DNA from: Paraglaciecola sp.
GTDB lineage: Bacteria > Pseudomonadota > Gammaproteobacteria > Enterobacterales > Alteromonadaceae
Direction of reading: 5' to 3'
Assembly (NCBI RefSeq): GCF_039943935.1
Contig: NZ_JBDUZQ010000004.1
Coordinates: 36,657-100,656 of the forward strand
Length of the DNA: 64,000 nt
A program made the position numbers and the translations under genes. The notes beneath the pieces were generated by a model. That model was given only the letters and a program-made list of their open reading frames with translations, was not told where the DNA came from and made no database searches. Positions 1-64,000 of the stretch are shown in pieces (positions within the stretch are counted from its first letter, which is position 1; each line of letters begins with the position of its first letter).

Positions 1-1
1 A

Positions 2-1831
2 AACCAAAAGTTAAACATAGCCCTGCTTGATTACTTCTCTCAGGTGGCTACCAAAATCAAAGACCCTGGTTTGTTTCGTATCATGTTACACAGAGGCTCA
101 ACCTGGGACAAAATCGGTTGTTTTGCCGTGAGTAACTTATTACTTGAGATGCAAAAACATAAGAAAACCATGAAGTTTTTCTCTTTTGTACACGAGGCAT
201 TGCAGGGTAAAAAGCCAAGCAAGTTGCTCAAGTGGCAAGTCTCTAAAGATTATCAATTTTGTATTAAGCAATTAGAAAAAATTGCTGACAGTAAAAAGCT
301 AGGGCCAGAGGCTTTTACAGAAACCGTTAGCCACGCCATTGCCGACTTATATACTAACCTAAATAAGCTGATAGCGAGCCGCGTTGCAAAAGAATTACAA
401 GGTAATAAAGGCCTACAAATAGACAGTTTCTCGATGGAAGAGATGACCCAAAAATTTGAGATACCTAGTCAGCTCACCGCATTGTTTTTTGGCGATGGTA
501 AACGCCAAGACAACATGAGTAATGTGCGAGTTGAGAAAATGCTCGATAGCTTGTCATTTCCTATTTTGATCAGCTTGATTTTAGCGGGGGCAACTTTGGC
601 CTCTACTCGGGTGTTGTACCAAAACCGCACTTTGTTAAACCGCTTTGCAGGGCAAATTGGTAAAAATAAACATGCCAATCGAGCCTTGTACCTTACCGAT
701 ACTTTGCTAGATAAAAACGGTGTGTCTAATTCACTATCAGGCAAATTAAAAGAAATACAAAGAGCAGATTTACCTGTAGATTTTTTGATTTGCCACAGCA
801 GTGCCCAAGCTGCAAGCCATTTGCATGTAGTTAAACCTGTCGCTGAATTTGAACTGCAAAAATACGGCGAGCAGACGATCCGCATTCCTGACTTAATGGA
901 AATTGCCAAGATTTTCTACGAAGGTGGTTACGACCGTATTGTGTGCTCAACCGAAGGGCCAATGGCCTTGGTGTCTATGTTTATACAGCAGATGTTTAAT
1001 GTGCCAAGTTACTTCTTTATGCATACCGACTGGATTGATTTTATTAAACATACCACAGACCTAAATCAATATGGTCGTGACCGTATTCGCCGCTTAATGC
1101 GGGCCTTATACAATAGATACGACGGTGTATTTGTATTAAATAGTGAGCACAAAGAATGGTTAATTGGTCACGAAATGCAGTTACCAGAAGACAAGGTATT
1201 ACTAACCGCTCACCATACACAACCAAGAGATTTAGGAGCCTTGAGGATCAGCAAATCTAGCATTATCCCAAATGCAACTGACGATACTCCGGTGCTGTTT
1301 ATTGCGTGTCGCATCAGCAAAGAAAAAGGTATTTTCGACTTACCCGAAATTGTCGCAAAAGCACAGCAAACCATCCCAGATTTAAAAATAGTGATTGCAG
1401 GTTCAGGCCCAGCCTTAGAAGAGTTGCAAGCTGCTATGCCAGAAGCTATTTATCTGGGCTGGCAAAGTAAGAAAGAATTAGCTTCTTTGTATTTGAGCTT
1501 AGACTTGTTCGTATTTCCTTCTCGGTTCGACACCTTTGGAAACGTTATTCTTGAGTCTTTTGTGCATGGCATGCCAACCCTTGCCTACAACTGTAAAGGG
1601 CCAAAAGATATTATCGAGCACCATAAAAGTGGTTTCTTAGTCGACTCAACAGCCGAAATGGCCGAGAGCATCGAGACTTTTTTTGCAGATAAATCTCTGC
1701 AACACAGCATGGCCCAGCAAGCGGTACTTCGAGCCGCCCAATACCAAGCTGAGCCTATCATGCAGCAGTTTTTAAGTGACATGGGGCTAGCGTTACCGCT
1801 TATGTACAATAATCAAAGAACGGTTGCTTAA
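2..1831 (+). CDS. Glycosyltransferase family 4 (GT-B) protein, 5'-truncated by window edge
   Basis: Frame is open from base 2 into the 44..1831 ORF. C-terminal GT4 motifs CRISKEKG, DLFVFPSRFDTFGNVILE, GMPTLAY. Confidence 0.85.
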   Translation, partial: NQKLNIALLDYFSQVATKIKDPGLFRIMLHRGSTWDKIGCFAVSNLLLEMQKHKKTMKFFSFVHEALQGKKPSKLLKWQVSKDYQFCIKQLEKIADSKKLGPEAFTETVSHAIADLYTNLNKLIASRVAKELQGNKGLQIDSFSMEEMTQKFEIPSQLTALFFGDGKRQDNMSNVRVEKMLDSLSFPILISLILAGATLASTRVLYQNRTLLNRFAGQIGKNKHANRALYLTDTLLDKNGVSNSLSGKLKEIQRADLPVDFLICHSSAQAASHLHVVKPVAEFELQKYGEQTIRIPDLMEIAKIFYEGGYDRIVCSTEGPMALVSMFIQQMFNVPSYFFMHTDWIDFIKHTTDLNQYGRDRIRRLMRALYNRYDGVFVLNSEHKEWLIGHEMQLPEDKVLLTAHHTQPRDLGALRISKSSIIPNATDDTPVLFIACRISKEKGIFDLPEIVAKAQQTIPDLKIVIAGSGPALEELQAAMPEAIYLGWQSKKELASLYLSLDLFVFPSRFDTFGNVILESFVHGMPTLAYNCKGPKDIIEHHKSGFLVDSTAEMAESIETFFADKSLQHSMAQQAVLRAAQYQAEPIMQQFLSDMGLALPLMYNNQRTVA

Positions 1832-1833
1832 GC

Positions 1834-2736
1834 ATGAGTTCAAGCATAAACAGTGGGGTTCAAAAAAGTGCGGTTCAAACCCTAACCAAAAAAGAGCAAA
1901 TCAATTTTTTGCTGACTAATCGTATTCCGCGTCGGTGGTTAACCTTTTTTATTGGTTGGTTTAGTCAAATTCAAAGCCCGCTATTGACTAGAGTCTCTAT
2001 TTGGGTGTGGTCATTATTTGCCGAAGATTTACGCTTACAAGATGCTAAAAAACAACACTTTAGCAGCTTAGGTGAGTGCTTTACCCGTGAGTTAAAAGAT
2101 GGGCTGCGACCCATTACCGAAGGCCCAGATATTGTTACTAGCCCCTGTGATGCCATAGTGGGCGCCCATGGTGAAATTAGAGGCTCTAGGGTGTTTCAAG
2201 CAAAAGGGTTTCCCTATGATATTAGTGAGCTTATCCCCGATGTGTACCTACAAGAAAAATACCAAAACGGTAAGTTTGTCACTTTGAGGTTAAAGTCGAG
2301 CATGTATCACAGGTTTCATGCGCCAATAGCTTGCGATGTGAAGAACGTCTCGTACATATCTGGCGATACTTGGAACGTCAACCCAGTGGCCCTAAAGCGG
2401 GTAGAAAAGCTATTTTGCAAAAACGAAAGGGCAGTGATAGAGCTACATACCGACAACACCCTAGGCAGTATTACCTTAGTGCCAGTGGCAGCCATTCTGG
2501 TTGCCAGTATGAAATTCAAATTTTTGTCAGACACCCTAAGTCTTAAATACAAAGGGCCAAATGTGTTGCCATGTGATGCGTCATTTTCTAAGGGCGATGA
2601 GATGGGATATTTTCAACATGGCTCAACCATTATTTTATTCGCAACTGCTAACTATGAATTCTGCAAAGAGATCAAAGAAGGCAGGTATATCAAAATGGGC
2701 CAACCTCTAATGGGCGGCCACACCAACCACTTTTAA
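1834..2736 (+). CDS. psd: Phosphatidylserine decarboxylase proenzyme
   Basis: FTRELKDGLRP, SPCDA, YHRFHAP and the self-cleavage motif FQHGSTIIL (xGST). Starts 2 bp after the GT stop. Confidence 0.9.
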   Translation: MSSSINSGVQKSAVQTLTKKEQINFLLTNRIPRRWLTFFIGWFSQIQSPLLTRVSIWVWSLFAEDLRLQDAKKQHFSSLGECFTRELKDGLRPITEGPDIVTSPCDAIVGAHGEIRGSRVFQAKGFPYDISELIPDVYLQEKYQNGKFVTLRLKSSMYHRFHAPIACDVKNVSYISGDTWNVNPVALKRVEKLFCKNERAVIELHTDNTLGSITLVPVAAILVASMKFKFLSDTLSLKYKGPNVLPCDASFSKGDEMGYFQHGSTIILFATANYEFCKEIKEGRYIKMGQPLMGGHTNHF

Positions 2737-2757
2737 TAATAAATCAAAGGTAATTAC

Positions 2758-3387
2758 ATGACTTTCTTACAAGAATTACAACAACAGCGCTGGGATGACC
2801 ACCGCTATTATCACCACAACAGAATCAACCAATTCTTACATTTGTTAAGTGCCATGTGTTTTTTGGCAAGCTATGTATTGGTGTTTTTCTATCCTGCTAT
2901 TGCCGCATTAGTGGGGTGGTTACTAGCCATGACGTTACGCCAAACAGGGCACTTTTTCTTTGAGCCACTTGATTACGATAGGGTCAATCAAGCCACTCAC
3001 GAATACAAAGAAAGCGTAAAAGTGGGTTACAACTTACAGCGTAAGGTGGTGTTGCTATCGATTTGGGCGCTAGTGCCAATTGTGCTATTTTTTAACCCCA
3101 CCTTTTTTGGCATATTCACACCGGCCGCTAACTTTTTTAGCTTTGTAGATAACATGGCCATTATCTGGTTAGTCGTAGGTTTGGGCGCTATCGCATTTAG
3201 AACCATACATTTATTTAAATTAATGGGCGTGCAGTCTGGTTTGGTATGGGCGAGCAAAATCATCACCGACCCCTTTCACGACATTAAGATTTATCACAAA
3301 TCGCCATACTTCATCTTAAAAGGTGAAATGTACGACAACATGGAAGACTGGTACGAAGAAGCCTCTTTTGAGAACAAAGTCTTGTAA
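2758..3387 (+). CDS. Mpo1/DUF962-like integral membrane protein
   Basis: His-rich HRYYHHNRINQFLH and RQTGHFFFEP motifs; several hydrophobic helices. Confidence 0.6.
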   Translation: MTFLQELQQQRWDDHRYYHHNRINQFLHLLSAMCFLASYVLVFFYPAIAALVGWLLAMTLRQTGHFFFEPLDYDRVNQATHEYKESVKVGYNLQRKVVLLSIWALVPIVLFFNPTFFGIFTPAANFFSFVDNMAIIWLVVGLGAIAFRTIHLFKLMGVQSGLVWASKIITDPFHDIKIYHKSPYFILKGEMYDNMEDWYEEASFENKVL

Positions 3388-3397
3388 TCGAACATTT

Positions 3398-3421
3398 AAA
3401 CCTAGCTTTATAGCTAGGTTT
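3398..3421 (+). terminator. Rho-independent terminator
   Basis: aaacctagct-ttat-agctaggttt hairpin 10 bp after the stop codon. Confidence 0.75.
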
Positions 3422-3569
3422 TATGAATAAGAGATAAGAAAAACAAGATAAAATAAAAGCACAAGCAGTTAGTTGAGCCAGTGTTCTTGATAGGGCGCTG
3501 GCTTTTTTGTTTTTACGTTACGTATCGAATAGTGCATGCGCTGTGCGCACTAAGATTATTCTCTTTGTT

Positions 3570-4100
3570 TACTTATGTGCTTCGCACAGGGCATCGCTGC
3601 GCGACGGGGTATGTACTTCGTACACTGATATTATTCACTTCGTTCATAAAGCATTCGCTTCGCTCACCTGCATCCATGCAGGTTTTAACTCACATCCGTG
3701 AGAGCTAGTGACTCTTTCTACAACAGCCAAGAAAGAGTAACCAGAAAGAGGCCGCGCTCCGATCAAATTCCTAATCCATAAAATGATTGGCTTTGATGTT
3801 GAGACGGCAATAAGCCGCTCCGAGCTATAAAAGATTGCCTTGTCCGAGCGTCCATGCTCGAACACTCAACAAGCCAGTCATTTTATGGGAAATTTGTAGT
3901 CGCGGAAAATCAAGAGCATCGTTTGCACCGATTGAGAATTTTAGGTTGCTAGGCAGTTAGTTATTATGGATGTCCATGTAAGCTCTGTAAGTTCTAGTCG
4001 CGAGTAAATAAAAAGCATGTGCTTCGCACACAAAGAAAAGGTTATTAAGTAACTGTAGGTTGGGCTTTAGGCCATCAACTTTTCTAGCGGTGATTATCAA
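3570..4100. repeat. Composite multi-hairpin intergenic element (REPIN/MITE-like)
   Basis: tgtgcttcgcaca occurs twice; palindromes cctgcatccatgcagg (3667-3682) and cgagcgtccatgctcg (3845-3860); 17/18 inverted repeat 3776-3793 vs 3871-3888; GTAG-type motif at 4053-4070. Confidence 0.6.
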
Positions 4101-4180
4101 CAGCTAAATAAAAAGCATCGGCTGCGGCATTTTTGAATACTATTTATGCTAATGGTTTAAGCTGTATTTATTGCAACTCC

Positions 4181-4252
4181 CCATAACAGCAAGATCTAGG
4201 AAAAATTCCGTATTTAAACACGGAATTTTTCCGGATATTAATATTGTTATTC
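4181..4252 (+). mobile_element. attC-like site (family shared with 53480-53655)
   Basis: ccataac ... gttattc ends with internal dyad ggaaaaattccgt / acggaatttttcc; directly upstream of higB. Confidence 0.55.
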
Positions 4253-4267
4253 GGCATTAAACATTGC

Positions 4268-4295
4268 TTGACAAGGTACGGCACTGCCGTATTAT
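4268..4295 (+). promoter_or_regulatory. Sigma70 promoter of higBA with overlapping palindromic operator
   Basis: TTGACA at 4268-4273, TATTAT at 4290-4295, dyad tacggca-c-tgccgta (4277-4291) in the spacer. Confidence 0.75.
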
Positions 4296-4301
4296 TAGGC
4301 C

Positions 4302-4613
4302 ATGGTCTTTATAGAAACAAGCTTCTTCACAAAACTGCTACCAGATTATTTATCAGATGATGAATATCGTGGATTGCAATCTTACCTTCTTCAAAAACCA
4401 GACGCCGGCGATATTGTAAAAGGCTCTGGTGGTGTCAGAAAGGTAAGGTGGGCTTCTTCGGGAAAAGGCAAAAGTGGTGGTGTGCGCGCTATTTATTATT
4501 GGAAGAAGGCTGAACATGAGATATGGATGCTCACTATGTACAGTAAATCGGAGCGAGCTACTATCGCAGGTCATGTGTTGAAACAAATAGCTGAGGCAAT
4601 CGAGAATGAGTAA
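4302..4613 (+). CDS. higB: Type II TA toxin, RelE/HigB-2 family
   Basis: FIET, GSGGVRKVRW, GKGKSGGVRAIYY motifs; toxin-first order, overlaps the antitoxin start. Confidence 0.9.
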   Translation: MVFIETSFFTKLLPDYLSDDEYRGLQSYLLQKPDAGDIVKGSGGVRKVRWASSGKGKSGGVRAIYYWKKAEHEIWMLTMYSKSERATIAGHVLKQIAEAIENE

Positions 4614-4893
4614 TAGAGATATAGGTGCCGAAATTCTTGCAGGTATAAATGAGATTAAGGAATATAAAAAGGGAAAGGTTTCTCTACGAAATAACGAATT
4701 AAGTGAGCCATCAGCGCCACAAGTTATTCGCTCTAAATTGAAAATGTCTCAGGTTATGTTTGCAGGTTTACTCGGTGTAAGCACAAGAACCTTACAGGAT
4801 TGGGAACAGGGACGAAGAAATCCTCAAGGGCCAGCAGTTGCATTACTAAGGATAGCCGAGCAACATCCTGAAGTTTTTAACGAGCTGATATAA
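4606..4893 (+). CDS. higA: Type II TA antitoxin, HigA-2 family (XRE HTH)
   Basis: MSQVMFAGLLGVSTRTLQDWEQGRRNPQGPA helix-turn-helix; 8-bp overlap with the toxin. Confidence 0.9.
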   Translation: MSNRDIGAEILAGINEIKEYKKGKVSLRNNELSEPSAPQVIRSKLKMSQVMFAGLLGVSTRTLQDWEQGRRNPQGPAVALLRIAEQHPEVFNELI

Positions 4894-4903
4894 GCGTAGT
4901 GGC

Positions 4904-4969
4904 GAATAACAAATCAATGAAGACGGACGTTCGCAAAGAGCGCGATCGTCGCTTGTTGAGGTGTTAACA
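4904..4969 (+). mobile_element. attC site
   Basis: gaataac 10 bp after the higA stop ... gttaaca. Left arm taacaaatcaatgaagacggac pairs with the reverse complement of the right arm (taacacctcaacaagcgac), leaving extra-helical bases. Confidence 0.75.
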
Positions 4970-4975
4970 CTTGGT

Positions 4976-5605
4976 ATGAAAATGGAATTCGAACTAGTAA
5001 AACTATCAAACTAGCGGAATGAGTCATTGTTTGAGGATATAGAAGAATTCAAATTTCGAGCCTCAGACTTGTGTAACTTTGCGAGAAATACGAAATGGGG
5101 CGTATTCGAATATTCAGTCGACCGTTCAGACCCAGATCGACCTATTATTTCAGGTACGTTACCTGATGAATCATTGTTAACGACTTTCTATTCAAAGTAT
5201 AGACATGTCTATTTGACAAAAGAAACTGCGTACTTCTTCAAAATTGCAAAATCGTTGTCAATAGCTAGTAATTCAGATTTATTTACTTTGTATCATCGCT
5301 ATCATCTTAAAAAAGCATTTTATAAAGAATTTCTGCTGAAATTTGCATTTATCCAAAGTCGTACATCTTTTCCACCTGAGCAAGTTATCGACATTTGGTT
5401 CAACGCTTATTTTTTTCATGGTCAAGTAAAAGAGAGAGAAAAACTAAGATCACTTGAACATTTGGTCTCAGAGCAAGGAGCCAAAGTTGCCCTATGGCAA
5501 ACTATTTGGCAATCTCATTTGGTTGTTGGGGAATTGATGCAAAATCTTGAAAATACGACAAAGGACAACCCATATATGAAAGTACCTAAGTTATGCAGAA
5601 TCTAG
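4976..5605 (+). pseudogene. Cassette-like hypothetical gene, probably interrupted by an early nonsense codon
   Basis: ATG at 4976, just after the attC, is in frame with ORF 5027..5605 but has TAG at 5012-5014 (MKMEFELVKLSN*RNESLFED). Confidence 0.5.
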
Positions 5606-5615
5606 GTGCATTTAG

Positions 5616-5673
5616 TACTAACAAACCAACCATGATAAAGGTGATGCCGCTCAACGACTCAAGCAGGTTACCT
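5616..5673 (+). mobile_element. Degenerate attC relic
   Basis: tactaacaaaccaac 10 bp after the stop resembles the left arm at 4904; the right arm (gttacct) pairs poorly. Confidence 0.35.
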
Positions 5674-5765
5674 AGATGAATAAAACAAGCATAAAAATTG
5701 CATTATTTATTGTATCAGAAACGATTTAGCATTTTAATTAATCATCATCTTGTAATAAATTCGGA

Positions 5766-7091
5766 TTGTCTATGAACAAGTATAGTGACACTACCAAGCA
5801 GTTTTTACTTGCCACTAAACGATCAGAAATAGAAGCACTGCACCAACTTGCATCAAATTGCCAAGTTATAACGTTCGTTTGTGAGCTGATTCACCAATTG
5901 CAGCGTGAGCGGGGTATTTCTAATATCTTTTTAATCAGTAAGTCAACGCGATTTTGCGAACACAGGCGTAAACAAATAGAAGCAAGCATAAACACAGAAG
6001 AAATGCTTCGAAGTCAACTTAAAGCCAAATACTTACAAACCAGTGATAGTGCCAGTAACATGCGCTTATTCAACTTAATTGCACTAGCCTTACAAGATAT
6101 AGATCATGTGCCAAGCTTAAGACGAAAAATAGAAAACCAACGTTTGACAGCTGCCCAATCAACCCGAGCATATTGTCGAGTCATTTCAGCCTTATTGGCT
6201 GTGGTCTTTGAAGCGTCTGATGTGGCTAGTGATCCTAAAATTACTCAGCAATTAGTCGCTTTATTTAATTTTATACAGGGCAAAGAGTTTGCTGGGCAAG
6301 AACGAGCATGGGGGGTAGTGGGGTTTTCTCAAAGTACATTTGATAAAAGGCTTTGTGAACGAATTAAACAACTAGAGATAAGCCAACAAAATAGTTTTAA
6401 AACTTTCTTTGAGTTCGCACTTGAGAGCGACAGCCAACAGTGGCAAAGCCTAGAAAGCGCTGATTCAGTTGAGCCATTGTCACAGATGCGAACCATGATC
6501 CAGCAATTAGCTAATGGCTCTCCAATAGCGGCTGAAATAAGCGAAGTCTGGTATGAATTAACTACGGCACGCATAGATAAAATGCATACAGTCGAAGAAC
6601 AGTTAAGCGAAGGGCTGCTCAATCAAACTAAAAGCCGAGTGGCCAAGGTAGAAGATGATTTGCTCAACCATAGAAAACGAGTGAATACTGCTGCAAACAA
6701 ACTTTCGGATATGGATTATTGGTTGTCTACCCAAGTAACACCAAATGAAGATGCAAAAAATACCCTTCAACAATCTTATATAAAGACAAACAATCAAACC
6801 GATCAGTTAACGGGTAACCGAGCGTTTTACGACCTGATTAAAGAGCAATCTGATCATATTAAACGGATGGAGCTGGAGCTAGATACAGCAAAGCAAGCAT
6901 TTGTTGATCATAAAAAGATCGATCGAGCTAAATTACTCATCATGCAAGAAATGAATTTTGATGAAGCCGAAGCCCACAGAGTAATACAAAGGCGAGCTAT
7001 GGACGAGCAAACTAGTTTAATGGCTATTTCTGAAACAATTATTAAAACCGCAGCTGCTTTGCATAAAAGTTTGAAGTCTCTTGAAAGTTAG
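5766..7091 (+). CDS. nasR: Nitrate/nitrite-sensing NIT domain plus ANTAR antiterminator (NasR-like)
   Basis: LIHQLQRERG and GKEFAGQERA NIT motifs; C-terminal ANTAR IDRAKLLIM...EAEAHRVIQRRAM. Confidence 0.85.
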   Translation: MSMNKYSDTTKQFLLATKRSEIEALHQLASNCQVITFVCELIHQLQRERGISNIFLISKSTRFCEHRRKQIEASINTEEMLRSQLKAKYLQTSDSASNMRLFNLIALALQDIDHVPSLRRKIENQRLTAAQSTRAYCRVISALLAVVFEASDVASDPKITQQLVALFNFIQGKEFAGQERAWGVVGFSQSTFDKRLCERIKQLEISQQNSFKTFFEFALESDSQQWQSLESADSVEPLSQMRTMIQQLANGSPIAAEISEVWYELTTARIDKMHTVEEQLSEGLLNQTKSRVAKVEDDLLNHRKRVNTAANKLSDMDYWLSTQVTPNEDAKNTLQQSYIKTNNQTDQLTGNRAFYDLIKEQSDHIKRMELELDTAKQAFVDHKKIDRAKLLIMQEMNFDEAEAHRVIQRRAMDEQTSLMAISETIIKTAAALHKSLKSLES

Positions 7092-7099
7092 GTAGACTG

Positions 7100-7191
7100 C
7101 CATAATAAGAATGAAAAAATAGCGGTTGGCTTTTGCTTGTTTCTCGCTATTTTAGCCAATAATTTTATTGCCGCTTAGCAAAACGTTAAAT
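7100..7191 (+). mobile_element. attC site (slightly degenerate)
   Basis: ccataat ... gttaaat (GTTRRRY) with internal dyad aaaatagcg / cgctatttt and a ccgcttagcaaaacgtta right end typical of attC. Confidence 0.65.
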
Positions 7192-7207
7192 TTAAAAGGA
7201 TTTTTGC

Positions 7208-7591
7208 ATGAAGGGTTATTCAAGTAAAAAACTGAGCTTACTTTTTTTGATTATTCCATTGTATGTCATAGGCATAAATTTTGTGCCTCAAGTAACCGTT
7301 TTGAACAGCTCAAACATACGAATTGTAGATGCTAAAATCACAACCCCAAATTCTGATTTGAAATTTTGGTCACTAAATGATGGAGAAGATAAAGAGCTTC
7401 ATTATTCAATCTTCCAAAAAGAGGGGAAGTATCGATATGACTTTAATTTAAATAATAATATTACCTTGAGCGGCGAGTGCGGTTTTGTGAAGAATTTTGA
7501 ATTCGGTAAACGTGTTATATTTTTAGTTAGCGACGACAAAGTAATCTACTCTAGTGGTAAAAGTGTCGTATGCGAGACATTTGAAATATAG
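7208..7591 (+). CDS. Cassette-like hypothetical protein with N-terminal membrane anchor or signal
   Basis: 127-aa AT-rich ORF with RBS aagga, 16 bp after the attC. Confidence 0.6.
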   Translation: MKGYSSKKLSLLFLIIPLYVIGINFVPQVTVLNSSNIRIVDAKITTPNSDLKFWSLNDGEDKELHYSIFQKEGKYRYDFNLNNNITLSGECGFVKNFEFGKRVIFLVSDDKVIYSSGKSVVCETFEI

Positions 7592-7820
7592 CAAGCGAAG
7601 TTTTAGACGTTATTGTTCTTATGGCATTTAAAAGCTTGCTGTTTTTGGTTGGCTTAGTCTTAAAGTCTACTTATCTTAATTTACTGCTTTTGAATGGTAA
7701 GTAGTGGCCAATATAATGTTAAATATCATTATTTTACCAAGTTATTAGTATTTATAGTTTAAATAGAACTCATTCTCGTTTATAAAGTGGGGCAATTTTA
7801 AAATATAGAAAATTGAACTA

Positions 7821-8339
7821 ATGGCATCATCAAAATTACACCTCTCGTTTCGTAAGTATCATCGTTGGCTTGGCTTTTTTTTGGCGGGTATTATGGGCGT
7901 TTACGCTGTTAGCGGCATTCTTCTGATTTTCCGTCCTACTGACATTTTAAAATATGATCAAGTTCAAGTTAAGCAGTTAGAACCAGGCCTTAATAGTAAA
8001 GAGCTGCTTTTAGCACTCCGCACCAAGGGGAGCAAAGTAGTATCTGAGACAGATTCAATCATTACCCTTAACGTGGGGGAATACGAAAAATCCAGTGGCA
8101 CGGCGACAGTGACCCGTAAAGAATATCCTATTGTACTGTCGAAAATGGTAAAGCTACATAAAGCGACTCACAATAGCCCTTTATTTTGGCTTAATATTAG
8201 TTTTGGCTTAGGGTTGTTGTTTTTTGTGATTTCTGCTTTTTTGATGTTTTTACCTAAGTTGCCCATCTATAAAAATGGCTTGAAAATAGCAGGGGTTGGG
8301 GCGCTAGTGACTGTAATAGTCGTGATTTTTGGTTCCTAA
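7821..8339 (+). CDS. PepSY-associated TM-helix protein
   Basis: FRKYHRWLG N-terminal motif and LHK in the second helix. Confidence 0.75.
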   Translation: MASSKLHLSFRKYHRWLGFFLAGIMGVYAVSGILLIFRPTDILKYDQVQVKQLEPGLNSKELLLALRTKGSKVVSETDSIITLNVGEYEKSSGTATVTRKEYPIVLSKMVKLHKATHNSPLFWLNISFGLGLLFFVISAFLMFLPKLPIYKNGLKIAGVGALVTVIVVIFGS

Positions 8340-8416
8340 TTTTGGCGCATAACGATCTGGGTATGGTTGTCACACTCAAAAGGCGGTGATATTGCAATCA
8401 ACATGAGAGGCTAGCT

Positions 8417-8752
8417 TTGAAAATTACTTCACTAAAAAACTTACAAGAGTCTGATGTTTCCCATAACGCTAAGATTAAAAAGAAAGTGTTAGTGGCTAAT
8501 GGTGATATACCTCATATCACCTATTTTTCTAAAGCTGTGTTCCCTCCGGGTGAATTGGCTAATGCCCATAGCCACAGTGATATGACTGAGGTGTTTTTTA
8601 TAGAATCCGGCACGGGGACGATTACCGTTAATGGTGACGATATCCCCTTAGAGGCGGGCATGTGCATTACCATTGAGCCCCTTGATATACATGAATTAAA
8701 CAATACTGGGGCAACAGATTTGGTGGTCTTGTACTTTGGGGTAGAGACCTAA
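8417..8752 (+). CDS. Cupin domain protein
   Basis: HSHSDMTEVF and IEPLDIHELNN cupin metal motifs. Confidence 0.85.
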   Translation: MKITSLKNLQESDVSHNAKIKKKVLVANGDIPHITYFSKAVFPPGELANAHSHSDMTEVFFIESGTGTITVNGDDIPLEAGMCITIEPLDIHELNNTGATDLVVLYFGVET

Positions 8753-8982
8753 CACTTGGCTTTGCATTTTTTGAGGCATGCTCTTTAAAAGTGGCCCTTT
8801 TTACCTTTCATGAATAGCGAAGTGTTTATCCTTAGGCTAGCTATTTAGCAATTAGTTAACGTTAACTCTTTAGCTTGGCAGTTTTATTTTGTGTTTCAGC
8901 TCACAGTAATTGCAGTTGCTATTACATTCACTTTATTATGAGGATTCTTGTTCTAACTGTAATTTCTTAGGAACCTCCCTCG

Positions 8983-11700
8983 ATGAGCTTTAGTTCTTTA
9001 GCTGTGTTTCATGGTACTACTCGTTTTTATCGTCACTGCCTTTTTCTAGGCTTTTTAGTTTCTGCTGGTTTAGTCAGCTTTATGGCCCAAGCCGAATACG
9101 ATCTATGGCCAGGGGCACAGTATAGAACTGATATTCCCACACACCAGCAGGTTTTAGGGTATGAAGTAGGAGAGCGGATCACCAATCATGGTGACATGCT
9201 AAGATTTTTTGAGGCATTAGAGCGTGCAGCACCAGACAGAATACGCTTATTTGAATATGGCCGCTCATGGGAAGGCCGCAAACTAATTTATGCGGCCATA
9301 GGTCAGCCTGAATTAATTAAAGATTTAGAAGGTTTTTCTAGTGACATGCAAAACCTGTCTGATCCCAGGATTACCGATAAAACCCAAGCTAAACAATTAC
9401 AAAACACTTTGCCTAGTTCTGTTTGGTTGCAATATGGTGTGCATGGCAACGAAATAAGCACAACTGATGCAGCTATGATGACGGCCTATCATTTACTCGC
9501 TGCGCCAAATGAGCCAACCAATAGAAAGATTTTAGATAACAATATTGTGTTTATTGACCCATTGCAAAATCCAGATGGAAGAACACGATTTACGCAGCGT
9601 TATTATGCAAGTGTAGGTATCAGCCATAGTCCAGACCGTTTGTCAGCTGAGCACAACGAACCTTGGCCAAGAGGCCGCACCAACCATTACTTGTTTGATA
9701 TGAATCGAGATTGGTTAGCTCTAACCCAGCCTGAAACCCAAGGTAAGGTTAAAGCTCTTAATAAATATCGCCCATTAGTGGTAATTGACTTGCACGAAAT
9801 GGGCGGTGACTCTAGTTATTTCTTTGCACCTTCGGCCCAACCATTTAACCCCCATATTCACCCTAAACAAATAGAAAATATCACTTTAGTGGGCCGTAAT
9901 AATGGTAAGCACTTCGACAAGTTTGGTTTTGATTACTTTACCCGAGAAGTCTACGACGCGTTTTATCCGGGCTATGGAGATAGCTGGCCAACTTTTTATG
10001 GTGCGGCTGCATCAACCTACGAAGTAGGTTCTTCACGGGGTGAAGTTTTCTTAAAAGATAATGGTGAGGTATTAACCTTTAAAGACACAGTGCATAAGCA
10101 CTTTGTTGCGTCTATTTCTACTGCTGAAGCGGTGGCAGACAATCGTGCTAAATTACTGAGAGATTTCTATCAGTTTCAGGTAGATGCTATTAAAAGTGGT
10201 AAGTCTGACAAAAAAGAACGTACTTTCATTTTGCCCACTGGTAAAGACCGCGCCACTACACACAAACTTGCTACCTTGATGGCGCAGCACGGCGTTGAAG
10301 TACAAAAGGCTACAGAACCCTTTAAAGCCTGTGGTGAGAATTACCAAGCTGGTACGTATATTATCGATACGGCTCAACCCAGAGGGCGCTTTGTTAAAAC
10401 AACCTTCACCCAGCAAGTTGACATGTCGAAAGCTTTTATAAAAGAGCAAGAAAGACGCCGAGCTAGGTTGTTGCGAGACGAAATTTACGATGTTACTGCA
10501 TGGTCGTTACCGCTAATGTTTAATGTAGATACAGACACCTGTGGTAAAGCTGTATCGGCGAAAACCATTCAGTTAAATGCTACTACTAAACTAGTAGGCA
10601 GTGTTACTAACCTAGATGCAAAGGTGGCCTACTTAGTACCGTGGGGTGATATGGCCTCTGTGCACTTTTTAACACAGGCATTACAGCAAGGTTTGATTGT
10701 TAAAAGTGCAGACAAAACCTTTGTTTTAGACAGTAAACAAGCATTTCCAGCTGGTAGTTTGATAGTTGAAACGCGCCGTAACGGTGAAGACTTAGCTACT
10801 AAAGTACAACAAATAGCGGCCGACACCGGCGCGGTAGTAACGGGCGTTGATAGCAGTTGGGTGATAAATGGACCAAGCTTTGGTAGTGGCGATGTAGTAG
10901 ATATGCCTGCTCTTAATATTGCTATGGCTTGGGATGAGCCGGTTTCTTCGTTAAGTGCCGGTAACTCGCGATTTGTTATCGAGCAGCAGCTAAATTATCC
11001 AGTAACAGCTATTCGCACCGATAAACTAGGCTCGGGAAACTTAGCCCATTACCAAGTGTTAATTCTGCCATCTGGTCGATACGGTCAAGCCTTTTCAAAG
11101 GCTGCGTTAGATAATATCAAACAGTGGGTAAGTAATGGCGGTGTATTAATTACCTTTGGTGATGCCACTGCATTTGCTGCTTCTGCTAATGCTAGTTTGT
11201 TAGATGTGAAGCGTGAGCTTGCGGTGACGGATAAAGAAGAATCTAAAACTACCACATCTAATCAAGTTAAAGGGCAACTGCTAACAGACAAACAAGCTCT
11301 GTTAGACGCAAGTGTTGACGCTAAGCAACAGCCTGACTATGTGGCTGGGGTTTTAGCAAATATAGAAGTAGATCAGGAACATTGGCTTACGGCTGGGGTC
11401 AACCCTAATGTGGTCGCTATGGTGTCGGGTCGTAATATTTATACCCCAATCACCCTTACCTCTGGCAAAAATTTAGCATGGTTTGCTGGTGAAGATTCAC
11501 TGTTGGCTAGTGGTTATTTATGGGAAGAAAATACCAAGCAGCTTGCCTATAAGCCTTTTTTGATTGTACAGCCTCAAGGTAATGGTATGGTGATTGGCTA
11601 TACTCAAGAGCCAACCACTCGCGCGTATTTAGATGGCTTAAATATAATGTTAGCAAACAGTATTTTCAGGGCAGCAGCTCATGCTCAACCACTTAGGTAG
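8983..11700 (+). CDS. Secreted M14-family zinc carboxypeptidase with C-terminal GATase-like domain
   Basis: Signal peptide; GVHGNE, NPDGR, DMNRDW and DLHEMG zinc and substrate motifs. Confidence 0.85.
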   Translation: MSFSSLAVFHGTTRFYRHCLFLGFLVSAGLVSFMAQAEYDLWPGAQYRTDIPTHQQVLGYEVGERITNHGDMLRFFEALERAAPDRIRLFEYGRSWEGRKLIYAAIGQPELIKDLEGFSSDMQNLSDPRITDKTQAKQLQNTLPSSVWLQYGVHGNEISTTDAAMMTAYHLLAAPNEPTNRKILDNNIVFIDPLQNPDGRTRFTQRYYASVGISHSPDRLSAEHNEPWPRGRTNHYLFDMNRDWLALTQPETQGKVKALNKYRPLVVIDLHEMGGDSSYFFAPSAQPFNPHIHPKQIENITLVGRNNGKHFDKFGFDYFTREVYDAFYPGYGDSWPTFYGAAASTYEVGSSRGEVFLKDNGEVLTFKDTVHKHFVASISTAEAVADNRAKLLRDFYQFQVDAIKSGKSDKKERTFILPTGKDRATTHKLATLMAQHGVEVQKATEPFKACGENYQAGTYIIDTAQPRGRFVKTTFTQQVDMSKAFIKEQERRRARLLRDEIYDVTAWSLPLMFNVDTDTCGKAVSAKTIQLNATTKLVGSVTNLDAKVAYLVPWGDMASVHFLTQALQQGLIVKSADKTFVLDSKQAFPAGSLIVETRRNGEDLATKVQQIAADTGAVVTGVDSSWVINGPSFGSGDVVDMPALNIAMAWDEPVSSLSAGNSRFVIEQQLNYPVTAIRTDKLGSGNLAHYQVLILPSGRYGQAFSKAALDNIKQWVSNGGVLITFGDATAFAASANASLLDVKRELAVTDKEESKTTTSNQVKGQLLTDKQALLDASVDAKQQPDYVAGVLANIEVDQEHWLTAGVNPNVVAMVSGRNIYTPITLTSGKNLAWFAGEDSLLASGYLWEENTKQLAYKPFLIVQPQGNGMVIGYTQEPTTRAYLDGLNIMLANSIFRAAAHAQPLR

Positions 11701-11758
11701 CAATGGACTTGTTAGTCTTTTATTAATGAATTTATAGCAAAGCACTAAGGATAAATGA

Positions 11759-12343
11759 ATGTTAAAACTTTTTGGTTCTACTACGTCACCCTTTGTACGT
11801 CGTTTACGTATTTGGTTAGCGAATACTGAACACGAGTTCGTAAATTTACAAGTATTTGCAGAAGAAGACAGAGAGCAATTGATTGCCAAAAACCCCACCA
11901 TGAAAATCCCTATGTTAGAGGATACTTTTGATGGCAAGTCGCAGGTGATTTATGACTCTAGAGTGATTTACCGTTACCTAACAGATAAGTTTGCAGACCC
12001 TGCATTGAGCTGGGACCAAGAAAACCAACTAACCTTGATTGACTCGGCCAACGACTCTTTGGTGCAGATGTTTATTTTGTCTAATTCAGATATTCAACCA
12101 GATGAAGACAAGTTGTTCTTTAAACTTCAAAAAGAGCGAGTGAATGCAGTTTTAGTGCAGTTAAATACGTTAGCTGGTAGTGGTCAGTTTTCTAGTTGGA
12201 ATTATCCTGCTGTGTGTTTATATTGCCTTATAGATTGGATAGAATTTAGAGAACTACATAATATGCAAGGGTTAACCAATTTGTTAGAGTTTCATGATGA
12301 TAACTCTCAACGAATTGAAGTTACCGCAACAGACCCTCGCTAA
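11759..12343 (+). CDS. Glutathione S-transferase family protein
   Basis: SPFVRRLRI, NPTMKIPML and IYDSRVI GST N-domain motifs. Confidence 0.85.
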   Translation: MLKLFGSTTSPFVRRLRIWLANTEHEFVNLQVFAEEDREQLIAKNPTMKIPMLEDTFDGKSQVIYDSRVIYRYLTDKFADPALSWDQENQLTLIDSANDSLVQMFILSNSDIQPDEDKLFFKLQKERVNAVLVQLNTLAGSGQFSSWNYPAVCLYCLIDWIEFRELHNMQGLTNLLEFHDDNSQRIEVTATDPR

Positions 12344-12364
12344 TCTTTATACTATAGGCAAAAG

Positions 12365-12697
12365 ATGAACCAAGACCAAAAAACACAAGCCGAAGCTGCG
12401 GCTTTTAGGCATTTACTTAAGCATTTAGATGCAAACAAAGACGTGCAAAATATCGACCTGATGATTTTGGCTGATTTTTGCCGTAACTGTTTGGCTAAAT
12501 GGTATATGGCCGCTGCTAATGAGCGAGGGGCAGACATGGATTACAACCAAGCCCGTGAAGAGGTATACGGTATGCCATTTAGTGAGTGGAAAGATAAATA
12601 TCAATTGCCAGCATCAGCAGAGCAGTTAGCGGGATTTGAAGCTAGACAAGAAGCTAAAAAATTAGCGACTGAGCCATCAACATCAGGTTGTCAGTAA
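12365..12697 (+). CDS. DUF1244 family protein
   Basis: AAAFRHLLKHL, DVQNIDLM, FCRNCLAKWY and VYGMPFSEWK signature. Confidence 0.85.
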   Translation: MNQDQKTQAEAAAFRHLLKHLDANKDVQNIDLMILADFCRNCLAKWYMAAANERGADMDYNQAREEVYGMPFSEWKDKYQLPASAEQLAGFEARQEAKKLATEPSTSGCQ

Positions 12698-12749
12698 CCT
12701 TGATATAAGCAGGTTTAATCATTCAGGTGACTAAACCTGCACACATAAT

Positions 12750-12778
12750 ATCCCGTTTTTAGAAACGGGATTTATTTT
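12750..12778 (+). terminator. Rho-independent terminator
   Basis: atcccgttt-ttag-aaacgggat followed by a T-rich run. Confidence 0.65.
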
Positions 12779-12822
12779 ACTTCGGTAACAAAATTCTCTG
12801 TATCTCGTCTTATTTTTTTAAG

Positions 12823-13490
12823 TCAACAGGTGGAACTGCGAGTATTCGTACCATGAACGTACCCATGTGTGAAGTTGGCGCCGCTGCAAAGTTAATGTTA
12901 ATTGCTGCCACGGCTAAAGTGTGGGGGGGCAGAAAACGAATGTAGGGCAGACAAGCATTTCGTTACTAATCAAAATAACCAACAGATCTTAGGTTATGGT
13001 GAGCTAGCAGGTCTTGCCGCCAATCAAGCTGTCTCAGAAAACGTAGTGCTTAAATCCAAAGCAGAGTATAAATACATTGGCAGAGACCTAGCCTGCCATA
13101 ACCAAGATAAAATAGTGGTAGGCAAGCTTACTTATGGGATTGATACTAAATTACCCAGCTTAAAATATGCTGCTTTTACTCATTGTCGAGTGCTAGGAGG
13201 AAAACTAAAAAGTATAGATGAAACTGCTTTAATGAAGATAACAGGTATGTCTAATGTAATTGAAATTCCTCACTTTAATGTGCCTTTTGGCTCAATTGGT
13301 AGTTGCCGCAATTGCTGACAATACATAGACAGCGCAGCAAGCGTTAAAACTTCTTACAATCGAGTGCGACCTTGGGCCGAATAAGGTTTACTAGAATAAA
13401 ACGCTGCAAAGCGTAACTTGTTAAGAATGTTGAAGCGCCAGCACACATAACAAATTAAAGGGGGTATAAAAAGCGCTTTCAATCATGCTA
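12823..13490 (+). pseudogene. Internal fragment of a xanthine dehydrogenase / isoquinoline oxidoreductase beta-subunit (IorB-like) gene
   Basis: STGGTASIR...GAAAKLMLIAATAKVWG, frameshift at G7 (12923-12929), then KYIGRD...YGID; second frameshift, then ADNT*TAQQA (TAG 13326-13328). No intact start or C-terminus; end coordinate approximate. Confidence 0.75.
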
Positions 13491-13805
13491 GCCAAATCCT
13501 AAAAGCAACGTTAATAAGTAAAAATTTTTTATCCTTATTTTCGTTTACTCAACAAGGTGTACTCTATTAAAATTGAGGTAAGGCGAAAATATAAATTATC
13601 ATCTTGAAATATAAAGAAAATTTTATTATTTCTATTTTATAAAAATTTTATGGTGGACAAGACCTTAGATCTACTCTAATTTATCCCTCTGCATTTGTTT
13701 CGTAACAGACACAGGATTTGAAGTTTAACACGCTGTTTAAGTCCTAAATTTAATTCTATTAATAATGAAAATGTAGTCAATTTTTTAATACCAGCACAAG
13801 GATAT

Positions 13806-14492
13806 GTGGCTAGTACTATGCGTAATACAAAGACTGTTCTATTACTTTTATTTTTGGTCGCTTGTCGTGATGAGAGCAGTTATCGAAACGCCCCCGCAAT
13901 TCTGGTGTATTTTTCTGGTCCGCTAACATTTAATAATCAATATGTTGTTAACTCGTATATGGTTTCTAATGACAATCATTTAACTTATGTTCAGTTTGAT
14001 TCTCTAGGTAAAATATCTGAGTTTAAGAAAAATAAAATTTCAACAGATTTTGACTTCCCCAGTTTGCAGTTACTGTGTACTGGGCGGGGTGAAAACGCTC
14101 AAATATCTTACGATTTTTATAAATATAATGCGACGTATGTAGCGTTAACTAAAAACGAAGTGATTTTACGTAAAGATTGTGAAAATGGTCAAAACCTTCA
14201 GGCTCTTTGGCTCACAAACAATGAACAAGTAAGTACCACTTTAGATTCGGGGAAAAATGCTAAAAAAGGAAAATATATAAGAGCAGTGCCCTATTTGGGT
14301 GAAGCCAAGAGTGATATTTATTTAAACAGTTTGCAAACCATTGAGGTGCAACAAACGTTAACTCGTTTCCCCTATAAATTTTTTCATATCTCAGATTTAC
14401 CTAGCCTTGCAGAAATTAACAACATTAAAGGTGATGTTTTAATTGTTAGGTTAGAAAGCAACGCGTACGCATTTTATTGGTACGATTTTTAA
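13806..14492 (+). CDS. Hypothetical lipoprotein
   Basis: Lipobox-like LLLFLVAC; 228-aa ORF ending 29 bp before the next gene. Confidence 0.65.
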   Translation: MASTMRNTKTVLLLLFLVACRDESSYRNAPAILVYFSGPLTFNNQYVVNSYMVSNDNHLTYVQFDSLGKISEFKKNKISTDFDFPSLQLLCTGRGENAQISYDFYKYNATYVALTKNEVILRKDCENGQNLQALWLTNNEQVSTTLDSGKNAKKGKYIRAVPYLGEAKSDIYLNSLQTIEVQQTLTRFPYKFFHISDLPSLAEINNIKGDVLIVRLESNAYAFYWYDF

Positions 14493-14521
14493 TTCATACA
14501 CCATAACAAGGAGGAAATAGT

Positions 14522-17500
14522 ATGAAATCTTGCATGAAAGACGGTGGCTTATTTTCAGGTAAAAACCGTGTTAAAACCTTAGCGGTGCTCATAGGTTGTT
14601 CTTTATTACCGAGTAATGTTTTAGCAGGAAATAGTTGGCTGTCAAAAAGTACGGTACTAGAAAATCAAAAGCAGCCTAAGTCTTACTATTCTACTAATTT
14701 GATAGATGCTAAGGCAATTGAAAATTCTGACCAAGTTTTGTTTGATATCACGGTGTCTTTGTATAACTCTCCTGCAGGAGATGATGATGCACTCACGACC
14801 AATGGTGATCCACAAGAAATTCATGAAGAAATTATCGGGCATTTTGCTGACGCTGTTTGTGAGCAAAGTAATGGCATTCATAAATTGCAGAAAGTTAGCC
14901 TATTTAAGAATAAAAAGCACCAAGCTAAAGCTGATATTATTTGGAACAATAGTGAGTGGCCTAGAGCCCATCTCGCTGGATTTGGTGCTAATGGTATGCA
15001 CATATATTTCGGCGATATTTTTCCTGGTGGAAATGGCACCAGTGACAAGGACATGCTGGCAGATACCAAAGGAGCTGGGTACACATTAGGTCACGAGTGG
15101 GGGCACTATGTATATGGGTTATTTGATGAATATAGTGGCTCGGCAGACTCGACTGCTTCTGCAAGCACTCCGCAAAATACAGATGTTGAGACTGTTCCCT
15201 CAATCATGTCAAACCAATGGCTTGCATCTACAAGCGGAAACCAATGGTTAAACCACTCTACTAGTAATAATTTAGGGGATGCTGCCAGAACTGCGCAAGG
15301 TAGAGTATATGGTAAAAGTGGATGGGAAATTTTAGTTCAAGACCCTAAAGATGATCCTAAATCTGGACAAGCTACCGCTCAACCTGACAGAACAAGGTAT
15401 TTAGCATTAGGTAATGGGAGCCCAACGGCTGCTGATAATTGGGTAAAAGAAGAATTAGCAGATGCAAACTTTGATTGTAGAAGTCAGCTAGATATTGTTT
15501 GGGTTGATGGTGATATTGACATGCAAATTGTTATAGATCGCTCTGGTAGTATGGGTGGAACGCCTATAGCAAATGCCACTCAAGCAGCAAAATTACTGGT
15601 TGATGCAACAGCTGAAGGTACAACAAGCTTAGGTGTAGTATCGTTTGCTAACTCTCCATCGCAAACAAGTGCTTTGCAAGTTATACCGTCTCCCGGCACA
15701 ACAATTAAGGAAGGTATAAAACAAACCATCGATACAATATACTCGGGCGGGTCTACCGCCTTATTTGATGGAGCACAATTAGCGCTAGATAATTTAGTGA
15801 CATATCAGTCTCAAGCTAATTCTGGTGCGCCCGGAGTTGTGTTTGTTTTAGCTGATGGTGATGATAATAGTTCATATTATTCACAAGCGAATGTTATTCA
15901 AAACTACCAGAGTGCGAATATCCCTATCTTTTCTTTTGGATATGGTGGCGCTTCACCAACTGGTCCATTATTGGAACTCGCGAATGGAACGGGTGGAAAA
16001 TATTTCTCTTCACCTACTACATTATCAGAAATTACGGATGCATTTTTGCAGGCTAATGCTTTGGCGACTGATAGTCAAAACTTAGCTGATACATCTAGCA
16101 GTATTTTGGCTTCTTCATCGGCAGATTTTGATTTAGAAGTAGACTCGGGCATTGCTAACTTAAGTTTGTTCTTCAGCCATAATGGTAATGTAGATGATAT
16201 TTCTTTCGGCATTTATGATGCTGCGGATGACTTATTAACAGTTGAGGTAGATTGTATTAGCTTGTCTGGCGGTGTGTCATGTTCTGCAAATATTGACGAA
16301 ACGCAAATAACCACTTCTGATCCGGGGGCGTGGAGGGTAAATGTGGAAAATACGGCAGTATACGAGCTAGACGTTTCATTTAATGCATCTGGAGAACCTT
16401 CTGATAATGGAACCTTTAATGTTACCGTTGAAGGTGTTGATGGAAATTCAATTTCTTATCCTGAATTAATGATTTTAACTACTGCTATAACCAAAGATAG
16501 AAATGTAACTGGTGTGAACGTTAGCGCTTTAATTGTTGACCCGAACAGTGTGGAAACCCAGTTTCACATGACAGACGATGGAACAAATGGGGACGGAACT
16601 GCTAATGATGGTATTTATTCAGCCATTATAGGTTACCAAACTAATGGGTTGTATCAAGTATCAGTATTTGTAGATAATAGCAACTTAAATGCGAAATTTT
16701 CAGATGTAGGTTTGTTAACACCCACAGTGGATGGCTCTCAACCAACTGCACCTGTACTTCCTGCTATTCAAGAAAACTTTTACCGTGTATCTAAAGCCTC
16801 TTTGGTGGTAAGCAATGTACCATTTAGCGATGGCGATGATTCTATTTCTTATGCAAATCAATTTACGCCAGATAACACCGGATTTGATAGTCAAATTAAC
16901 TCGGCAGGTGATATAGACTTTTTTGAAGCCGATGGTGTCGATACAACTCAGTCCATTTTTGTAAGGGTTACAAGGTTAAGCTTAGGTATGATGCCTAAAC
17001 TAACTGTGCTTGCTTCTGATGGTGTAACACCAATCGTTAGTGGTGCTACGTTAGCAGATTCAATATCAGACACCGGATATTTATACAAAGAAATAGACGC
17101 TTCTTTGCTAACTTCAACTATTTACTTAACCATTGAACATGAAGACTCTGCAGCTGTTCAAGGTGGATATGAGATTAGTTTAGGTGCGCAATTAAATACA
17201 GATGTGCCACCTAACTCCCCACCACAGGTTGCTGCAGATTCAGAAACCTTGTTTGCAGGGTTTTCTGTAACCTTGGCTCCTTTGGCTAATGATATAGATA
17301 GCGATGGTGATATTATATCGATTGATAGCCTTGATAGTGCTGGAGCCTTAGGTGAACTCACATTAAACACGGATGGCACCGTTACATTTAATGCTGAAAC
17401 TGCCTACGCAGGATTAGTTCCTGGTGAATCGTTAACTGAAGTGATGAGTTATATAGTATCTGATGGCAATGGGGGATTTTCAAAAGGAGAAATTTCTGTA

Positions 17501-18211
17501 TTAGTTATTGCTAACAGCCATCCTGATGCAGTTGCAGACAATTTTGATGTGGCAGAAGATGCCATTGTGTCATTTACTCCGCTATTAAATGATAGTGACG
17601 TAGATGGGCACACAATAACATTCGTTAGTATCGAGTCTTCCCAGCTTGCTGGTGTGCTTACTGATAATGGTGATGGTAGCTATTTATATGATCCTAATGG
17701 TCAATTTAACCATTTGTCTGAAGGTGAATCATCTCAAGAGCTGTTAACTTATGTTATTGCTGATGAGCTGCTAGCGGAAACCACTGGTACGGTAACTATC
17801 TCTGTAAATGGTTTAAATCAGGCTCCTATTGCAATTGCCGATTCGGTTAGCGTAGCTGAAAATACAACAGTAGACTTCGATGTGATTGCGAATGACACTG
17901 ATGCCGACTTAGATGTATTAACGGTCACTAGTATTGATTCGACTGCAACATCAGGAGAAGTAACGCTCAATGCAAATGGTACGGTGCACTACGATCCTAA
18001 TGGTTTATTTGATAGCCTGGATTTTGGTAGTACAGGTACTGATACATTTACTTATATTGTGAGTGATGGGGAGCTTACCGAGGTAGCAACCGTTACAGTT
18101 ACAATTACTGGGGTAGATGATCCTGCCAAATCAGGAGGTGGGGGTGGTTCAATATTTTGGCTTTTACCTTTATGTTTTATGGTCGCAGTACGAAAATTGA
18201 AAAATAGCTAA
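14522..18211 (+). CDS. CLCA-like zinc metalloprotease / VWA / Ig-repeat surface protein with GlyGly-CTERM anchor
   Basis: HEWGHYVYGLFDEY (H191, E192, H195); VWA MIDAS IDRSGSM; TDDGTNGDGTANDGIYS; three NxxPxAxxD Ig/cadherin-like repeats; SGGGGGS + TM helix + RK tail; RBS ggagg. Confidence 0.85.
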   Translation: MKSCMKDGGLFSGKNRVKTLAVLIGCSLLPSNVLAGNSWLSKSTVLENQKQPKSYYSTNLIDAKAIENSDQVLFDITVSLYNSPAGDDDALTTNGDPQEIHEEIIGHFADAVCEQSNGIHKLQKVSLFKNKKHQAKADIIWNNSEWPRAHLAGFGANGMHIYFGDIFPGGNGTSDKDMLADTKGAGYTLGHEWGHYVYGLFDEYSGSADSTASASTPQNTDVETVPSIMSNQWLASTSGNQWLNHSTSNNLGDAARTAQGRVYGKSGWEILVQDPKDDPKSGQATAQPDRTRYLALGNGSPTAADNWVKEELADANFDCRSQLDIVWVDGDIDMQIVIDRSGSMGGTPIANATQAAKLLVDATAEGTTSLGVVSFANSPSQTSALQVIPSPGTTIKEGIKQTIDTIYSGGSTALFDGAQLALDNLVTYQSQANSGAPGVVFVLADGDDNSSYYSQANVIQNYQSANIPIFSFGYGGASPTGPLLELANGTGGKYFSSPTTLSEITDAFLQANALATDSQNLADTSSSILASSSADFDLEVDSGIANLSLFFSHNGNVDDISFGIYDAADDLLTVEVDCISLSGGVSCSANIDETQITTSDPGAWRVNVENTAVYELDVSFNASGEPSDNGTFNVTVEGVDGNSISYPELMILTTAITKDRNVTGVNVSALIVDPNSVETQFHMTDDGTNGDGTANDGIYSAIIGYQTNGLYQVSVFVDNSNLNAKFSDVGLLTPTVDGSQPTAPVLPAIQENFYRVSKASLVVSNVPFSDGDDSISYANQFTPDNTGFDSQINSAGDIDFFEADGVDTTQSIFVRVTRLSLGMMPKLTVLASDGVTPIVSGATLADSISDTGYLYKEIDASLLTSTIYLTIEHEDSAAVQGGYEISLGAQLNTDVPPNSPPQVAADSETLFAGFSVTLAPLANDIDSDGDIISIDSLDSAGALGELTLNTDGTVTFNAETAYAGLVPGESLTEVMSYIVSDGNGGFSKGEISVLVIANSHPDAVADNFDVAEDAIVSFTPLLNDSDVDGHTITFVSIESSQLAGVLTDNGDGSYLYDPNGQFNHLSEGESSQELLTYVIADELLAETTGTVTISVNGLNQAPIAIADSVSVAENTTVDFDVIANDTDADLDVLTVTSIDSTATSGEVTLNANGTVHYDPNGLFDSLDFGSTGTDTFTYIVSDGELTEVATVTVTITGVDDPAKSGGGGGSIFWLLPLCFMVAVRKLKNS

Positions 18212-18274
18212 ATTTTGTTGCTAACTAGTTAAGTTAACCGTAAATATGTTGTATTTACGGCTTTTACATTGATT

Positions 18275-18303
18275 AATGCCTGCTTAGTAAGCAGGCATTT
18301 TTT
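18275..18303. terminator. Bidirectional terminator between convergent genes
   Basis: aatgcctgctta / taagcaggcatt dyad followed by a T run. Confidence 0.75.
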
Positions 18304-18321
18304 ATGTGGTAGAAAATAACC

Positions 18322-18876
18322 TTAAGCTTTCTTTTCCCATGCAAATTGTGCAAATGCGTCATCAACAGGCGTTTCTGCTAGGTGATTTGTATAGTTACTC
18401 ATTACCTTTTGAGCAAGGCCTAAAACAATATTAAGTAGGCTTTCTGAAGTGTAACCCGCTTCATAAAACACTTTAACTTCTTGTTCTGATAACACTCCAC
18501 GGTTACGTACAACTAACAAAGTAGTGTCGTGTAGTACCTGCAGTTTTTCAGTTGGCATTGGTTCTTGATTACGAAGCGCTTCTGTCAGTTCAGGGTTAAC
18601 TTTCATCATGTGAGCGATACCAGTATGGGCTGGCACACAATAATGGCAACCATGTTCAACATTAATGGCTTGCCACACAACGGTTAGTTCTTCGGCATTA
18701 AAAGGTGTTTCTGCGAATAAAGTATGGACTGTTTTGTAGCTTTCTAACAATTGTGGTGATTCTGCCATAGCGGCATGTAAGTTTGGCAACATGCCAAAAT
18801 CTGTAACCGACTTTTCAAGCATTGGCTTACTTTTTTCTGGGGCAGATTCAATTGTATGTAGTTTGATGTCGTTCAT
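18322..18876 (-). CDS. Carboxymuconolactone decarboxylase / AhpD-like peroxidase family protein
   Basis: FGMLPNL and EHGCHYCVPAH (CxxC) motifs. Confidence 0.85.
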   Translation of the reverse strand: MNDIKLHTIESAPEKSKPMLEKSVTDFGMLPNLHAAMAESPQLLESYKTVHTLFAETPFNAEELTVVWQAINVEHGCHYCVPAHTGIAHMMKVNPELTEALRNQEPMPTEKLQVLHDTTLLVVRNRGVLSEQEVKVFYEAGYTSESLLNIVLGLAQKVMSNYTNHLAETPVDDAFAQFAWEKKA

Positions 18877-18960
18877 GAGAAGAGTCCTATTTTAAAAACA
18901 ATTTAATAATGAAAAGCGAGTCTTTGTTCGCCACTTAAGTTGAACATAATATATCTGTAC

Positions 18961-18999
18961 TTGAACGATTGTTCAAGATAAAATTGAACGGTCGTTCAA
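18961..18999. promoter_or_regulatory. Two palindromic TetR-type operators
   Basis: ttgaacgattgttcaa (18961-18976) and ttgaacggtcgttcaa (18984-18999) between the divergent genes. Confidence 0.75.
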
Positions 19000-19034
19000 A
19001 TTATATTGAACCAAAGTGTTATATGTGAGAGTGG

Positions 19035-19622
19035 ATGATGAGAAAAAACGCTAAGTTTGATCGTGCAGAAGTCGTTGATAATGCCACCCGGTTATATTGG
19101 GAAAAAGGCTTTAATGGCACTTCAATGCGTAACCTGCAAGATGTGATTGATATGCGTCCGGGTAGTATTTACGCTACTTTTGGCAGCAAAGAAGGGTTAT
19201 TCAAAGAAGCATTAAATCGTTATACAGAAATGGGGATCGAGGAACTCAGACGGTGTCGTGTACACTCATCTTCACCCTTAGTTGCTCTAAACGTGTTCAT
19301 GAGAAATGTGGTATTAGATTATGCTAACAAAGCACCTAATAGAATGTGTATGTTAGCAAAAACTATGGGTGAACTGACACAAGATACCCCTGAACTTCTC
19401 AAAGAAGCCAAGCGTTTGCTTGCAAAAGTTGAGGCTGAGTTTGTGACGCTATTACAAGAGGCTCAAGACTTAGGTGAATTAGATTCCACTAAAAATGTTG
19501 CCACGTTAGCCCGTCATATTCAGGTTCAAACAATGGGATTACGCACTTATGCCAAAGCGTGTGATAATCAAGAAGAGTTAGAAACAATGGTAGATGATGT
19601 TTTTAAACATCATCCTTTTTAG
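19035..19622 (+). CDS. TetR/AcrR family regulator (NemR/ComR-like)
   Basis: FDRAEVVDNA...WEKGFNGTSM...GSIYATFGSKEGLF helix-turn-helix. Confidence 0.9.
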   Translation: MMRKNAKFDRAEVVDNATRLYWEKGFNGTSMRNLQDVIDMRPGSIYATFGSKEGLFKEALNRYTEMGIEELRRCRVHSSSPLVALNVFMRNVVLDYANKAPNRMCMLAKTMGELTQDTPELLKEAKRLLAKVEAEFVTLLQEAQDLGELDSTKNVATLARHIQVQTMGLRTYAKACDNQEELETMVDDVFKHHPF

Positions 19623-19637
19623 TCACTTAATTGGCAA

Positions 19638-20051
19638 TTAGGATTCAGGTTTTTCGAATCCAAATGCCAATGGCAATAACTCAGCAAAATTCACTGTTTT
19701 TACTTCACCGTTTTGCTTAGCTAAATGAACAAGAGTATGTTCGTTGGCAAATTCTGCAATTTTTTGACGACAACCACCACAAGGTGGGCAGTAATCATTG
19801 TTTGGGCTAAGAATTAAAATTTCGCTGATGCTTTGGCTACCAGATACCACCATAGAAGATATGGCTCCTGCTTCAGCGCACTGCCCTAATGGGTAAGAGG
19901 CGTTTTCTACATTGCAACAAGCGTGATGTTGATTTTTGTCATCTATTATTGCTGCACCTACTTTAAAGTTTGAGTAAGGTGTATACGCGTTAGATTGCGC
20001 TTTGGTTGCAAGGTCAAATAATGCTTTTTGTTGTTTGTTTTCAGCTGACAT
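19638..20051 (-). CDS. cdd: Cytidine deaminase (homotetrameric type)
   Basis: AYTPYSNFKVGAA, NVENASY, CAE and PCGGCRQ zinc motifs. Confidence 0.92.
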   Translation of the reverse strand: MSAENKQQKALFDLATKAQSNAYTPYSNFKVGAAIIDDKNQHHACCNVENASYPLGQCAEAGAISSMVVSGSQSISEILILSPNNDYCPPCGGCRQKIAEFANEHTLVHLAKQNGEVKTVNFAELLPLAFGFEKPES

Positions 20052-20284
20052 TAAACTGATTTCTCATAATTGTCGGCCGCTAAGTGTGCGACATTTTTTA
20101 GGTTGGGATCAAGTCCCTTTACACTTTAATTATCATACGTAAGCGGAAACTTTACTTTTATCATTAAATAAGAGACTCTTAAATTATTCGTTTTGTTTAC
20201 TAATTAAATTGGACTTAGTGAAACTACTGTTAGCTTCATCGGTCGAATTACTAAATTTTTTCAGGTCAAAATCACCCAATCATT

Positions 20285-21196
20285 ATGCATATCCGATTAG
20301 CCGTTTTATCCTTTTTCAGCATTTTGTGCGTTAGTTGTGCAAATACTTCTTCGACAACTGTTGATAGCTCCGGGCAGATGGGCAATTTATTGCTAGCAGA
20401 ACCCGCACCCATGAATCAACGCTCACAACTTGCCATTGCGCGCTACAGCCATATTTTAGGCAGTACCGAAATAGAAAACGAACAAAGAGCGCAGTTGTTA
20501 CATCAAAGAGGCGTGTTGTACGACAGTGTTGGTTTATCTGGTTTAGCCCAGTATGACTTCAATCAAGCTTTACGTATCAAACCCGATTTAGCAGAAGCTT
20601 ATAATTCTATAGGCGTGCATTACACTCAACAAATGGACTTTATTCAAGCTTACGAAGCGTTTGATGCTTCGATAGATATTAATCCAGAAATGGAGTTCGC
20701 TTTTTTAAACCGTGGTATTGCCCTGTATTATGGGGGCCGTCCCGATTTGGCGGTTGAAGATTTTGGTAAATTTTATAATAAAGATTCAACTGACCCTTAC
20801 AGAGTTCTTTGGAGTTATTTAGCCGCCAATGAAGTAGACAGTGCCCAAGCGTTTGCCGAGTTGACAGAGTTACGGAAAAATCTTAATGAGAAAAATTGGG
20901 CAACACAAATTGTTGATTTGTATCTTGGTAAAATTACAGAAAATCAACTGCTTAGCGTTTTAATAGGTGGAGTTGAAAGCCAACAACAGTTAACAAACCG
21001 ATTATGTGAGGCTTATTTTTATTTAGGAAAATACCACGCTGCGCGGAGTCATAAAGGCATTGCTTCTAATTACTTTAAATTAGCATTAAGCACTAACGTA
21101 TTTGAATATGTAGAGCATAGATACGCGCGCTTAGAGCTAAGTTTATTACGTGAGAATGATAGTAATTCTGAGCCTGAACAAACACAAATACAATAA
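20285..21196 (+). CDS. nlpI: Lipoprotein NlpI (TPR)
   Basis: Lipobox VSC; RGVLYDSVGL, DPYRVLW, LCEAYFYLGK and NVFEYVEHRYA. Confidence 0.92.
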   Translation: MHIRLAVLSFFSILCVSCANTSSTTVDSSGQMGNLLLAEPAPMNQRSQLAIARYSHILGSTEIENEQRAQLLHQRGVLYDSVGLSGLAQYDFNQALRIKPDLAEAYNSIGVHYTQQMDFIQAYEAFDASIDINPEMEFAFLNRGIALYYGGRPDLAVEDFGKFYNKDSTDPYRVLWSYLAANEVDSAQAFAELTELRKNLNEKNWATQIVDLYLGKITENQLLSVLIGGVESQQQLTNRLCEAYFYLGKYHAARSHKGIASNYFKLALSTNVFEYVEHRYARLELSLLRENDSNSEPEQTQIQ

Positions 21197-21199
21197 GCG

Positions 21200-22237
21200 A
21201 TGATCGCAAGTGTTAAAGGGGGGCTTGCTTTATTTCTGGCATTGCTCCCTCTTTATTGTTTGGTTTTTCATTCTTCCCCTCTTCAAAAAGAGATGTCTCC
21301 CGAGCCTTTATATGTCTCTAAAAACGCCAGTAAAGCTGCCCTTGATAACGCGCTAGCGTTATGGGGTAATCAAGCATACTTAGCGGCTTATCAAACGCTG
21401 AAAACGATTAACCCAGTTGACCAACCGCTAGTTAGTTTATACCAGCCCTACATTGACGATTACTTAGCAAAAGGACAAAACTCTAAATGGGAACGGGACC
21501 AACAAGGCGCATACCCCTCTAGTTGTAAGCAAAAATTATTATTTGTGACCGGTGAGTTACAATCGCTGCCTCAAGCTAATCAATTTAAACAACGTCTTTT
21601 AGAAGACAAACGACTTCGCAACTTACCTATTTGTGCACATCGACTCACGTTTTTTGATCCAGACACTGTGTTATGTCAAAGAGATTGGCTTGGCAGGGGG
21701 CGTTTAGGGTGTGATTTATTGCCATTGGCTAAGCACCTTAAAGATATTGATTTTACACATTTAGTGATGTTGGCTGATGGGGGAAAAGCCAACGTACATA
21801 ATGGAATTATGTTTTTAGACAAACAAGACACTTACGATGTATTTGTCCACGAACTTGCACATTTTTCCGGGTTTATCGACGAATATCCTCTTAGTGCAGC
21901 ATTGGCTGAGCGGGTGTGCGCGGGTGTTGATGCCCCGAACCTAGTGTTTAAACAAGTAGGTGCAAAATCTACGTTAACAGCCAAGGTTTTAGCCCGAACC
22001 TGCGACAACCATACGGCTCAAGCCTATAAGGCATCTAACAAACTAACCTTTATGGAATACCACGACACAGCCTATATTCCTCCCCAGTATCTAAGAGCTT
22101 GGAGCGCACTACTAACTGCTGCTCCACAGCATCCATCTGCTCATTTGAATTTTGCACAATTATACGAAGAGGCAGGTAATCATGCCGATAGTCAGTATTG
22201 GAGAGCGCAATATCAGCAATATCTAAAGGGTATTTGA
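21200..22237 (+). CDS. Hypothetical exported protein with zincin-like motif
   Basis: N-terminal TM or signal; VHELAHFSGFIDEY; starts 3 bp after nlpI. Confidence 0.6.
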   Translation: MIASVKGGLALFLALLPLYCLVFHSSPLQKEMSPEPLYVSKNASKAALDNALALWGNQAYLAAYQTLKTINPVDQPLVSLYQPYIDDYLAKGQNSKWERDQQGAYPSSCKQKLLFVTGELQSLPQANQFKQRLLEDKRLRNLPICAHRLTFFDPDTVLCQRDWLGRGRLGCDLLPLAKHLKDIDFTHLVMLADGGKANVHNGIMFLDKQDTYDVFVHELAHFSGFIDEYPLSAALAERVCAGVDAPNLVFKQVGAKSTLTAKVLARTCDNHTAQAYKASNKLTFMEYHDTAYIPPQYLRAWSALLTAAPQHPSAHLNFAQLYEEAGNHADSQYWRAQYQQYLKGI

Positions 22238-22337
22238 TTTAGCTATTGATTGGATCTGCTTGATATATGTCATTTACGTAGCATATAGGTATAATACTCG
22301 GACATTTTGAATTCTTCAGTAGCCTTCATTTACAACT

Positions 22338-23396
22338 ATGTCTCAGGTATTTTCCGTCGAACCAATCGACTATCCTTTTCCAGCTAAACCAGCTCCTCTA
22401 AATGTTTCTCAGCAACAGCATTATGTGCAGGAAATTAAAACGCTGTTGAAGCAAAAAAATGCGGTACTGGTTGCCCATTATTACACTGACCCAGAAATCC
22501 AAGCCCTTGCTGAAGAAACCGGTGGCTGTATTTCAGACTCTCTTGAAATGGCGCGATTTGGCCGTGACTGTGATGCCGACACCTTAATCGTTGCTGGTGT
22601 TCGCTTTATGGGTGAAACCGCCAAAATTCTTAGTCCAGAAAAAACTGTATTAATGCCCACATTAGATGCAACTTGCTCTTTAGATTTAGGTTGCCCAGCT
22701 GAGCAGTTTTCTGCCTTTTGTGATGCTCACCCCGACCACACAGTGGTGGTTTATGCCAATACCTCTGCGGCCGTTAAAGCCCGAGCAGATTGGGTGGTTA
22801 CCTCTAGTATTGCCCTTGAAATTGTTGAGCACCTAGATAGCTTAGGTGAAAAAATCATCTGGGGCCCCGATAGGCACCTAGGCGCATACATTGCCAAAGA
22901 AACCGGTGCTGATATGTTGTTGTGGCAAGGTGAGTGTATCGTACATGACGAGTTCTCAGCTAAAGCCTTAAAAAATATGCAAAATCTGCATCCCGATGCA
23001 GCTGTGCTAGTACACCCAGAGTCACCTGCAAGCGTCGTTGATATGGCTGATGCGGTAGGCTCGACTACTCAATTAATAAATGCGGCTAAAAGCTTGCCAC
23101 ACAAGAAATTTATAGTGGCTACTGACCGTGGTATTTTTTATAAAATGCAGCATGCTGCGCCCGGAAAAACCCTGTTAGAAGCCCCAACTGGCGGAAATGG
23201 TGCAACCTGTAAAAGCTGTGCCCATTGCCCGTGGATGGCCATGAACGGCTTACAAGCTATACATCAGTCTTTAACTGAGGTTAGTGGTCACGAAATATTT
23301 GTTGATGACACATTACGACATAAAGCACTCATACCATTAAATAGAATGTTAGATTTTTCGGCAGAGTTAAAAATCAAAATAAAAGGTAATGCTTAA
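22338..23396 (+). CDS. nadA: Quinolinate synthase A
   Basis: AHYY, GVRFMGE, CSLD, YANTSA, CIVH, HPES and CPWM Fe-S and substrate motifs. Confidence 0.97.
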
Positions 23397-23455
23397 TTTG
23401 TGTTACAACAGAGCGTAGATGTTTTCGATATAGATATAATGGCTATAAATGGTTG

Positions 23456-24655
23456 TTATTCGTTGTGTAACACAACTTGATTACGACCGTTATTTTTAGC
23501 TTTGTAAAGGGCCTCATCGGCTCTTTTTAATGTGGCTTCTAGGTCGCTTTCTCCAATGTTTAACTCAGCTACTCCGGCACTTATTGTGATATCAACGTCA
23601 CGTGTTTCTAGATTAACTGGGGTATTGGTGATATTTCGATGTACCTTTTTCGCTAATTTTTGCGCATCTAAAATATTTGTTTGAGGAAGTAATATTAAAA
23701 ACTCTTCGCCGCCAAAGCGAAAAGCAAAATCTGAAGAGCGAATATTATTTGAGATAGAGTCAGCCACACTCCTAATAACCTGATCACCAGCATCATGCCC
23801 AAATTGATCATTAATTGACTTGAAGTGGTCAATATCAATACTTACCACCGACAAAGATGACTGGTAGCGCTGGCTGGTTGCCACGGCTTGCTTCGCAATC
23901 ACGCTAAATGAACGTCTGTTATGTAACTCTGTTAAATAGTCAAAATGCGCGGCCTTTAATAGCCCTTTAGAATAGCTATCTGACTTTAATAGTAGCGGCC
24001 CTAAAATAAACAGCCCCTCTATTAACACCGTTAAAATGATTACAACGAGAATCAACTGTTGGGTATGTCTTAACTCATTGATTTTATTTATGCTTTCTTG
24101 TTCGTACTGTTTCACCACAGTATCGAAACTATGTAGCATTTGATTTTTGAGTCGTGGTAAAAACGAAATGTCGGTAGATTGTTTACTTAAAATTTGAGTA
24201 ATAAGTGTTTTTAATTCGGCGATATTTTTATCGATTTGATGAGGTGCAAGAAAATACAAAGCGTACATATCATCTGATAAAGGAGATGGGGTATTTGATT
24301 CAACAGCTAAGAAATGTTCTTTAAGTAACATTTTGTGATTATTTTGCATTTTATTTAATGCCGCCAACGCCTCATTTTTTGCATATTCGTTGCCCTGGTT
24401 TATATATTCAGTCGTAAATAAAGTGACACGTTGTGACAGCATACGCTGCTGGCCACTAATATTAATAACTTTAGCTGAATGGCTTTGCTCTGAAATGATT
24501 TCGTCAAGGGTGAAGTGAACAAATAGCGACAACCCAGCAATAAACGTAAGAGAAACAATGTACGTCAATGTCATTGTTCTAGCTGGGTTTAATAATTTTT
24601 TTTTACTTAAAACTGAATCCATATTTTTAAGAGGGTTCTTATTTTTATACGTCAT
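23456..24655 (-). CDS. Membrane diguanylate cyclase with PilJ/NarX-like sensor domain
   Basis: Two TMs flanking INISGQQRMLSQR; DYLTELHNRR, DIDHFKSIND, RSSD I-site and GGEEF. Confidence 0.9.
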   Translation of the reverse strand: MTYKNKNPLKNMDSVLSKKKLLNPARTMTLTYIVSLTFIAGLSLFVHFTLDEIISEQSHSAKVINISGQQRMLSQRVTLFTTEYINQGNEYAKNEALAALNKMQNNHKMLLKEHFLAVESNTPSPLSDDMYALYFLAPHQIDKNIAELKTLITQILSKQSTDISFLPRLKNQMLHSFDTVVKQYEQESINKINELRHTQQLILVVIILTVLIEGLFILGPLLLKSDSYSKGLLKAAHFDYLTELHNRRSFSVIAKQAVATSQRYQSSLSVVSIDIDHFKSINDQFGHDAGDQVIRSVADSISNNIRSSDFAFRFGGEEFLILLPQTNILDAQKLAKKVHRNITNTPVNLETRDVDITISAGVAELNIGESDLEATLKRADEALYKAKNNGRNQVVLHNE

Positions 24656-24867
24656 GGAAATCTAATCTTAAGGATGAAGTAAACGGCAATATTTACTAGC
24701 TCTATAACAACTTAGCGCTATAACCTTAAAAATAATCGAATACCTATTATAAAGTAACAAGGTATTAACAGCAACGAACAGAAAAAGACCTATTTTATAC
24801 ACATAAATGTAGCCATTTTTACCCTATGTGCGGTATAACGTTTTTCATTAACACCTAGGAGTAGAGC

Positions 24868-25455
24868 ATGCCTGATTTAAGCCGTTACAAAGGAATTGTT
24901 TTTGATATGGACGGAACCATTATTGATTCAATGGGGACCCATAGCATCGCGTGGCGAAAAACCTGCGAAAAATATGATTATCCATTTGATGCAGATTATC
25001 TTTATGGCTTGGGCGGCGTGCCCACCAATGAAATAGTTAAGCTTCTTAACGAAAAGTATCACATGAGTCACAACCCTGATGAAGTGGCAGTATTTAAGCG
25101 TGAGACCTTCAATCAACTTAAAGACAAACCCGTGGTGATAGAAGACACCTTTAAGGTGATGCAACGCTATCAAGGTAAATTGAAAATGGGTGTTGGCACA
25201 GGTGCCGACCGTAACAATGCCATGACCCTACTAACTGATTCTGGTTTATTAGAGCGACTAGAAACAGTCGTTACTTCAAGTGATGTCACTTACGGTAAAC
25301 CTCACGGCGAGACATTTATAACCGTTGCGACGAATATGGGCTTAGCGCCAAGTGATTGTGTTGTGTTCGAAGATACCGAAATAGGCCGGCAAGCAGCTAA
25401 AAATGCTGGCATGGACTGCATAATGGTAATAAATGGTAAAATAGAATTACCATAA
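24868..25455 (+). CDS. HAD-superfamily sugar phosphatase (YqaB / beta-phosphoglucomutase family)
   Basis: FDMDGT, GKPHGE and VFEDT HAD motifs. Confidence 0.9.
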   Translation: MPDLSRYKGIVFDMDGTIIDSMGTHSIAWRKTCEKYDYPFDADYLYGLGGVPTNEIVKLLNEKYHMSHNPDEVAVFKRETFNQLKDKPVVIEDTFKVMQRYQGKLKMGVGTGADRNNAMTLLTDSGLLERLETVVTSSDVTYGKPHGETFITVATNMGLAPSDCVVFEDTEIGRQAAKNAGMDCIMVINGKIELP

Positions 25456-25898
25456 CTTGCTTGATTAATAACCGTATCAACCTAGTTGCAGCAGTTAATA
25501 CTTGCGAACCTGAGCGGTTTTCCCTAACATACGCGCCACTTTGTAAGAATGGCAGTTAGCTACAAGTTGTTTTTACAAAAATTACTGATGTAAAGCGGTT
25601 ACCTAACGCTTAAGCTTACCGTTAAAGCTTTGATATAAGGTATGAAATTTAGGAAAGGTGGGTTAAACCGCTCTCTTTAGGAGCACTGCTCCGCGCGGTT
25701 TAACATCGAGTCAAGGATGGCGAGATTGGGTGCATATCATCATGGACGTGTATTTGACTGCGATGAAGTATGTATAAATGTATTGCTTTAAAACCTTATA
25801 AATAAGGTTCTATGCCAAAAGTAATAGATAAAGCGCACGCCTTGCGTTGAGTTAAGTTCAAGTAACTCATTTAAACAGGCTTACAATTTAAAAGTTTT

Positions 25899-25988
25899 GG
25901 AGAGGTGGCTGAGTGGCTGAAGGCGCACGCCTGGAAAGTGTGTTTAGGGTTAAACCTAACGAGGGTTCGAATCCCTCTCTCTCCGCCA
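25899..25988 (+). tRNA. tRNA-Ser(GGA)
   Basis: GGAGAGG acceptor, cacgc-ctGGAaa-gtgtg anticodon arm, long variable arm, GGTTCGAATCC T-loop, encoded CCA. Confidence 0.97.
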
Positions 25989-26270
25989 TATACAAAATGA
26001 CCCGCTTAATGCGGGTTTTTTTGTATATGGCAGAGAGAGGATTTGGTTCGGAGCCTAGGTTCGACTAATCTTCTGGAACGATTTATTCACTACATCCATG
26101 TAGTTCACCCACTTCGTGGGCTAGCCAACGCTATTCTAATTTGTTCCAACAAATTTTGGTGTACCGCCTCTGGCGCCTGAAGGGGCGGGCACATAGATGT
26201 GCCTGAGTACATCCCGAACGGCCAAGCACCCATCAAGTATCAGTATGTTGTTAGCTGGGGCTTTTTTATT
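25970..26270. repeat. tRNA-linked multi-hairpin element with inverted copy of the tRNA 3' end
   Basis: 26018-26044 is an imperfect reverse complement of 25970-25997. Central terminator hairpin acccgc/gcgggt, then actacatccatgtagt, cccacttcgtggg, aatttgttccaacaaatt and gcacatagatgtgc. Confidence 0.6.
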
Positions 26271-26335
26271 TACCCGGTGTTGAGGTGTGATGAGAACCCT
26301 CAGGTTATTACTTCACAGCTTTGCGCTTGTAAACC

Positions 26336-26764
26336 TTAATTGGGCAATACCCATTGATTATTGTGGTCTTTGATAAACTGAGTTTTTTGCTCGACCATAG
26401 ATAAGTCTAAACCAATATAATAGTCAGGGTTGTCGCCAATCCATTTTAGGTTTTTGTCATCATCGCTAAAAGTGACTTTTAGTAAAAATAACTTTTTGGT
26501 ATCAGTGTCCTTATAAAGCTCATTGGCGTAATAAGGAATAAGTTCTAATTTAGAGAAATGAATGTAGCCTTCTTTGGCAATCGACAAAGGGGTATATACA
26601 TTATCTTTAGTTAAGGTGGCTAATTCTTGCTCGCTCACAATGTGATACAAAGTGGTACCCGCTAGGCTTGCGCTACTCACTAAAAAACTTAAAAGTAGAC
26701 ATCCTCCTAGCAATAGCCGTTTAAGATTGGTTTTTACGTTAATATTTACCCTGTAACCTTGCAT
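26336..26764 (-). CDS. DUF952-like protein with signal peptide
   Basis: Hydrophobic leader ending ASLA, then LYHIVS...EGYIHFS. Confidence 0.7.
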   Translation of the reverse strand: MQGYRVNINVKTNLKRLLLGGCLLLSFLVSSASLAGTTLYHIVSEQELATLTKDNVYTPLSIAKEGYIHFSKLELIPYYANELYKDTDTKKLFLLKVTFSDDDKNLKWIGDNPDYYIGLDLSMVEQKTQFIKDHNNQWVLPN

Positions 26765-26765
26765 C

Positions 26766-27278
26766 TTATTTACCCTCTATTATGTCAGACACCGACAAAA
26801 ATGTACCGTCGGCTGCTCTTGAAACAGTGTGCACTTGTATCACTGCTGATGGGTTGATACCCCCCAATATGTGTGGGAAAAGCTCGCTGTCGGTGCCAGG
26901 AAAATCAGGCTGTTTGTCACCTACAGGTTCAGTGCCTTCAAATATGGTTTTTACTCCGGTAGCTTGCAAGGTGTCTACAGACATCCTCAAACATAACCAG
27001 TCACCAGTCACCTCTTTATAAAAATGATTGCCAATAATTAGTAAAAAATCTGGGTTAGCAGTGGCATGAGTGAATTCGTCTTGGCTATAAGTTGGTGGGT
27101 AATAAGTGCCTTTGCTGGCTAGGGTTTTTTCCCACAACTCTTTTTGGACTAGATGAAATATATAAGGATATTTTGTAGTGTACTCACTCGCTGTGTCTTC
27201 TTTAGCGGCGAAAGCCGATGATTGAAATAACATCATAAAAACGGCTATCAAGGTGCTGCTTAAAATGCTTCTTTTCAT
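26766..27278 (-). CDS. DUF952-like protein with signal peptide
   Basis: Leader ending AFA; IFHLVQKELW, FTHAT, NHFY and LFPHILGGIN motifs; 1 bp from the next gene. Confidence 0.8.
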   Translation of the reverse strand: MKRSILSSTLIAVFMMLFQSSAFAAKEDTASEYTTKYPYIFHLVQKELWEKTLASKGTYYPPTYSQDEFTHATANPDFLLIIGNHFYKEVTGDWLCLRMSVDTLQATGVKTIFEGTEPVGDKQPDFPGTDSELFPHILGGINPSAVIQVHTVSRAADGTFLSVSDIIEGK

Positions 27279-27714
27279 GTTTTTTTACTACTCTATTGTT
27301 CAAGGCCAATGAACAAAATATCTACAAAAAAACCTAATGTCAAAACTAACCTTATGAAGTTTTTGACGTGCTTTTTTTTGGTGCGAAACATCCGTTTAAA
27401 GCGCTAAGTGCACCAAAAATAACGTTGTTTTGCCCTTTTATAAAGCGCCGCTCATTACTTACGTTTTAGCCATACAAACAAGTGTATGCTTAAGGTTAAG
27501 CTAGCTGTTTTAGAAGCTTGGGGTCATCCATTTAATTACTTAGTAAGCAAACGGTAAGAGCAGCGTAAGGCAAAGCAATACAGGTGAAATTTTCGATAAG
27601 TAGAGAGTAGGTGCAGGTCATCGCAAATGTGCATATGATTGCGTTGAAGTGTGTGTATCGTTTGGTAAAAAGAGAAAACAAACTCAAATAGCATCCCTGC
27701 CATTTAATAACGAG

Positions 27715-28413
27715 TTATTGAATCAAATTGATCTGCTCTTGTGCGGTGTCGGTTTGTAAACCGAAATGTCCGAGAGAGTAGGTGAAGCTAGCATCTTCAT
27801 TCCAAATACTGCTGCTATGCACGCCATAAACAGTACAGACGCCGGTTGCACAGACAACCTGGTCAGAATTACTCTTTATAGAATAAACCTTGTCACCTAA
27901 AGGGTCGCCAAACAAGCCGTCTAGAAAAGGGCTTTGAATCGATAATCCGTAATAACCGCAGGTTGAGCTCCACACATTAAATGGATAAATACCGCAGCTA
28001 TATAACCCTCTAAACGCCCCTGCAATACCCACAAACGTATCAACATACGACGCAGCAGCAAGTTTACTAATTTGTTGAGCTGCCAAGGTTGCCCCCATTG
28101 AATGCCCAATAACATCAATTTGGCCGCTACACGAATTGGCGATAGCGTTGTTGATTGCCTGCCTGACTGGCGTTTCTTCACTACCATTGTGATTGTTACA
28201 CGAAGCGCAGTACTTCGAACCCCAATCGGGCCGATAAATATCTGCATTTGTGTAACCCTGACTTAACAGTAGGTTGTAGGTATTGTCCCAGCTGGCTGGT
28301 GTTGAGGTGTTGCCATGTACTAACACCACAGGGTCTTTGCAACTGCTAGCAAAAACAAAAGGCGAAATTACACAAAGAGATAAAAACACTGCTGTAACGA
28401 TTACATTTTTCAT
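27715..28413 (-). CDS. Secreted lipase/esterase (alpha/beta hydrolase, Lipase_2-like)
   Basis: Signal peptide, PVVLVHGN and the GHSMG nucleophile elbow. Confidence 0.85.
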   Translation of the reverse strand: MKNVIVTAVFLSLCVISPFVFASSCKDPVVLVHGNTSTPASWDNTYNLLLSQGYTNADIYRPDWGSKYCASCNNHNGSEETPVRQAINNAIANSCSGQIDVIGHSMGATLAAQQISKLAAASYVDTFVGIAGAFRGLYSCGIYPFNVWSSTCGYYGLSIQSPFLDGLFGDPLGDKVYSIKSNSDQVVCATGVCTVYGVHSSSIWNEDASFTYSLGHFGLQTDTAQEQINLIQ

Positions 28414-28759
28414 GATGAACCTGTTGGTTGTTGAGGTAAAACAACCTTAACGTGGCTTTATTAACAAATATCTAACACTTTAGTACAGACCTACAATTTG
28501 CTTACTCATAAGCCAAGTTTTTGATAATAATCGGTTGCCGCCAAAGGGCAAATGCGTGGGTAGGTGTGATTGGTAGCTTTAATAAACTGATGTTTGTTCA
28601 ATGCGCCTTAACAACAGGTTTTTTACCTAGGAAATTGTAGTAATGAGCTAATGTGATGTAATAAAAAACAACCACTTTTCTTTCTTGGGTAAAAATAGTA
28701 ATCTCGATTGTAGAATAAAAATTCTAAAAACTGTTTACGTTCGATGGATATGAATTTAC

Positions 28760-29674
28760 ATGGCAAGTGATTTGGCGCTAGTACACCTTGGGTTTAAACA
28801 GGTAGAGAAGTTATCGCTTCAATATGGTGATTCGATACCTCATCAAGCGATTTCAGAAGGGTTCTTTTTTAATGGTGAGAAAGTTCTTTTAGATAATCGA
28901 GCTGTAGGCATTTTTAAACCCAGACAAATGTTTGAGTGTGCTATGAGTATTAAAACTACTATGCAGCGAGATGGCACTGAAGGTGTTTACAACGACCATC
29001 ATGACAGTGGCGATCACTACAAGTATGCGTTGCAGCGAGGTGATCCATACGGAGTCAATAATAAGTACCTTTGGGCTTCAATGAATACTGGAACCCCAGT
29101 CATTTACTTTCAAGCTATTGCTCCGGGTCGATATACAGCCATTTGGCCATGCTTCGTTAAAGAAATATTACCTGAAAAAGGCTACGCCTTAATTGTGGAG
29201 AGTAATAAAGTTACTTCTTCGATGCTGCCAGACCATAAGCATCAATTACCTACAGAAATCGAAAGCCGATATTGTGTCAGAGAAACAAAAGTGCGCATGC
29301 ATCAAGCGTCATTCAGACAAAATGTGCTAGATGCATACAGCGGCAAGTGCGCGATTACAGGTCTGCCAAACAAAAGCTTGCTAGAAGCTGCACATATCAT
29401 CCCAGATTTAGAGTTAGGTAAAATACAATACGTCAGTGACGGCATCGCCCTAAGCCGAATTCACCACAGAGCCTACGATCTAAATTTATTAGGCATTTCC
29501 CCAGATAACGAAATCCACATAAGTGATGAGTTAAAACAGGGTAAAGACAATAAGTTCATGCGAGACGTATTGCTAGAATTCGAAGGCCGAAAGTTAGTTA
29601 TGCCACGTTCGGCTGTTAACAGACCAGACAAAGAGAAATTAGCGGCTCGGTTTGAGGTATTTCTTGGGGGGTAG
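28760..29674 (+). CDS. HNH endonuclease (HNH_2 type) with distinct N-terminal domain; candidate modification-dependent nuclease
   Basis: HQASFRQNVLDAY, CAITG, LEAAHIIP and DGIALSRIHHRAYD. Confidence 0.85.
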   Translation: MASDLALVHLGFKQVEKLSLQYGDSIPHQAISEGFFFNGEKVLLDNRAVGIFKPRQMFECAMSIKTTMQRDGTEGVYNDHHDSGDHYKYALQRGDPYGVNNKYLWASMNTGTPVIYFQAIAPGRYTAIWPCFVKEILPEKGYALIVESNKVTSSMLPDHKHQLPTEIESRYCVRETKVRMHQASFRQNVLDAYSGKCAITGLPNKSLLEAAHIIPDLELGKIQYVSDGIALSRIHHRAYDLNLLGISPDNEIHISDELKQGKDNKFMRDVLLEFEGRKLVMPRSAVNRPDKEKLAARFEVFLGG

Positions 29675-29815
29675 TTTGGACACTGATATTCGATAAGTGA
29701 TGAAGCGATAATGCTTTCAGAGTGGTTATTGAAATGTGTGTTTCAATTGAAATTTTTAGCACGGACACCATTAATTTGTGTCATTTGATTAGGGCTTTTT
29801 ATAAGGGAGAGACAG

Positions 29816-31216
29816 ATGAAACATCTAGGACGAATTACTGCATCACCAGAGCAGTTAAAAATCATTAGTACTAATCAGTCTGGGGCTGAGTTAATTCGTG
29901 GTTCAGCAGGGAGCGGTAAGACTACAACTGCACTTCTTAGATTGACTTCTTTAACGAACATGATCCGAGCGAAAAAGGATCGGCTAGATGATGATAGTGC
30001 GGTTAAGGTATTATTATTAACATTTAACAGGACACTTGCGGGTTATGTCCGTGTGTTGGCCGAAGAGCAAATTAACGGTACAGGGCATCAAATAGAGATC
30101 AACACATTTGCTAAATGGTCACTAAGAAAACTCAATATCTCCACTATTCAACCTGAACCGGCTAGGGATCACCTGAGAGTGCTCTCTCGCCTATTTATTG
30201 GTCTTGACTCTTCTTATGTTATGCAAGAAGTTGAGTACTTACTGGGACGATTTGAACCTGAGCGCCTTGAAGACTATATTTCGATAGAGCGGACTGGCAG
30301 AGGAGTACTACCAAGGGTCAGTGGAGATCTGCGACGTCGTATTTTGGATGAAATTGTATATCCATATATTAAACATCTAAGTGATAAAAATTGGATTGAT
30401 TGGAACCTTTTAGCAATCAAAATGCGCCGAGAGGTAGATTGTCTTGAATATGACATCATAATTGTTGACGAAAGTCAGGACTTTTCAGCAAATGAAATTC
30501 GTACAATTCAACATCACCTTGCAGAAGATCATGCTTTAACCTTTGTAATTGATACTGCACAACGTATCTACGCTCGCGGATTCACTTGGGTTGAAGCTGG
30601 GATTACCGTTTCTGGGAAACGTTCCCACCGTCTTCAAGAAAATCACCGAAATACAAGAGAAATAGCTGCTTTTGCTTCTGGCATTTTGGAAGGGGTTGCT
30701 GTAGACACTGACGGAGTTATTCCCAACTTAACAGCTGCAACAAAATCAGGCCCCCTTCCTAAAGTTATTTCTGGTAAGTATTCAATTCAAATTGATTGGG
30801 CTATTAACTATATTCGAACCAGCGTAGACCTTAACACCGAAACAGTTGCGTTTTTAAAACCACAAGGCGGCGCTTGGTTCGATACAATTAGGGCCGAACT
30901 TACACAAGCAGGCATTGATTACGTAGACATGCAACGTAATCCAGATTGGCCTCAAGGAGATGAAAACGTTGCGATTTCGACTTTCCACTCTGCGAAAGGT
31001 TTGGAGTACGATCACGTTATTATTCTAGGGTTTAATCAAGAAAATACAGCTTTTGGCGACGAGGAAACAACAGACCAAATTCAGGTTCTTCGTCGACTTC
31101 TTGCTGTTGCTGTCGCTAGAGCTAGGAAACAAGTAATAGTTGGATATAAGTCTGGAGAAGAATCACGGCTGACTGAATTCTTTCAAGCAGGTACTTTTAA
31201 GGAAATTTCGCTTTGA
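29816..31216 (+). CDS. Compact UvrD-like superfamily 1 helicase
   Basis: Q-motif EQ, Walker A GSAGSGKTT, LTFNRTLA, Walker B DESQD, DTAQRIY, NHRNT, TFHSAKGLE and AVARARK. Confidence 0.92.
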   Translation: MKHLGRITASPEQLKIISTNQSGAELIRGSAGSGKTTTALLRLTSLTNMIRAKKDRLDDDSAVKVLLLTFNRTLAGYVRVLAEEQINGTGHQIEINTFAKWSLRKLNISTIQPEPARDHLRVLSRLFIGLDSSYVMQEVEYLLGRFEPERLEDYISIERTGRGVLPRVSGDLRRRILDEIVYPYIKHLSDKNWIDWNLLAIKMRREVDCLEYDIIIVDESQDFSANEIRTIQHHLAEDHALTFVIDTAQRIYARGFTWVEAGITVSGKRSHRLQENHRNTREIAAFASGILEGVAVDTDGVIPNLTAATKSGPLPKVISGKYSIQIDWAINYIRTSVDLNTETVAFLKPQGGAWFDTIRAELTQAGIDYVDMQRNPDWPQGDENVAISTFHSAKGLEYDHVIILGFNQENTAFGDEETTDQIQVLRRLLAVAVARARKQVIVGYKSGEESRLTEFFQAGTFKEISL

Positions 31217-31890
31217 GTTTACAAATTAAAATTGAGCAAAGAGGAATATCGGAAGTTCTACATTTTTCCACTAATAGGGGGGTTATAGGTGTATTGCACA
31301 GTAGGCACTTATTATCGCGCCCGCTTTTGAATGAAAATGCTTACCTTCGCCATGTTTTACAACTTAACGCTTCAGTTAGGCCAGAAGAATCGGAATATTT
31401 TGATAAATCGGAAGATTGGATCCGTTTCATTAATTTGTCAATTTCTGAGATCAATAAACGTTTTTTAGATGTATCACGAAAGTGGCATAACAATGTGGAT
31501 GTTTGGTGGTGCATTCTAGCATTTGATCCGCTCATCATGAAACATGACGGAGTGAGATTTGCTACAACTAATAATGGCTATGATCAATGTCGAAGAGGCC
31601 AAAGTGAAGAAGGATTTGACGCACTATTTGCGCCTACGATTCGTCGAAAGGCTAGTGGTTACAATGGACAGCCGTGGTCAGTTTCTAGGCAAAGACGGCC
31701 CAATAACTTAACAACTTGTGAGCAAGCCGAAGTCTTGTATCCCGAAAAGCTGAGCCTCGATTATCTAAGAACTGTGTATGTTGAAGAAGACGAACACCAT
31801 GATGTGGTCATGGGATGGTTAAGAGACTTTAACTACGATAATATCGACGTTGTAGTTAAACCTGAAAAATTCGTGGGGAGGCGTAATTGA
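31213..31890 (+). CDS. darT: DarT-family (DUF4433) DNA ADP-ribosyltransferase toxin, DarT1-like
   Basis: IEQRGISEVLHFS (H17), LLSR, INLSIS, WCILAFDP, FATTN, EGFDALF and TTCEQAEVL (catalytic E173) are collinear with DarT1 as I recall it. TTG start overlaps the helicase TGA. Confidence 0.85.
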   Translation: MSLQIKIEQRGISEVLHFSTNRGVIGVLHSRHLLSRPLLNENAYLRHVLQLNASVRPEESEYFDKSEDWIRFINLSISEINKRFLDVSRKWHNNVDVWWCILAFDPLIMKHDGVRFATTNNGYDQCRRGQSEEGFDALFAPTIRRKASGYNGQPWSVSRQRRPNNLTTCEQAEVLYPEKLSLDYLRTVYVEEDEHHDVVMGWLRDFNYDNIDVVVKPEKFVGRRN

Positions 31891-33596
31891 ATAATTATAT
31901 AAATGAAGCTCCTGTTGCCTCGTACACTGAGGCAGACTATGAGCGCTCGATTGTGAACTCATCTCTTTGGGCGGCCGCAGGTGATGCAATCGGCTGGATG
32001 ACAGAGCTTTCTGGTGGTGTCAATGGCGTAATGCACAGAACGGGTCATAAATTAGTAACAGAACCAGTGGACTGGCAGAGGCGCATCGGGGGGCGAACAG
32101 GAGTTAAAGTAGATTTGCCAGCTGGAACATATTCAGATGATACTCAACTCAGGCTTTGCGTCTCGCGTGCTATCCGTGGAAATGGCTCTTTTGATGTTGA
32201 AGCGTTTGCAAAAATTGAAGTAACCACATGGCAAGGATATTGTTTGGGGGCTGGGATCGGCTCCAAAGCAGCGGCTACTAATCTAACTAAGCGGGGCGTA
32301 AATTGGTTCTCTAATTTCTTTGATACCGATCACCAGAGATATATCACGGCTGGTGGTAATGGTGCCGCGATGAGAATTCAACCTCATGTATGGGCCGCGA
32401 ACGGAACACTTGATGAAATGATACTTCGTGTCATGCGTGATGCAATTGTAACGCATGGTCATCCCCATGGCTTTTGCGGAGCAGTTTTCCATGCTCTGTG
32501 TCTTTGGATCACATTGAGTAGTCGAAATATTCCATCACTGGATATCGCAAAGCAATTCATTTCCTATATGGATAAGTTACCAAGAATTTTGGAAAAAGAT
32601 AATGAACTCCATGCATTCTGGAAGCCTGCATGGGAAAGGGAATCAGGTGGAAGTCTTGTAGACGCTATACATATTTTCCAGAAAGAGGCGTTACATGATT
32701 TCTCGTTGGTTGAGGATGCGTTCAACACTTCACCGTCCCCAGATTACCACGATATTCTCAACCGGTTGGGTTGTTTAACTGATAAGTACCGTGGTTCTGG
32801 TTTCAAGACTGCATTTGCAGCCCTAGTACTATCAATATTGTACTCTTCAGAAAGAATTGAGGATGCTTTAACCCGTTCAGCAAATGAACTCGAAAGCGAC
32901 ACTGATACAATAGCAACGATGGCTGGGGCTATTTTAGGCTCTTTAGTGGAGTTTGAGCCGAATTGGCAAATTCAAGACATGGACTACCTTAAATCAGAAG
33001 CTCAACGGATGGTACTTATTGCAAAAGGTGTGCGTGCGTTGAGTTTTTCCTATCCCGACGTTTCTGTATGGGAACCGCCAATGAACCAATCAGATTCTGT
33101 TGTAATGAGGAAGGGAGCTTTAGCACTAAGAGGTATCGGAAATCTTGTCCCGTTAGGTAAAGAGTATAGCTCAGGAAGTTCGATTTGGCAGTGGTTTCAG
33201 CTACCTTTTGGACAGAGTGTGCTTGCGAAGCGACGATTTAATACTCGTTCATCTGTAAATGAAAACCAAATGCCAGGGGAGCCTTTGTTGTCAAAAATTA
33301 AAAGCGACTCTACGAGTATGAAGCACGAGCAAAATAGCTTTGAATTTACTGAGCATAAAGAAAACAATAATGAGTATCATAACCGCTGCCCCAATTTGAA
33401 TATATCTCGAGTTGAACCTTTTCCCGGTTTGGATGAAGCGACTAATGTTGTTATCGCATCTAATTTTGATAATGAAACAATTGGACGTGTTATAAATCAA
33501 TGTATTGAAGCAACAGGTAGTATTGAATTAACAGTTAGTCTGTCTGCGATTATTGCCAAGGCACGCCTAGCTCGACAAAGGAGAAAATCAAATTAA
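31887..33596 (+). CDS. ADP-ribosylglycohydrolase (DraG/ARH family) with long C-terminal extension
   Basis: AAGDAIG, YSDDTQ (D84, D85), GNGAAMR, THGHP and SDTDTIATMAGAILG (D338-T341). RBS ggggagg; TTG start overlaps the darT TGA. Confidence 0.92.
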   Translation: MNNYINEAPVASYTEADYERSIVNSSLWAAAGDAIGWMTELSGGVNGVMHRTGHKLVTEPVDWQRRIGGRTGVKVDLPAGTYSDDTQLRLCVSRAIRGNGSFDVEAFAKIEVTTWQGYCLGAGIGSKAAATNLTKRGVNWFSNFFDTDHQRYITAGGNGAAMRIQPHVWAANGTLDEMILRVMRDAIVTHGHPHGFCGAVFHALCLWITLSSRNIPSLDIAKQFISYMDKLPRILEKDNELHAFWKPAWERESGGSLVDAIHIFQKEALHDFSLVEDAFNTSPSPDYHDILNRLGCLTDKYRGSGFKTAFAALVLSILYSSERIEDALTRSANELESDTDTIATMAGAILGSLVEFEPNWQIQDMDYLKSEAQRMVLIAKGVRALSFSYPDVSVWEPPMNQSDSVVMRKGALALRGIGNLVPLGKEYSSGSSIWQWFQLPFGQSVLAKRRFNTRSSVNENQMPGEPLLSKIKSDSTSMKHEQNSFEFTEHKENNNEYHNRCPNLNISRVEPFPGLDEATNVVIASNFDNETIGRVINQCIEATGSIELTVSLSAIIAKARLARQRRKSN

Positions 33597-33976
33597 TCCG
33601 CAAACTACGGACAAACTATCGGAAACTATTGCGGTCAGAACAAAGTTAAATCAATATACAGGATAGCAACGATAACTATTGCCGTTCTAACGAAATAATT
33701 CTAATTTCTTGTGGCTCTGCCATTGCTTTTTCTGCATTTAAAGTTTCAGCTAATAATGGCTTATTCTTAGGGCCAGTGACAAGGGGGAGGTTGGTTGTTT
33801 TAGAAGCCGGCTTCGCCCAGTTGAATAGATCGAAAGGTAAGTCGAGATTGGGTGGCGTTTAACTTAGACGTATGATTGACTAGGTTAAAGCGTTCACATC
33901 GGGTAGGAAAAGTACATTCTGTAGCGAGCGACCTTTTTTGCTTGAATTCAAAGAACACACATGACAACCCTCAATA

Positions 33977-34870
33977 TTAAATCAAATTATCCGTTCGTAA
34001 CGTCTTTTGTTTTACCTGATGGGTTATACGTTTGATTTGTTCTTGGCAAAGTTGTTGACCATATAGTTTGGGGATTTGATGGCTTAGGGTTTTAGTTGCT
34101 ATAACAGGGAGTATTGGTTTCGATATTATTTTAACGAACCAACCGGGGATAGTGACAACTGGGCAAACGGCTATTTTCTCTCCTGTGGCTTCAGTTAACC
34201 AATTGGTTGCCCATTTAGCTTGTCTTGTGGCTTGTTCGATAATGTTTGTGTCAGTGTAGTTGGGGAAGTCTAGAATCTTGCCCTTTACATTAACTACATG
34301 TTCTTGGGATTTTTTGGCTGTGGTTTTAGAGTTTGTAGGTTTTCTTTTGCCTTTGGTTTCGATTGCGAATACGCCATTTGGGCCAACGACTAGATGATCT
34401 ATGTTGAATTTGTCACATTGAATGTCGTGGAATACTTTATATCCAGTGGCTTCAATATTATGTAACTCTGAGGAGACAAACCACTCTGCTTCTAAGCCGA
34501 GTCTTAAGTTGTTTCTACTTTTTGTGGTTCTTATTGTTTTAACCAAAATGTAGATAATCCCTATGACGTAAAAGGGTACTAGCAACCAAGGCATGACTTT
34601 TTCTATTCCTAAAAGCTTATATGCACCGACATAAATAAATGGCAAATTAAATAAGAAAGTTAACATAATTAGGTGCCCGAAAAGGTCGGCCGACTTATCA
34701 TTAAATTCTGACAGCACACTTTGGCCAGCGACTCTACGACTAACACTCACATCAAATGGGTAGCGTTTATTACGACCTGCAGCAGCTAAAGTAAGCTTGA
34801 TTACGCCAACAAAAATTAGCATCGGTAGTAAAACAGCTGCAGGCATTATTAATCCATCAAAAATATTCAA
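33977..34870 (-). CDS. NERD (nuclease-related domain) protein with N-terminal TM helices
   Basis: GLEAE, FHDI, NIDHLVVGPNGVFAIETK NERD signature; three hydrophobic segments precede it. Confidence 0.88.
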   Translation of the reverse strand: MNIFDGLIMPAAVLLPMLIFVGVIKLTLAAAGRNKRYPFDVSVSRRVAGQSVLSEFNDKSADLFGHLIMLTFLFNLPFIYVGAYKLLGIEKVMPWLLVPFYVIGIIYILVKTIRTTKSRNNLRLGLEAEWFVSSELHNIEATGYKVFHDIQCDKFNIDHLVVGPNGVFAIETKGKRKPTNSKTTAKKSQEHVVNVKGKILDFPNYTDTNIIEQATRQAKWATNWLTEATGEKIAVCPVVTIPGWFVKIISKPILPVIATKTLSHQIPKLYGQQLCQEQIKRITHQVKQKTLRTDNLI

Positions 34871-35116
34871 AGAGACTTATCCAAATGTATTTGTAGAATA
34901 CAAATGATACATAGAATTATACGCCGCCATAAATATCTCAATGTATAACAATATCTAGAAAACTATGCGCTTAAAATTGGTTGGAGTGCGGCTCAAACAA
35001 GTGACCTATAGAACCAGATTCTTTGACCTCCTCCTTTTCTAAATATAAAAATCCAAGCACACGCTCGTAATGTTTTTTGCCACAGGTGATGGCACTAAAA
35101 GTGGGTATATAAGCCC

Positions 35117-35305
35117 CTAGTCTTTGGACTTACGGAGGTTGTATTTATTCCAGAGAACAGACAAAGCCAACACAATGACAACGGCTAAAGCTAGCCCTAA
35201 CAAAGATGGGTATTCGTAGGCCTTAAATAATTGCAATATAGACAAACTCACAATGAAATAAATAGCTACAAGCCAAAAAGGGGGTTTCACTCTGGGGATT
35301 GCCAT
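35117..35305 (-). CDS. Small two-TM hypothetical protein
   Basis: 62-aa ORF with two hydrophobic helices and an RBS-like agga upstream. Confidence 0.55.
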   Translation of the reverse strand: MAIPRVKPPFWLVAIYFIVSLSILQLFKAYEYPSLLGLALAVVIVLALSVLWNKYNLRKSKD

Positions 35306-35338
35306 TTGATGGTTCCTAATCTGTGATGTGTTTAATGT

Positions 35339-35412
35339 AAATAACAGGTTTTGCTTGTTCTGATTTACCGTTTACTAATATTACCGCAATAACAAAGGCG
35401 TTGTAGTTAGAT
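35339..35412 (-). mobile_element. Possible degenerate attC site
   Basis: On the minus strand ATCTAAC (perfect RYYYAAC) ... GTTATTT, 74 bp, between two small same-strand ORFs; internal pairing only moderate. Confidence 0.3.
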
Positions 35413-35447
35413 TGAATGGCTTATAGCACTGACTTTCATTACCTAAA

Positions 35448-35840
35448 TCAAAGTACTACTTCTACATTACGAATTTTCTCACCCTTGTGAATACAGTGTA
35501 AGTCTTTGTTGCCCCATATCTTCACTTTTTTGCCATTCATGTAACTGGCGAGTAATAAATCAAACTGGGCTTTTTCTGCGGGATTAGTTAATAGCATTTG
35601 CCAATAGACTTTTTTGGGGCATAGTCCATTGGGTACGTCTGCTTCAAGGCGCACAATTACTCGCTGTGAGTCGGGTTTGCCGGTTGTGTCATTACTTACA
35701 AATAGTTTGGTGATTTTGCCTTCTTGAATTGCTTGACCTGCAGCGAAACTATTTGCAGTTAGTAACCCAAATACGATCACCATCACCACTTTGATCGCGT
35801 TGTTTTGTGTAAGGTTACCTTTAAACTTTGTAATACTCAT
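35448..35840 (-). CDS. Small secreted hypothetical protein
   Basis: Signal peptide ending SFA; beta-rich mature part with two cysteines. Confidence 0.7.
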   Translation of the reverse strand: MSITKFKGNLTQNNAIKVVMVIVFGLLTANSFAAGQAIQEGKITKLFVSNDTTGKPDSQRVIVRLEADVPNGLCPKKVYWQMLLTNPAEKAQFDLLLASYMNGKKVKIWGNKDLHCIHKGEKIRNVEVVL

Positions 35841-36082
35841 ATTGTTTGGCTCTTAATTTGTACTGCACATTATACAAATACCATAACTCACTTAGGGCGT
35901 TCTCACAAAATTCTGGCGAGTTCCACGTGTTATGGGCGCTGCTATTGGCCCTTTAGAACAATGGTTGAACAAAACACTTCATTGTTTTTTATCAAGGTTG
36001 AAAACGGCCGCTAGTAAAACTAGCTTGATAAATGTACACTTATCAAGTTATCTGCTTTTTTCCTTTCTAAAAACGAGTCAAC

Positions 36083-36295
36083 ATGCCTAATACGTCTAAT
36101 GAAGCTTGCTGTGATCACGGCGGTAAGCGCCCCGGTTGCGGTCGTAAACCTGGGGTGAAAACCCAAGCTATTCGCCTACCTGAATGGTTGCTTGAGCAAT
36201 TAAGCGACCAAGGAAACCCAAGACAATTGATTATCGACGCCTGCCTTGCACAGCATTCATGGTTACGTAATAAAGGCTCAGATAAACATGACTAA
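36083..36295 (+). CDS. Small putative DNA-binding protein (GGxRPGxGRKP leader)
   Basis: HGGKRPGCGRKPGVKTQAIRLP; its TAA overlaps the ABC transporter ATG at 36288. Confidence 0.55.
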   Translation: MPNTSNEACCDHGGKRPGCGRKPGVKTQAIRLPEWLLEQLSDQGNPRQLIIDACLAQHSWLRNKGSDKHD

Positions 36296-38066
36296 ATCAA
36301 AATTTATCGTTCACTATTTGTTGTTAAACAAATTTTCTTATTTGTTTGCGATTGCTTGTATTTTTGTAGTGAATTACTTACAAGTTGAAATTCCGCGCTA
36401 TATCCAACTGGCGGTTGATTTACTTAATAAATCTTCTCTTGTGTCTAAAGAAGAACTATTTGTCAATGTAGAGTGGGTGATTGCTTTGTCGGTGGTTATG
36501 GTGGTGGTGCGTATTTTGTCGCGTATGTACTCTTTAAACCCGGGGCGTATTATTGAGGCAAAGTTAAAAAATGATGTGTTTCATCGTTTAAACCGTTTGC
36601 CTTCAAGTTTTCACGAGAAGTTTGCGTCTGGCAAACTTATATCCATTATCAATAACGACCTAAATGGTATTCGCTTATTTTATGGGGTGGGTTTTTTACA
36701 GCTATTTAATATTTTGTTTGCGCTGTCTCTCACACCGATTTGGATGTGGAAAATATCACCAGAGTTAACCTTGTATTCGGTGATCCCCATTGTGATTGCT
36801 TCTGTTATTTTTCGCATGGGGTTTAGAAAATTGCGGGTTTTACAAACACAGCGATTGACCCGTTTACAAGATTTGTCTGAGCAGTTGATGAATTATTTAT
36901 CGGGCATTGACGTGATCAAAAATCAGCAAATGGGAGAGTGGGCAACAAGCGAGGTAACTAAGGTAAATCGCCGGTTATTAGATTGCACGTTGATGATAGC
37001 TAAGCTTCAAACCATTTATATGCCCATTTTAGATTATGCCAACCATTTTATGAAAGTGCTGATTTTGGGGTTAGGCGGTTACTACCTGTTGCAGGCAGAA
37101 TTGTCGATTGGTGAAATAACCGCATTTTTGTCTTACTCGGTGTTGTTGGCGCTGCCATTGATGCACTTGGGGCGCATTGTCACTGTGTATCAAATGGGCA
37201 TGATCAGTATCGATAGTGTACAGAATGTGCTTAATAACGAGGTGCCAGACACCGATTTATTCAGAATGGACACAGCCGAAAAATCTGCCTTACGCAACTC
37301 CACATTATTGGTGAAAAACCTGAGTTATGGCTATCCAAGTTCAACAGATAAACCCGCCGAGCGGGTGCTAAAAGATCTTAGCTTTTCTATTGCACCGGGC
37401 GAGAAAGTGGGAGTGCTCGGCAGTATTGGCTCGGGTAAAAGTACCTTGGTGAATTGCTTGAATCATCATCTATCGATTGAACGAGGACACATTTTTTGGG
37501 GTGAAAAAGATATAACGCAGCTGTCTCGTCAAGACTGGCGCAGCTACGTGCGAACGATTACCCAAGAGCCTTTTCTGTTTTCTGACACGATTGAGCAAAA
37601 CATTAAGTTTGGCGCTAAACCACAACAGGCAACTGCAGCAGAGCTTGATGTGCAACAAGTACTTGAGCTGAGCCAATTGAGTGAAGATGTGCAGCGTTTT
37701 AGTGCCGCTGAGCAAACGCTGGTGGGTGAAAAAGGCATTATGTTATCGGGTGGGCAAAAACAACGCCTGAGTATTGCCCGAGCGTTGCTCACTCCTAGCG
37801 ACCTCATCATCATGGACAATGTGCTGTCGGCTGTCGATTACGAAACCGAGCGAAGTATTCTCAAAGGGGTATTTAATCGTATTCAAGGACAAAGTTTGTT
37901 GGTGGTGTCTCATCGGGTTAGCGCGCTAGAGTACATGGATAACATTTTGGTATTGCAACACGGTGAGATCATCGCCCGAGGCACTCATGCCCAGCTGTTA
38001 GAGTCATCTAATTATTACCGCGAAACGTGGGAACTACAGCAACATGAAACGGAGGACGCCCTATGA
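36288..38066 (+). CDS. ABC exporter, fused permease/ATPase (MdlA-like, degenerate site)
   Basis: Six TM helices, GSIGSGKST, LSGGQ, Walker B IIMDN lacking the catalytic E. Start set at ATG 36288 (ORF track starts at 36246). Confidence 0.9.
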   Translation: MTKSKFIVHYLLLNKFSYLFAIACIFVVNYLQVEIPRYIQLAVDLLNKSSLVSKEELFVNVEWVIALSVVMVVVRILSRMYSLNPGRIIEAKLKNDVFHRLNRLPSSFHEKFASGKLISIINNDLNGIRLFYGVGFLQLFNILFALSLTPIWMWKISPELTLYSVIPIVIASVIFRMGFRKLRVLQTQRLTRLQDLSEQLMNYLSGIDVIKNQQMGEWATSEVTKVNRRLLDCTLMIAKLQTIYMPILDYANHFMKVLILGLGGYYLLQAELSIGEITAFLSYSVLLALPLMHLGRIVTVYQMGMISIDSVQNVLNNEVPDTDLFRMDTAEKSALRNSTLLVKNLSYGYPSSTDKPAERVLKDLSFSIAPGEKVGVLGSIGSGKSTLVNCLNHHLSIERGHIFWGEKDITQLSRQDWRSYVRTITQEPFLFSDTIEQNIKFGAKPQQATAAELDVQQVLELSQLSEDVQRFSAAEQTLVGEKGIMLSGGQKQRLSIARALLTPSDLIIMDNVLSAVDYETERSILKGVFNRIQGQSLLVVSHRVSALEYMDNILVLQHGEIIARGTHAQLLESSNYYRETWELQQHETEDAL

Positions 38067-39853
38067 TTGCATCACCAGACCTTCAGTATCTAAAACATTT
38101 TTATCATTACGCTTCGCGCTATAAAAAAACCGCAGTGATAGGGTTATTGATGATGCCAATATCGGTTGCCGCCAATTTGTTGTTTCCTTGGTTGATTATT
38201 CAAGTGATTGATGAGCACCTTACCCCGGGTAAATACACTGGGTTGGTATTTTTGATTGTGATTATGCTGGTGGTGTTAATTGTTAACTATATCGCCGATG
38301 CCCTTTATACCTATTGCTTACGCAAGACGGGGCAAAAAGCGGTTTTTGATATTCGTATGGCCTTGTTTGCGCGTATTTTAAAACTCCCCAGAAGCTATTT
38401 TGATAAAACCCCTACGGGTGTCACTTTGTCACGATTAACGAGCGATCTTGAAGCCATTGGAGAGTCGTTTGTTGTGGGCGCGTTGAGCTTGATAAAAGAC
38501 TCCATCAATACCTTGGCGGTACTGGCGTTTATGTTTTTCATTAACTGGCAATTGGCGTTGTTGGTGTTGCTGGTGTTTCCTCCGGTGCTGCTGCTAACTC
38601 AGTATGTACGTAATCGCCTGCGTGCAATGTATACCATTACTCGCTCGTCTTTGGCTAAAGGTACGGGGTATTTGCAAGAGTGTTTGTTAGGTGTAAAAAC
38701 GGTTCAGCTATATGGTGCAGTAGAAGAAGCAGAGGCTAAGTATCACGGTTATACAGAGGACTTCTTGCGTGCTCAATTAAAAACCAATAAATACGATGCT
38801 AGCTTGTTCTCGATAATAACAGGGATAACCAGCATCACCATTGGCCTGATGATTTGGTATGGCTCTGCTAAAGTGCTTGATGGGGTTGTGAGCCTTGGTG
38901 TGTTGATTGCCTTCATCAATACCCTTGAAAAAGTATTTGTGCCGCTACGAGATTTTACCTCGCAGATAGCCGCCATTCAGCGTTCTTTTGCTGCTTTTGA
39001 GCACATAGAAGAGCTGTTTATAGAAAACCTTGAAGAAGAGGGCAAAACACTATTAACAGCAGAAACGCTGTCCGACAAGCTAGCCAATTTTGACTCTCTA
39101 GAATTTAAAAATGTGCGGTTTCGTTATGGTAGTACTGGCCCTTATGTGCTGAATGATGTGTCTTTTAGCCTCAACAAAGGCGAGCAATTAGCCTTGGTAG
39201 GCACGACTGGCTCGGGTAAATCAACCATCATTCGCATTATGAATAAAACGTACATGGACTACGAAGGTAGTATTTTGCTCAACGGTATTGAGTTGTCGAG
39301 TATTCCTAAAAATTCAATGCTGCATTTGTTTTCGTTGATGCAGCAAGATGTGTTTTTGTTTGAGGAGGATATTGATTTTAATATCTCTTTGGGTGACAGC
39401 AAAATCAGTAAACAGACTGTGATAGACGCGGCTCAATATGTGTATGCCCACGACTTTATATTAGGGCTGCCAAATCAGTACCGATTTAAATTGCAAAAAA
39501 ATGGTAGTAATGTATCCGCAGGTCAGGCTCAGTTAATTTCTTTTGCCCGCGCCGTAGCACAAGGCGGGCAGGTGATGATGTTAGATGAGGCTACCAGTTC
39601 AGTAGACTCTATCACCGAAAATCTAATACAAAAGGCCATTAGCCGTTTGTTTGCAGAAAAAACCGTGATTGCCATTGCTCATCGCCTAAGTACCATTCGT
39701 CACTCAGACTTAATACTCGTGCTTCACCAAGGTAAAATTGTAGAGCGGGGTAACCACCACGATCTGCTCGCAATAAAGGGTGTTTATGCTAGCTTATTGA
39801 CCGATGACGCTAATATCGAAGATGATGAAGGCATAATACCTACACCTGTGTGA
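38063..39853 (+). CDS. ABC exporter, fused permease/ATPase (MdlB-like)
   Basis: GTTGSGKST, VSAGQ, LDEATS and AHRLST; 4-bp overlap with its partner. Confidence 0.92.
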   Translation: MIASPDLQYLKHFYHYASRYKKTAVIGLLMMPISVAANLLFPWLIIQVIDEHLTPGKYTGLVFLIVIMLVVLIVNYIADALYTYCLRKTGQKAVFDIRMALFARILKLPRSYFDKTPTGVTLSRLTSDLEAIGESFVVGALSLIKDSINTLAVLAFMFFINWQLALLVLLVFPPVLLLTQYVRNRLRAMYTITRSSLAKGTGYLQECLLGVKTVQLYGAVEEAEAKYHGYTEDFLRAQLKTNKYDASLFSIITGITSITIGLMIWYGSAKVLDGVVSLGVLIAFINTLEKVFVPLRDFTSQIAAIQRSFAAFEHIEELFIENLEEEGKTLLTAETLSDKLANFDSLEFKNVRFRYGSTGPYVLNDVSFSLNKGEQLALVGTTGSGKSTIIRIMNKTYMDYEGSILLNGIELSSIPKNSMLHLFSLMQQDVFLFEEDIDFNISLGDSKISKQTVIDAAQYVYAHDFILGLPNQYRFKLQKNGSNVSAGQAQLISFARAVAQGGQVMMLDEATSSVDSITENLIQKAISRLFAEKTVIAIAHRLSTIRHSDLILVLHQGKIVERGNHHDLLAIKGVYASLLTDDANIEDDEGIIPTPV

Positions 39854-39900
39854 TGTTCGCACAGTAGGTATTTTACGTGCACGAACTATTACAGCCTAGA

Positions 39901-41355
39901 TTAAGGTCTATATACCTGTACGTGCTTATAGCCTTGTTCATGCAGTAATAAGGCTTGTAACTGGCTCATCACGCCCCGGTCACAGTATAAAAAGTAAGTT
40001 TGTTGTTGTGGTAACTCAGCAAACTGCGAGGCTAGCTTAAAAAACGGTATGTGTTTTACAGTGACGTTTGGCAGCAATAATGGCGAGTGCTCTTGCTCTT
40101 CTGATGAGCGAATATCTAGCACAACTGCATTTTCTGGAAGTACATCAACTTTGGTTACAATTTCTGTTTCTTGGTGGGCTTCTTCGGCTATTGATACGAT
40201 ATCTTGCACTTTTGCATCTGCCACTACTCGTTCAATTATGTCGAGGTGTAGTTTGTTTTCTTCAGCTGCGATTTTAGTAGAGTCGGCTTTGGTCGTTGGT
40301 TTGCGAGAAATCACTCCGCAGTATTCTGGCATCACTTTGGCAAAGTTTTCGGTGCCTATATGCTTGGCCTGATCGATAATTTCTAGTTTATCCATACAAA
40401 TCAACGGGCGAAGAATAAGGGTGTCTGTCGCTTGGTCGATGACGCTTAGATTTACCAATGTTTGGCTAGAAACCTGACCTAAACTTTCGCCTGTTACCAA
40501 AGCACTGACTTTCATCTTTGCAGCGACCTTACTGGCGGCTCTAACCATCATACGTTTTAGTACAACACCCATTTGACCGTTCTCGACGTTTTCGAGAATA
40601 TCAGAAACGACAGGTTCAAAATCAACGGTAACAAATTTTACTCTATGTGATTCGCTGTAACGTTTCCATAGATAGTAGCTGACTTGTTTTACGCCAATTT
40701 CGTGTTCGCGGCCGCCTAAATTGAAAAAACAAAAATGGGTGCGAGCGCCTCGTCGTATCATTTGATAAGTGGCCACTCCTGAGTCATAGCCACCCGATAT
40801 CAGTGACAACACACTTTCTTGAGTAGGTAAGGGCATGCCACCTAAACATTTAATGCGGTGATGGCTTTGAATCAAGGTGTTGTCGTTTACTTCAAACTCA
40901 ATGGTTAGGTCGGGGTGTTTAAGCTCTACACCTTTGGTATTACAATTTTGGTTAAGGTAACCGCCTACGTAGCGTGCAATGTCTAATGATGAAAACTCAT
41001 GTTTACCTCGTCGTCTTACTCGTACTACAAAGCTCTTATTTACTAGTAAAGGTTGCCAAGCTTGCTTAACTTGTTGGCATATGTCGTCTAAATCGGTAAA
41101 CGTGCTTTTTTCTACACGTATAATTTGGTCTATACCGGGTATACGTTGTAGCAGTTCAATAACATCATTAACTTTATCTAGAGATTTTTTATTCACGATT
41201 AATGTGAATTTATCCCATGATGCACGCACCTCAACAGATAGGTGATTACTTTTAAAAACGCGACGTATATTCCCCTCTAATAAAAACGTAAATCGTTTCC
41301 GTACTTGGCGGCTTTTAATGATGATTTCGGGGTGTAATCTGATAATAAACTGCAT
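39901..41355 (-). CDS. thiI: tRNA 4-thiouridine synthase ThiI
   Basis: THUMP domain, PP-loop SGGYDS, TGESLGQVSSQT, PEYCG and C-terminal rhodanese YCDRG. Confidence 0.97.
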   Translation of the reverse strand: MQFIIRLHPEIIIKSRQVRKRFTFLLEGNIRRVFKSNHLSVEVRASWDKFTLIVNKKSLDKVNDVIELLQRIPGIDQIIRVEKSTFTDLDDICQQVKQAWQPLLVNKSFVVRVRRRGKHEFSSLDIARYVGGYLNQNCNTKGVELKHPDLTIEFEVNDNTLIQSHHRIKCLGGMPLPTQESVLSLISGGYDSGVATYQMIRRGARTHFCFFNLGGREHEIGVKQVSYYLWKRYSESHRVKFVTVDFEPVVSDILENVENGQMGVVLKRMMVRAASKVAAKMKVSALVTGESLGQVSSQTLVNLSVIDQATDTLILRPLICMDKLEIIDQAKHIGTENFAKVMPEYCGVISRKPTTKADSTKIAAEENKLHLDIIERVVADAKVQDIVSIAEEAHQETEIVTKVDVLPENAVVLDIRSSEEQEHSPLLLPNVTVKHIPFFKLASQFAELPQQQTYFLYCDRGVMSQLQALLLHEQGYKHVQVYRP

Positions 41356-41519
41356 AAAGAAGGCGTAGGCTTTTTACTAAATAGGGTCGAGGCGCGGATT
41401 ATAACCACACATACTGCCATTGCAACTCGCAGTATGTGTTTACAGGCTCTAAGCCTTTAAATATGGGTATAGATGATTACCTTTGGTGTAACATTTTTGA
41501 TTGCTATCCATTCCTTTCG

Positions 41520-41978
41520 TTAGCAACTCGAATAAGTGATTGCTTCATTAACTAGCACATACTTTGTCGTTTCAAACTTTATCACTTTTGTGGAGTTAGT
41601 CAGTGCTAGGGTGACAGCACACCCGGTACCAGGGAATTGGTAGGTAATATTTGCCAGTATGTAGTCATCATTTTCAGATACGGTAATACTTATGCCATAG
41701 CCACCAGAGGTTTGGGGGCCCATATCAACCAATAAAATTGACTCGCTTTCAAAGTCGATACTTTTAGCTTTATCAGAGGTGCGTTTTAATAGTTCGGCTT
41801 CATAATCACTTTGAGAGCGTATCAGCAAGGTGCTTTTGTTGGTTATATTTGCATACTCATTGTATTCAATATCGTGTAGAACTTGATATCCCATTTGCGG
41901 GACGGGAGAGGTTGCTTCCGCATCACTACAGCTTTGTAGTGGTAACAAAAAAGGAAGTAATAAAAGTAGCTTGTTCAC
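41520..41978 (-). CDS. Lipoprotein with PrcB C-terminal-like domain
   Basis: Lipobox LQSC; IDFE...VDMGPQTSGGYGI...CAVTLALT. Confidence 0.7.
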   Translation of the reverse strand: MNKLLLLLPFLLPLQSCSDAEATSPVPQMGYQVLHDIEYNEYANITNKSTLLIRSQSDYEAELLKRTSDKAKSIDFESESILLVDMGPQTSGGYGISITVSENDDYILANITYQFPGTGCAVTLALTNSTKVIKFETTKYVLVNEAITYSSC

Positions 41979-42203
41979 TGATTTTCCTTAAACACATTGC
42001 AGTGTGTTGAACTTACCTGATGCGTATTAGTTTGGGTAGTATTTTTATGCTAATTCAGTCAAGCACTAAATATTTCTTATTTTTTGTGATTTTTTTAAAG
42101 GTGCTGCGAATCATTACAGTGACACTGAAATTGGAAGCCGTTATGGACATTTTAACCAAACTACAGAAACCGAGAGCCAAGGTATGGAAAAGAGTAAAGC
42201 AAA

Positions 42204-42710
42204 GTGACCTCACATAATCAATCACTAAGCTTTGAAGCAATGATCGCTACTCATAAAGGTATTCTTTACAAGATTGCCCGAAGCTACAGCTATTGTGATG
42301 AAGAAAGGCGAGATTTGATTCAAGAGATTACATTGCAGTTGTGGCGTTCGTTTACTCAATATGACCCCAAATTTAAGTTGAGCACTTGGGTGTATCGTGT
42401 GGCTTTAAACACCGCTATATCTTTTTTAAGGCGAGATACTCTAAGAAAAGCGCATATTGAGTTAACGGATATGAGTTTGTTAACTGAGCCAGTTGATAGC
42501 ACCAATACTGAGTTAATGCTTGAAATACAAAGGTTACTAAAGTTACTGGATAAGTACGATAGAGCCTTATTTATCATGCATTTAGATGGTTTAGATTATG
42601 CCCAAATAGCAGATGTATTAGATATTTCGGCAAGTAATGTAAGTACAAAAATTTCACGCATTAAACAGCGTTTAAACACACTTTTTATCGGAGATGATAA
42701 TAATGGATAA
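42204..42710 (+). CDS. ECF RNA polymerase sigma factor
   Basis: DLIQEITLQLW, STWVYRVALNTA and YAQIADVLDIS. Confidence 0.92.
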   Translation: MTSHNQSLSFEAMIATHKGILYKIARSYSYCDEERRDLIQEITLQLWRSFTQYDPKFKLSTWVYRVALNTAISFLRRDTLRKAHIELTDMSLLTEPVDSTNTELMLEIQRLLKLLDKYDRALFIMHLDGLDYAQIADVLDISASNVSTKISRIKQRLNTLFIGDDNNG

Positions 42711-43362
42711 CATAGAGAAAATGACCCAAGCATGGGCACAGCAAAATGAAAAACTCGATCAAAGTATTACGGTAAGTTCAGAGGCGTTGAAGCAGGTAGC
42801 TTTGCTCAAGGCTGAAAAAACAATGGGTAATTTTTTGATGGTTAACACCTTTACAGTTGTTGTGGGGATTTTAATGAGTAGTTTTATGTTGCACTTTATT
42901 GTGACCAACATGAGCAACGTCAATATGCTACTGGCGGGCGCCGCCATTTTAAGTTGGTCAGGCTTAATCACGCTGGGAGGGATAAGGCATTTGTATATGC
43001 AGTTGACGTTAGATTATTCAAAACCAGTCATAGAAGTGCAGCGAGACCTTACAAAAATAGGCTTGTCTGTACTGTATTATTTAAGGGTGTCTTTGATGAT
43101 TTTACCGTTTTATTTTGCTTATATTGTTGTGGGGTTTGAACTGTTCTTTGGCATAGATATTGTGCAGCATGGCGATACGTATTGGTTAATGTCACAAGCA
43201 GTATGCTCTGTTTTATTTGCAGCCTTGGCAATTTATTTATTTAAGCAACTTTCGCCCAATAATATTGATAAACCAGTCACTAAGGTCCTGTTAAGAGGGT
43301 GTGGTAATCAAGCATGGCGGGCAGCGCAGGAGCTAAATGAACTTCAGCGATATGCACTATAA
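42694..43362 (+). CDS. Multi-TM membrane protein, probable cognate anti-sigma factor
   Basis: Overlaps the sigma gene; cytoplasmic N-terminus (MTQAW) followed by four TM helices. Confidence 0.65.
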   Translation: MIIMDNIEKMTQAWAQQNEKLDQSITVSSEALKQVALLKAEKTMGNFLMVNTFTVVVGILMSSFMLHFIVTNMSNVNMLLAGAAILSWSGLITLGGIRHLYMQLTLDYSKPVIEVQRDLTKIGLSVLYYLRVSLMILPFYFAYIVVGFELFFGIDIVQHGDTYWLMSQAVCSVLFAALAIYLFKQLSPNNIDKPVTKVLLRGCGNQAWRAAQELNELQRYAL

Positions 43363-43368
43363 GCGAGG

Positions 43369-43402
43369 TAAACACACTTCAACCTTGGTTGAGGTGTGTT
43401 TA
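43369..43402. terminator. Strong hairpin / terminator
   Basis: taaacacacttcaacc / ggttgaggtgtgttta dyad after the stop codon. Confidence 0.65.
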
Positions 43403-43508
43403 ATATTAACCGCTGTGGGCAGCTTTGTGGCTGGGTAAAAATTAAAAACTCAGGCATAATTACCTTGGTAGTGTTTAATGGTGCATTGGCAAGGTGAAAT
43501 AAATATTA

Positions 43509-44882
43509 GTGGATAAAATTAAGCTTACACAAGATGAAAACCTCTCTATAAACGTTAGTTATCCATTGTTGCCTAGTGATAAGCAAAGGCTCGATTTATA
43601 CTTCTCTTTACCAGATGAAATGGGGATAAATTCAAAAAACCTGACTGAAGAGCATTATTTTCATAGCAGCATTCAAAGTCAAAGTGCTTATTATTCTGAC
43701 CAATTGCATTTACCCCTAGTACGCAGTCGTTTTATTAGTCAGAAAAAAGGAGAGCAAAGCGATTACCGCTTAAACTTAAATTTGTTCTCTTATCAAATTC
43801 GTATAGCACTGAATGTCGATATGAAACAAACCCTCAAGCTTAAAAAATCTGAAGAGTTTTATCCTCGGGCCATCGAGTTAGCAGAGCAAATATCCGGATT
43901 ATTGAAAAAGTTAAGACGATACACCCCCCCCGATAAAAAGCTTAAAGCGTATTTTGAGAATGCTGACAATTACTTAAGTTGGCAGGTAGAACAATCATTT
44001 TTAAAACTGCTATCAAGGGCTCCTAAAAGCAGTGATTACGCAAGTGAGCAAAACTTTTTAGTTGAGTTATGTCGTAGAGAAAATAAGTATAGAACAGTGA
44101 GTCAGTATAACTCAGAAGTGACGTTGGCTGATCCTAATCGTATCACTAATAAGATGCGCTTATTACAGCGGCTTATCGAGTATGGTGTAGTTTTCAATAA
44201 AGATTTTAAGAACTTAAATACTAATTTAAATCGCATGGTTAAAGGTATGGTTACAGCGGTTATCATGTCGTTTGTGATGATGTTGGTGTTAAATGCCCGT
44301 ACAAATTTCACAGAGGTAACCATTGCTTTAGTTGGAATGTTGGGGATAATTTACGGGCTTCGAGAAATCTTTAAAGACGACTTAACCCGTATGATATGGC
44401 GTCGTATCCAAAAAGGTCTTCCCAAATGGCGTATTATTTATAGTCACTCTGTTAATAAAACCCGTGTGTCAAGCCAAACGATATGGTTGGAATACATTCG
44501 TAATAATGATCTTCCGCCTCAAGTAGACAAACAATTTCAAGCTAGGCGTCAGCAAAACAAGCAATCTGCCCAACTGCTGCACTTTAGAAGTGATGTTAAG
44601 GTTACGGCTAAAAACTTCTTGCCCGGATATGAAACCATACAGCAAAGGATCAATTTTAATTTAACGCCATTTGTTCGATTTTTAAGAAAAGGGGAAGGCC
44701 GTTTGTATTCCCTTGATGGTAATAAGATTTCTAAGCAAGCCGTCGAGCGTCGTTATCAAATTAATATGGTATTAACTCACACTGATAAAAGCCAGCAAAC
44801 ACAGATTCAGCGTTTTAAAATCACACTAAATCGCTCCAATATTATTAACATTGAAGCGCTGGAGTCTACAGAGGCTAACTAG
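43509..44882 (+). CDS. Conserved hypothetical protein with two central TM helices
   Basis: 457-aa ORF, RBS aggtga, normal codon style; no family recognised. Confidence 0.7.
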   Translation: MDKIKLTQDENLSINVSYPLLPSDKQRLDLYFSLPDEMGINSKNLTEEHYFHSSIQSQSAYYSDQLHLPLVRSRFISQKKGEQSDYRLNLNLFSYQIRIALNVDMKQTLKLKKSEEFYPRAIELAEQISGLLKKLRRYTPPDKKLKAYFENADNYLSWQVEQSFLKLLSRAPKSSDYASEQNFLVELCRRENKYRTVSQYNSEVTLADPNRITNKMRLLQRLIEYGVVFNKDFKNLNTNLNRMVKGMVTAVIMSFVMMLVLNARTNFTEVTIALVGMLGIIYGLREIFKDDLTRMIWRRIQKGLPKWRIIYSHSVNKTRVSSQTIWLEYIRNNDLPPQVDKQFQARRQQNKQSAQLLHFRSDVKVTAKNFLPGYETIQQRINFNLTPFVRFLRKGEGRLYSLDGNKISKQAVERRYQINMVLTHTDKSQQTQIQRFKITLNRSNIINIEALESTEAN

Positions 44883-44903
44883 GTAACATTGAGGCGATAT
44901 AGG

Positions 44904-45881
44904 TTATTCATCAGAATGTTCTTTGTCGCACATGGCTGGGTTTTGCTGACATAAGCTATCCATCACTTGTTTGGTCTCTACCTTTACATTATGACTGATG
45001 ATCCGTTTGATATGCTCCCGTAGCCAGGTTAGTCCTTGATCGCTATCCTGTCGTTTATGCCAAATACTAGAGATTTGCTGTGGCATCAACTCTATAGGGA
45101 GTTTAGTGGCCGATATATCACCATTGATAATGTCGGTAGCGACAGCAGATGTAGGAGTTACACATATTAAATCACTGCGTTTAACTAGGTTTGCAACACA
45201 TGAAAAATGGTTAACAGTCACTGCTATACGTCTAGACAGGCCGTATTGTAACAACATCTGGTCGGTGTAGCCCGTCACGTCACCTGACAGTGAGACTAAT
45301 AAATGGTCTGCTGCAGCAAACTCTTCTAACTTAAGGTCCGCTTTTGCCAGTGGGTGTTCATGATTCATAACGCAAATGAAAGTAGGTGAAAACAGATACT
45401 CTGTTCTAAAGGTGTTTGAAATGGCGCCTGAGGTGCCAATTACCATGTCTACTTCAGCATCTTCAAGTATTTGATGTGTATTGACTATGGTGTAAGGCAC
45501 TGCATGAATATTAACGCCCGGTGCTTCTTTTTCAATTGCACAGCGTAGCTCAGCCCACGCCATATCTACGAATATGTCAGTGACAGCGACTCTAAATGTG
45601 CGTTTTGCTGTAGCGGGGTCAAATGCCTTAGGATCAACAGCTTCAGTTAATAACGTGAGTGGTTCACGCACTTGATTCCACAAGTTTTGTGCATGTAGGG
45701 TTGGCTGAATATTGCGCCCGTCTTTTACAAATAATTCATCTTTCCAAGCCACGCGCATTCTACTCACTGCGTTAGATACTGCTGGTTGTGTCATGGCTAA
45801 GCGATTTGCTGCACGGGTAATAGAGCGTTCGGTCATGATGGCGTCAAATACCATCAATAGATTGAGTTCTTGTGGGCGCAT
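44904..45881 (-). CDS. LysR family regulator
   Basis: LNLLMVFDAIMTERSITRAANRLAMTQPAVSNA. Start set at MRPQ; the ORF track extends to 45920. Confidence 0.92.
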   Translation of the reverse strand: MRPQELNLLMVFDAIMTERSITRAANRLAMTQPAVSNAVSRMRVAWKDELFVKDGRNIQPTLHAQNLWNQVREPLTLLTEAVDPKAFDPATAKRTFRVAVTDIFVDMAWAELRCAIEKEAPGVNIHAVPYTIVNTHQILEDAEVDMVIGTSGAISNTFRTEYLFSPTFICVMNHEHPLAKADLKLEEFAAADHLLVSLSGDVTGYTDQMLLQYGLSRRIAVTVNHFSCVANLVKRSDLICVTPTSAVATDIINGDISATKLPIELMPQQISSIWHKRQDSDQGLTWLREHIKRIISHNVKVETKQVMDSLCQQNPAMCDKEHSDE

Positions 45882-46018
45882 AGTTTTTATCCAAATAATT
45901 GTATTGCTACAATACATCACAAAATAAAATGTGTCACATATAAATATATAATTATATTTATGTTTCTTGCCCCTTCATAATCACCGCCATCAATTATTAC
46001 AGACTTGAAGAGGTAAAA

Positions 46019-46573
46019 ATGAATATTAAAAAAAATATAGCAATATTGTTTTTGCTAAGTGTTAGCACGCTATTTTCAAGCCAAAATTTATACGCTAGTG
46101 AACAAGCAGTCGCCATTGATTATTTACATGGTGAACAAGAGTTAAGTGGCATTCGTTTGGCTTATCGCCCTTATCAAACTCAAGTAACAGAGTTTGAGTG
46201 GTTAGGTGATTTAGACGTGTATTGGGAAGTGAGTTTGAACTTTTGGGAATTTGGAAAAGAAAATAAGCATGAAACAAATTATGCCTTAGCCCTGTCTCCT
46301 GTGTTCTCAAAGCAATTCGATACTTTATATGGCAAGTATCCACTCAAATGGGAGTTTGGAATTGGTGTGTCTTTAATTACAGATACCCGCTTTGCCGGTA
46401 AAAACGTTGGTTCGCATTACCAGTTTGAAGACCGGTTAGGTGTCATTATGGAATTTGGTGAGCAACTTAAAAGTTCGGTGGCAATACGCTATATGCATTA
46501 CTCAAATGGTGGGTTAAACGACCATAACCCAGGGTTAGACTTTTTAAATGTTTCATACGCTAGGCGTCTTTAA
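46019..46573 (+). CDS. PagL-like lipid A deacylase / acyloxyacyl hydrolase beta-barrel
   Basis: Signal peptide; FEDRLG and HYSNGG...NPGLDF PagL catalytic region. Confidence 0.85.
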   Translation: MNIKKNIAILFLLSVSTLFSSQNLYASEQAVAIDYLHGEQELSGIRLAYRPYQTQVTEFEWLGDLDVYWEVSLNFWEFGKENKHETNYALALSPVFSKQFDTLYGKYPLKWEFGIGVSLITDTRFAGKNVGSHYQFEDRLGVIMEFGEQLKSSVAIRYMHYSNGGLNDHNPGLDFLNVSYARRL

Positions 46574-46642
46574 TCCCTAGTTAACTATGATTTTTTTGTT
46601 TTATTTTAATTATTAATTTTAAGCTCAGAGGAGCGCACATCC

Positions 46643-47299
46643 ATGAACACACCGTTTTTTAAAATCATAAAGAATGTGAGCCAAATTACGCTCTTTCTTG
46701 TGACTACATTTGTCGCCAGTGCAAGTGCAGGTGAGCAAAAAGATCCACAGTTACTATTAGAGAAAGTCACTAATACAACCTTTAGTAGAATTGAACAAGA
46801 ACAGCAAATTATTCAATCAAACCCTGACCATTTACGGGTCATTATCGAACAAGAGCTAATGCCTCATATTGATTACAAATTTGCTGCGTTTAAAGTACTA
46901 GGTAAACATTTTAGGTCAGTACCTAAAGCGCGAATCCCAGAGTTTGTGGAAGAATTTAGACAGTATTTAATCTCTAACTTTGCGGTAGCTTTGGCAAGTT
47001 ATGGTGGCCAAGAGTTAATATTTGAGCCGGTTAAATATGATGACAGCGCAAAAAGTATGACAGTAAAAGCCATTATAAGAGAAGCGTCGCGTCCTGATAT
47101 TCACATTAACTTTAAGTTACGTAAAAATAAGAAAACCCAAGAATGGAAAACCTACGACTTAGTTGCCGAAGGCATTAGCTTGTTATCTAGCAAACAAAGT
47201 GAATTTGCACCAATGATCCGCCAAGACGGTATTCAAGCGGTAATTGATGTAATGAAACAACAAAACAGTGAGCCGTTGACGGTTGCGGTTAACCGCTAA
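46643..47299 (+). CDS. mlaC: Phospholipid-binding periplasmic protein MlaC/Ttg2D
   Basis: LMPHID, VLGKH, YDLVAEGISLL and DGIQAVI. Confidence 0.85.
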   Translation: MNTPFFKIIKNVSQITLFLVTTFVASASAGEQKDPQLLLEKVTNTTFSRIEQEQQIIQSNPDHLRVIIEQELMPHIDYKFAAFKVLGKHFRSVPKARIPEFVEEFRQYLISNFAVALASYGGQELIFEPVKYDDSAKSMTVKAIIREASRPDIHINFKLRKNKKTQEWKTYDLVAEGISLLSSKQSEFAPMIRQDGIQAVIDVMKQQNSEPLTVAVNR

Positions 47300-47370
47300 T
47301 TGCAGCGAGTAGTTCTACGACTCACTATGTTGAAACGGGTTGTGCTTGATAAGCGTAACCCGGTTAAGGA

Positions 47371-48210
47371 TTAGGTTTTACTTTTAGACCACTGCTTAGG
47401 ATCTAATAAGTAACATTGTTTAAATTGCTCATACAACTTTGGGTGGTGATTTTCTAAAGGGTGAGGCTTTTCAAAAAAGGTCTCAGTGACCACGGCAAAA
47501 AACTCTGCTGGCGAAGTGGCCCCATAACTATCTATCACATCATCTATACCATCAGCCCATTTTTGTTGTTGTACTGCAAACTCTGCATTTAATACTTCTG
47601 ACCACGCTTGGTATTGGGCTGCGGTTGGCAACATTGGTAGGCCATCCATTGCAGCATTTTCTTCATCTAACTTGTGGGCAAATTCATGCATCACCACATT
47701 ACGCCCATCACGGCTGTCTCTTGCACCTTGTATTACATGACTCCAAGCTAAAATAATAGGTCCTTTGTGCCAAGACTCACCCGCTCGGGTACTAGTATCA
47801 GTAATGTGTAACATACCCTCGGTGCGGGTATTTTTAGCAATATAAGTATCTGGATAAACCAAAATACTTTGAAATCCAGGATAGTAGTTGCCGGGTCGTT
47901 TTAAGATAAGCACACAGGCCTGGGCTGCAATCAACACTCTGACTTGGTCGGTTATGTTAAAGCTATCGCGGCCCACTATCTCTTTTTCGTCTAAAAATAT
48001 CTGAATATGTTGTTTTAATGTCTGCTGTAGTTCATCAGGCAAGCGGCGGTAAAGGGGAAAGTCATCTTCTAAAATCTGTGAGTAGGTCGCAGGAAATGGT
48101 TGGGCTCGCAGTTCAGTGCGCCTTTGCTGCTGTTTTTGAAGTGTGCGCTTATCTCGATAAAACCAATAGAGCATTATTAAAACAGGAATAGACAACAAGC
48201 AGTAAATCAT
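47371..48210 (-). CDS. mtfA: MtfA / M90 zinc metallopeptidase
   Basis: AAQACVL, GESW, NVVMHEFAHKLD and YGATSPAEFFAVVTETFFE. Confidence 0.88.
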   Translation of the reverse strand: MIYCLLSIPVLIMLYWFYRDKRTLQKQQQRRTELRAQPFPATYSQILEDDFPLYRRLPDELQQTLKQHIQIFLDEKEIVGRDSFNITDQVRVLIAAQACVLILKRPGNYYPGFQSILVYPDTYIAKNTRTEGMLHITDTSTRAGESWHKGPIILAWSHVIQGARDSRDGRNVVMHEFAHKLDEENAAMDGLPMLPTAAQYQAWSEVLNAEFAVQQQKWADGIDDVIDSYGATSPAEFFAVVTETFFEKPHPLENHHPKLYEQFKQCYLLDPKQWSKSKT

Positions 48211-48401
48211 AGTGTGAACCTTAGCATGGCGGATACTGATGAAAAGTCGGTGTTTAGTTTATCAAGTAATCTTGTTTGATGAGGGAATAAAAAACCGTGG
48301 CTTTTTATAAAGGGTAAGCACGGTGATCACATATTTTGCGATACAATAACCAAGTTACCTTTCTCGTACCCGTATCATTTTTTTATCAAACAAGGCTCAA
48401 A

Positions 48402-49640
48402 ATGAAGATACTGCACACCTCTGACTGGCATCTAGGACAAAGCTTCTTCACTAAAAGCCGTAAAGACGAACACCAAAAATTTATTGAATGGCTATTGCAA
48501 GTTGTTGCAAAAGAGCAAATCGATGCCGTCATCATAGCCGGTGATATTTTTGATACGGGCACCCCACCTAGCTATGCCAGAGAGATGTACAACCAATTTG
48601 TGGTGGACATGCAAAAACTCAATTGTGTGTTAGTAGTGCTGGGCGGTAATCACGATTCGGTATCGACCTTAAACGAGTCTAAACAGATATTGGCCTGCCT
48701 AAATACTTTTGTGGTGGCAAGTACTGGTGTAACCACCGACGAACAAGTCTTTACTATTACCGGTAAACAAGGTGAGCCCGTTGCGATTTTGTGTGCTGTG
48801 CCTTTTATACGCGCTCGTGATGTGTTGCAAAGTACAGCAGGTGAAACCGGCCTGCAAAAACGCCAAGCACTAGGTGAGGCTATCAAGCAGCACTATCACC
48901 ATCTTTATGACATCGCTTTAGCTAAAAAACATGCCTCTGGACAAGATTTACCTATTATTGCCACGGGCCATTTAACTGCATTAGGGGTAACGCAATCAGA
49001 AAGTGTGCGAGATATATACATAGGCACACTCGACGGCTTTGCTGCAGATGGGTTTCCGCCGGCTGACTACATCGCACTTGGGCACATTCATAAACCACAA
49101 ATAGTGGCTAAGTCTGAACATATTCGTTATTGCGGCTCGCCAATACCACTTAGTTTTGATGAACTGGGTAAGCCTAAACAGGTGATGCTGGTGGAATTTT
49201 CTGGCGCTACAGTCAGCCAGTTACAGCCAATAGAGGTTCCTAATTTTCAACCTATGGAGGTCATTAAAGGTGACTTGGCGACTATTAGTGCTAGGTTGCA
49301 GGCTTTTGAGCAATCAAGTGCTAGTTCGTTACCTTGCTGGTTATGCCTTGAGGTAGATAGCCAAGACTATTTGTCTGACTTGCAAGAACGCATTCAAGGG
49401 TTAACCGCAGACTTAAACGTTGAGGTGCTGCAACTGCGCCGTTCTCGTAATCAGCGCCGTCAACTCTTGAATCAAGCCAACAACGAAACCCTAGCTGAAT
49501 TAGCCCCTGAAGAGGTATTTGAAAAACGATTAACCATGGAAACCTTCGAAACGGAGCAAGAGCAAGCCACCCTTAATAAGGTGCGCCAAAGGTTTAAGCA
49601 AATACTCTCAGAGGTACAAGTACAGGGGAGTGAGCAATGA
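48402..49640 (+). CDS. sbcD: Exonuclease SbcCD subunit D
   Basis: MKILHTSDWHLG, AGDIFD, GNHD and LGHIH. Start set at ATG 48402. Confidence 0.96.
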   Translation: MKILHTSDWHLGQSFFTKSRKDEHQKFIEWLLQVVAKEQIDAVIIAGDIFDTGTPPSYAREMYNQFVVDMQKLNCVLVVLGGNHDSVSTLNESKQILACLNTFVVASTGVTTDEQVFTITGKQGEPVAILCAVPFIRARDVLQSTAGETGLQKRQALGEAIKQHYHHLYDIALAKKHASGQDLPIIATGHLTALGVTQSESVRDIYIGTLDGFAADGFPPADYIALGHIHKPQIVAKSEHIRYCGSPIPLSFDELGKPKQVMLVEFSGATVSQLQPIEVPNFQPMEVIKGDLATISARLQAFEQSSASSLPCWLCLEVDSQDYLSDLQERIQGLTADLNVEVLQLRRSRNQRRQLLNQANNETLAELAPEEVFEKRLTMETFETEQEQATLNKVRQRFKQILSEVQVQGSEQ

Positions 49641-52600
49641 GAATTTTAAGCATACGTCTTAAAAATTTAAACTCATTAAAAGGCGAGTGGAAGGTGGATT
49701 TTACCCAGTCCCCTTTTATTGATAACGGACTATTTGCCATAACTGGCCCTACTGGGGCAGGCAAAACCACCTTACTTGATGCCATTTGTTTAGCCTTGTA
49801 TCACCAAACCCCAAGGCTTGGGCAAATTACCAATTCAGCCAATGAAATCATGACTCGCGGCACAGCCGAATGTTTGGCTGAGGTTGAGTTTGAAGTAAAA
49901 GGTAAGGCTTATCGTGCGTTTTGGAGTATGCGCCGCTCGCGGGGTAAGGTCGATGGCAATTTACAGCCCGCAGATGCAGAACTAGCCGAAGTCAGCACGG
50001 GTAAGGTCTTAGCCACGCAGGTACGCCAAAAAAGTGAAGAGATAGAAAAAATAACAGGGTTAGACTTTGGGCGTTTTACCAAGTCTATGATGTTATCTCA
50101 GGGTGACTTTGCTGCATTTTTAAATGCCGACGAAAAGCAACGAGCCGAGCTTTTAGAAGAGCTAACAGGTACCGAAATTTACGGCAAAATTTCTATTCAG
50201 GTACACGAGCATTACAGCCAAACCAAGCAAACATTAAAAGAATTACAAGCGGGTGCCAATACCTTTTCTTTACTTAGCGCTGAGCAAAAACTCGGTTTGC
50301 AAACCGAACTTACTGAATTGCAAAACAAGCAAGTAAGTGTTGAAAAGCAAGTTAAGATTCACGAAAACCATATTAAATGGTGGGATAAGCAGCAAAGTGC
50401 TCAAAAAGGGCATGGCAATGCAACCACCCTTTGTTTACAAGCGAAGCAGGCTATTGCAGATGCCGAAGATGACTTGGCCTTATTGCAAAAAAGTGAACCA
50501 GCAGAGCGGCTACGCCCTAATTGGCAGCGCCTAGTTGAAGTCATAAGCCAGTGCCAAACCACTGAAGAACAGGTAAATGAGCATCAAAAAACAGAGTTAA
50601 GCTTGCAAAAACAGGTATCAGCGGCAAGCGATACACTCGCAACTGCGACCCTCGCTTTGCAAACGGCTAAGAATAATCAGCTTGCCCAAGAAAAGCTTAT
50701 TACCGAGCAAGTGATACCGTTAGATAATCAAATTACTCACCTCCAAGAAAACCTAAATAAACAGCAGCAACACATCGCAGAGACGCTGCAGCAACAACAT
50801 CTGTCAGACTCAAATAAACAGAGCTTAAGTAAAGAGTTAGCCGAATTAACCGAGCAGCAGACCCAAGTACAAGATTATTTGAATGAACATGCAGCTGATA
50901 GCCAAGTGGCTGAACATCTCAGTGGCTGGACAGCGGCCCTTGAGCAAATTAAGCGAGATCAACAAAGCGCGCATGGGCTACAACAGCAAACCGTTACCTT
51001 AGAACAACAGGTTAACGAGAACAGCCAAGCTCAAAAGCTAATTAACCAAAAATGGCAAACCCTTAATGAGGGGGTTACTCAGCAGCAAGCGGCCTTTGCT
51101 AATAAACAAGCAGAGTACCAAGCATTAAGCCAAAGCTTAAGCGCGGCAGATGCTGAGCAACAACAAACACAGCTTAATAATCTGTGGCCAGAGTTGCTTA
51201 AAGCTCAAGATATACAGCGCCGAGCACAACAGCTAATCACTGCTAAACGTGACGACCAACAAAAGCTATTATCGAGTCAAGAGAATGCAGAGTCGCTAAG
51301 TCGCGAGCGCACCTCGTTACTTCAAGCATATCAAGAACAAGCTCAGCACTGTAAAGACCTAACGCGCTTAGTGAGTCAAGAAGAGCAATTAGCCGAATAC
51401 AGAAAACACTTAGAAGAAAACGAGCCTTGCCCTTTGTGTGGTGCCTTGACGCATCCTAAAGCCGCTGACATGGAGCTGAATATTCCTGAAACTGTTACCA
51501 GACTAAAAGAAGCTGAAACTCGGCTTAGTCAATTAGAAGCAGAAGGCAAAGGGGTACGTGAAAAGCTAGACTTGCTGCACCTCAATATTGAGCAATTACA
51601 AAAGCAACTATCTGAACACGACACCCAAGAAGTGCAACTTAATACGCAGTGGCAACACTGCCTACAGGCCCTGCAGTGCGACCTTGCCATTAGCGACCAA
51701 GCAGGTTTGCAAAATTTCGAGCAAAACCTCAAGAGTCATCTCGACAAGGTGTCAACTCAGCTCAGTAACCTTAAGCAAGCCGAACAAGCATTACTTAGCT
51801 GCAAAGAATCACTTAACCAAAGCGAAAGAGAAGTAGATAAACTCAATAGCGAGCAAAAATTGCAAGAGCAAAGCCAACAAACCCTTGAGAAAAATAGGCA
51901 ACACACCGCTACAGAATTAACCAAGTTAAATACATTCGTAGAGCAGGCTCAAACTAGATTAATGAACAACATTAAGGCTTTAAATTACGTATTGCCAGCG
52001 GAGCAAGAACTTGCTCAATGGCTACAAGTTAAAGAGTCTGATGTAAAAGTGTACCAAGATAAACATCGTCAAAATGAACTGATAAATAATAAAATTGTAG
52101 CTAAAAAACATGATTTGTCTGGATTTGAGAAGGTGTTAGTTGAGCTGGGTAAGCAATTACGTGTTATGCAGTTAGAAGAAGCTCGTCTTAAAGAAGAGTT
52201 GGCTAATGCAAGCCAACAGCGACAGCAATTGTTTGGTGAGCAAACTGTATTTAATGCCAGAGAAAACGCCAACGGGCGATTAACTCAAGCCGAGCAGTCT
52301 TATCAAGTGGCGCTTGATGCTCATAAGCAAATAGAGCGACAGCATGGCGACCTATTAGCCGCCATAAAAGTTAAATTACAACAGCAAACTGAGTTGCAGC
52401 AGTTGCGTAAAGAGCTAGCTGATAGGTGGCATGAGTTACTGACGAACAGCCCATTTGCGAGCCAAAGTGAATTTGAACATGCACTATTACCTGAGCAGCA
52501 ACGCAGCGATTTGCTCACTAAAAAGCAAAGCCTAGACAGTCAATTACAAAAGGCCAATACCTTATTAGAACAATCAAAAACCGAGCTCAACGCCCTCAAT

Positions 52601-53311
52601 AATGAACCCCAAGCAAGCACTTGGCAGCAAATACCGCAACAACAAGTGCAACTGTTACTGGCGCAACTACAAACTGAAAAAGACGCCTTAGTTGAGCGCA
52701 AAGGTGGCATTAGCAGTCAACTGCAAAAAGATGAAAACGAAACCGCGCGACAACAAACCCTGTTAGATCAAATCGCTGAGCAACAACAAGAGTATGACCA
52801 ATTGAGCTATTTGCACGGCTTAATTGGTTCAGCTAATGGTGATAAATTTCGCCGCTTTGCGCAGGGCCTAACCCTAGATAACCTAGTCTACTTAGCCAAC
52901 AAACAACTAGACAGAATACACGGCCGTTATTTACTTAAACGCAAAGAAGAACAAGGCTTGGCGCTTACGGTGCTCGATACCTGGCAAGGTGATGTAGAGC
53001 GCGACACCAAGACCTTATCGGGGGGCGAAAGTTTTTTAGTAAGCTTAGCGTTGGCACTGGCCTTGTCTGATTTAGTGAGCCACAAAACTAGTATCGACTC
53101 GCTGTTTTTAGATGAAGGGTTTGGCACTTTAGATGCTGAAACCTTAGATATCGCATTAGATGCCCTAGATAACCTCAACGCCTCTGGCAAGATGATTGGC
53201 GTGATTAGCCACATCGAAGCGATGAAAGAGCGCATTCCGACTCAGTTACGGGTAACTAAAAAGAGTGGTCTCGGGGTGAGTGAGTTAGAACGAGAGTTTG
53301 CTGTTGCGTAA
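49637..53311 (+). CDS. sbcC: Exonuclease SbcCD subunit C
   Basis: GPTGAGKT, long coiled coil with CPLCG zinc hook, LSGGE and LFLDEGFG; ATGA overlap with sbcD. Confidence 0.96.
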   Translation: MRILSIRLKNLNSLKGEWKVDFTQSPFIDNGLFAITGPTGAGKTTLLDAICLALYHQTPRLGQITNSANEIMTRGTAECLAEVEFEVKGKAYRAFWSMRRSRGKVDGNLQPADAELAEVSTGKVLATQVRQKSEEIEKITGLDFGRFTKSMMLSQGDFAAFLNADEKQRAELLEELTGTEIYGKISIQVHEHYSQTKQTLKELQAGANTFSLLSAEQKLGLQTELTELQNKQVSVEKQVKIHENHIKWWDKQQSAQKGHGNATTLCLQAKQAIADAEDDLALLQKSEPAERLRPNWQRLVEVISQCQTTEEQVNEHQKTELSLQKQVSAASDTLATATLALQTAKNNQLAQEKLITEQVIPLDNQITHLQENLNKQQQHIAETLQQQHLSDSNKQSLSKELAELTEQQTQVQDYLNEHAADSQVAEHLSGWTAALEQIKRDQQSAHGLQQQTVTLEQQVNENSQAQKLINQKWQTLNEGVTQQQAAFANKQAEYQALSQSLSAADAEQQQTQLNNLWPELLKAQDIQRRAQQLITAKRDDQQKLLSSQENAESLSRERTSLLQAYQEQAQHCKDLTRLVSQEEQLAEYRKHLEENEPCPLCGALTHPKAADMELNIPETVTRLKEAETRLSQLEAEGKGVREKLDLLHLNIEQLQKQLSEHDTQEVQLNTQWQHCLQALQCDLAISDQAGLQNFEQNLKSHLDKVSTQLSNLKQAEQALLSCKESLNQSEREVDKLNSEQKLQEQSQQTLEKNRQHTATELTKLNTFVEQAQTRLMNNIKALNYVLPAEQELAQWLQVKESDVKVYQDKHRQNELINNKIVAKKHDLSGFEKVLVELGKQLRVMQLEEARLKEELANASQQRQQLFGEQTVFNARENANGRLTQAEQSYQVALDAHKQIERQHGDLLAAIKVKLQQQTELQQLRKELADRWHELLTNSPFASQSEFEHALLPEQQRSDLLTKKQSLDSQLQKANTLLEQSKTELNALNNEPQASTWQQIPQQQVQLLLAQLQTEKDALVERKGGISSQLQKDENETARQQTLLDQIAEQQQEYDQLSYLHGLIGSANGDKFRRFAQGLTLDNLVYLANKQLDRIHGRYLLKRKEEQGLALTVLDTWQGDVERDTKTLSGGESFLVSLALALALSDLVSHKTSIDSLFLDEGFGTLDAETLDIALDALDNLNASGKMIGVISHIEAMKERIPTQLRVTKKSGLGVSELEREFAVA

Positions 53312-53363
53312 CCGCGTTGTTTGTTCATGGGCTTTGCCCACGAGATAAGCAGATACATAACGT

Positions 53364-53382
53364 GTAGTCGGGGTTTAGCCCG
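53364..53382 (+). repeat. GTAG-type REP-like palindrome
   Basis: gtagtcggggtttagcccg; similar to 4053-4070 and to the inverted copy at 55716-55733. Confidence 0.5.
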
Positions 53383-53479
53383 TCAGCCCATTTAACGGTG
53401 CGTATTACTTAGTAAATTAACTGCTCCCCTTTTATTTTATGCTAAACACTCAACAAGCCTCCAATTTGAAGAGGGATCT

Positions 53480-53655
53480 GCATAACAGCAATATCTAGGA
53501 AAATATCGTTTTTTCTCTATTTGTTGTATCTGTAAAAGGCAATAAAGTTAACCTGTACAATGGGTTAGTTGCCGTGATAGAAATGACTCATGTAGAAATA
53601 TGGAAAAATTTCGTGTTTAAACAAGGAACTTTTCTGGATGCTCATATTGTTAAGT
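53480..53655 (+). mobile_element. attC-like site, split or duplicated copy of the 4181-4252 family
   Basis: cataacagcaatatctaggaaaa (53481 onward) matches 4182 onward; ggaaaaatttcgtgtttaaacaaggaacttttctggatgctcatattgttaagt matches 4199-4252 and ends in a perfect GTTRRRY. Confidence 0.55.
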
Positions 53656-53671
53656 GCCTTAGGAGATTTCG

Positions 53672-54280
53672 GTGAACATAAAGTGGATATTATTTGCTTC
53701 AGCATTTTTTATAGCTCAGGTAAACGCAAGTGACTTGATTAAACTATACGAAGAGGACCAAGCCGTTCGAGCACATTTAAGAACCCTTCCAAATAGTGAA
53801 GTCAAAGAATACATCACTGAAATTATGCTTCCGGGTGACAAAGCTAGACTTTCTCAAATTGAAAGAATATTAGAAACTGTTGAAAATTTATCTTCTCAAG
53901 AATATTTTGCTGCAGCAATGATAATGCAACATGGTTCAGAGCTTAGTCATTATAAAAAAGCGATGGAGCTTTCACAGACATCAGTTTCGCTTGATCCCTC
54001 AAATACAAATGCTAGTTGGTTATCTTGTGCCGCTGAAGATAGATATCTTCTAAAACTTGGAAAACCTCAAATATGGGGTACCCAATTAAAAAGAAAAATG
54101 AATTCTGCGGGAACACATAATATTTACTATTTAGAAAACTTCGATAAAGATGCTCGCCCTGACGAGCAAAGAAAAGTGTGTGGTATACCAGTTTTGTCTG
54201 AAATTGAATCCAGGCTTGAGAAAATGGCGAATTTAAAGAATAGAAATAAACAATATAGTTTATGGAAAACGGGTACTTAA
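53672..54280 (+). CDS. Secreted hypothetical protein (DUF6624-like, helical), cassette-like
   Basis: Signal peptide; EEDQAVR and AAEDRYL...GKPQIWGTQ; RBS aggaga; stop lies inside the attC R'' box. Confidence 0.75.
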   Translation: MNIKWILFASAFFIAQVNASDLIKLYEEDQAVRAHLRTLPNSEVKEYITEIMLPGDKARLSQIERILETVENLSSQEYFAAAMIMQHGSELSHYKKAMELSQTSVSLDPSNTNASWLSCAAEDRYLLKLGKPQIWGTQLKRKMNSAGTHNIYYLENFDKDARPDEQRKVCGIPVLSEIESRLEKMANLKNRNKQYSLWKTGT

Positions 54281-54350
54281 CAAGTGCATCATGTCGGGAA
54301 TTTTACTCGCTGAAAGCGCTCCAAAACCCCCTATATGTCAAGCGTTATTT
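54275..54350 (+). mobile_element. attC site
   Basis: ACTTAAC (perfect RYYYAAC, contains the TAA stop) ... gttattt. L boxes gcatcatgtcgg / cctatatgt; inner cgct-gaa-agcg hairpin. Confidence 0.75.
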
Positions 54351-54450
54351 TGCTGCAGACATCAGCTGTCGTCCCACTGTCGTGTGAATTTCGTAACCGA
54401 CAATCGATTAAAACATGGATAATTTTCTCTCACATTGGTAAGGAGCCGAA

Positions 54451-54864
54451 ATGATAGTCAAACGTCTTAGAGAAAAACGAAACTGGTCACAAGAACAACT
54501 TGCCACCTTAAGCGGTTTGAGTACGAGAACTATTCAACGCATAGAAAGTGGAAACAAAGCCAGTATAGAATCTCTCAAAGCCCTTGCCTCTGTGTTTGAA
54601 ATTGACATTTCTAAACTTCAAGAGGAAATTATCGTGATAGACAAAACATCAAATGAATGGAAAAAAGAGTCGTTGTGGGTCAGATTTGCGTTTTGGGGAG
54701 TAAAAGCAAGAAAGCAAATTATTATGTTAGAAATGATAACAGTGCTTTTAGGTCTACTAACTTGGCTTATAAAACCTGACATATTAGCTACACCGGCATT
54801 TTTTCTTTTAGCTTACATCTTTTCTAATATGAAGCATTATATTGATACGAAAAAATATTGGTGA
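54451..54864 (+). CDS. XRE-family HTH protein with C-terminal TM helices
   Basis: LREKRNWSQEQLATLSGLSTRTIQRIESG; two hydrophobic segments. Confidence 0.85.
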   Translation: MIVKRLREKRNWSQEQLATLSGLSTRTIQRIESGNKASIESLKALASVFEIDISKLQEEIIVIDKTSNEWKKESLWVRFAFWGVKARKQIIMLEMITVLLGLLTWLIKPDILATPAFFLLAYIFSNMKHYIDTKKYW

Positions 54865-54870
54865 GTGGTG

Positions 54871-54969
54871 ATGTAACAACTCACTTACTTCGTTTGTTGG
54901 AATGCGCACACGTGGGGCTGTTTCGCCATTATGCCCAATGTACGTGCGCCTCATATATGGAAGTTAGCT
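54871..54969 (+). mobile_element. attC site
   Basis: atgtaac 6 bp after the stop ... gttagct 7 bp before the next ATG; inner dyad gcgcacacgt / tgtacgtgcgc and gggc / gccc. Confidence 0.65.
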
Positions 54970-54976
54970 ACCTTCA

Positions 54977-55261
54977 ATGAATTTGACCGACAGATACATT
55001 CAATATTTAAATCAAGTTTCTTGGATGGTAGCGGAGATACCGCTTTTAGTCCCTCCGGCAATTGTTGCTTACCTCTTTTATCCAGATATTGACTACCCTG
55101 TTAGGCTGGTTATCGGTGGTTTTTTGTCAGTCGTAGTGGCACTGTTTAATAGCTACATTGGTGTTAGGGCAGTATTCAAAAAGGACATTGAAACTACATT
55201 TAACTTTTTAGTGCTGCCTTTTTCTATGGCTGTTTTTGTACTTTATTTCGGTTTTAACTAG
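54977..55261 (+). CDS. Small three-TM hypothetical protein, cassette-like
   Basis: 94-aa hydrophobic ORF directly after an attC; followed by a ttttaac...gttaaac relic at 55252-55289. Confidence 0.6.
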   Translation: MNLTDRYIQYLNQVSWMVAEIPLLVPPAIVAYLFYPDIDYPVRLVIGGFLSVVVALFNSYIGVRAVFKKDIETTFNFLVLPFSMAVFVLYFGFN

Positions 55262-55305
55262 AGAAAATGATGCACTCTGAGAGTTAAACTTTAGAATTAC
55301 GACAA

Positions 55306-55556
55306 TTGATTAAAGATGCTCGGTGGGCTATTTGGCTTTTTGTTATCGTTAATTTTTTTTTATTAGTTTTCTTTATATCTGACGATATTTTCAACGAATT
55401 TGTATTTGTGTTTTTATTTATTCAACTCGCTGTAGTCGCTTTTTGGTTGTTACCTGTCTTTGTTATCAGGTATTTATCAAAAAACTTCGAATTAAATTGG
55501 CAGTTTATAAAGCGTTGGCGTCGTACAAAGAAGCCCTAGGCCAAGTGTCGTGGTAG
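55306..55556 (+). pseudogene. Small membrane protein gene, probably frameshifted
   Basis: The ORF ends at 55539, but one extra A in the A6 run (55479-55484) gives KKLRIKLAVYKALASYKEALGQVSW* ending at 55556, next to gcataac at 55561. Confidence 0.45.
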
Positions 55557-55560
55557 CGTC

Positions 55561-55590
55561 GCATAACAAGTGATTATGGCATATAGCTAA
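55561..55590 (+). mobile_element. Left-arm relic of an attC site
   Basis: gcataacaagtgattatggc resembles acttaacaagtgcatcatgtc at 54275; no clear right arm. Confidence 0.35.
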
Positions 55591-55715
55591 CTTTTAGCTT
55601 TGGGTGCTTCTCGGAGAACCCCGCCTTTGAGCATATCTTTTTAGGGAATGCCCTTGGTTTGCGGGTTACATCAACCACCTAAGGTAAAGGGCGCTGAGCT
55701 AGGAAAAATGATGTG

Positions 55716-55733
55716 CTAAAGCCCAACCTACAG
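55716..55733 (-). repeat. GTAG-type REP-like motif
   Basis: ctaaagcccaacctacag is the exact reverse complement of ctgtaggttgggctttag at 4053-4070. Confidence 0.6.
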
Positions 55734-55824
55734 GCTTTTTATATTCTTTTTGTATACCAAGGGCATTGAGTGGAGTAATCATTTGCCTTGTAATAGGGCC
55801 CTTGATAAACGTCTATTCAAACGC

Positions 55825-56544
55825 CTACTTTAAATGTCTGCCACCATCTAGGTGTATAGTGCGGCCAGTGATGTAACGGCTTGCTAATAACCATTCAACG
55901 GTATTGATGGCTTCTTGAAATGAGCCTTCAGTTTGCATTAGGGATTTATTTCGAGCCTTTATTTTATAACTATCATCGTCATCTTCATTAAAGGCTAGCA
56001 GGGCTGGGGCGATGGCATTAACTTTAATATTTGGGCTAAAACGTTGGGCGAATGACAGGGTTAGGTTTTCTAGTGCGGCTTTACTGGCTGCATACGCAAT
56101 ATGCTTTTTACTCCCCTTAGATGCGACATAGTCACTGATGTGAATAATGTCGGTAAACTCATGGTCATCTATAGAAGTAAGAAGCGACTGAAAAGCTAGG
56201 TTTAACTGATAAGGTACTTCAGCATGGATGGTCATCATGTTACAGAATATTTGATGATAAGCGGTGAAATCTAAAGTCTTATTATCATCATGCCAGTCTG
56301 ACGCGTTATGAATTAAGCAGTCTATGGTGTCGTTGTTGCTGATCACTGCTTTAATAAATGATTGGGTTTGCTGGTGGTCGTAAAAGTCTACTTGGTAGAG
56401 CTGCGCGCCCTTTGTTTGTAAATTTGTAACAGATGTTCTTTCGGTGCGATAGGTGCCTATTACCGTGTATTGTTTGGCCAAAAAATATTCGGCCAAACAT
56501 AAACCTAAGCGTTGCCCTACGCCTGTTATGACTACCGTTGGCAT
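55825..56544 (-). CDS. folM: Dihydromonapterin reductase
   Basis: SDR: ITGVGQRLG, IHNASDW, SKKHIAYAASKAAL, KVNAIAP and GGRHLK. Confidence 0.93.
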   Translation of the reverse strand: MPTVVITGVGQRLGLCLAEYFLAKQYTVIGTYRTERTSVTNLQTKGAQLYQVDFYDHQQTQSFIKAVISNNDTIDCLIHNASDWHDDNKTLDFTAYHQIFCNMMTIHAEVPYQLNLAFQSLLTSIDDHEFTDIIHISDYVASKGSKKHIAYAASKAALENLTLSFAQRFSPNIKVNAIAPALLAFNEDDDDSYKIKARNKSLMQTEGSFQEAINTVEWLLASRYITGRTIHLDGGRHLK

Positions 56545-57237
56545 TTACTTTAAAAATTCTTGTCGGGTAATCGAGTTTTGTTTGAAGCTGCCGCCAAGGG
56601 CAGTGGTTGAGGTATGGGAGTTTGTGTCCATCACGCCACGAGATTTAACGCAATAATGGGTTGCGTTTATTGATACTGCGACATTGTCGGTATTCAATAG
56701 TGTCTGTAGTGCCACTAAAATTTGTTGGGTTAGGCGTTCTTGTACCTGTGGACGCTGGGCAAAAAATCGCACTATACGATTGATTTTTGATAAGCCGATA
56801 ATGCTGTCGTTAGGTATGTAAGCTACGCGGGCTGTGCCATCAATGGTGACAAAGTGGTGTTCGCAGGTGCTGGTTAAATTGATGTCGTCTACTTTAACCA
56901 TTTCATCAAGCTTCATCTTGTTCTCGATGGCTGTGACTTTAGGAAACGTTTTGTAGTCTAAACCAGAGAAAATTTCATTAACGTACATTTTGGCAAGCCG
57001 ATGAGGTGTTTCGCATAAGCTGTCGTCTGTTAAATCTAGACCAAGTGTGGTGACGATATCGGTAAAGCTGTCTTTGATTTTTGCGTATTTTTGCTTGTCG
57101 GTCAGCTCATTTTCAATCATAGGAGTTTCTAAGCCACGCTTAATCAGTGCATTTCTGACCTTTAATGCTTCTTGGCTCATTTGGCTGGAGGATTTGTTTT
57201 CACTAGCAATGCTCAAGGCCGCGGTTTTTGATGTCAT
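56545..57237 (-). CDS. folE: GTP cyclohydrolase I
   Basis: [32 protein letters not shown] and HYCVKSRG. Confidence 0.97.
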
Positions 57238-57239
57238 GA

Positions 57240-57611
57240 TTATTTCTCCTGTGGGCTGTTGCTGTGAATATCGAGTGACAGAGATACCGAATCTGCAAAA
57301 CGCAGAGCATGGGGCTTGTCTATTTTTACTTTTGCATAGACAACATCTTGATGCTCATTACAAATATTGAGCACGTCTGCGACCAGCTTTTCTAGCAATA
57401 AAAAACGTCCAGATTCGACATGTTTTATAATGGCTTTGGTAATGGTTTTGTAATTTAGGGCATCAGATACCTGATCTTCTAAACATCCACTACTAAGGGG
57501 GTAGTGAATTTCAGCATTGATCACTATGTCTTGTTGTTTGTTCTTTTCTTCTTCATTAAACCCGATAAAGGTTCTGAGCCTAAGATTTGTTATTTCGATA
57601 ATGGCGTTCAT
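57240..57611 (-). CDS. folX: Dihydroneopterin triphosphate 2'-epimerase
   Basis: [27 protein letters not shown] and [12 protein letters not shown]. Start set at MNAII; the ORF track extends to 57695. Confidence 0.92.
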
Positions 57612-57948
57612 CTTAGAAGACGAAATTTTAGACGACTGATGAATTGGATTATCTGTTAAAGCGAAAGCAGGAGCATTCATTGCACATCTCTTCACTGATT
57701 CTTATATTAGCCCTAGTATACGCTCTTAATTTGGTTTTGGTTCATTTTAAGTGCGATTGTGGTCTGCGGGATCATACTTATTAATATAGGTTTTAAATAC
57801 AGAATTTTAATTTTTGTTCAATAATCGTAGATAGGTGTTAATTGTCATTGCTAAACAGGTCAGTTTTTACAAGTGGAGTCTCATAATACCGTTGATTGGA
57901 ACTGGGGTTACATATGTATCTGTTACTAACAAAGGTGACCGGCACTAA

Positions 57949-58932
57949 TTAGCTTCGCTTGGTTTCAACTTCGTTAACGTTATTAATGATTAGGTCACGC
58001 AACCATTTATGCCCTGAGTCTTGCTCAAAGTGTTTATGCCACAGCAATACATACGCACCAGATTCAAAATCGATAGGCATGGGTAAAGTGCGAAGCTTAA
58101 AATGTGACGCCATTTGGTTGGCATGCCTAGCAGGGGCACATAACACTAAGTCACTTTGTTCACATAGGCTCATTGCACAATAGAAATCAGGCATTTCTAT
58201 CGCAATATCGCGATATATATTCTGCTCTGTCAACACCTCATCTAACAACCATTGATCTAACCCGCCCATAATGACTTGGATATGCCTATAGTGTAAAAAA
58301 CTCTTTAAGTCCCAAGTTTCATTTAGTGCCGGGTGGTCTTCCCGTACTAAACATAAAGAGTGTTCACGTATTAACGTGGTCTGATTTAAGTCATCAGGAA
58401 TAAAACGCATATGCAGCGGCGAGCGTTGATCCAATTCGCGACATGCAATGCCTAAATCAATCTCACATTTGAGTAACTTATCAAGACTATGGGGCTCCCA
58501 TGTTTGTGTCAGTAATCTTATATTGGGGGCTGTAGACAATAAATTGGGCATGAAATGAGGGAAGGTCAAAGAATATGCCGTATTCAACAAATCGATGCGA
58601 AAGTTACGATCGCTCACTTCAGGTTCAAAGGCTTTTGGCCGTGTAAATTGGTCAAATTGGGATAGTAGTTGACGCAATTGAGGTAACAATTCGATGGCTC
58701 GAGGGGTAGGTTTTAAACCTTGGCCTGTGCGCTCAAACAATGGATCTTCAAATATATCTCGCAGTCGCGCAAGATGCTTGCTAACAGCTGACTGACTCAA
58801 ATTTAAACGCCTAGCAGCAGAAGTTACACTGTGTTCTTCAAACAAGGTGTTTAGAACATGTAATAGCTTTAAATCAAGATTTACCACAAATGTATATTCC
58901 ATTTTAGAATAGTTGCAATCACAAAAATTCAT
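57949..58932 (-). CDS. LysR family regulator
   Basis: LDLKLL...SVTSAARRLNLSQSAVSKHLARLR; divergent from the MFS gene. True start may be slightly downstream of 58932. Confidence 0.92.
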   Translation of the reverse strand: MNFCDCNYSKMEYTFVVNLDLKLLHVLNTLFEEHSVTSAARRLNLSQSAVSKHLARLRDIFEDPLFERTGQGLKPTPRAIELLPQLRQLLSQFDQFTRPKAFEPEVSDRNFRIDLLNTAYSLTFPHFMPNLLSTAPNIRLLTQTWEPHSLDKLLKCEIDLGIACRELDQRSPLHMRFIPDDLNQTTLIREHSLCLVREDHPALNETWDLKSFLHYRHIQVIMGGLDQWLLDEVLTEQNIYRDIAIEMPDFYCAMSLCEQSDLVLCAPARHANQMASHFKLRTLPMPIDFESGAYVLLWHKHFEQDSGHKWLRDLIINNVNEVETKRS

Positions 58933-59018
58933 TTTTACTCATAATGTTAATGCCATATACTTGCACTGTCTATAGTGGCAGCTTAATCTTCAGAGCAGTC
59001 CAATTTTCGGAGCAATGA

Positions 59019-60209
59019 ATGGCACGCACAAGCTTATTACCCCTATTGATATTGATGGTGTTATTCAGCCCCTTAGCGATTGATATATTTTTACCGGCGC
59101 TGCCGATTATGGCGCAAGATCTTTCAGTATCATTAGTCACCATGAGTTGGAGCGTGACCATTTTTCTACTGAGTTTGGGGCTTGGGCAATTAGTAACTGG
59201 CCCATTAGCTGACAAATACGGCCGAAAACCAGTAGCGCTAGCAGGTGTAGTTGTTTACGGCTTATCGTCAGCGCTCATTGTCATTGCATCCAGCATTGAG
59301 CTGGTACTCATTTCTCGTTTACTACAAGGATTCGGGGCTTGTGCCATTGTAGTCGCAGCCTTTGCGTGTGTTCGAGATCGTTACGATGCCATCCAAAGTG
59401 GTGTGATGTATAGCTACCTAAACGGCGCTATTTGCTGCATTCCGGCACTCGCACCACTTTTGGGTAACCTACTGACTGAATATTTTGGCTGGCGCAGTAA
59501 TTTTGAATTTATGGTTGGATACGCCGTTTTTGCAGGGCTAATAATTGCGTTTTTGTTAACTGAAACTCAGCTTAAAAAAACCGCGGCTGAAACAAAGTTA
59601 ATCAACATCAATGCCTATGCAGATATTGTAAAACACCCTGTGTTTTTGTTTAACGCGGTAGTTGTGATGTTAGCCATGGCAGTGATTATTGCTTATGTCA
59701 CGGCTGCACCGGGCTGGTTGATGGTGCACCTTGGGTTAGACAGAGAGGGCTTTGTGTTTTGGTTTAGTTTAAATGCGGTGTTAAATGTGGCTGCCAGTGT
59801 GCTAGCGCCAAAAGCATTACTCAAATGGGGACCTCGAATAACCATTGGTTTTGGTATGTTAGTGCTCGTTGTATCTGGGCTGTTAATGCTAGTGTTTTTG
59901 TCATGGCATCACCCCGCTGGTTTTATGTTACCCATAATGCTTAGTTCAGTAGGTTTTTCATTGATGATGGGGGCATGTGCTGGCCAAGCATTAGCTCCTT
60001 TTGGCGACAAAGCGGGTACTGCGTCGGCATTGTTGGGGTTTGCACAAATGAGCGGCGCATCTGTAATAGTTGGATTGTTACAACTAACTGGGCTCGATGC
60101 AGCACAACAGTTAATCGTATTAATGCTAAGTATCGTGCCTATGTATTGCTTATATAAAACACCGTCAATGAAGCAGAAAATTACCTTTAATGAGGAGGCT
60201 GTGACTTAA
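59019..60209 (+). CDS. Bcr/CflA-family MFS efflux transporter
   Basis: LAIDIFLPALP, GPLADKYGRKPV, RLLQGFG and LAPLLG; about 12 TMs. Confidence 0.92.
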   Translation: MARTSLLPLLILMVLFSPLAIDIFLPALPIMAQDLSVSLVTMSWSVTIFLLSLGLGQLVTGPLADKYGRKPVALAGVVVYGLSSALIVIASSIELVLISRLLQGFGACAIVVAAFACVRDRYDAIQSGVMYSYLNGAICCIPALAPLLGNLLTEYFGWRSNFEFMVGYAVFAGLIIAFLLTETQLKKTAAETKLININAYADIVKHPVFLFNAVVVMLAMAVIIAYVTAAPGWLMVHLGLDREGFVFWFSLNAVLNVAASVLAPKALLKWGPRITIGFGMLVLVVSGLLMLVFLSWHHPAGFMLPIMLSSVGFSLMMGACAGQALAPFGDKAGTASALLGFAQMSGASVIVGLLQLTGLDAAQQLIVLMLSIVPMYCLYKTPSMKQKITFNEEAVT

Positions 60210-60585
60210 TAATTTCTTTGGGTAGGTAACACCACATCAACGCAGTGTTGTAGATGGTCGTGCATACCATCTAGAAAAGGTCTCCTAGCAAATTCAAAAG
60301 ATTGAAATGTGTCATGATTGATAACTCAAGTTGAATTCAATTTAGTTTATTCGACCTTGAAGCGATTAGCTTTGTTTTTCATCATTGATTATAGGCCATG
60401 AAAACTGATGCTTCCTGACTAAATAGAGCGCTCTAACTTATAGTAAGTTGCTGTTTTGCTAATTTTTACTTTGGGTGTCACAATGAGCTTTAGTAGGTGC
60501 TTCCATAAAACTAGCGGAAGAACTAAGACTTAAATATGAGACAAGAAACCTTTAACGTCAGCCTAGTGACGGAGATTTATTCGCA

Positions 60586-61617
60586 GTGAACACTAACTCA
60601 ACACACCCTCTTGATGGTCTGCCCCATTTACCAGAAAAAAAACTCGATGAAGCCGGTAATCTATCGGCGGCTGACTTTACTTCTCCAACGCCATTTATAG
60701 TGCGGGGCATGGTGCGTGACTGGCCTTTAGTTCAAGCCGCACAGCAATCTTCTGATGCGCTTCGCTCTTACTTGCTCGGATTTTATAGTAATAAGCCTGT
60801 AATGGTGTCGAGCGGGCCACCCGAAAATCGCGGGCGAGTTTTCTATAAAGACGATATGTCTTTGAATATTAATATGCACAAAGCTGACTTACGTGAAATA
60901 TTCGAAAAAATTGCTGCGTCTGAAGATGATGTAGAGCAACTATGCTTATACGTGGCAGCCGCGCATGTTGATACTTATTTCCCAGAGTTGCTTAAGGCTA
61001 ATCCTATTGACCTTGGTGGGCAAACAGCTAATGGCTTTGCATGGATGGGCACACGCACACAGATTGCTCCTCACAATGACTCTACCTATAACTTAGCTTG
61101 TGTTGTTGGTGGACGCAGACGTTTTGTTGTATTTCCACCGGATCAGTTTCGGAACCTTTACCTTGGGCCCATCGATAATACGCCAGCTGGGCGAACTATC
61201 TCAATGGTGGATCTAAGTCAGCCCGATTTCAATAAATTCCCTCGTTTTAAACAGGCGCTAGAGGTTGCTCAAGTAGCAGATCTAGAACCGGGAGACGCGA
61301 TTTATATGCCGCCACTTTGGTGGCATCATGTAGATGGTTTAGAACCTTTCAATATGCTAGTTAATTTTTGGTGGCGAGTTTCTCCGAAACACCTTGGTTT
61401 GCCTGCTCCGGCTCTGGATCATGCCATTCTTGCTATAAGAGACCTCTCTCAAAATGAGAGAAAATACTGGCGTGACATGTTTGATTACTACGTGTTCGAT
61501 GCTACTGAAGACACCACAGCGCATATACCCCAAGACAAGCTAGGGCTACTAGGCTCGCTCACGCCTAAAACGGTGCAAACTATTCGTGCCAAGTTAAAAG
61601 GGTATTTTCAGCGCTAA
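60586..61617 (+). CDS. JmjC/cupin-like Fe(II)/2-oxoglutarate oxygenase
   Basis: HND (HxD), GRRRFVVFPP and LEPGDAIYMPPLWWHHV. Confidence 0.88.
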   Translation: MNTNSTHPLDGLPHLPEKKLDEAGNLSAADFTSPTPFIVRGMVRDWPLVQAAQQSSDALRSYLLGFYSNKPVMVSSGPPENRGRVFYKDDMSLNINMHKADLREIFEKIAASEDDVEQLCLYVAAAHVDTYFPELLKANPIDLGGQTANGFAWMGTRTQIAPHNDSTYNLACVVGGRRRFVVFPPDQFRNLYLGPIDNTPAGRTISMVDLSQPDFNKFPRFKQALEVAQVADLEPGDAIYMPPLWWHHVDGLEPFNMLVNFWWRVSPKHLGLPAPALDHAILAIRDLSQNERKYWRDMFDYYVFDATEDTTAHIPQDKLGLLGSLTPKTVQTIRAKLKGYFQR

Positions 61618-61643
61618 AAAGTTTATTTACTGTAAGGAAACAA

Positions 61644-62111
61644 ATGAAAAAAATTAAATTTATCGCTTACCTACTTGCCCCTTTAGTATTTTCTGTTAAT
61701 TCTGTGGCTGATGAGTTTTCTTTTGGGTTAGGGGCAGGGAGTTTGTACAGCGGATTAGGAGCTAATATCGCGATGCGCTCAGATACAGACTTAAAGTACC
61801 TGTCTGCTGGATGTATAAGCTATTCAGATAGAGGCGGCTCTTCTTGTGGAGTAGGTGCTGGTTGGGTGACAACAGACTTGTTTGATTTTCAAAATTCTCA
61901 GCATGGCCTTGGCGCTTATGTGGGAGTGGTAGGCACTGAAAGCACTATTTTTAGGAAGGATGAAGCTATCTACGGTGCCGGGTTCGGTTATCATTATTTT
62001 TTTAATGGTATTGGAATCTCTGGAGCTAACGCTGGCTTTTCTTTTGTGGTTGGTGATGCAAAATCAGGCACTCACACTGGGTTAATGGCTCAGATAGGTT
62101 ATCAATTCTAA
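61644..62111 (+). CDS. Small outer-membrane beta-barrel-like hypothetical protein
   Basis: Signal peptide, Gly/aromatic alternating strands and C-terminal GYQF. Confidence 0.7.
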   Translation: MKKIKFIAYLLAPLVFSVNSVADEFSFGLGAGSLYSGLGANIAMRSDTDLKYLSAGCISYSDRGGSSCGVGAGWVTTDLFDFQNSQHGLGAYVGVVGTESTIFRKDEAIYGAGFGYHYFFNGIGISGANAGFSFVVGDAKSGTHTGLMAQIGYQF

Positions 62112-62131
62112 TTAGTCATCAATTACCCCTA

Positions 62132-62395
62132 TTGATTATGCTTGTTGATAAGTTGCTGCTCATTTTAAATAACGATATTTTAAAAGGACGTTTGATGAAA
62201 GTAGAGAGTTTTATGAATATCATTTCAAACCTTGGTAAGGGGATATTAATGGGGGTCGGAATAGGAGCCTCTCTTTTTGGGGGGTTACTCATGGCAATTT
62301 CTTTCAACCAAAACCAATCGGTAAATATAGGTGGACTCGTTGCCATTTTAGTAGGAGTAAGTTGTTTGCTGATGGCATTAAAGGTTAAAGGTTAA
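62132..62395 (+). CDS. Small two-TM hypothetical protein
   Basis: Two hydrophobic helices; true start probably at a downstream Met. Confidence 0.5.
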   Translation: MIMLVDKLLLILNNDILKGRLMKVESFMNIISNLGKGILMGVGIGASLFGGLLMAISFNQNQSVNIGGLVAILVGVSCLLMALKVKG

Positions 62396-62474
62396 AGGTA
62401 AACCCCATAGTAACTGAACGTTTTATCTTAAGATAAACATGGTATGAAAATCGTCAACAAACTAAGAAGGTTAC

Positions 62475-62822
62475 ATGAACATGTTAATTTATACTGCTTC
62501 GCTGGTACTTTTATGTATTCTTGTGTTTTTTATTAGGCGATTAACATTCGAACCAAAACGTGTTTTTACGTTTTGTGACGAGACTGTTCATATTCGTAAA
62601 AACCCACATAAATTAAATCGCCATTTCTTGAGTAGTCATCCAGTAGTTGTTCAAAAAGCATCTATCGCACACATTCAATTGACGGATAATATAGTGACCT
62701 TATTTAATCAGGCTAGCCACGCAACAGACATTTGTGCACCAAGTGCTAAGTTTGCGTCTGAAGTGTTTGAGTATGCAAAGAAACATTTTGAGCAGGCTAA
62801 AATTATCGAAGTGACTCAATAA
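62475..62822 (+). CDS. Hypothetical protein with N-terminal TM anchor
   Basis: 115-aa ORF with RBS aagg and a hydrophobic N-terminus. Confidence 0.6.
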   Translation: MNMLIYTASLVLLCILVFFIRRLTFEPKRVFTFCDETVHIRKNPHKLNRHFLSSHPVVVQKASIAHIQLTDNIVTLFNQASHATDICAPSAKFASEVFEYAKKHFEQAKIIEVTQ

Positions 62823-62856
62823 TACCTGTCATAACTTTTTTAAAGCCTTACCTCGA

Positions 62857-63999
62857 CTAACCTAGCTGATTTGCCTTGCGATACGGCCCTTCGTAATCAA
62901 ATAACCTTTCGGTAACTTGCCAGTGATGTTTTTGTTTCTTGGCTATTACAAAGTCTGGGGCTGGCAGATAGGGTAAAAAGCGCTGTAGATCTTCCAGTGA
63001 CTCAAACTGAATCGATTGGGTGCCTTTGGCTAGCCTTCGGGCGAATAAGTCATTAAAGCTATGTCTCGATTTTTTAAAATTAAAGCGAAAGGTTTCTGAT
63101 AACGTCAGGCCGTCTTCATCGTGGTAGGTGATCTTCACTGTCTTGTCGGCATGATTGATTTTCGGGGTAATGGCGGCGCAGCGGAGTACTTTATTGTTTT
63201 TTAAGTTTAAGGCTTTGCGCAATATATCATCAGGGTCGATTAGCTTTTCATGACAGTGCTGGCATTGCCGTGCAGCAATGTCGTTTTCTTGGTTGCAATG
63301 GGGGCAGTGTTTAAAGCGAAAACGGTAGCTGCATTGCTTATCAAATATAGGGTTTTCAACGTCATCGAGGTTTTCTATGTTTTCGGCGTCTTCAATTAAA
63401 CCCTGGCATCGACGGCCAAAGTGCTCAAGTATATTCCCTTCAGAGTCTGTCCTGCCCCAAAATGTATTGGCAAAACCACATTGAGGGCAATGAATTTGTA
63501 CCGCAACTGAATCTTGGGCGGGCTTTTTTTCGCCTATTTCTGGTTGAAAAATATCGTAACCATTGTTGGTGTAATCTAATACTAAGCAGTCTTTTTTGCC
63601 TGGGCTTAGTCGTAAACCTCGACCAACAATTTGTTGAAATAGGCTGATAGATTCGGTGGGTCGTAAAATAGCTATTACATCTACGTGGGGCGCATCAAAG
63701 CCTGTAGTTAGAACAGATACATTCACTAAGTATTTAATTTGTTTGGCTTTAAAAGCGGTGATTAGCTCGTCTCGCTGTTTGATTTTTGTGGTGCCAGTTA
63801 TTAAGGCCGTTTGCTCTACTGGTAAATAACCACAAATTTCTTTGGCATGGTCTATGGTGGCGGCAAAAATCATGACACCTTGACGCTCTTTACTTAGCTG
63901 CAGTATTTGTTCGGTCACGGCTTGGGTGACCCGAGGATGTTTGTGAATCAGTTCGTTTAAAGCGACGTCATCGGTATTTTGTTCGCCATCTAAGCTTTC
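62857..63999 (-). CDS. radD: DNA repair helicase RadD/YejH, 5'-truncated by window edge
   Basis: Frame is open to the window end. FAATIDHA, NVSVLTTGFDAP, QIVGRGLR, and Zn-finger CPQC and CPHC...CQHC. Confidence 0.9.
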   Translation of the reverse strand, partial: ESLDGEQNTDDVALNELIHKHPRVTQAVTEQILQLSKERQGVMIFAATIDHAKEICGYLPVEQTALITGTTKIKQRDELITAFKAKQIKYLVNVSVLTTGFDAPHVDVIAILRPTESISLFQQIVGRGLRLSPGKKDCLVLDYTNNGYDIFQPEIGEKKPAQDSVAVQIHCPQCGFANTFWGRTDSEGNILEHFGRRCQGLIEDAENIENLDDVENPIFDKQCSYRFRFKHCPHCNQENDIAARQCQHCHEKLIDPDDILRKALNLKNNKVLRCAAITPKINHADKTVKITYHDEDGLTLSETFRFNFKKSRHSFNDLFARRLAKGTQSIQFESLEDLQRFLPYLPAPDFVIAKKQKHHWQVTERLFDYEGPYRKANQLG

Positions 64000-64000
64000 T

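Follow-up and report, generated by a model that had tools for sequence, protein, structure and literature searches.

A divergent, putative DarHTG anti-phage operon in a variable island of a marine Paraglaciecola genome

The window analysed here is a 64,000-nucleotide stretch of a Paraglaciecola sp. genome (Alteromonadaceae; contig NZ_JBDUZQ010000004.1, positions 36,657 to 100,656, forward strand). The ORF list and a reading of the sequence place three plus-strand genes with two 4-bp overlaps at window positions 29816-33596. The features of the locus, in window coordinates, are:

29675..29815, plus strand: intergenic leader of 141 bp, with a Shine-Dalgarno-like AAGGGAG at 29803-29809
29816..31216, plus strand: darH, UvrD-like SF1 helicase predicted to lack the 2B domain, 466 aa, ATG start (Pfam, alignment to UvrD)
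31213..31890, plus strand: darT, DarT-fold ADP-ribosyltransferase, putative toxin, 225 aa, TTG start (Pfam, AF2/Foldseek)
31887..33596, plus strand: darG3, ARH-family ADP-ribosylhydrolase with a C-terminal extension, putative antitoxin, 569 aa, TTG start (Pfam, AF2/Foldseek)
31944..32966, plus strand: ARH catalytic domain of DarG3, about residues 20-360 (motifs D84-D85-T86 and D338-T339-D340)
33039..33236, plus strand: beta-rich module of DarG3, about residues 385-450 (conservation, AF2)
33429..33590, plus strand: C-terminal three-helix module of DarG3, residues 515-568, with the basic tail AKARLARQRRK (conservation, AF2)

Both junctions (darH/darT and darT/darG3) read TTGA, a TTG start lying over a TGA stop, and Shine-Dalgarno-like stretches (AAGGGAG, AAGGAA and GGGGAGG, in gene order) are found 5′ of the starts. 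The two TTG starts are supported by the family alignments, in which the N-termini of homologues line up with them. The leader contains a weak promoter-like site (29683-29712, 9/12 matches); since such sites are no more numerous in the region than shuffling predicts, a promoter for the operon is not established.

DarH matches UvrD_C (1.7e-13), UvrD-helicase (2.5e-09) and AAA_19 in Pfam. In the family alignment (n = 28 sequences) the Walker A motif GSGKT (G32-S33-G34-K35-T36) is invariant, as are D218-E219 of motif II (DESQDF; family pattern DExQD). When the family profile is aligned to E. coli UvrD (3lfu), query residues 25-294 correspond to UvrD 26-299 and query residues 383-448 to UvrD 551-617. 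Since the alignment skips from UvrD 299 to 551, ∼ 160 residues are missing at the position of the 2B domain, which on this alignment is absent from DarH. The top PDB sequence match of DarH is HelD (6wvk).

The Pfam DarT family (PF14487, 3e-16) matches residues 17-220 of the second protein, which has 462 homologues at E ≤ 0.001; the PADLOC DarT model matches it weakly (E 3e-4). H17 and C169-E170-Q171-A172-E173 are invariant (n = 20 sequences), and E173 (in TCEQAEVL) is the predicted catalytic glutamate; from the QAE motif and its position we infer that it is the counterpart of E152 of DarT1 and E160 of DarT2. The AF2 model (pLDDT 85) retrieves DarT1 first in Foldseek (8baq, E 1.3e-8), then the DarT2 entries 7omx, 7omv and 7yk3, with E values from 1e-8 to 1e-5. 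DarT1 of E. coli C7 gives the best fold match (TM 0.70-0.75), and Thermus DarT2 scores lower (TM 0.59-0.67). The original prediction had called the protein ‘DarT1-like’. This stands in a weak form: E. coli C7 DarT1 is its sole PDB sequence match (E 1.5e-5) as well as its best fold match, but at only 19% identity, so guanine specificity cannot be assumed.

DarG3 matches ADP_ribosyl_GH (PF03747, 7.6e-32) over residues 29-353. Its metal-binding motifs D84-D85-T86 and D338-T339-D340 are invariant among 27 homologues and line up with those of ARH3, the ‘GDTDTIATMAGAI’ stretch included. With the AF2 model (pLDDT 88.9), Foldseek returns ARH3, MJ1187 and DraG (E 1e-9 to 2e-7; TM on target 0.72-0.80), and in NCBIfam the protein weakly resembles DraG and the Arg-specific hydrolase Tri1; none of the PADLOC families matches it. 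The ARH3/DraG-like part precedes a conserved C-terminal extension of about 210 aa with two modules, neither of which has a Pfam or PDB sequence match or belongs to a known family by sequence. The beta-rich module (consensus SFxYPD..W.PP..Q.D....GLG....WQW..L.FGQ..L.K) is modelled as five strands at pLDDT 90-95, with P390, W395, Q443 and K448 invariant (n = 27 homologues). A variable linker (residues 473-508), disordered at pLDDT < 50, leads to the three-helix module, whose helices are modelled at 515-524, 529-543 and 546-568 and in which F527, G533 and A559 are invariant across the same 27 homologues. A profile of the last 215 residues retrieved 575 representative proteins, among which those of full length have 540-630 aa and align at about residues 345-570. 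Four short matches, aligned from near the first residue, are fragments, because they start at an internal Met of the ARH motif. As judged from these sequences, the modules are found only fused to a DarG3-type ARH domain.

These results agree with the original prediction as to the architecture of the locus. The chain of three genes with 4-bp overlaps holds with the ORFs and two TTGA junctions given above, and the catalytic residues it named as intact all fall in invariant columns of the family alignments (n = 20, 27 and 28). It had also recognised a module of the DarTG type in which an ARH hydrolase occupies the place of the antitoxin, an SF1 helicase is added, and macrodomain and NADAR are both lacking; Pfam and Foldseek confirm this composition, and the Pfam search detected neither of these two domains in the three proteins.

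Conserved three-gene synteny had been named beforehand as a check. Fifty-five loci were fetched via the DarT gene alone; in 53 of them a helicase gene precedes DarT and an ARH gene follows it, all co-oriented, as the check anticipated. The adjacency of the three genes is not due to chance. Across 41 loci the identities of the three proteins to those of the window co-vary (Spearman 0.85-0.92), and the helicase/DarT overlap of 4 bp recurs in 25 of 35 loci. The hosts span at least eight phyla, with the trio found in Alpha-, Beta- and Gammaproteobacteria, Bacteroidota, Acidobacteriota, Desulfobacterota, Actinomycetota, Chloroflexota, Verrucomicrobiota and Saccharimonadales. It is carried on plasmids too, and its flanks hold integrases, transposases and resolvases amid unrelated genes; across related loci these flanks share no further conserved gene. 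Several relatives show decay in the form of broken or truncated genes (loci L036, L038, L040, L051 and L054).

In the window the trio lies within a roughly 7.5-kb stretch (about 28.5-36 kb) that has no match in five complete genomes of the same genus, and the DarT gene was found in none of the 24 other same-genus genomes searched (1/25 with the window's own). Next to the trio are encoded an HNH nuclease, which matches a PADLOC defence model, and a NERD protein; these neighbours suggest a defence islet.

The original prediction had presented the locus as a new, unnamed system. This fails on a refuting condition set with the prediction, a match to a system already described: a system of the same composition was described as TgaH-DarTG in a preprint (Liu et al., bioRxiv 10.64898/2025.12.08.692795, December 2025) and as DarHTG (Liu-DS3) in the journal version (Nucleic Acids Res April 2026, 2026;54:gkag308, PMC13069673), and it was validated against phages in E. 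coli. DarHTG consists of DarH, a UvrD-like helicase without 2B, DarT, and DarG3, an ARH-like antitoxin; it is found in E. coli and is frequent in Thermodesulfobacteriota and Bacteroidota (PMC13069673). [quoted passage not shown] Since the trio has already been described and phage-tested in E. coli, the locus is most likely a further, marine member of a system already known.

A homologous trio is present in 21 of 5426 complete E. coli genomes, in an island with an integrase and IS elements. This search, with a Kluyvera trio as query and more divergent trios beyond its reach, returned helicase-DarT-ARH operons of one type only, with 90-95% identity across the 21 genomes. The E. coli trio aligned end to end with that of the window is the one of AR_0128. 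Over their full lengths the proteins of the window are 48% (DarH, WP_000699006), 42% (DarT, WP_000151475) and 38% (DarG3, WP_001087212) identical to their E. coli counterparts. The AR_0128-type operon is matched to the tested Liu-DS3 by composition and description, not by accession numbers. DarHTG and the window locus have the same three parts in the same order, and they share their conserved catalytic residues and a mobile, patchy distribution; the window copy differs from that of E. coli as a divergent orthologue in a marine Alteromonadaceae genome, with a putative function. The beta-rich and three-helix modules of DarG3 are pointed out here in the family of the window and are not described in the passages of PMC13069673 consulted.

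The canonical two-gene systems DarTG1 and DarTG2, with a NADAR or macrodomain antitoxin, are rejected as assignments for the locus on the ARH-fold antitoxin and the conserved third gene, the helicase. In DarTG2 the C-terminal part of DarG binds DarT. That system (DarT2 with macrodomain DarG, acting on thymidine in ssDNA; Thermus and M. tuberculosis; PDB 7omv, 7yk3) has the DarT fold in common with that of the window (TM 0.58-0.61 on the query) and an antitoxin composed of an enzymatic domain and a further C-terminal part, as in DarG3, whereas the system of the window has no macrodomain, only about 10-14% DarT identity, and an added helicase. DarTG1 (DarT1 with NADAR, acting on guanine in ssDNA; E. 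coli C7, PDB 8baq; PMC11543638) offers the closest solved structure of the common DarT fold and resembles the system of the window in its toxin-antitoxin logic and phage-defence role; here, however, the antitoxin has an ARH fold instead of NADAR and a third gene is added, for a helicase needed for defence in E. coli. Neutralization of a cognate ADP-ribosyltransferase toxin by an ARH-fold enzyme is seen in Tre1-Tri1 of Serratia (PDB 6dre) and in a Listeria ART-ARH pair (PDB 8za7), both of which appear among the sequence or fold matches. Their toxins are protein-modifying exported effectors of another ART clade, whereas the system of the window has a DarT-fold transferase, would be intracellular and includes a helicase. 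As regards DarH, Gabija GajB and other defence UvrD-like helicases are likewise SF1 UvrD-like ATPases in defence. GajB is the top PADLOC match of DarH (6e-23), limited to generic helicase motifs, and Gabija is rejected because the match covers generic UvrD motifs and the conserved neighbours are DarT and ARH, not GajA; DarH is also shorter than GajB and lacks a 2B domain and a GajA partner.

The window locus has the gene order of DarHTG, a DarH that appears to lack 2B and has an intact ATP site, the DarT fold with its glutamate, and an ARH antitoxin. With a probability of roughly 0.8, we read it as an intact member of DarHTG, a three-gene toxin-antitoxin system against phages that is self-contained and horizontally mobile, its function being putative in this copy.

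The following scheme may account for its action. The 4-bp overlaps suggest that one translationally coupled operon would supply all three proteins. DarT, judged by its fold and conserved catalytic residues, would be an NAD+-dependent ADP-ribosyltransferase, most likely acting on single-stranded DNA, that blocks replication of phage and cell. DarG3 would keep DarT harmless in the uninfected cell, hydrolysing the ADP-ribose mark at its two-metal ARH site, and its C-terminal modules may hold DarT or DarH. DarH is predicted to be an ATP-driven SF1 translocase without 2B; that defence requires it is known from the E. coli homologue alone. Its most likely role would be to make single-stranded DNA accessible, or to recognise intermediates of phage replication, and so to direct DarT against the invader. 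Infection would then tip the balance towards DarT and result in abortive or growth-arresting immunity. The original prediction proposed that the helicase would detect phage DNA, or open it, for the writer, and that the ARH enzyme would erase the mark; as a hypothesis this is plausible. Macrodomain and NADAR proteins are the two kinds of enzyme known for the removal of base-linked ADP-ribose; ARH-family enzymes, to our knowledge, hydrolyse Arg-, Ser- and phosphate-linked ADP-ribose, not base-linked.

The same cassette could work by another chemistry, in which DarT would modify neither thymine nor guanine of ssDNA but a different base, the phosphate end of DNA or RNA, RNA itself, or a protein, for instance a factor of replication or transcription; the ARH enzyme would reverse this linkage and the helicase would bring the enzyme to its target. 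We consider this unlikely. It would agree with an antitoxin that is neither a macrodomain nor NADAR, whose fold comes nearest to those of ARH3, ARH1, DraG and an ART-ARH toxin-immunity pair and whose weak NCBIfam similarities are those given above; with a DarT only 19% identical to DarT1 and about 10% to DarT2; with HelD, an RNA polymerase binder, as the best solved sequence relative of DarH; and with the literature, in which DNA ADP-ribosylation is not reported for any DarHTG member. However, all significant fold matches of the transferase are DNA-modifying DarT proteins, the whole protein is covered by the Pfam DarT match and the catalytic pattern H...E, and DNA is the simplest substrate to fit a UvrD-like helicase. 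The likeness to HelD lies in the generic SF1 core, and the N-terminal, polymerase-inserting part of HelD is missing from the 466-aa DarH. That DarHTG biochemistry is new we regard as possible, with the odds against it: DarG3 might hydrolyse base-linked ADP-ribose on DNA, an activity we do not know of in any ARH enzyme, or the DarT acceptor might lie beyond ssDNA thymine and guanine with the helicase delivering the enzyme, and the C-terminal modules of DarG3 might then serve for docking or sensing and set DarT free when a phage infects.

A toxin-antitoxin architecture in a variable island, on plasmids and beside integrases elsewhere, and with several decayed relatives, would also suit an addiction or stabilization module of the small island, or a growth regulator like mycobacterial DarTG, with no useful phage defence in Paraglaciecola. 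The E. coli homologue defends against four phages in a helicase-dependent manner, the HNH nuclease and NERD neighbours suggest a defence islet, and an ATP-dependent helicase would have no obvious use in such a module; we therefore rate this reading as very improbable. Hardly credible is the notion that the published DarHTG is an unrelated helicase/DarT/ARH combination and that the family of the window is still undescribed. The match to Liu-DS3 by description instead of accession numbers leaves room for it, yet the description fits in every tested respect (E. coli, 2B-less helicase, DarT, ARH, Thermodesulfobacteriota/Bacteroidota), and the Kluyvera query, within its reach, met a single operon type in the 5426 E. 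coli genomes.

With the architecture already named and validated in 2025-26, the locus carries little weight as a discovery. As a DarHTG member the window copy is a data point: an intact, divergent representative in an island of a marine Alteromonadaceae genome, 38-48% identical to its E. coli counterparts. Taken with the 53 syntenic loci, it brings out the invariants of the family, namely the catalytic motifs, the helicase without 2B and the two C-terminal modules of DarG3. It also sharpens the questions of which substrate this DarT clade modifies, whether an ARH fold may erase a nucleic-acid base adduct, and what roles the helicase and the DarG3 extension would play.

The trio occupies 29816-33596 of the window, where reading of the ORFs gives three genes:

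29816-33596 region, first gene, + strand: darH, helicase ORF of 466 codons
second of the three genes, + strand: darT, ORF of 225 codons
third gene, ending at 33596, + strand: darG3, hydrolase ORF of 569 codons

Both darT and darG3 start with TTG and share 4 bp with the TGA of the preceding gene (CTT-TGA overlaps TTG-AGT at the darH/darT junction, AAT-TGA overlaps TTG-AAT at the darT/darG3 junction). A purine-rich, Shine-Dalgarno-like stretch lies ahead of each of the three starts, and both TTG starts match the N-termini of homologues in the family alignments. Pfam assigns UvrD_C, UvrD-helicase and AAA_19 to DarH, DarT (PF14487, 3e-16, residues 17-220) to the transferase and ADP_ribosyl_GH (PF03747, 7.6e-32, residues 29-353) to DarG3; it finds neither a macrodomain nor a NADAR in any of the three proteins. 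The 2023 PADLOC models returned only generic GajB-like matches for the helicase, a weak match for DarT (3e-4) and none for the hydrolase, and thus give no basis for a system call. In the trio region promoter-like sites were no more numerous than in shuffled sequence and terminator-like sites slightly more so (9 versus 6.3, sd 2.1), and neither kind of site indicates where the operon begins or ends.

Family alignments were built from database homologues and genes of related loci. Invariant in the 28 helicases are Walker A (G32-S33-G34-K35-T36), motif II (D218-E219-x-Q221-D222), N276, R278-N279-T280, S392, K394-G395-L396-E397 and R435. H17 and T168-C169-E170-Q171-A172-E173 are invariant in 20 DarT relatives, as are D84-D85-T86 and D338-T339-D340, the two ARH metal-binding motifs, in 27 hydrolases. 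The DarT model (pLDDT 85) matched only DarT structures in Foldseek at E <= 0.001: E. coli C7 DarT1 (8baq; E 1.3e-8, TM 0.70/0.75, 19% identity), and Thermus DarT2 (7omx, 7omv) and M. tuberculosis DarT (7yk3) at TM ~0.6 and 10-14% identity. The sole PDB match of the DarT family sequence profile was DarT1 (E 1.5e-5). The window transferase is a DarT, somewhat closer to DarT1 and in a clade of its own. The DarG3 model (pLDDT 88.9) has four parts, of which the ARH core matches ARH3, MJ1187, ARH1, DraG and the Listeria ART-ARH immunity protein (Foldseek E 1e-9 to 2e-7). On E. coli UvrD, the helicase family profile aligns 25-294 with UvrD 26-299 and 383-448 with UvrD 551-617, so that ~160 residues are missing at the position of the UvrD 2B domain; the closest solved helicase relative by sequence is HelD. 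The original prediction had described three overlapping genes with intact catalytic motifs. ORFs, overlaps and motifs bear this out, every catalytic residue that it named is invariant in the 28-, 20- and 27-sequence alignments, and its architectural reading (DarT, ARH hydrolase and helicase) is right by domains and folds.

The three genes form a conserved unit. A DarT-pattern scan of one genome per prokaryotic species gave 55 loci, and in 53 of them a helicase homologue lies directly upstream and a full-length hydrolase homologue directly downstream on the same strand, the recurrent synteny that had been put forward as a check on the proposed system. Of the other two loci, one is a fragment of DarT and the other was matched at the edge of a contig; several copies among the 55 loci are decayed. 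Hosts include Alpha-, Beta- and Gammaproteobacteria, Bacteroidota, Acidobacteriota, Desulfobacterota, Actinomycetota, Chloroflexota, Verrucomicrobiota and Saccharimonadales. The three genes keep steady sizes (~465, 210-225 and 545-575 aa), and of 35 clean loci 25 have the 4-bp helicase/DarT overlap. The identities that the three proteins share with those of the window co-vary (Spearman 0.85-0.92 over 41 loci, a statistic inflated by relatedness), the pattern that a co-inherited cassette would give. Among the two nearest ORFs on each side of 43 loci (123 ORFs), integrases (5), IS110-type transposases, resolvases and HTH proteins are mixed with housekeeping genes, and no fourth partner gene recurs. 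A few plasmids (Cereibacter, Salmonella, Streptomyces) carry the trio; no phage record does, nor was a DarT homologue found in the phage collection.

The trio had originally been presented as a new anti-phage system, a claim that earlier publication refutes. Liu et al. (Nucleic Acids Res 2026; PMC13069673) describe E. coli Liu-DS3, which they name DarHTG, as 'a DarTG system with an additional helicase'; their preprint of December 2025 calls it TgaH-DarTG. According to the article, DarH is UvrD-like and lacks a 2B domain, DarG3 resembles ADP-ribosylglycohydrolases, unlike either known DarG type, and DarHTG guards against T4, T5, T7 and SSL_2009a with an abortive-infection-like phenotype. Defence, and its need for the DarT active site and the helicase ATP site, are established only for the E. 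coli system, in which DarG3, of which no mutant could be made, is apparently indispensable. DarHTG is stated there to be commonest in Thermodesulfobacteriota and Bacteroidota (PMC13069673). In the papers searched, 'DarT3' appeared only as an artefact of superscript reference numbers.

Of 5426 complete E. coli genomes queried with the Kluyvera trio, which belongs to the family, 21 have a single operon of this kind, at 90-95% identity to the Kluyvera sequence. The window proteins align end to end with the trio of E. coli AR_0128, at 48, 42 and 38% identity:

NZ_CP021722.1 3045330-3049088: E. coli AR_0128 trio, annotated in RefSeq as '3'-5' exonuclease', DarT family and ADP-ribosylglycohydrolase family

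These RefSeq names give no hint of DarHTG membership. The AR_0128 trio is set between IS elements, an integrase and, just downstream, a ~1300-aa protein with a P-loop NTPase fold. Its accession numbers are absent from the main text of PMC13069673; the E. coli trio is very likely the Liu-DS3 system, a link made by composition and description, not by accession. In the window copy every catalytic motif is present, and its folds and gene organisation are those of DarHTG.

DarT was found in one of 25 same-genus genomes searched, the window's own. The host is an Alteromonadaceae, its NadA having 83% identity to the Paraglaciecola polaris protein. In a comparison with five complete genomes of the genus, gene order is shared from nadA through tRNA-Ser up to a lipase gene (~28490) and again from ABC-transporter genes (~36012), which are located elsewhere in one relative. 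The stretch between (~28490-36010) has no match in the five genomes, its flanks being matched. Besides the trio, this islet contains:

28760-29674, + strand: 304-aa protein whose C-terminal part is an HNH_2 nuclease domain (PADLOC 'HNH' PDLC04132, 1.2e-26)
33977-34870, - strand: protein of 297 aa that combines hydrophobic segments at the N-terminus with a NERD nuclease-related domain (Pfam 1.2e-15)
35448-35840: 130-codon ORF with no family match

Neither flanking direct repeats nor an integrase were found in the islet stretch, which starts ~2.5 kb downstream of tRNA-Ser(GGA) (25899-25988); Rfam matched tRNA only. The nearest relatives of the window trio lie on Cryomorphaceae- and Nisaea-assigned contigs (helicase identity 78 and 77%), not in gammaproteobacteria. 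The distance of these relatives and the lack of a match within the genus point to horizontal acquisition of the trio into a small variable islet.

The HNH gene ends 141 bp upstream of the trio. Its product scores below threshold against the NCBIfam 'phosphorothioated DNA-binding restriction endonuclease' (60.9 bits, cut-off 180), and its N-terminal ~170 aa have no family match. A role as fourth component was rejected, since no such gene adjoins the trio at any of the 55 loci; its product is probably a modification-dependent restriction nuclease that works independently in the same islet. The NERD gene, whose product has no NCBIfam match, converges on the end of the trio within the variable stretch.

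Short intergenic segments (40-200 nt) at ~33600-33920, immediately past the darG3 stop, and at ~25650-26220, around tRNA-Ser, match dozens of places in related genomes at 72-94% identity and so look like small dispersed repeats; in these segments Rfam found nothing but the tRNA. A 29-nt inverted repeat (25977-26039) lies directly 3' of the tRNA. Elsewhere in the window, two adjacent paralogous genes (26336-27278, - strand) encode proteins of 142 and 170 aa with signal-peptide-like N-termini and Pfam DUF952 matches (4e-8 and 1e-7). The ORF list also gives a predicted secreted protein of 1229 aa (14522-18211, + strand). Reading it by eye, we noted a zinc-protease motif of the HExxH type (GHEWGH), a middle part resembling VWA, cadherin-like repeats of 'VxDxDxDG' units and, at the C-terminus, a glycine run with a hydrophobic tail.

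Beyond its ARH domain, DarG3 carries an extension, the last ~215 residues being conserved family-wide in the 27-sequence alignment. The model predicts:

DarG3 ~385-450, + strand gene: five-stranded beta module
DarG3 473-508, + strand gene: disordered variable linker
DarG3 515-568, + strand gene: three-helix module and basic tail

The C-terminal 210 residues have no Pfam match (E up to 5) and only chance-level matches among PDB sequences (E 0.8-1.6). Foldseek with whole DarG3 is dominated by the ARH domain, which leaves the fold of the extension without an assigned relative. Against 1.84 billion representative proteins, a profile of the C-terminal region gave 575 matches, 504 of them at E <= 1e-10; full-length ones are 540-630 aa long and match at ~345-570. 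Six matches were inspected. In the four shortest the first residue is the Met inside the ARH motif 'TMAGAILG'; these are gene fragments, and a stand-alone module was therefore rejected. The C-terminal module seems to exist only fused to the DarG3-type ARH domain. Canonical DarG binds DarT through its C-terminal domain, and by analogy the module might serve to dock DarT or DarH. Its conservation does not figure in the passages of Liu et al. (PMC13069673) consulted here.

We propose that DarT would ADP-ribosylate single-stranded DNA, that DarG3 would remove the mark and that the helicase may provide or sense the single-stranded DNA. To our knowledge, the ADP-ribose linkages on which ARH enzymes act are those to Arg, Ser or phosphate. 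Base-linked ADP-ribose, in contrast, is removed by macrodomains and NADARs (PMC11543638). Since, in addition, reports on DarHTG mention no DNA modification, the substrate is a real question. An acceptor other than thymine or guanine in single-stranded DNA would suit the chemistry of an ARH eraser, yet with a transferase that resembles DarT structures alone we consider it rather improbable, and keep to modification of single-stranded DNA by DarT. The window trio is thus a further member of the known DarHTG family, with some value remaining in the biochemistry of that family.
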